Of a DNA stretch of 34,229 bases, positions 1 to 34,229 are shown piece after piece. Origin of the DNA: Utricularia gibba. Its lineage: Eukaryota > Plantae > Magnoliophyta. The position numbers were made by a program, and so were the translations under genes. The first letter of the stretch is position 1. Every line of letters begins with the position of its first letter. The DNA is taken from NCBI GenBank assembly GCA_002189035.1, contig NEEC01000075.1, positions 1-34,229 on the forward strand. The letters run 5' to 3'. Under the pieces are notes generated by a model that ran no database searches, was not told the DNA's origin, and worked only from the letters and a program-made list of their open reading frames with translations.

Positions 1-18
1 AAATCAAGTTGGAGTGAG

Positions 19-289
19 CCCTAGTTATTCCCAAATCAGCTTCATCGAGGAAACTGAAGCCTCGGAGGCGATAGACTGAGTTTTGGGTGTTGTCTGGAGA
101 ATTTGCTATATGCCTGTTGATGATACTTGATAGCTGGGTTAACAGAAGCCTGGAAGTGATTTAGTGAATGACCGGATGAAGTGACGTTGCGTTTGAGGGC
201 TACGGTTGGAAGTTGAAGAAAGCAGCTGCTTGGGATTCGGGAATTTCTTAAACGTAGTAGTGCAACAGCGTTCTTGAGGTTTTGTGGCT
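19..289 (+). repeat. Decayed direct-repeat copy of the UBP gene 5' region (matches 3911-4146)
   Basis: Manual alignment: 19-39 vs 3911-3930 (19/20 plus a 1-nt gap), 164-185 vs 3989-4010 (19/22), 204-224 vs 4031-4051 (17/21), 225-247 vs 4080-4102 (18/23), 261-289 vs 4118-4146 (27/29). All blocks are collinear. Confidence 0.85.
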
Positions 290-436
290 CTGTTGTATCT
301 TCGAAAGTCCCTAGATTTTGTTATCTAACAAGGGGACGGTAGTTTTTGCTCCCACGTTGGAAGTTTGGTTATACGTATGTGCTCGAGTCCTTGATCTTCA
401 GATTGCCTGAAAGTGAGACAGTTTGAAAATCTTCCG

Positions 437-3400
437 ATGGAGAGGCTGGATGAGTGTGAAAATACCGATCTAAAATTTGTTCGTAACATATGCATCCTTG
501 CTCATGTTGATCATGGCAAGACTACTCTTGCTGACCATCTAATTGCTTCCTATGGAGGGGCGTGCTCCATCCAAAGCAAGCTGGTAAGCTCAGGTTCATG
601 GACTACTTGGATGAGGAGCAGAGGCGTGCCATAACGATGAAGAGCTCATCCATTGCTCTTCAATTCAGAGACCATTTTGTAAATTTAATTGATTCTCCAG
701 GACACATGGATTTCTGTAGCGAGGTTTCCACTGCTGCACGCGTGAGCGATGGTGCACTGGTTTTGGTGGATGCTGTTGAGGGTGTTCATATCCAGACGCA
801 TGCTGTTATGCGTCAAGCGTGGATTGAGAAACTGACCCCTTGTTTAGTATTGAATAAGATTGATAGACTGATTTCCGAGTTAAGATTGACTCCTATGGAA
901 GCTTATAATCGATTATTAAGGATAATCCATGAGGTTAATGGGATAGTGAGTGCCTACAAGTCTGAGAAATACTTATCTGATGTAGATTCAATTCTTTTCG
1001 TTACTCCATCCAGTGAAGGTGAAATTAATTACGAGCTCATTGAGGATGATGAGGAGGATACTTTTCAACCTCAAAAAGGAAATGTGGTCTTTGCTTGTGC
1101 CCTAGATGGATGGGGTTTGGGATATGTGACTTTGCTGATCTTTATGCATCTAAGCTTGGAGCTAGCACAACAGCGTTGCAGAAGGCACTTTGGGGGCCTA
1201 GATATTACATCGCAAAGACTAAAACAATTGTTGGCAAGAAAGGAGTTAGCAATATTGCAAAGGCAAAGCCTATGTTCGTGCAATTTGTTTTGGACCCACT
1301 TTGGCAGGTTTTTCATGCTACTTTGGAACCTGATGGTGATAGGGGATTACTTGAAAAACTTATCAAATCCTTTGGTTTATCTGTACCATCTCGTGATCTT
1401 CAAAATAAAGATCCAAAAGCTGTACTGCAGGCTGTCCTGAGTCGTTGGCTTCCTTTATCAGATGCAATATTGTCTATGGTTGTCAAGTGCATGCCTGACC
1501 CTGTGGCAGCTCAATCTTTCCGCATTCAGAGGTTGCTGCCAAAACAAGATATCGATAAAAATGGGGAAAGCAGTAATATTCTTGATGAAGCCAATTCTAC
1601 TAGAAAATCTGTTGAGGCTTGTGATTGCAGCCCTTCTGCGCCATGCATTGCATTTGTCTCTAAAATGTTTGCGCTTCCAATATCAATGCTTCCTCGTGGA
1701 GAGGTTTTGGACACTATGACTGATGATAGCGCATCAGGCGAGTTCTTTCTTGCATTTGCCAGGGTTTTTAGCGGGGTGTTCACTAAAGGCCAGAGAGTTT
1801 TTGTGCTTCTTCATTGTATGATCCACTTAAGGTGGGTTCAAATCAGAAGCATATTCAAGAAGCTGAGTTGCAAGGCTTATATCTCATGATGGGTCAAGGA
1901 CTCAAGCCCATTGCTTCTGCAAAGGCAGGCAGCATTGTTGCCATACGAGGTCTTGGGCAGCACATATTGAAGAGCGCCACTCTTTCGTCGACAGTTAATG
2001 CATGGCCTTTCTCAAGCATGGTTTTCCAAGTTTCACCTACACTGAGAGTGGCAATAGAGCCATCTGATCCTGGGGACATTAGTGCGCTTAGCAAAGGACT
2101 GCGGCTCTTAAATCGTGCTGACCCATTTGTGGAGGTCACGGTTTCTGCAAGGGGCGAGCATGTTCTTGCAGCAGCTGGAGAAGTTCACCTGGAGAGATGC
2201 ATAAAAGATTTGAAGGAGAGGTTTGCAAAAGTTAGTTTAGAAGTCTCCTCCTCTTGTTTCTTACAAAGAGACAATTCAGGGTGATGCTGCATATCCTTGG
2301 GAAAATCACAAGCTGTTAACTTGCACCTCTGACTTCGTGGAAAGGACAACGCCCAATGGGCGAGGTGTTGTTCGTGTGCAGGTTCTTAAACTTCCCAATC
2401 CTCTCACGGAGCTTCTTGATAAAAGTTCTGAATTACTTGGAGAATTAATCAGAGGAAACTCTAAACAGACCGATAAAATCCTAGGAACATCAGTAAGCAG
2501 TTCAGAGGATGGTAACCTAACTGAGACACTGAAGGAGAAAATGGTCGAGGCAGTGGAAAATGATATTTCAGCTAGAGTAAATGAGGTCGGAGGTGATAAG
2601 ATTGAGAAGTATAGAAAGGAGTGGAGTAATATTTTCAGGAGAATATGGGCACTTTGGTCCGAGTGAAGTTGGCCCCAATATTCTTTTAACTCCTGGAAAG
2701 GGAAAAACGTTGGACGGTGCTGCTCTTATTAGTGGCCCCCCTCATGTATCTGAGAAGCTAGGTTTTGTGATGCCGGTGAGAGTCAGAGTTCTTCGTCAGA
2801 ATCATCTGTTACTGAAGAAATGTTGCTGAAAGAAGCCGAGAATCTGGAGAGCAGTGTGCTGTCTGGATTTCAGTTGGCCACTTCCTCTGGTCCCTTATGT
2901 GATGAACCTATGTGGGGCTTGGCCTTCATTGTGGAAGCCATCATTTCTCCGGTTGATCATCAGCCGTTGACAGATGATGCTGTTTCCTATCAGCAACCTG
3001 ATCAGTACGGATTATTTGCTGGCCAGGTTATGACAGCAGTTAAAGAAGCTTGTCGAGCAGCCGTACTCAAAGGCAAACCTAGACTCGTTGAAGCATGGTA
3101 CTTCTGTGAACTGAACACCCCACAGAACATCTGGGATCAATGTACGCTGTCCTGGCTCGAAGAAGGGCTAGAGTTATCAAAGAAGAGATGCAGGAAGGTT
3201 CCTCCCTCTTCACTGTACATGCATATGTTCCGGTTGCAGAGAGTTTTGGCTTTGCGGATGAGCTGAGACGATGGACGTCCGGAGCATCCAGCGCACTGCT
3301 GGTTTTCAGTCACTGGGAAACACTCAACGAGGACCCCTTCTTCGTGCCTAAAACAGAAGAGGAAGTCGAGGAGTATGGAGATGGCTCCAGCGTGCCCCAG

Positions 3401-3511
3401 AACATGGCAAGAAAGCTTATCGATGCTGTGAGGAGGCGAAAAGGTCTGCCAGTTGAGGAGAAAGTCGTCCAACATGCGACCAAGCAGAGAACATTGGCCC
3501 GCAAAGTCTAG
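437..3511 (+). CDS. EFL1: Elongation factor-like GTPase 1 (EFL1/RIA1, 60S maturation); intronless CDS with 7 apparent frameshifts
   Basis: ORF pieces join into a full EF2-like protein: G1 [62 protein letters not shown]-terminal [26 protein letters not shown]. Frame changes at about 557-560 (GGGG), 1112-1118, 1807, 2245-2250 (CT run), 2653-2656, 2763-2766 and 3118-3121. No in-frame nonsense codon is needed. The ATG at 437 was chosen. Intact gene versus pseudogene is unresolved. Confidence 0.9.
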
Positions 3512-4018
3512 CCAGAAGACCAATTTTGGTATATCATCAAATGGCTCATGATAATTTTTTTTATAAAAATTAAGTTGTTTAATTTTTTATTAAATATAAT
3601 AATTTTGTACTTTTAAAGTTATTAAATTTCAATTTTTATTTTTTTAAATATTATTTTGAAAAAATATTTCTCAATAATTTATATCAAACGGATCAAATAT
3701 TTCTTTCTAATAAAAAAATAACATGCGGTTGTTTTTTTTGGTCAAATAACGTGGAATTTTTAATTTTTGTATTCCTCCCTTTTTATATTGCTAAAATGAA
3801 AATGCATGCACAAGGTAATATTAATTTATTTAAATATTATTTTTTCGAGTACAACATGGGAGCGTGCAATATTTCTCCTCTATTTACGTTTCTGATATCT
3901 GACGATCGAACCCTAGCTATCCCAAATCAGGCTTACCGTGGCGGGTGATTTTGTTGGAGGAACAGCAGAATCGCGGAGGCGAGATGGAGTGAGTGATCGG
4001 ATGAGGTGACAGTTAATT

Positions 4019-6396
4019 ATGGGAGCGACGGGTTCGAAGCTGGAGAAGGCATTGGGCGACCAATTTCCTGAGGGCGAGCGCTACTTTGGACTTGAGAATT
4101 TCGGAAACACGTGTTACTGCAACAGCGTTCTTCAGGTTTTCTGGCTTGTTGAGTTATTTTAGTTATGTTGTTGGGGCCGATTGTGCTCCTGTATTTCCCC
4201 TCTACTTGGGCGAATTTATTCATGCGTGACCCTGATCGCCAAAGTCGCGTTTTTTTTTCCCCAAAGCGGGAGTTTATGAAGTTCCGTTAAGGTTGTTCTC
4301 GGTTGCATGTTTTTCACAATTAATGCTAATGAGTATATGAGTATCATGATAGCGGTACTGTTAGAATGTGTTACCTGATCGTCATGTTCGTCATATCTTG
4401 AACAAACTGCGAGGTTTTTTGTTATTCTGGTACCAAATCGTTTCTGGTATTCTACTACTGATTACTTCTGTAGATGAGACCATCTTGCCCTGATCTATTT
4501 CCACACCTCCCTGAAATTAGCAGTATCCATTTGCTGGTTCTTTTTTGTTTTCCGACACCTAGGATGTGAATCCTTTTCACTATTTTTTCGTCTTGGATTC
4601 AACATTGTTCTTTATTCTAATTGCTTCTTCCTATTTTCATGTACTTATTCCCACAATATCATTGAAATTCTTCTTTGCAATAATAATTGTTGCTTTTTTA
4701 GGCACTCTATTTCTGTGTTCCTTTTCGGGAACAGTTGCTGGAGTACCATTCAACTAACAAAGGTCCTATTGATGCAGAAGAAAACTTGTTAACATGCCTA
4801 GCGGACTTGTTTTTGCAGGTATTTTTTTTTTCAAAGGGTGAAATATATTGATGTGCAGTATACAACTGATTTAGGATTCTGGATTATGGATGTGCATTAT
4901 GCCACTCATTCCGTAAACTGAGTAGTCTGTGGTCGGAGTATATGTGTATGTATTCATGGCTTTTTGTGAACTTTAATTGTATGCTTGTTGATGCAGTGTC
5001 TCCAATTTGTTTTCCACCTAATATGTTGCTGTTCTCTAAGTTTCAGATTAATTTTTATTCCTAATTTTATTTGTAGATTAGTACACAGAAGAAGAAAACT
5101 GGTGTTCTTGCTCCAAAACGTTTTGTTCAGCGTCTGAGGAAGCAAAATGAAATTTTTCGCAGTTACATGCACCAGGTTTTTCCATTGATCTTCCTTAAAA
5201 AATATATTTTCGATCCTCATTATGCTTTCGTTATATACACCTATGCTTGTTCTTTGCCCTTAGAGCTCAGTGGTTTTTATTTCTTTTCAAAGTGTAATGA
5301 GTTGAGATGATGTTTTATGTGCAGGATGCTCACGAGTTCTTGAATTATTTGCTGAATGAGCTTGTTGACATCGTGGAGAAAGAAGCTGGAGCTGCCAAAA
5401 GTGATCAAGAAACTTCTCAGAATGGACCAAAAAATGGGGTTTCCAATGGCCATCATAAGGAGCCCCTTATTACCTGGGTGCACAAAAGTTTCCAGGTGAG
5501 TTGAGTTTGGTGGTTATCATTGAATTGGAACCTTTCTGAATTGTCAGTCAGGTGTATCAATGTGTAATTCTATGTTGGGTAAGGGTGTCTTCTCTGTTGT
5601 CTGTTTGTTTTGTTTTTCTTGTGGCAGTGGGATCTTTCTTGAAAATATGTTGTTAAATTGGCTGTCGTTTTTGTCATTCACTTCCATATTATGTGACGGC
5701 CCAGGGATTATTGACGAATGAAACAAGGTGCTTATGCTGTGAGACAGTGACGGCAAGAGATGAAACGTTTCTTGACTTGAGCCTTGATATTGAGCAGAAT
5801 AGTTCAATTACTAGTTGCCTTAAAAACTTCAGCTCCACCGAAACATTGAATGCTGAGGACAAATTCTTCTGTGATAAATGCTGCAGGTTAGTCGTGTTTT
5901 TTTCTCATAAAGACTGTGACAATCTTTTACCTCTCTTTGCAAAAGACTGAACCCCGCTTTACAGAGAATAAGGATTGTTTTGCATTGCAGCTTGCAAGAG
6001 GCACAAAAAAGAATGAAGATAAAAAGGCCACCCCAGATTCTAGTCATACATCTGAAAAGATTCAAGTACATAGAACAGTTGGGACGCTATAAGAAGCTGT
6101 CATATCGCGTTGTGTTCCCTCTGGAGCTCAAACTCAGCAACACAGTCGAAGATGCAGATGCTGAGTACTCATTGTTTGCTGTTGTGGTCCATGTGGGAAG
6201 CGGTCCCAACCATGGCCACTATGTAAGTCTTGTAAAGAGCCACAACCATTGGTTGTTTTTTGATGACGAAAACGTCGAGATGATCGACGAATCAGCCGTC
6301 CAAACATTCTTCGGGTCATCCCAAGAGTACTCCAGTAACACAGATCATGGCTACATCTTGCTCTATGAACGGCTCATCCCCAGTTCCAGCTCCTGA
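4019..6396 (+). CDS. UBP3: Ubiquitin-specific protease UBP3/UBP4 type (USP12/46 family), 363 aa
   Basis: Exons 4019-4135, 4702-4818, 5077-5175, 5325-5495, 5705-5886, 5991-6396 splice GT-AG into an intact 1092-nt ORF. Cys box [23 protein letters not shown], His box [12 protein letters not shown]-terminal [13 protein letters not shown]3 versus UBP4 cannot be distinguished. Confidence 0.95.
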
Positions 6397-7148
6397 TATA
6401 GCCACCCCGTTGTCAGCCTATTGGTGAGCATATCTTGCCCCATCCCCTGTACTGCTTTTTTCTTCACGGCCGGTGCAAGTGCACTTTTTTCATGGGGCTT
6501 CTTTCCTTTTACTTTCGGAGCATTCGAGTTGTGTTCCTTGGAGACATTGTATAGTGGAGGATGCTGCTGTAGTGCAGATTGATCGGCCTCAAATAAAGGA
6601 GGAAGATGACCATGATGATGATGATGACAAATAGAGTGCAGATGATTTATAGGATGTGGACTCTGTGTAGACTGTAGATCAATAAACCTTTTTGCAAACC
6701 TTTGAAAAGGTTTTCGCCCCAAGTACTTTGTATGCTAATATTAACAATAAATCTTTTATTTTTATTATAAAAATTCAGAATATTTTGAGCTAAATGCTAA
6801 TATTACTAGATGTGAAATAGACAAAATTATATACTTGTCATTTTTTAAGGATAATATTTTTTAAAAAATACGCGTAATAGTCAAATGATATAAATTTTAT
6901 TAATGATTGCATACTTATTTTATTAGTACTAATAATCTCAATATTCTACGAAATACTTATTTTTTAATATAATTAATAGTCGGAGTTTCTTTATTTATTC
7001 ATAGTAATTTGAATTACTATATGTAGGAGCATATGAGGGGGGTGACGCCGTGACGGACAGCGTTGTACGTTAATCCCTACATCAGAAATTTTCCAGCCGC
7101 TGTTTCTCTTTCCGTGCCGGCGAATCTCAAGAACCGCCGAAGGCTGGG

Positions 7149-10100
7149 ATGGCGGGAGTTGCGGCAATGAATAACCAGTTGAATATGGATGAGTGGCCCT
7201 CTTGGGGTTCCCGGAGCGTCGAATGCTTTGAAAAGCTAGAGCAGATTGGAGAAGGAACTTATGGGTTAGTTGCAATTTGTGTATGATTTGGATGCTTAAA
7301 TTTGAGATGCCCGCATGACCTTCTGGGTATCGTGGTTACAGGGTTGATTGGGTTTTTTGGCACGTTGTATTTTATTGAGGGGCAGTTTATTTCTGTATTT
7401 TTTGGTGTTGGAATCGTTTCCGATCTGTTCCCTTTTAGATGAGGCAAATTAACGAGCCCTAGGGCTGACTTTGAGCATTCAGTGGTTGTGCGTGTTACAG
7501 TCAACTGTATTGCGTATGCCGAGTAGGGTTTTATTGGTGTGGTAATTGCAGAAATAATGTAAATTTTGCGGTCAGCTTGTCGTGTAGTCTGAATGTGTTC
7601 TATTTGTATGTGACAAATGTGAAGCATGCCTGAGTAAAATCATTCTGTTGTCTCATTCCACTCATCCCAAGGTAATACTTTAATTGGCTGAGTAGTGGAG
7701 AAGTGTAAAATTGGACAGATAGCTATATAGCTTATTCAAACTCTAAAAACAACATCTATGCGAGAGATGGCAGAGGTATCCCGTGTATGGGTAAATGGTT
7801 CTTGTCACATAGTTTGCTTTTGCTGAAGCTAACTTTGGACTCTCTTTCTCGTATTATTCGCTTGAATTATTTGACTAGTCTATTTTTTCTTCGTGTATCT
7901 AATTTTTTTTCATGCTTCATACAGCCAGGTCTACATGGCTAAAGAAAAGGAAACTGGTGATATTGTTGCGCTTAAAAAGATACGCATGGACAATGAGAAA
8001 GAAGGGGTACGTGTTCAGTCCGTTTCATTGGAACGTTTATTCAAATTTTGTCTTAAACGCCGTTGTTTCTTTCTTTCTTTTTTTTTCTCTTTCCCATTTT
8101 TGCAGTTCCCTATTACTGCAATTCGAGAAATCAAGATCTTGAAGAAGTTGCATCATGAAAATGTTATTAAGTTGAAAGAGATAGTGTCATCTCCTGGTAA
8201 TTCCTTTTTAATGCAAGTTTTCGGAGAATTATCTTTGTCTATGGTGCTTTGTAATATGATTTTTTATTGCTTTGTAGGTCGTGAAGATGATGAGAATGGA
8301 AAGCCTGGTAATAATTAAACGTTAGTCGTATGATATGACCTCTAAATTGAGCTAAATGCTATGTTGTTATAACTGCAGACAATAACAAGTACAAGGGTAA
8401 CATCTACATGGTCTTTGAGTACATGGACCATGACTTAACTGGCCTTGCTGATCGTCCTGGTTTAAGATTTACAGTTCCTCAGATAAAAGTACACAAATAA
8501 GCGAACATTAATGAACTCTAAATTTATGTGCGGAATTATGACCATCGACATTTATCTGCAGTGTTATATGAAGCAGTTGCTCACCGGTCTTCATTATTGT
8601 CATGTGCATCAAGTTCTTCACAGGGATATTAAAGGTTTTGCGTGTACCCATTTTTCTTTCTTTGTTGGTATACTTTAAGATGTATTAGGTTATATGCAAT
8701 TGCTCTGCAGGGTCAAATCTTCTGATTGACAATGAGGGGAATCTGAAGCTCGCTGATTTTGGCCTTGCACGCTCTTTTTCCAATGCTGTAAATGCCAACC
8801 TTACAAATCGTGTAATTACGTTGTGGTATAGGTAATATATATGTGTCGTGCTCATGATGAACTTTATTCTTTCTTAGCTCTAGATTGAGTTTGGTCGAAA
8901 TTTCACATCCTGTGTTGTTTAGACCTCCAGAGTTGCTTCTAGGTGCCACGAAATATGGCCCTGCTGTTGACATGTGGTCCGTTGGCTGCATTTTCGCTGA
9001 GCTGTTGTATGGGAAACCAATACTACCAGGGAAAACTGAGGTTAGTATCATCTTTATCATCAAGTGGATTAGTGATAGCGTCTATAGCATCACGCTAAAG
9101 GCTGCGCGATTTCCCTTGTCATTTACTAGAAACTATAAACTTCGTGGCATTGCAATTTGGCATGCGCATTCTTTTCCTGCCAAAACATTTTGCAGCTCTC
9201 CATACTTGATTTTCATGCTCATGTACGTGTGCTTGTATAATCATGCATTTTCCAACGTGGCAGCCAGAACAGTTAAACAAAATATTTGAGCTATGTGGTA
9301 CACCTGATGAGGTTTCTTGGCCTGGTGTCTCCAAGATACCATGGTATCATAAGTTTAAGCCCGCTCATCAGATGAAAAAGAGAATTCGGGAGGTCTTCAG
9401 ACAGTTAAGGACACAGAGTATATTGATTACTTGTTGTATGCTCTGCTCGAATTGTTGTTTCATAAAATGCTTATTTGCAATGCAGCTTTGACCGGCATGC
9501 TCTAGATCTGTTGGAAAAAATGTTGGTTCTTGACCCCGCCCAGGTATGTTATTTCTTAAAAACCAACTGCATATTTATGTCTCGTTCTGTGGTTTCGATT
9601 TTTCTCACGGCGTTCTGTTTGAATGCTTAAAACCAAGTTGATTAGAGCGTTTTTCTGTCTGGGATCTATAGAGGATTTCAGCGAAGGATGCCCTGGATGC
9701 CGAATATTTCTGGGTCAATCCGTTGCCATGTGATCCAAAAAGGTATGCTAAACATTCAGTGGTTTCCTTGTAATTTCGTTAAGTTTATGCATCCACAAAG
9801 TGAATACTAAGGATTTGGAATTGCCGTCTACTGAGCTAACCTTTTTTCTCAGTTTGCCGAAATATGAATCGTCTCATGAGTTCCAGACGAAGAAAAGGCG
9901 ACAACAGCAAAGACAAAATGAAGAAGCCGCAAAAAGACAGAAGCTGCCACATCCGCAGCAACATGCTCGTTTGCCTCCTATCCAACAGACTGGTCAGCCG
10001 CATCCTCAGAACTGGAATACTTCCGGTCACCAAATGAACAATCCTGCTGCAGGTGGGGTAAGCCATCATCACTATGGAAAGCAGCCTCACGGCCCTCCCG

Positions 10101-10357
10101 GCGGCAATAGCCGATACCCTGCAGGTGGGACTGCTGCTGGTGGTTACTACCAAGATCGTGGAAATTATCCTGGTGGACCATATCCACAACCAGTGAGAGG
10201 GCCGCCTCCATATCCAGGGAGCAGTGCTCCAAATGCCCACAGAGGTAGTTCAGCCGGATACGGTGCACCTCCGAGCTACCCGCAGGGAGGACAGTACGGA
10301 GGCTCTGGTGGTCGGAATTCGAACCCCCCTGGTGGCAACAGAAACCAGTACGGTTGA
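7149..10357 (+). CDS. CDKC: Cyclin-dependent kinase C (PITAIRE; CDK9-like CTD kinase), 504 aa
   Basis: 12 exons: 7149-7264, 7925-8006, 8106-8196, 8278-8307, 8379-8488, 8562-8634, 8711-8831, 8923-9040, 9264-9403, 9486-9543, 9672-9742, 9853-10357 (1515 nt, in frame). Motifs [37 protein letters not shown] and a Gly/Pro/Gln-rich tail. Confidence 0.95.
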
Positions 10358-10729
10358 GAGTGGTGGCATGTACGGTGCAATGGAAGTTCAACCGGCACCA
10401 ACCCACCTGTGCAACATCAGATAACTCAATCAGATTGCTAGATGACTTGTAAAGGGACGTGGTCGTGCTCGTTAGTCGTTGTACATTTTTTTAACAGACA
10501 GTTTATTCTTCAACAGCAGAAACCAGTTCCATGTCATCATTGCTTCGCATCTCTACGTTGATAATTGAAGACAAATGCCCCTAATTTATTAGCTCTCTGG
10601 ACTCCAGGATATGTGAAAATGAATGACCGTGAAAAAAAAATTCTGTTTTCGAGTTAGATGGGGGCTCGACAAGCATCAATCTTTTACATCCCCAACTTGC
10701 TCTTCGTGCGTCTCCAGTTCTCTTTGTGT

Positions 10730-12338
<1,609 letters not shown>

Positions 12339-13862
12339 ATGACTGCCGTAACTTTTCCCTTTTTCGCTTCCTCCGTTCGTTGCTCCGACAGTTCCTTCTC
12401 AATTTTCGGATTCACGCCTCACAACTGTGCGCTTGCAGGGGCCAGAATGTGTTCAGTGTCGGCCCCGCCCCTGCCGAAAAAGCGCACAGGTGTTCGAAGC
12501 AAAAGCATTCCTTCCTCCAATTCTGAAGCGGAGGACTTGGTGCGCTCTTTGATGTCGAATTTCACTGATAAGCAGCCGTTGACGAGTACCCTCAATAAGT
12601 ACGTAAAGCTTTTGAGGACAGAACACTGTTTCCTGCTGTTTGAGGAGTTGGGGAAGACTGATAAATGGTTTCAATGCCTCGAGGTCTCATTCCCATCCTC
12701 ATCTCTGAATCTCTTGCTTGCTTTATTCTTACTTCATTACTGTATTCTTTCCAAAGTTCCCATAGCCAATTTGCCCTTTTGAAGTCAGGTCTTCAGATGG
12801 ATGCAAAAGCAAAGGTGGTATATAGCTGATAATGGTGTCTATTCAAAGTTGATTTCTGTCATGGGGAAAAAGGGCAAAACTCGTATGGCAATGTGGCTCT
12901 TCTCTGAGATGCGAAACAGTGGTTGCAGGCCAGATACTTCGGTCTACAATGCACTCATCTCAGCCCATCTTCACTCTCGTGATAAAGCGAAGGCACTGGA
13001 CAAGGCTCTCGGTTATTTTGAAAAAATGAAAGGAATGGAGAGACGCCAACCTAATGTTGTAACCTACAACATTCTTCTGAGAGCTTTTGCACAGGCTAAA
13101 AATGTTGAAAAAGTTAACGCACTGTTCAAGGATCTTGATGATAGCATCATCTCCCCTGATATATTCACCTTCAATGGTGTGATGGATGCTTATGGGAAAT
13201 CGGGAATGATTAGGGAAATGGAGTTGGTGCTTTCTAAAATGAAAAGCAATCAGATAAAGCCTGATGTTATTACATTCAATCTTCTGATTGATGCATATGG
13301 GAGAAAGCAGGAGTTTGATAAAATGGAGCAGGTTTTCAAGAGTTTGATGCACTCCAAGGAAAAACCTACACTTCCTACATTTAACTCCATGATCATCAGC
13401 TACGGCAAAGCACGAGCCAGGGAGAAAGCTGAAATGGTTTACCAGAAGATGATCCAGTTGGGCTATAAACCCAGCTTCATTACTTATGAATCCCTCATCA
13501 CGGCCTACGGACAATGTGACTGTGTCTCGAAGGCTCGCGAGATTTTCAACCAGATCGCTGAGACCGAGAGAGTGAAGAGAACTTCAACTTTGAATGCGAT
13601 GCTGGAAGTGTACTGCATGAATTCTCTCCCCATGGAGGCTCACTTGCTTTTTGAAAGTGCACATGCTTTGAAAACGTTTCCAGCCGATCTTTCAACTTAC
13701 AAGATTCTTTACAGAGCTTATACCAAATCCCAGATGAAGGAACTAGTTGATAAGTTACTAGAGCATATGGATAGCAGCGGAATCATCCCAAATAAAAAGT
13801 TTTTCTTGGATACTCTCAGTGTAACAGTACTGGGGTCTTTACCTGCTGAGAAGAGGAGTTGA
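12339..13862 (+). CDS. PPR5: P-class pentatricopeptide repeat protein, PPR5/EMB2453-like (plastid), 472 aa
   Basis: Exons 12339-12683 and 12789-13862. Ser/Phe/Pro-rich transit-like N-terminus. CFLLFEELGKTDKWFQCLEVFRWMQKQRWYIADNGVYSKLISVMGKKG and tandem PPR motifs (VYNALI, TYNILL, TFNGVM, TFNLLI, TFNSMI) match my recollection of PPR5. Confidence 0.85.
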
Positions 13863-14887
13863 TCAATGGAACAATATATGAGTTCCATACTGTAAGTTTT
13901 TCCCGGATTCCCAAATATTGAAAAGTTCTGAGGCGAAAAGAAATGCAGTTTAATCAACTAGAGTCATCTGCTATATGTCTCATACTGCAAGTTTAATTAA
14001 CTGCAGTCTCCTAGGTTGTTGCTCTTGGAATTTACTTATACTCGTTGTATATTCGTTCAATCTATTGGATCCTAAATTTGTTCATTTTGATCAACTAGAG
14101 TCATCTGGTAGGGGCTCATCCAGCATGTGCCACATTGCCCCATCGACTTTGTATCATGGAATCTCATGAGGCCATTGTCACATAGCCTCCACTAAACCTC
14201 ATGGCATGGTTGCCACATGATACATGATCCTTATACCCTCATGGGGCATCTCTTCATCGGGCAGGTATTATTTTATGTTGATTTTGGACCGCAGCAACAA
14301 TTTTATTTCATAATGTAGATGACAAGGGACTATCAATTTAATTGTTTGATTAAAAAAATACCAAATCTTTTTGTTAACTCTATTATTTAAATCCCTCCCT
14401 CTTTTTTTTTTAATTTCATGAAAACGAACTGTTGAAATTATTAAGATATGAAGATAAATATATTATTAATTTACTAGCCATGTGAACATCATAATGAATT
14501 AGGTTGGTTGGGGACTTCATATATTATCATCAATTTCCTATAATTAATTGCCCACCTTATGCCCTTCTCTGTGCTTTTTAAAATTAATCCTTAATTTAAA
14601 TAAATAATTATGTGATTAGGGCAGACGAGTCCATTTCCGGAATTTTAATTATGCGATTTAATTTATGTTCAACAATTGTTTAATGAAAACAGAGATTGGA
14701 TACGAGATAAGCGTTTATTTTAATAATAAAAAATAGGATGTCCATTTAATACATAATTTTTGAATTAAATTTGCAGGAGATCAATAGGGTTTTGGTCTGA
14801 AAGTGGGATTATTGACATTTTTGTCCACGGGGATACATAAATTCATGTATGTACGGATGGCATCTTGTTATTACCGAAGTAGAAACC

Positions 14888-15346
14888 TTAGGCGGAGGTG
14901 TTGCTAAGAAGGCCGTACCACACGAGACAGAGATCTTCATCGTCGGAGTCTTCATCCTGGCGGCGGCGGCGCTGTTGGGAGGCCACCTCCTCCGGCAACA
15001 AGCTCCGCCGGCAGAGGGGACAGGTGGATGCTTCCCTGAGAAGCCACGTCTCGAGACACGATTTGTGGAACGTGTGCCTGCACTCCGTTTGCCTCAACGC
15101 GTCGCCATCTTCGCACGCAGACAAGCAAACTCCGCACTCCAACGGCTCCCCGCCGACCTCCGCCGCGTAGCTGCATGAGGGAGCTTTCCAGTCAATGACC
15201 TTGAGTAGCTGCACGGTGGCTGTCGACCGCTGCCGCCGGAGATAGTCTCTGACGCCGCCGTAAACGGAGTAGACAAATTGGATAAAGAAGACAGAGATAT
15301 AAAAGACGCCATAATAAGTCAACAAGTGGGATGTAGAAGACGCCAT
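14888..15346 (-). CDS. RING-H2 E3 ubiquitin ligase (ATL/RHA-like), tandem copy 1, 152 aa
   Basis: Intronless ORF with a hydrophobic N-terminus. CGVC-x14-CRH-x2-H-x2-C-x11-CPLC RING-H2 and an acidic C-terminus. Confidence 0.9.
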   Translation of the reverse strand: MASSTSHLLTYYGVFYISVFFIQFVYSVYGGVRDYLRRQRSTATVQLLKVIDWKAPSCSYAAEVGGEPLECGVCLSACEDGDALRQTECRHTFHKSCLETWLLREASTCPLCRRSLLPEEVASQQRRRRQDEDSDDEDLCLVWYGLLSNTSA

Positions 15347-17012
15347 TTCGCAAGCGCAAAGGTCGCGCCCCTGGCTCCTCTACTTAATGTTGGAATGCTA
15401 CGAATGGTGTATTCCATTTTAATTTTTTAAATATGGGCTGGCCTACTTGTGTTTTTAATAATAATAATTTTTATATTCATTAACAAAAATATATCAGGGT
15501 GAATAAAATAGTGTTAAATTTAAATTAAAAAAACGAAATCATGGAGTCCAATAATTTAAGCACGATTAGCGACGTCCTTTTAACATAAATACCTTAATCC
15601 TGTTGAAAATATGCATGCTTAACCTAATTAATTAATTATGTTAATAATTATATTAAATATAATCTAATGAAGAAACTCGCGTGCATACTACGCAAGTGAG
15701 CCAGGGTTGGAATATTGGTAGTGGATGTTTAATTAATATATATTCAAATAAACATATATATTTATCATTAAATAAATCATTTGACTAAAATTACATATTT
15801 TTTGTGAATATATATTTAATAAATTTGATTATAATGAATAGGAAAAAAAACATAGTTGAAAGAGGTGATTTTCAGTGGTCGAATTATTTAAAAATAGGAC
15901 ATTCGCCTTTTTTTGAAATATTAATATATTGGATTAGATCGTTGACTTATTCCAGAGACGTAGTCAACCCCGGGATGCCAAGTCTTCGTCGAAGTGTAAT
16001 GAATGATGCAGTTGGCTGGCTGGGGAAGAAATCAATAGTTATTGACTCTTGCTTCTGGGACTCTGGATTTAGTTACAAACATTTTCAAGGGTTGTAAAGC
16101 GGGAGGGCTGGAACTCGTCCGACCTCATCGGAACTCACCGGAGCGCGACCGGAACCCTCCGCACGGTCGTCGCGGGGTGGTTGGAATAACCGGATGCCTC
16201 TTGCTGCACATAATTCAAACCAAACAGCGACACAGCACAGTGACTGAGTTGATGGCTTTGGCCTCATGCAGACATCACTCTTCCCTAATTAAGACAAGGT
16301 ATCCATGTCGTGGACAGGTAACTTCATCATGATTTGAATTTTGAGGTTCCAGTTTTGAGACTTCAATTCCGAGAAACGCTGGGAATCGTACTCCAAACAA
16401 CCCGTCACAAAAATTTCCCTGGGTTGCTTGCTGCACTCAGGCTTCAAGGTTGCAACCAGATATCGTAATATTGTGCTGTATGAACGCCCTTTACAGTTCC
16501 GTTTCCGACACAGACGCTTGTACAACTATAAAAAGAAACATGTTAAAGAACCTTCAGAGAGAGGAGGTCGTGCGGCTTTAGGACAACTTGTGTGACCGCT
16601 GTCAATGGATCCATGATAATCGACTCCAAGTCACCCAACCACTATTCACATGTGGGCAAAAATAAATGCACAAATGCTTGAGATTTTTTATAAAATGTTT
16701 CTGAACCATAAATACTGCCACCAAACTTTTTTTTAATATAGTGAATAAACAAAGGTTTTTTTTAAATTAAATAAGATTTTAATCAATCTACCCATGAATT
16801 GAATTTGATTCAAGTGTTTGTCATTCTCTGTAGATGTTTTATTTTTTTTATGACATTCCTATCCAAAAACATCATTACTGTTTGTGTTGTTTGGTGTTGG
16901 TTGGGTTTCTTGCACTTCTGAAGCTGTGGATCAACGTAATTGCGATACACACCGACGAACACAAACAAAACAAAATGGTTCTGAAGTGCCCAACACTGGT
17001 ACAGTTACATAC

Positions 17013-17465
17013 CTATATACTGCAATTGCCAAGAATACCGTACCAATCCTCCTCCTCCTCCTCCTCATCCTCGGAATCTCCTTCGAGGCGGCGGAAGCGT
17101 CGTTGGACGGCCTCCGGGAGCAAGCTGCCCCGGCAAAGAGGGCAAGTGGATGCATCCATGAGAAGCCAGGCTTCCAGGCAGGATTTGTGGAACGTGTGGC
17201 TGCACACCGTTTTCCTCAACTCATCGCCTTCTTCATACGTCGAGAGGCAAACTCCGCATTCCGCGGGCTCTGCCCCGAGCTCCGCCGTGTAGCTGCTGGA
17301 GGGAGCTCTGTAGTCGATGATTTTCAGTAGCTCTGCAGCGGCTGTCGGCCTCTCCCGCCGGAGCCGGCGATAGATGAATGCTATGGATTTGATGAAGAAG
17401 ACGGCTGCGTATGCCAAGGCTTTGACACTATAGTAAGTCAATAATTGAGTGACAGCACCCGCCAT
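17013..17465 (-). CDS. RING-H2 E3 ubiquitin ligase (ATL/RHA-like), tandem copy 2, about 150 aa
   Basis: Paralog of copy 1 (LLTYY, ECGVCLS, HTFHKSCLE, ASTCPLCR, WYG.L.N). Start taken at MAGAVT (17465) by alignment with copy 1; an upstream in-frame ATG lies at 17489. TATA-like TATAAATAG on the minus strand near 17500. Confidence 0.9.
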   Translation of the reverse strand: MAGAVTQLLTYYSVKALAYAAVFFIKSIAFIYRRLRRERPTAAAELLKIIDYRAPSSSYTAELGAEPAECGVCLSTYEEGDELRKTVCSHTFHKSCLEAWLLMDASTCPLCRGSLLPEAVQRRFRRLEGDSEDEEEEEEDWYGILGNCSI

Positions 17466-19191
17466 TTTTGCACGTAAAGCATGGCACATGGACGCCCTAT
17501 TTATAATGCAGCTTCTATCTAATCCCTATTTTAGTAAAAAAAAAAAAATCTTACAATTATTTAAATCATGTTTGGTACAAGTTTTTTGTTAGATCAAGCA
17601 ATTTAAATTGATATTTAAAAGTGAAATAGTCGAATTTTATATGAAATTACATATCATTACATAATCAGTATAGTTTAATTTTTTGTAATGTGATTGATAT
17701 TTATTATGTATATGAATTTTCATTTAATTCACTTGACATTTAATTTCAATATTTTAAATGGCTTTATTAATGAAAAACTTAATTAAGGTCTTTTACAATT
17801 AAAGCATTTTTTATTAAAAGAAAGGGATAGGTTCTGTTAATTAACTTGGACTGCCTGATATTTTCTTTTTTATTATATCTTTCCATCATCACATGTTGAT
17901 TTCTAAATCTTACTTTTCTTTCCATATTTGAAAAAATAATAATTTAATGATAGGTGATAACTATGATATTTTTTATTTACTGTATCCATAATATATACTT
18001 TTTGTTGTTGTTACTGAAAAGGTGTTAAACAATATCCAAGTGTATTCAACTACCAAAGGTGGCCTTATTAACTCCCGCAGGGGACACATCTCCCTCCATA
18101 AATGTAACACATGTATGTATAGGGGGCATTCATTAATAAAATCTACATGTTGAATGCGCACAACTAATAATAGTAACATTTTTATAGTTGATTTATTGTT
18201 TGTGGGTAAAGGCAGGGCCGCCATTGACTGTGCGATGTGGCGAAGAGAAGACTTGGGAGCTGGGAGATAGGCTAGGCTAGGATAGGGATAGGGTTGCTGT
18301 TTTTAGATGCAGATCGGCAGAGTGTGTGTGTGGCAGCGGCAGATCGTTGACGCCGTCAAGGTGGCCTCCTCCGCCTCGGAGAGTCGGGGCGGCATCTGGG
18401 TGGGTATTTAATGCCCGCCCCCAGTGGCTCCTTCAATTTCTGCGAGAAATTTTGAAAAATGCATTCAAACAAAAAAAGATTTAAGTGATAAATTGTTAAG
18501 GGTGTGCGAGTGTGCGCCGTCTCGTCTCCGGCCTGGCCTAGCCTAGCGTGGCTCCGCCGTGGAGGGAGGGAGGGAGCTCGGCTCTATAGTCGGAGTCGAT
18601 GATTGAATCTCACTCCATCCTCCTGGTAGGTGGTAATTGGTAATCGGTACTGGGCTGCCTGCTCCCGGAATTTGACTCGTTCAAAAAAGCCCACCACTTT
18701 GTTGTCGTCGTCTTTTTGGATTCAGTTCCATGTCCCCAGGCCAGGGATGGGATGTCGCCTGAATAGCAGGAGTGAGTGAGGAGCATACCGACCGACACCA
18801 TGTCCATCACTTGGCTTGGGTCTGCAATAATAAATTTCATTCTTTATTTATGTAACATATATTAAATAAGTTTCAAAAAGTTATTGACTTCTAACAAAAT
18901 AGAGACTGATGGTTCCTAACTAATTTATTATAAGGAATATTTCTGTTATTTTTCAAATAAAAATATAATACAAAATTGTTTCTTAAATACTAAATTTCAA
19001 CTATCGTATTATTTGATATTATTAAAACGATTGTCATAAATCATGCCATGCCATCCTTCATTGATTATGAAAAATTAATTTTTTAAGGCAAGTAAATTAA
19101 ACCATTTTGATTGCAATTGTAAATCACTAATCAATGTTTCTTGATTCTAATCATTTGGCCTCACCTGTCTGTTTCGCGGCTATGTATTTGT

Positions 19192-19194
<3 letters not shown>

Positions 19195-19222
<28 letters not shown>
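19195..19222. repeat. (CT)14 microsatellite
   Basis: Perfect CT dinucleotide run upstream of the gene starting at 19585. Confidence 0.95.
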
Positions 19223-19584
19223 ATTGGATTAAATTGAAAATCTGCAGTCCAAGTTGCGGTTGGGTGCCCGCCCGGCTTTCGCGATTCAAATTTGCGAGAG
19301 CGTCACATGGCGGCTTCCGGGACGGCGGTTTCGATGACCCCCCGAGTAGGCGCAGGTGAAGTGGCTTCAAGGTTTCAACTTCAAACATTGGCCTATTCTC
19401 CACGAATATAGGCCAGGCCCCCTTCAAGGTCGGGGAGCGATATCTACTGATTTTTTTGTTTAGATTAAGCTTCACCACCGCGCTTATCCCCTTTTGATTC
19501 CTCGCCAACGACGTGGATTCTTTGTTTCTGATCGGACATCTGGTTGTTTTCTTCCCTTGGGAGTCGGAAGTTTATATTGTGTGT

Positions 19585-20839
19585 ATGGCTTACGGGCATC
19601 AATCTAGAGAGGCTACTGGATCTAGGTTTATTTTGGGCGATCTCACGAATCAGACCGGTGAAAGGCGATCTGAGATAATGAAATCTTTTGGTTTTCCTTT
19701 GAATGGTGAGAAAGGCCACAAGCGTCTTTGCATTTCACCCGCAGGCAATGGTGGAAGTGGGTGTAAAAGCAAGGAACCAAATGCCCGTATGGATAAGAAT
19801 AGTTCTGCATCTTTGGATATCCACAAGAAAAACCTTTGTGTGAATCCAAGTACTCCTGATGCAAGGGACATTGGTGATGATAGGCTTATCAAGATTTGCA
19901 CAGAAGCCGTCGGCAAGATAGATTCACTGGAGGAGAATAAAACCACGAGCATGAAAGTTGTGAATGATAATTGCCCAAGTGTTACGCAAGACAAGAAACA
20001 AGTTGACTTTGAAGCCATCGAAGGCCAGTATCACGCTGTTGAGATTGAAAGCCATGATGCTGATGCTATGTTCTTGAGTCAGTCTGGATCCATAGATTGC
20101 ACAGTTTTACACGACTCTCAAGAATCTACAGTGATCGGTTCAAATGTGCCGTACGCTAATCAGAGGCAGGTGCATGAAGGCATCCCTGAAGGCATCAAGT
20201 CTTGCTCTTGTTCTTTCTGCTCAAAAGGTAGATTGTGTGTCTGTAACGACTTTGCCATCTTTATTTAAAAAAAATGTTAGAAACGCAGCCCTTTGCTTTT
20301 TCCTTCGCGAGATTTAGTGAATTTAGGTCATCTTCTTGCGATGCAGCTGCATTGATATGGTTAAATGTGCAGCAGCATGATATCAAGGTTCGGGGCTCAG
20401 GTTAGTTGTGGTAATAACACAAAGTTTTTATGATGAGATATTGACACAATTGAGTTCGTATGTATCACTGCAACACTTTGAACGTGTCAGCAATCAAAAA
20501 AAGTCAGGGAGAAGCAGATACACTAGCTAGAAGTTTCGGCAACAAGGAGGTTGCAGCGAGAAACGGTGATCAGAATATCTCGGGGATGGTTGGGCATTTG
20601 ATGCATCAATGGAAATCCCTCTTTGAACGGACTGCAGATGTACTGGAAAAAGAAAGCAAAGAGCTTGTAAGTTGTAGCAGCTAGATTCTTCCAAACTGAT
20701 TCGCACCATTGTTTTTGTAGGCAAGAAACGCATATTGCGCACACAACTTGTTGAAACATTAAATGGTGCGCATTTATTTGTGCAGGAAGCAAGTTTAGGG
20801 CACCTGCGTGAACTGAGAAACAAACTCCCAAAGGGCTAG
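19585..20839 (+). CDS. Uncharacterised conserved plant protein with N-terminal RxxLxxxxN and a CSCSFC motif
   Basis: Exons 19585-20227, 20347-20400, 20491-20666, 20786-20839 join in frame via GT-AG. RFILGDLTN at the N-terminus; KSCSCSFCSKAALIW..HDIK, AIKKSQ.EA and QWKSLF resemble a plant family of unknown function I recall. Start codon and last-exon end are uncertain. Confidence 0.7.
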
Positions 20840-21341
20840 GAGCTGAATGCTGATCGATGGCCCTCACTACATGAGGAAAGTACTATGCTTTTGCTGCGCC
20901 TTTATGTAGTGTAACTGAAATGTTCACTTGTTCCAATTTGGACGTTTATGCCCTTATGCACCTGAATGATCTTGAGGACTACTACAAACACTAGCAATCA
21001 TTTTTGAGATCGGAAGATGAGAGCCACTGTTCCACATCCTTGCCCACCAAAGTCCTAGGTGGAGGCGGCGAATAGGAGCATCTGCATCGTTCACAGGCCT
21101 GTTTACACTAGGAAGGTTAATTAATCTACTGTTTGTTTTCGTCCTAGTTTTTTTTACTACTTTGATCCTGCTCTCTTCAGAAAGAAATATAGAACATCTT
21201 GTAAGAAGCTTTGCATTTTCAAATGAATGAATACAAGAGCTTGATTATAAGACAAAAAAAAACGAGTACTCTCTCGATCAGGATTCAGGAATGAGGAAGA
21301 GCCAAGATGCCTCAATGAATGTGAGTTGACGCTTACAGATG

Positions 21342-22886
21342 TTAATTCTGGGAAATATTTATTCTGGCCTTCATCATCTCTTTTGCAACTTCCGACACCA
21401 AATCACTGGCACTGTATTCAACACCAAGGGATCGTGCTACCTCCATGTTAGGGTTGAGCAAGTACCTGCTCATTGGAGGAAAAAAATGTCGGTTTTGTAT
21501 CTGCAGCGCATATCTCATGTTGGGAGAGAAGTCAAGGGTTCAATCAAACTTGAGTGTGTCTGTGTTATTTGCACTTAAATCGAGTGTAAAAATGCGGGGA
21601 CTGGACAATGGATGCAAAAGGCTAGAAGCATACATGTTGTGGGAACACTCGACCAGGTAATCATCTCCTTCTTCGTCCACTTTTTTAAAGAACACTCTGT
21701 ATTCCTGCGCCATCTGCCGAACAGACGCAGCCGGCCCAGTAAGTCCAACAATCCTGGAGTCAAACTCTACATGCCAGCAAGTTACCATATCAAGAATCAT
21801 TTCAGAAATGAAGAAAAGCAACAAAACAGCTTCTTTGGTGGAAAAACTAGAAGAATTCATGTCATTGCTTCTTATGCCAAGACTGAGAGGAACTAAATGC
21901 AAATCAGTAGGCGTATGTGAGATGAAAAAAGACAGGCAGAAAACAATACATTATATAAAAGAATGGTGAAGAAGAAATTCTTCAAGGAAGTGGGATAATG
22001 GACGCAAGCAACCATACTGCAGATGTGATGCAGATTCACAAATTATGATGTTTCTCAAGAAAATGGAAGTCTCACCACCCAGGTAGGCTTTAAGTTGAGA
22101 TGGGTTATCTCGCTGAGGATCGATTGTGACAAATATTGGCAGCACCCTGAGTTTCAGCGTTGATTCTGTTTTTCAATTCCAGGAAAGAATTTCAGTAACA
22201 AAATAAAAGAGATGAAAAGAAATCATGAAGCTGGTAAACATGAATGAGACCTAAGGTCTGTATAGCACTCGCCATCTTTTGAACTTCCGCGGGACCAACA
22301 TCAGGGGATGAAGTGTAGCCAAAATACAGAAGGACCCAATTTCCTAAAAGATTCTTCTCAGTTACAACTTGGCCCTGTGTGTCAATAAGACTGAAGGGGC
22401 CACCTATCATCGGCCCTTGAAAAAGGCTGCTTCTTTCGAACTTTTCACCCTTACCTGCACCACTTTCAAAGAAGAGAGTAAATAAAATATATGGCAGCAG
22501 GGAGGAAACATTTTAACAAACTGGTTTTGGAAAACTACCACAAGTGGTTTACGAATCCCAGGGAAAACAAAAGACAGCCTCATTCTAAAAGATAAGTTAT
22601 AACCTTTTGGTATTGCTCTGTTTTCATCGTTGTAGTGCAAGAAAATTAGCAGTCCACTGATTCCAGCGATGACAGAACCGGGCTGCAAAGACAAAACTAT
22701 GGTAAAGATTAAAAAAACAAACAAAAAAACAGATCAAAACATATATAAGAGTCACAATACCATACAATAAAAAAAATTCTCCATGGCACAACAGCTGCAG
22801 ACTGCTCTGGTAATGGATAAGGCGGCTTTCCCTTCTTGCCAGCGGAAGACCCCATGTCAGTGCAATACCTCTTTGAGCCATCAAAC
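21342..22886 (-). CDS. HCC2: SCO1/SenC family protein, HCC2 type (no CxxxC); 5' end not resolved
   Basis: Exons 22886-22766, 22682-22604, 22454-22251, 22165-22076, 21766-21634, 21465-21342. Motifs FLHYNDENRAIP, IGGPFSL, LYFGYTSSPDVGP, PIFVTIDPQRD, RIVGLTG and YLVECSHNMYLLNP. Further coding or UTR exons lie between about 22930 and 23500. Confidence 0.88.
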
Positions 22887-24468
22887 CTGCGAAGAATGAT
22901 GTTAACAAAGATCCATAGGATGTTACTGTTGAAAAGGGAGGCACACTTGTTGACATATATTTTGCTGGAAACCAGGATTTTGAGGTGTGATCAACAGGAA
23001 AAGAGAAACACAACGAAAGCCCAACTAAATCGACCATCAATTTTCAACACCGTGAAACCAGAGTCAAAACAAGATATTAGTAAATGGCAGAAGCAAGGAT
23101 AGAGCAGTGTATATTCTTTCCTTTCCTTCTCCAAAAAAATAACCAGAGGAACACACAAAAGAAAAGAGAGCAACTTTACTTATAAAATTTGAAAAACCGG
23201 TAACAGGAATGAAATCCGAAGGTACTCTCACCCCAAGCATGCACCCAAAAAGTTGAATTTACAAGGAAACAAATTGAAAAATCACCGTCTAAGAATCCGA
23301 GGGATCGATTGTGAGTTTCTTTGAAAGGAGAGGGCAATCCTCCTTGCCAATAGCGCCATTCTTCAGGTTCTTCCGCCCCTGCGTCAGCGCAAAGTGTAGT
23401 AATTTCCGCATAGTTCTGCCATCTCAAACTCAATTGCCAGCACCAAATAAACTGGAAGGAAGATATGGGACGTCGAGAAGATGGCGCCCTGCATTCAGCA
23501 ACCAACGACGCCGCCGTCTAGAAGCTGCTAACGTGCTCCCCAAGCACGCAGGAAGTGTCTGGTAGGGATATACAAACCCAATTTCCCATTTTCGATTCAA
23601 AACAATACCCTAATTTCAAAATTAACGATGACCTGTCCTTACAAAAGTGTGCTTCCTCGGTAGTATTTAAATAATGATAATAACAAAACCACATACCACA
23701 TGCACTGCCTCAAGAATCAAATCCATTCTTCAATATAGTTTTAGATTAAATTTAAATTATTTTCATAGTGATTGAATTTGATTTAATAATTTTAATTATA
23801 TTTTAAAATATTTAAAACGTACCTCAATACACAAATTGTGCAATTTCAATAAATGTATTGAATTTCAGTCATTCAATAAGCTAATAAAGATACATTTCAA
23901 TAATTATAAATCTTAAACACACCTATAATAGGAAAATTTATAAAACTGAAAAAATATGGTACTTAACAAATACCAAATCCTGACATGACACATGTGTAAT
24001 TATTAAGTCTGAATCTAAGGTATTTTGTAAATTTATAACAAAAGCAGTGGAGATAATTGTGGTGGAAATGGTACTTCAAAAATGCAAACGCCCGGTAGAT
24101 GCCGTAATTCAAGGATTCTACAAGCAAAACTTGGTAAAAACGCCGGGACTTCAACAAATGAAGATCCCGCCGGTCGGAGGATATGTTCTAAAAAGGGTGA
24201 CTTTTGGCCGGATATTGATGAGTCTCCTCCTCAGGGATGTCTTGTCACCATCCTAAGTACATAACACAAGAATGTACGATGAACAGTGGAAACCACTCAA
24301 AGCTACATAAAACGCAGGCATGACTTTGCACCTGCCGCTAACTGGGGTGGTGTTTGGTCTCCGGAGAGAACTTGGAGCTGAAATCGAAGCAACTAAACGG
24401 AACTTATCTAATCTGTACAACCAACAACACTTCCAAACGAAACAGCTAGTTTACTTATACCCAAAAAT

Positions 24469-25761
24469 CTATGGTCCCAAGGTGCGGAGGCTGGGTGACC
24501 AGCAGTTGGTTCCATAGGAACTTCCATATTCATCACCCCACAAGGAATCAAGTTTCATCCCACACTCGGACAACTCATTTGTCAGGTTGTTTGAGTCTGC
24601 TGCTGCCGCTGCTGCTGTTTCCTCGTCAAATATCATTCCATCTTCCATGAGCTTCTCCCACAACACGAAATTCTCGGAGCAAGAGTCTAAGCTAGTGATC
24701 TCTGAGGAATTCTCGGCCTTCTGCTCGTCGGATGTAGAGAAATGCGTGTGTATTTCGGATGGGATAGTAGGCAGCTCCTGAGCTCCAGGCCTTTGGTCGT
24801 GATCAGGTTCCGTTGGTTCATTCACAAATGAGCTTTCTATCCTTCTCTTCTTTTGAGCTTTTTCGAAAGAGTGCTGCAAGAATGAGGGGTTTCTCAGGGA
24901 CTTCATCATGAACTTAAGGGTATGCTTCTGTTTCATTTCCGTGTCCTGAAGACGCTTCGCAATACCCATCACATAATGCTGCATCGTTTCCTGGTTCTGC
25001 TTCAGCTTAAACACTTCTGTCTGTAAAGCAATACGATCCACTCTCAACTTTTCAAGCTCTACTTCAACCCCGTATCTCGAGGAATCAAACCATGATTTTG
25101 AAGCTCCCTGCTGCATTATAATCGGGGAACTCTGCTTTCGTCTCTTGATATACTTGAGCAAATTCTTCTTCCCCTGCTGAAAGCCTTCATTCGCAAATTC
25201 CCATCTCTCTGAATCAATCTTCCTGAACCTCTGCCATCAAAGAAGCAGCAAAGATTTCAACATGAAGGTTTCCAGAAAATCATGATAACCAACTGAAAAA
25301 CGAACATTACTGAGGCATAAATAAACACACAGATCTTCTTCATCAAACTGATAGTGAAAAAATTGCAACAGTGATCAGCGCAAGAATCATGCTTGAGAAT
25401 CCTTGAAAGCAGTAAGGAAGAGGCGTACGTAGGTGTTGAGCTGGCGAACGAAACTGGAGAAATTGTTGTGCTTGAAGTATTTAGGCAACAAGTCGGAAGA
25501 AAACGCGTGGGGATCCCAAACAACGAAGCTCGCCTTCGACGGACTCCACGATATAATCGAATTGGTATTGGGATCATCCACCATCTCAAACGTCTTCTTC
25601 AGAAACGGCGGTGGCTGCAGCGTCTCATTCTCCTTCAACCCGTCGATCGGAAGCGTCGACCACCGCCGCCTCCGCCGCTCGTAGCTCCCACTCCCATCTC
25701 CGCCAGCAACACTGTCTTGCTCCTCAAGAAACTCTTGCTTCACAGAGAAGACTCCCGCCAT
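24469..25761 (-). CDS. Class A heat stress transcription factor (HsfA2/A9-like), 364 aa
   Basis: Exons 25761-25429 and 25230-24469, with the intron at the conserved DBD position (NTY|xFRK). [37 protein letters not shown] coiled coil, KKRRI NLS and AHA-like [10 protein letters not shown]. Subclass is uncertain. Confidence 0.92.
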
Positions 25762-26239
25762 TGGCACTCAAGTTTCCGCGTTGAAGTTGGGCAAAGACAG
25801 AGGGGATATGTATAGGGGAAAAAACGTGCGGTGGCTGGGGAACTACGCTGCGCATCTGTGTGCGCGCCGGCGACGTGGCTGTACATGTGGAGAGAAAAGA
25901 GACATGAGAGAGAAGAAAAAAAGGTGATGGCTTACCTAAACCCCCAAAGATCAACCGGTACTTAGTGGGAAAAGGATAAGGGATGCAATATAATAATAAA
26001 ACAAATACAAATTATCTCCAGAATAAATGAATTTAAAACAAATAGGATATGCTTTGTTTTCTTACCCGTTTTCTAGGGATGACACGGCCCAGACGCCTCC
26101 ACGTGGAGATACAACGACACTAAGAAAAGCGCGCCAACGCCACCTAATTTGCACCCCAAGCCAACGCTGCTGCAGGGCCACTCTCGGTCTGTGCAGGCTT
26201 GATTCCCATTCCCATGCATTGCATCCCAAAACTTCCTAC

Positions 26240-28205
26240 CGGTTTCAAGAGGTGATTTAGTCCCTCTGCGTCAAGCTTGGTTGAGCAGAGAGTTGTGCTC
26301 GGGAGCTCTGTGGAAGTGGAGGGTGCAGCCACTGAGGTCCCTTTTCATTGATTGGTGCTTACGAGCATGAAGCAGAGTACCCTAGAATTCAATCATCTGA
26401 ACAGTTCTTGGCCAAGGAGACAAAATTGGTTCCACTTGGAACCACCCTCTCAGGCATCCCACTAGCTGCATATCCTGGGTGATGGTTTTACAACTGGAAG
26501 CAGGAGCTTCGCTAGGTCTTGTGGGGAGTTCATTTTGCTTGAGCTTGTGTTTGTCCCCAGGGGGTAGTTCTTCGCTGCAATCCACTCACTGGGCACAGCA
26601 CCTTCGGGGGGCAGCCGAAGGGGGCATTGGGGGGAGCCTTCGCTGGAGTTAATCCTACTTTCGCCATAGCTTCGGTTATTTAACACGGAAACGAACTTGA
26701 AATCAGTCTTACGGAACTTTTGAGATGATCCATACAAGATCTTCGACGTTTGTTTTGAGGAGACAACTCAGAGCTGGCAACTGCTGATGCCAGGAATGGT
26801 TTCTGGAAACAAGTCCTATACTCACAAATGATCATTAACCATCCAAAACGTTAACCAAAAGGGTATCCAGAGAGCTACACAAGACTTGAGAAATACAGGG
26901 AAGTTTTACCTGATGCGAAAATAAACAGCTGGCGCCTCCTTTCATGCAAGAGTTGCGAGCAAAATGGCAATACGCCTTCAAGATCTCACCGAGGATAAAA
27001 AAATGAGAATTCTTTTCCTTATCTCGGCACCGTAAATGAATGTATCTAACACATGCCTTCAAAATGAGTCAATGGTTGAACATCTTAAATTTGGTCAATG
27101 GAGCAGTGTCATGAGAGATGTTGCAGTTTTCGCATTGTAAAAACAAGCACGCGGTATCTAACACGGCTTAGAGAACCATTACAGGCAACAGAAAATAGAT
27201 TTTAGCATTGAAAAGTTTCGAAAAACCTCAGAGCATCTTCTTTTAAGATAATGATGGCTTTTTGCCTTTGTCTTCACAGCTGGTAACAACTTCAATCTTG
27301 ACGCCAGATTCCCTGTTCTTTTCTACTCGTTTCATTCTTTCCCTTTTCTAATGAAGAAGGAAAAAGTGGTATATGAAATAATTAAGTAATTAATTGAGTA
27401 TAAACGGTTAGCATTTCTTTATGTCTTCAGTTTTTGTTACATGGTCTTATTTTCTACATGCATACCTTTTTCCTAGGCTTTTGCTTTAAAGAAGGGAACT
27501 ATCTTTTCTTTTTTCTCAACTTGCTCTCCTGTGGGGATTTTCACATCAGATTCCAACAGTTCAGTTGCGGTACGTAGTTAAAATTCACCTCAAAGTCTAA
27601 AATTTTCAGTATAACAAAAGGTGGCTGTATAAGAATGTACCTGGTTGCCCAAGATACTATTACTCAAGGCAGTCGAAGACAGAAGTTGCTTCTCCGAACT
27701 TCACTTCTGAAATTTCCATTCTTACAGCCAACGCCTTCTTGATCATGCAGTAACACATCTTTTTCATCCTCCATCTCTTGATCATTTCACATACCATTAA
27801 AATATTCCACTGAAGCAGGTAACCTTTTTCCAGGCCTCTCCCTTACCAAAGGCAAGTCATCAAATAATGAATCCATGGTGCTGTCGTATCCCACTATCCC
27901 CAGATATTCCACCTTCTTCAATTTCTACATTAGAATTTGGGTGGCTTGAAGATGGTGGTTCACTTGAACTGCATATGAGCTTCTCCAGTTCCTTCTCCTA
28001 CATCCCCAATTCATGCTGAACCCCATTATACATGTTCTCTGTCATATAACCTACTTTTTGACGATTTAAAACCATATCTATATCCATACAACGAGAGAAG
28101 AACTTCAGAAAATCATCAATAAAAGTGCCAACTCATCCATCCGAATATCAAGAATACTGCAAACGTTTATTTGGCGCAGCTTCATCAGTATTTCCACTTA
28201 GCAAG
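26240..28205 (-). pseudogene. Decayed CCCH zinc-finger gene (EMB1789/C3H65-like)
   Basis: Remnants on the minus strand: KELEKL..VEIEEGGISGD (about 27990-27900), exon 27347-27227 KRERMKRVEKNRESGVK/LKLLP/HHYLK/RRCSE, exon about 27058-26910 CHFARNSCMKG-ASCLFSH, and PSGTNFVSLAK near 26420-26450. In-frame TAG stops at 27998-28000 and 27473-27475 plus frameshifts. Family call is from memory; the left boundary is approximate. Confidence 0.6.
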
Positions 28206-28674
28206 TGTTACAGCGTAACTATACTCCAACTAATTTTCAAGAAGAGAAGGGTGTTCGAGGAGATGAAGAGGTAAGGTAGGAGAGGAGATGATACCATTTG
28301 TGTGATATCGACTACGCGCAACAAGGAGATAGAACAGAATGGAAAAAAGACATTCATTACATAGTCATCGCAAATCATCCAAAAACTACATATTTGTAGA
28401 GAATAACCGGTCGTCTACAAAAGTGATATGCTTGAAATCTAATGATGTGATCTACTTGGAGATCTAATGATGGCTATACTAGTTACTAACAACTTGATTT
28501 AATAATGAGTCCCCACTTTCAATTTTAGAACGTTGCCTATGGTGGCTTTTCATGAATTTCCTGACTGTTGAGCTAATTCAACTGAATTAACAAGTATATC
28601 TCCTCTTTGGTCGGGTTTGTCTTCTTTGCGTTTCTTCGATGTAACTGCACACTGAAAAATCTATTTTTGTTACA
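28206..28674 (-). mobile_element. Probable 3' LTR of the Ty3/gypsy element
   Basis: Begins TGTAAC immediately after the integrase/chromodomain tail (PWGQG). Ends ...GCTGTAACA at 28206 (or GTTACG at 28214) after a CT-rich U5-like stretch. The PPT is degenerate and no second LTR is present in the window to confirm the ends. Confidence 0.55.
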
Positions 28675-30656
28675 TTATCCTGCGGATCGAGAGAGCCTTG
28701 ACCCCAAGGCTCAAAGTCAGGAAAATGACGTCGAAGCCAAGAAGCATCTTCCCAAGTGGCGTGTGCTGGGTGCGCATCAGCCCACTAGATAAGTAATTGA
28801 AGGCAGGGGAGACAATTGCGAGAAATGAGACGACGATTCAAGATACGAGAGGGGTGAGGATGGGTTTTCCGTCATTAGAATACTGGGGTAAGTTAGGAGT
28901 GGGGAGAGTTTGGGGCTGATACATTTTTTGAGAAGGGACACATGAAAAACTGGGTGGATTTTGGAGTCAGCCGGTAAATCTAATCGATATGCAACTGTGC
29001 CAATTTTTTCCAGAATGGGATAGGGGCCAAAATAGCGGCAGGAAAGTTTCAGATTTCGGCGAATGGCAACCGAGGTTTGACGATAGGGTTGGAGCTTCAG
29101 ATATACTAAGTCACCAGGTTGGAAAAGGCGTTCAGAACGATGTTGATCAGCATAAGTTTTCATGCGATTTTGGGCTTGCTGTAAGTTGCCTTTGAGTAAC
29201 TGGAGCATTTGTAAGCGATATTGAAGGGAGGGGATGGGTTCATTGAGAGAGGAAGGGGGTGGGGTGCCAGGAAGGTGGGAAGGGGTATACCCATATAGAG
29301 CCTCAAAGGGGTCATTTTCAAGCTGGTGTGATAAGAGGTATTGTACCAATATTCAGCCATGGCAAGCCAAGAAGTCCATTTTTTGGGTTGGTGGTGGCAT
29401 ACAGCACGAAGGTATGTCTCCAAACATTGGTTCACCCGTTCAGTCTGCCCATCAGATTGAGGGTGATATGAAGTAGAGAGGTTTAATTGGATATCAAGGC
29501 GCTTACAAAGGAGGGACCAGAAATGACTGGTGAACAGTTTATCTCGATCGGAGATAATATTAGTGGGTAGCCCATGGAGTTTATAGATGTTGTCCAGAAA
29601 GATCTCGGAGACCATTTCCGCAGAGAATGGGTGAGCTAAGGGGAAAAAGTGTGCATACTTCATTAAGCGGTCCACCACCACAAAAATCACCGTTTTTCCA
29701 TGAGAAATAGGTAAACCTTCAATGAAATCCATACTAATCGAACTCCATTGTTTCTCAAGAATAGGAAGAGGTTGGAGCAAACCGGGAGATGCTGATCTAT
29801 CAAAATGAATTTGACGACAGGTCCCACATTCTTGAACCCATTGTTCAATATGTTTATGCATATTCTTCCAATAAAAATACCTTTTCAGGCGTTGGTAGGT
29901 GGTGTGGGCACCCGAGTGGCCCCCAATGGCAGAAGAGTGAAGGGCCAAGAAAAATTTGCCTTGAAGGTCTTTATCAGCGCCAATGCACCATCGGCCCTTA
30001 TATTTGAGTAGGTCATTGTGGAGTTGAAATTTGGGAAAAGATGAGGGGTCCGCTAATTTACTAATATAAATGTCATGAAGATAAGGATTTTGTTTATAAC
30101 TGTGTTGTATCTCCAGGAGCCATTCCGGTTGTAAGGAAGAAAGGATAAAGAGATGTGCTGTGCATGAGAGAGCATCTGCTGCCAAATTCTCACAGCCATG
30201 TTTGTAGTGAATGTCAAAATCATATCCAATTAATTTTGACATCCATTTCTGTTGAAAAAGAGTGCCTAAACCTTGCTCCTTCAAGAATCGCAAGCTTTGA
30301 TGGTCTGTTTTGACAGTGAAATGGCCGCTCATCAAATAGTGTTTCCAATAAAGAATAGCTTGTACCACTGTAATTAATTCCTTTTCATATATAGATTTTC
30401 CCAAAAATTTGTCACCCAGAGCCTTTGAAAAATAAGCAATAGGATGTCCGTCTTGAGTAAGAACTGCGCCAATCCCAGGGTCACATGCGTCAGTTTCCAC
30501 AATAAATGGCTTCTGGAAGTTGGGGAGAGATAATACCGGGGCAGAAGAGACCACTTGTTTTAATAAGTGAAGTGTGTGAGTCACATCATCGTTTCAACCG
30601 AAATTATATTTCTTCAATAATTGGGTGAGAGGACGACTAATCAGCCCATAACCATG
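28675..30656 (-). mobile_element. Ty3/gypsy chromovirus pol fragment (RT end, RNase H, integrase, chromodomain), 5'-truncated and degenerate
   Basis: [15 protein letters not shown] (RT end), VETDACDPGIGAVL and YEKEL (RNase H), H-H-C-C zinc finger, SMDFIEG/SDRD/QTER (DDE), [10 protein letters not shown], then LI*W..ATWED..FPDF..PWGQG (chromodomain). Stop near 30600, frameshift near 29250 and stop in the chromodomain. Confidence 0.95.
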
Positions 30657-31051
30657 TATAAAACGTCTATAATAGCCAGTTATTATACATAAAATATGAA
30701 ATATTTTAATTTAAATATGAAATATATATCAATATATTTCATGTTTCTATATTTTTATCCGTGTATTAACATATTAAAAAACAATAATAAATATAGCATT
30801 ATTTTGAATTTAAATTGTATAATAAAAAATTAATAAAATTAATAATATTATTTATTCTAGTATTCATTTTCTTATCCATTCTTATCTTGTTTATTTATAT
30901 TATTACAGATACAACCAAATTTTCCACATTATTAAAAAAAGTTTATTACAAAAATTAATATGCTAGGAGTTCACGTGGAACACGACTGAATGAGAAATTG
31001 TAGTTGCACTCTGGTTCTATTTAAACTAGCGTCGCCATGTTGCACTCATCA

Positions 31052-31159
31052 ATGGCTCCGACGCCAGCAATGATGATCCCTCAAAGTACTGTTTTGATAT
31101 TCAATTCTGGGCTTCCGTGGAGTCCAATTCCCATTGAGCCGCCCAGGCGCTTCATATGA
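31052..31159 (+). other. Candidate upstream ORF (35 aa; 40 aa from ATG 31037) before the phosphodiesterase
   Basis: MAPTPAMMIPQSTVLIFNSGLPWSPIPIEPPRRFI*, downstream of a G-box CACGTG (30972) and a TATA-like CTATTTAAA (about 31017). Translation is not demonstrated. Confidence 0.35.
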
Positions 31160-31219
31160 TATTTCAGATTTTGGATCTGCTTCTGGGTTCATTTGATCAG
31201 CTGTCTCTGAGCATCGACT

Positions 31220-32638
31220 ATGGATCCAAAATTCAGGAAAGGTGATTCCCAGTTCATGGTTTCGTCGTCCTCTGAGCTTTTGCAGCGAAGCTGCAACAAC
31301 CCATTTTCTAAATGTAAGATTTTTGTCATCTCTCACCTACGATTAATTTTCATTCCGCTGCTTGTAGCTCTTGCCCTCGCCGTTTTGTTCTTCTCCACTC
31401 ATCCTGCTGCTTCAAATGTCATGGGTACTTCCAATTATCAATTCGCAAGACCCCTCTCAAAGCTGAGAAAACCCGTTGTTATACTCATCTCAAGTGATGG
31501 TTTTCGATTTGGTTATCAATACAAAACCGATACCCCAAACATCGATGAACTGATTCGAAACGGGGTTGAAGCGGATCTGGGGTTGATTCCTTCTTTCCCG
31601 ACGATTACTTTCCCCAATCATTACACCATCGCTACCGGGTTGTACCCCCCATACCATGGAATTATCATGAACCGTTTCACTGACCCGGTATCTGGGGACC
31701 TCTTCACCATGGCTAATCATGACCCCAAATGGTGGCTTGGTGAACCAGTATGGGAAACAGTAGTGAAGCTTGGTTTGAAAGCTGCGGTTTACTTTTGGCC
31801 CGGTTCTGAGGTCAAGAAAGGTGCTTGGGATTGCCCCAAAACCTTCTGTCCACCTTATAATGGCTCTGTTCCTTTTGAAGAGAGAGTGGATACTGTTTTG
31901 AGCTATTTTGATTTGCCCATTGATGATATCCCTTCTTTCGTTGCTTTATACTTTGAGGATCCTGATGCTCAAGGACACGAAGTTGGACCAGATGATCCTC
32001 GGATCACAGAAGCGGTTGCTAGAATTGATAGAACTATTGGAAGATTGATTGATGGATTAAAACAGAGAAGTTTGTTTGAAGATGTTCACATCATTCTTGT
32101 TGCTGATCATGGAATGGTGGGAACATGTGATGAAAAGCTCATCTTCCTAGATGATCTAGCTGAGTGGATTGAAATCCCACCTCAATGGGTTCAATCTTAC
32201 TCACCCTTGCTAGCAATCACACCAGACTCAAATGTTTCTGCTAAAGATGTGGTGGAGAAGATGAACCAGGGATTAGCATCAGCCAGAGTGAAGAATGGGG
32301 AGTACTTGAAGGTTTATCTCAAGGAAGATTTACCTCTTCGGCTCCATTACTCAGACAGTTATCGAATCCCACCGATTATCGGTTTGCCTGAAGAAGGCTT
32401 CACGATTCAGCAAACACCATCGACTGCACAGCAGTGTGGAGGTGCCCATGGGTATGATAACAAATTTTTCTCAATGAGGGCAATTTTCTTTGCACATGGG
32501 CCGAGGTTTCCCAGGGGAAGAAAAGTTCCTTCCTTCGCAAATGTCGAGATATATAATCTGGTTACCGCCATTCTCAACATCAGCGGAGCTCCGAACAACG
32601 GCACGGAGTCTTTCGCGGACGGCATTCTCCTGACTTGA
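31220..32638 (+). CDS. Nucleotide pyrophosphatase/phosphodiesterase (type I phosphodiesterase, alkaline-phosphatase superfamily), 472 aa
   Basis: Intact intronless ORF with an N-terminal membrane anchor. Motifs SSDGFRFGY, catalytic FPTITFPNHYTIATGLYP, DPDAQGH, ADHGM and GAHGYDN. Confidence 0.95.
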   Translation: MDPKFRKGDSQFMVSSSSELLQRSCNNPFSKCKIFVISHLRLIFIPLLVALALAVLFFSTHPAASNVMGTSNYQFARPLSKLRKPVVILISSDGFRFGYQYKTDTPNIDELIRNGVEADLGLIPSFPTITFPNHYTIATGLYPPYHGIIMNRFTDPVSGDLFTMANHDPKWWLGEPVWETVVKLGLKAAVYFWPGSEVKKGAWDCPKTFCPPYNGSVPFEERVDTVLSYFDLPIDDIPSFVALYFEDPDAQGHEVGPDDPRITEAVARIDRTIGRLIDGLKQRSLFEDVHIILVADHGMVGTCDEKLIFLDDLAEWIEIPPQWVQSYSPLLAITPDSNVSAKDVVEKMNQGLASARVKNGEYLKVYLKEDLPLRLHYSDSYRIPPIIGLPEEGFTIQQTPSTAQQCGGAHGYDNKFFSMRAIFFAHGPRFPRGRKVPSFANVEIYNLVTAILNISGAPNNGTESFADGILLT

Positions 32639-33707
32639 AGCCTGAAAATGAGTTTGCAGAAGGTTCATTTGGATGGGTTTGGACTTGTAACAAAATAACG
32701 CCATAGAATTGTAAGGTCATTCCCAATCCTTTCTCTATTAATAAATAATGGTTTTTTGGTATACTTCCCATTATTCCTGATATATTTAATAAAAAATTGA
32801 AATTTATAATGTAGTAGTTTAATTAAAAAACACCATATTGGGTCCAAGATGAATTGTTCATCTCTATAAATCATTTTAGAATCACCTGTCACATGCATTG
32901 ATTGGCAATTAAGAGTATCATAGTAAATTGTATACTAACAATTTATTTACAAAGTAACAAGATATCAATGGGGTGGTACATAAGACAAGATTTTTGTATT
33001 CACCCATAGGTAAATTTTGAAATGTTCAAACTAGTACACTCCATATGGCAGTGGAACTTATTTTAGACAGAAAACATAAATTAAACTGGTATACAAACAT
33101 TATTCATATATTAGGGATATAAAAACTTACATTAGAGTATAAACTTACATAAGTATCAAACGTCTTTTACCTGGCAATTGTATGATTTGTAGACGATTCA
33201 TTCTCACTCATGTTTTAACCTGCGCTTAGCTCATCATAATGAAAACTTTTCTTTTTTTGTGGCATAATCCACTACAATTCCTTCGTCGAAACTTATTTTA
33301 TTTCTCATGATGTTATTGTACATATCGATTTTCTGATTTATTTCATCTCTAAAACCTCTTGATTTTAAGATCAAAGATTATAATCCAATTAATTATCGAC
33401 ATCTCTACATAAAATAAGAAAATTTTGAAGGTAAAAATGTAGAGAATATGGTTTAATGAAAATTTGTCTTTATTTTATATTAAATAATACAAGGTAAGTA
33501 TATTAATTAAAATAATATTAAAATGTAAATTTATATTTCACGAATTTTTAGGAAATTCGATATTATGTGATAGGCCCATGGTGGGAGGTGAATCTATTTT
33601 TTAGCAGAAGTTGGAGCATTACTGGTGGTGGTGTACTGGATAACGGCCGGAGGAAGAAATAAAATGAACTCGGAAACCATGAAAATGGCTTCAATCCTGC
33701 ATTCCGC

Positions 33708-34229
33708 ATGCATCCAGATCCTTCTAATCTGAAGGTTTCTACTCTGAATTCTCGCGTCTTTACCTGCCGCAAGATTGAGCCACGCAGATTTGTTCTTCAA
33801 TGTAGTCACCACGTTTTCTCTGGCGGTATGCACTAGCTTCCTTTTTTATTTTTTATTTTTTTGAATTAATGCGAAAAAGGATCACTTCTGAACTCGTTTG
33901 AGCCATTCTTATTGATTGCGGGTCACTTTTGGTTCTATTTAGATGGGTGTTCTTGCGGAAGGAATTACTGTGATTCGGCGGCTTCGAGGCTAATATTCGG
34001 CACCGGGTTCAAAAGGAGATGCGCTATTGTTTATTCTGAGCAAAAGCAACAAGGTTCAACATCAAGTATGTAGCCTTATTTAATGTTTTTTAATGAATTG
34101 CTATCTATGAAGAACAAATCGCCAGTAGCTTATGTACATATTGCACTGCAAAGACGGATGTGTGGTGTAAAGTTAGATGTATAATGTAATTTGATTGGTG
34201 TGAATGTCAAAAATGATTGCAGGTGAAGC
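33708..34229 (+). CDS. 5' part of an unidentified gene, probably organelle-targeted (runs off the window end)
   Basis: Exons 33708-33825, 33943-34065 and 34223-end join in frame via GT-AG. The N-terminus is rich in Ser/Arg/Cys and poor in acidic residues (transit-peptide-like). The start may be ATG 33685 (MASI) if one base is missing. Confidence 0.5.

Follow-up and report, generated by a model that had tools for sequence, protein, structure and literature searches.

When a partial or tandem duplication extends across the limits of a gene, chimeric genes and genes with recruited 5′ ends can arise, as documented in a survey of Drosophila yakuba (PMC5460883) and in a review (PMC3449122). In plants, chimeric retrogenes of Oryza combine an intronless coding body with a 5′ segment borrowed from another gene (PMC6881317), and adjacent genes on the same strand can give rise to read-through (conjoined) fusion transcripts (PMC11616359). 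The EFL1 locus of Utricularia gibba shares features with each of these systems and differs from each of them. It was analysed in a window of 34,229 nucleotides, i.e., the whole stretch of DNA considered here (contig NEEC01000075.1, forward strand). Contigs assembled from two DNA runs (X1 and X8) and two RNA runs (X3 and X7) were compared with this window over positions 1–6000. Local duplication has rebuilt the front end of EFL1, with a fragment of a neighboring deubiquitinase (UBP) gene taking its place; the case is genuine, if not very unusual. The following features are relevant.

16–295 (+): decayed, non-coding copy of the front of a UBP3/4-type gene (5′ UTR, exon 1, beginning of intron 1), located in the EFL1 5′ UTR (alignment, RNA contigs)
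296–421 (+): junction zone with marginal similarity to UBP intron 1 (304–417), ending in a relic acceptor (alignment, acceptor position)
422–436 (+): beginning of the ancestral exon 2 of EFL1, five codons that are no longer translated (19-codon count to VRNIC)
437–3511 (+): EFL1 coding sequence, a single exon of 1026 codons after seven indel corrections (reads, frame, homology)
3512–3569 (+): EFL1 3′ UTR, given as the extent of the unspliced X3 RNA contig (RNA contig)
3529–3930 (+): EFL1–UBP spacer, 77.6% A+T, spliced out with GT..AG borders from a read-through RNA of X7 (RNA contig)
3908–4151 (+): source-type segment consisting of the UBP 5′ UTR, exon 1 and start of intron 1 (alignment)
4019–6396 (+): UBP3/4-type (USP12/46-like) deubiquitinase gene, an unbroken frame of 363 codons spread over six exons (RNA joints support three of the five junctions, two are placed from loose RNA contig ends)

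Integrity, identity and ancestral structure of EFL1

As assembled, the EFL1 coding region of the window consists of eight overlapping frame pieces in the list of open reading frames, broken at seven sites, and the genes next to it have long open exons. All four runs share six indels relative to the window within the coding sequence (+ strand): an additional G behind 556, a G behind 1111, a T behind 1806, TC behind 2243, a T behind 2762, and one base too many in the window at 2653. These six read-supported corrections open the frame from 437 to about 3120. The remaining break is probably caused by a base missing from the C run at 3118–3121, as judged from the frame and from the match of the restored protein to its orthologues. 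With an N at this site, the coding sequence has 3081 nt and 1026 codons with a single terminal stop. All seven sites are located in short mono- or dinucleotide runs. X1 shows no substitutions relative to the window and thus represents the same genotype, which identifies the indel differences as assembly errors. EFL1 is therefore an intact open reading frame of 1026 codons, and the frameshifts of the window are errors of assembly, six of them contradicted by the reads and the seventh deduced from the frame. Gene models built on this assembly will wrongly label EFL1 as a pseudogene, since its apparent frameshifts are run-length errors. Such errors are unevenly spread: seven fall within one 3-kb gene and none within 4113–6000 when compared with X1.

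The best match of the EFL1 product among solved structures is an EFL1 chain (5anb_K; 1.4e-51), with EF2 at 1.8e-33. Window pieces of the gene match PF00009 (GTP_EFTU; 5.5e-33) and PF00679 (EFG_C; 1.3e-15), corresponding to an N-terminal GTP-binding domain and an EF-G C-terminal domain. Over residues 8–1025 the conceptual protein is 75–78% identical to Lamiales EFL1 proteins that carry PF25118; the closest ones are those of Paulownia and Sesamum, with 78% identity end to end in the case of Paulownia. Judged by these similarities, the gene product is EFL1, a ribosome assembly GTPase, and it is nearer to EFL1 than to eEF2 or Snu114. Expression was found in five RNA runs. Among the 19 listed substitutions between genotypes in the coding sequence, 11 are synonymous and eight are not. 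A diverged second EFL1 copy may be present elsewhere in the genome.

The exon structure of orthologues had been proposed as a check of the original prediction, in which an intronless EFL1 coding sequence arrived at the UBP locus. In Nelumbo, the annotated EFL1 coding sequence translates directly from the DNA and is fully intronless. In Paulownia, Sesamum and Erythranthe, the conceptual protein aligns to one unbroken frame of about 3.06 kb, which is preceded by a short coding exon 1 (MAEISEK..., 23–34 residues) and an intron of about 115–300 nt. The main exon is thus intronless in all of these orthologues, as it is in the window, and what has been lost here is the Lamiales exon 1 together with intron 1. 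The uninterrupted main exon is ancestral and therefore does not point to a recent arrival or to a retrocopy; on this point the original prediction does not hold.

The extra coding exon and intron are a feature of core Lamiales (L001, 10001–10445; L002, 10001–10249; L003, 10001–10216) and are absent from Olea, Cinchona and Nelumbo. The N-terminal extension starting with MAEISEK is also found in Perilla, Salvia, Buddleja and others. It is lineage-specific, and we know of no role for it.

The leader of EFL1 and its derivation from a UBP gene

Positions 16–295 of the window are collinear with, and on the same strand as, 3908–4151, which comprise the 5′ UTR, exon 1 (ATG at 4019, exon end at 4135) and the first intron bases of the UBP3/4-type gene. 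When window 1–450 was used as a blastn query against the remaining 30.7 kb of the window, significant matches were confined to the UBP 5′ end and were all collinear and same-stranded. The stretch 225–295 matched 4080–4151 (79%, E = 2e-11) and 163–224 matched 3988–4051 (75%, E = 8e-5); a further block, 16–39 versus 3908–3930, has the same order and strand as the others. In a gapped local alignment, the core of the repeat (143–295 versus 3966–4151) has 119 identical bases among 152 aligned (78%), corresponding to a Jukes-Cantor distance of about 0.26. Its score of 53.5 compares with 12.4 ± 1.4 for shuffled leaders (z about 29), and its single long gap is exactly UBP 4052–4079, i.e., 28 nt that are absent from the leader copy. 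The original prediction had described five collinear blocks with this very deletion; the repeat is confirmed, and the gapped alignment agrees on the deletion. The 5′ block (16–81 versus 3908–3994) is weaker, its score being 19.3 with a shuffle maximum of 17.8. On the UBP side, the similarity starts at 3908, which pairs with leader position 16. A duplication inside the leader (56–79 versus 145–167) is not significant.

The similarity had also been proposed to run on into UBP intron 1 as far as about position 395. This is correct for the first intron bases (up to 4151); the continuation, seen as a 70% match between 304–417 and 4241–4333, is marginal, as shuffled sequences reach the same score (17.2) at their maximum. 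The leader copy spans the boundary between UBP exon 1 and intron 1, which implies that it was copied as DNA or unspliced RNA and not from a mature mRNA.

Both a dispersed repeat and a chimeric assembly had been named as outcomes that would speak against this interpretation. The former, including a transposable element, was rejected because blastn detected no further leader copy elsewhere in the 34-kb window, DNA depth over 1–400 equaled that of the flanks in both DNA runs, and no Rfam match was found in 1–4400. An assembly chimera was rejected because DNA contigs of two independent runs span the leader junctions: one X8 contig begins some 2.5 kb before the window and ends at 3718, and X1 contigs cover 65–981 and 972–4132.

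The leader copy has decayed. The UBP start codon is gone (TTATGGG has become TTTGAGG) and the old UBP frame runs into stops, with remnants such as CNSVLEVLWL still readable in frame 3. The longest run of identity between leader and UBP is 15 nt, which makes cross-talk of the siRNA type between the two unlikely. At least 19 of the 436 leader positions differ between X8 and the window (at least 4.4%), as compared with about 1.7% in the rest of the region. Such divergence is consistent with a gene under constraint whose leader is free to drift. Overall, X8 DNA is about 2% different from the window, which is much for one species label.

RNA contigs together are collinear with the window from at least 24 nt upstream of base 1 to 3569. 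They include an X3 contig that covers 1–789 and begins 24 nt before window base 1, and X7 contigs for 132–232, 267–384 (two variants each) and 355–3527. No splice joint within 1–436 was reported in these contigs; as the RNA evidence consists of assembled contigs and not of reads, a minor spliced form could escape detection. RNA depth was zero in the spacer at 3601–3800 and in UBP intron 1, indicating that the RNA assemblies are free of DNA contamination at the contig level. Of the words sampled from the leader sequence, a fraction of 0.91–1.00 was present in four RNA runs of one study and 0.44 in one run of a second study. The UBP-like segment is thus an unspliced part of the EFL1 5′ UTR. In this respect the original prediction, which derived the leader from the UBP 5′ UTR, exon 1 and intron start and had it transcribed together with EFL1, is supported: the assembled transcripts traverse the UBP-like segment, in contrast to the refuting outcome of a start downstream of about 400. 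The 5′ UTR is at least 460 nt long and contains five upstream ATGs with open reading frames of 2–14 codons; no special RNA folding was detected in the leader (z = −0.04). The two X7 leader variants (132–232 and 267–384) occur at similar depth, so that two alleles appear to be expressed.

At its 3′ end, the leader meets the remains of the ancestral gene structure. Exon 2 of Paulownia, Sesamum and Erythranthe starts 19 codons before VRNIC and follows ...TTTCAG; in the window the same 19 codons start at 422 and follow ...GAGACAG. Judged from this correspondence, the AG at 420–421 is a relic of the ancestral EFL1 intron 1 acceptor, of which the polypyrimidine tract is gone. Translation now begins at 437, formerly an internal methionine codon of exon 2, with an in-frame stop upstream at 392–394. 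No trace of the Lamiales EFL1 exon 1 was found in 1–436, although such an exon could survive further upstream, outside the window. Since homology to exon 2 begins exactly at 422 behind the relic acceptor, the UBP fragment has replaced EFL1 exon 1 and intron 1. It is this replacement by a UBP-type exon 1 and intron start, with an intron-to-intron junction within 296–421, that is the new feature of the locus.

Whether the promoter was acquired along with the leader is a separate matter. EFL1 transcripts start at least 40 nt upstream of the beginning of the copy (position 16), i.e., before window base 1, which places the EFL1 promoter outside the window. Of the sequence before the copy, 44 nt were compared (window 2–15 and 30 nt of a loose X8 contig end); they are no more similar to 3530–3907 than shuffled sequences are, a comparison of low power in A+T-rich DNA at an expected identity of about 75%. 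Capture of the leader is thus established, whereas a UBP origin of the EFL1 promoter, as originally predicted, is a candidate reading.

Neighborhood and origin of the rearranged front end

In Paulownia, Sesamum and two Erythranthe assemblies, EFL1 (+) is located between an MLO gene (−) and an actin-related gene (−), and neither a UBP-type gene nor a UBP exon 1 was found within 10 kb of EFL1 in these three genera. In the window, EFL1 is followed by the UBP3/4-type gene and by genes for a kinase, a Rab-type GTPase, a PPR protein, two RING-H2 proteins and an HSF, by a Ty3-type fragment, and by a phosphodiesterase gene. EFL1 thus resides in a non-ancestral context, and EFL1 and UBP became neighbors in the lineage of U. 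gibba. The synteny comparison thereby supports the earlier view that their adjacency is derived, as the three other Lamiales retain the order MLO – EFL1 – actin-related.

Three further observations concern the downstream genes. The PPR gene (12318–13862, +) shifts frame between 12318–12782 and 12801–13862, due to either a short intron or a run-length error. The RING-H2 genes (14888–15346 and 17013–17489, both −; about 152–158 codons) are arranged in tandem, and each has long overlapping open reading frames on the opposite strand. The Ty3-type retrotransposon fragment (28777–30584, −) encodes RNase H, integrase and an SH3-like domain in two overlapping frames and is either degraded or affected by an assembly indel.

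Only about 400 bp separate EFL1 from UBP, which has the same orientation, and read-through gives some transcripts that are spliced onto UBP exon 1. This was observed in one X7 RNA contig (3382 nt), in which 355–3527 is joined to 3930–4132. The 402 nt skipped have GT..AG borders, the shorter side of the joint measures 203 nt, the donor (3529) is located just behind the EFL1 stop codon and the acceptor (3930) in the UBP 5′ UTR. Some EFL1 transcripts hence run into UBP with the spacer spliced out, as documented by one contig of one run; X3 instead shows an unspliced EFL1 3′ end reaching 3569. Within UBP, a 37-nt contig (4103–4139) has double DNA depth (93.6 versus about 42 in X8), and contigs of both DNA runs break at 4132. 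The double depth implies that a UBP3/4 paralogue elsewhere shares the Cys-box stretch exactly, and the leader may in fact have been copied from this paralogue.

Taking the data together, we consider it probable that EFL1 is a functional, single-copy, single-exon gene whose front end was rebuilt by a DNA-level rearrangement that put a duplicate of the UBP 5′ end before exon 2. The breakpoints would have been located in intron 1 of a UBP3/4-type gene and in, or close to, intron 1 of EFL1. As a result, EFL1 exon 2 would have come to follow immediately upon a partial UBP duplicate that comprises the 5′ UTR, exon 1 and the start of the intron. The UBP-derived piece would then have decayed by loss of its ATG, the 28-nt deletion and the gain of stops and, remaining unspliced, would now serve only as about 280 nt of EFL1 5′ UTR. 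Translation would start at the internal methionine of the old exon 2 (437), with loss of the Lamiales-specific N-terminal extension. Three mechanisms may be considered for this rearrangement: parts of two genes were duplicated in tandem, an insertion generated a long target duplication, or a deletion fused a second UBP copy to EFL1. All three models predict alike the layout of copy, EFL1 body, spacer and original.

Tandem duplication without regard to gene boundaries would require that the two genes were already adjacent; the duplicated stretch would have begun in intron 1 of EFL1 and ended in intron 1 of UBP. A chimeric gene composed of the UBP 5′ end and EFL1 exon 2 would thereby have been placed between the parental EFL1 and an intact UBP, and the parental EFL1 and the copied spacer would later have been deleted in a deletion-prone genome. 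The layout corresponds to the junction product described for tandem duplications in Drosophila (PMC5460883, PMC3449122) and both breakpoints are intronic, but EFL1 is not next to UBP in the relatives, and the 44 nt upstream of the copy resemble neither the spacer nor the UBP promoter, a comparison with little power in A+T-rich DNA. We therefore regard this route as possible but doubtful. An insertion of EFL1 exon 2 and its 3′ flank into the first intron of UBP, with a target duplication of 240–430 bp, would amount to full promoter capture, in that the native UBP promoter would drive EFL1, and the downstream UBP gene would depend on a new promoter provided by the spacer, on read-through from EFL1, or on both. 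Such an event is compatible with the direct orientation of copy, insert and copy, with the location of EFL1 outside its conserved Lamiales neighborhood, with the read-through transcript spliced onto UBP exon 1, and with the lack of similarity upstream of the two copies, which this model expects (44 nt compared, at low power). Against it stands that transcription starts 40 nt or more before the first similar base, and that translation of UBP from a bicistronic read-through RNA would be inefficient; in our judgment, full promoter capture is unlikely. The more specific notion that exon 2 dropped into the UBP first intron such that the UBP promoter drives EFL1 and UBP is expressed in part via read-through and spacer removal is, in our estimate, quite improbable; if true, a two-gene transcription unit would have been created in one step.

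The eight frame pieces of the assembled coding sequence and the absence of introns suggest at first glance that EFL1 is instead a dead pseudogene or a processed retrocopy, with a leader whose similarity is devoid of functional meaning. Yet six of the seven frameshifts are contradicted by both DNA runs and both RNA runs, each of the seven falls in a short base run, and X1 lacks substitutions. Moreover, orthologues share the uninterrupted exon, a relic acceptor precedes it, and the gene is expressed in five RNA runs. This possibility is thus extremely remote. A processed retrogene in particular was rejected because no orthologue introns have been lost from the large exon, there is no A tract, and the flanking repeat of about 240–280 nt includes intron sequence. 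Indeed, no poly(A) remnant was found after the EFL1 3′ UTR; a T run and mixed A+T-rich DNA follow the stop codon.

Comparison with known chimeric genes

The read-through RNA links EFL1 to the conjoined transcripts of adjacent same-strand plant genes (PMC11616359) by virtue of a GT..AG intron with its donor (3529) shortly after the stop codon of EFL1 and its acceptor (3930) within the 5′ UTR of UBP. Unlike those transcripts, the EFL1–UBP product, seen in one contig of one run, would be bicistronic and not an in-frame fusion.

With the chimeric retrogenes of Oryza (PMC6881317), EFL1 has in common an intronless coding body joined to a 5′ segment borrowed from another gene. By contrast, the body of EFL1 is ancestrally intronless, its acceptor relic is kept, poly(A) is absent, and the borrowed piece contains an intron, which points to an event at the DNA level and not to reverse transcription.

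In layout, the locus resembles the Drosophila chimeric genes (PMC5460883, PMC3449122), in which a direct duplicate of a 5′ end (first exon and intron start) is likewise placed before an unrelated neighbor, with intronic breakpoints, and is transcribed together with the recipient. The EFL1 locus differs from these in that the recruited exon adds no protein, is unspliced and survives only as 5′ UTR. Furthermore, the recipient is not a spare duplicate but a single-copy essential housekeeping gene that has been deprived of its own first coding exon. Even a gene for ribosome biogenesis of this kind can thus keep working after a piece of an unrelated neighbor has taken the place of its leader, its first coding exon and the intron that followed.
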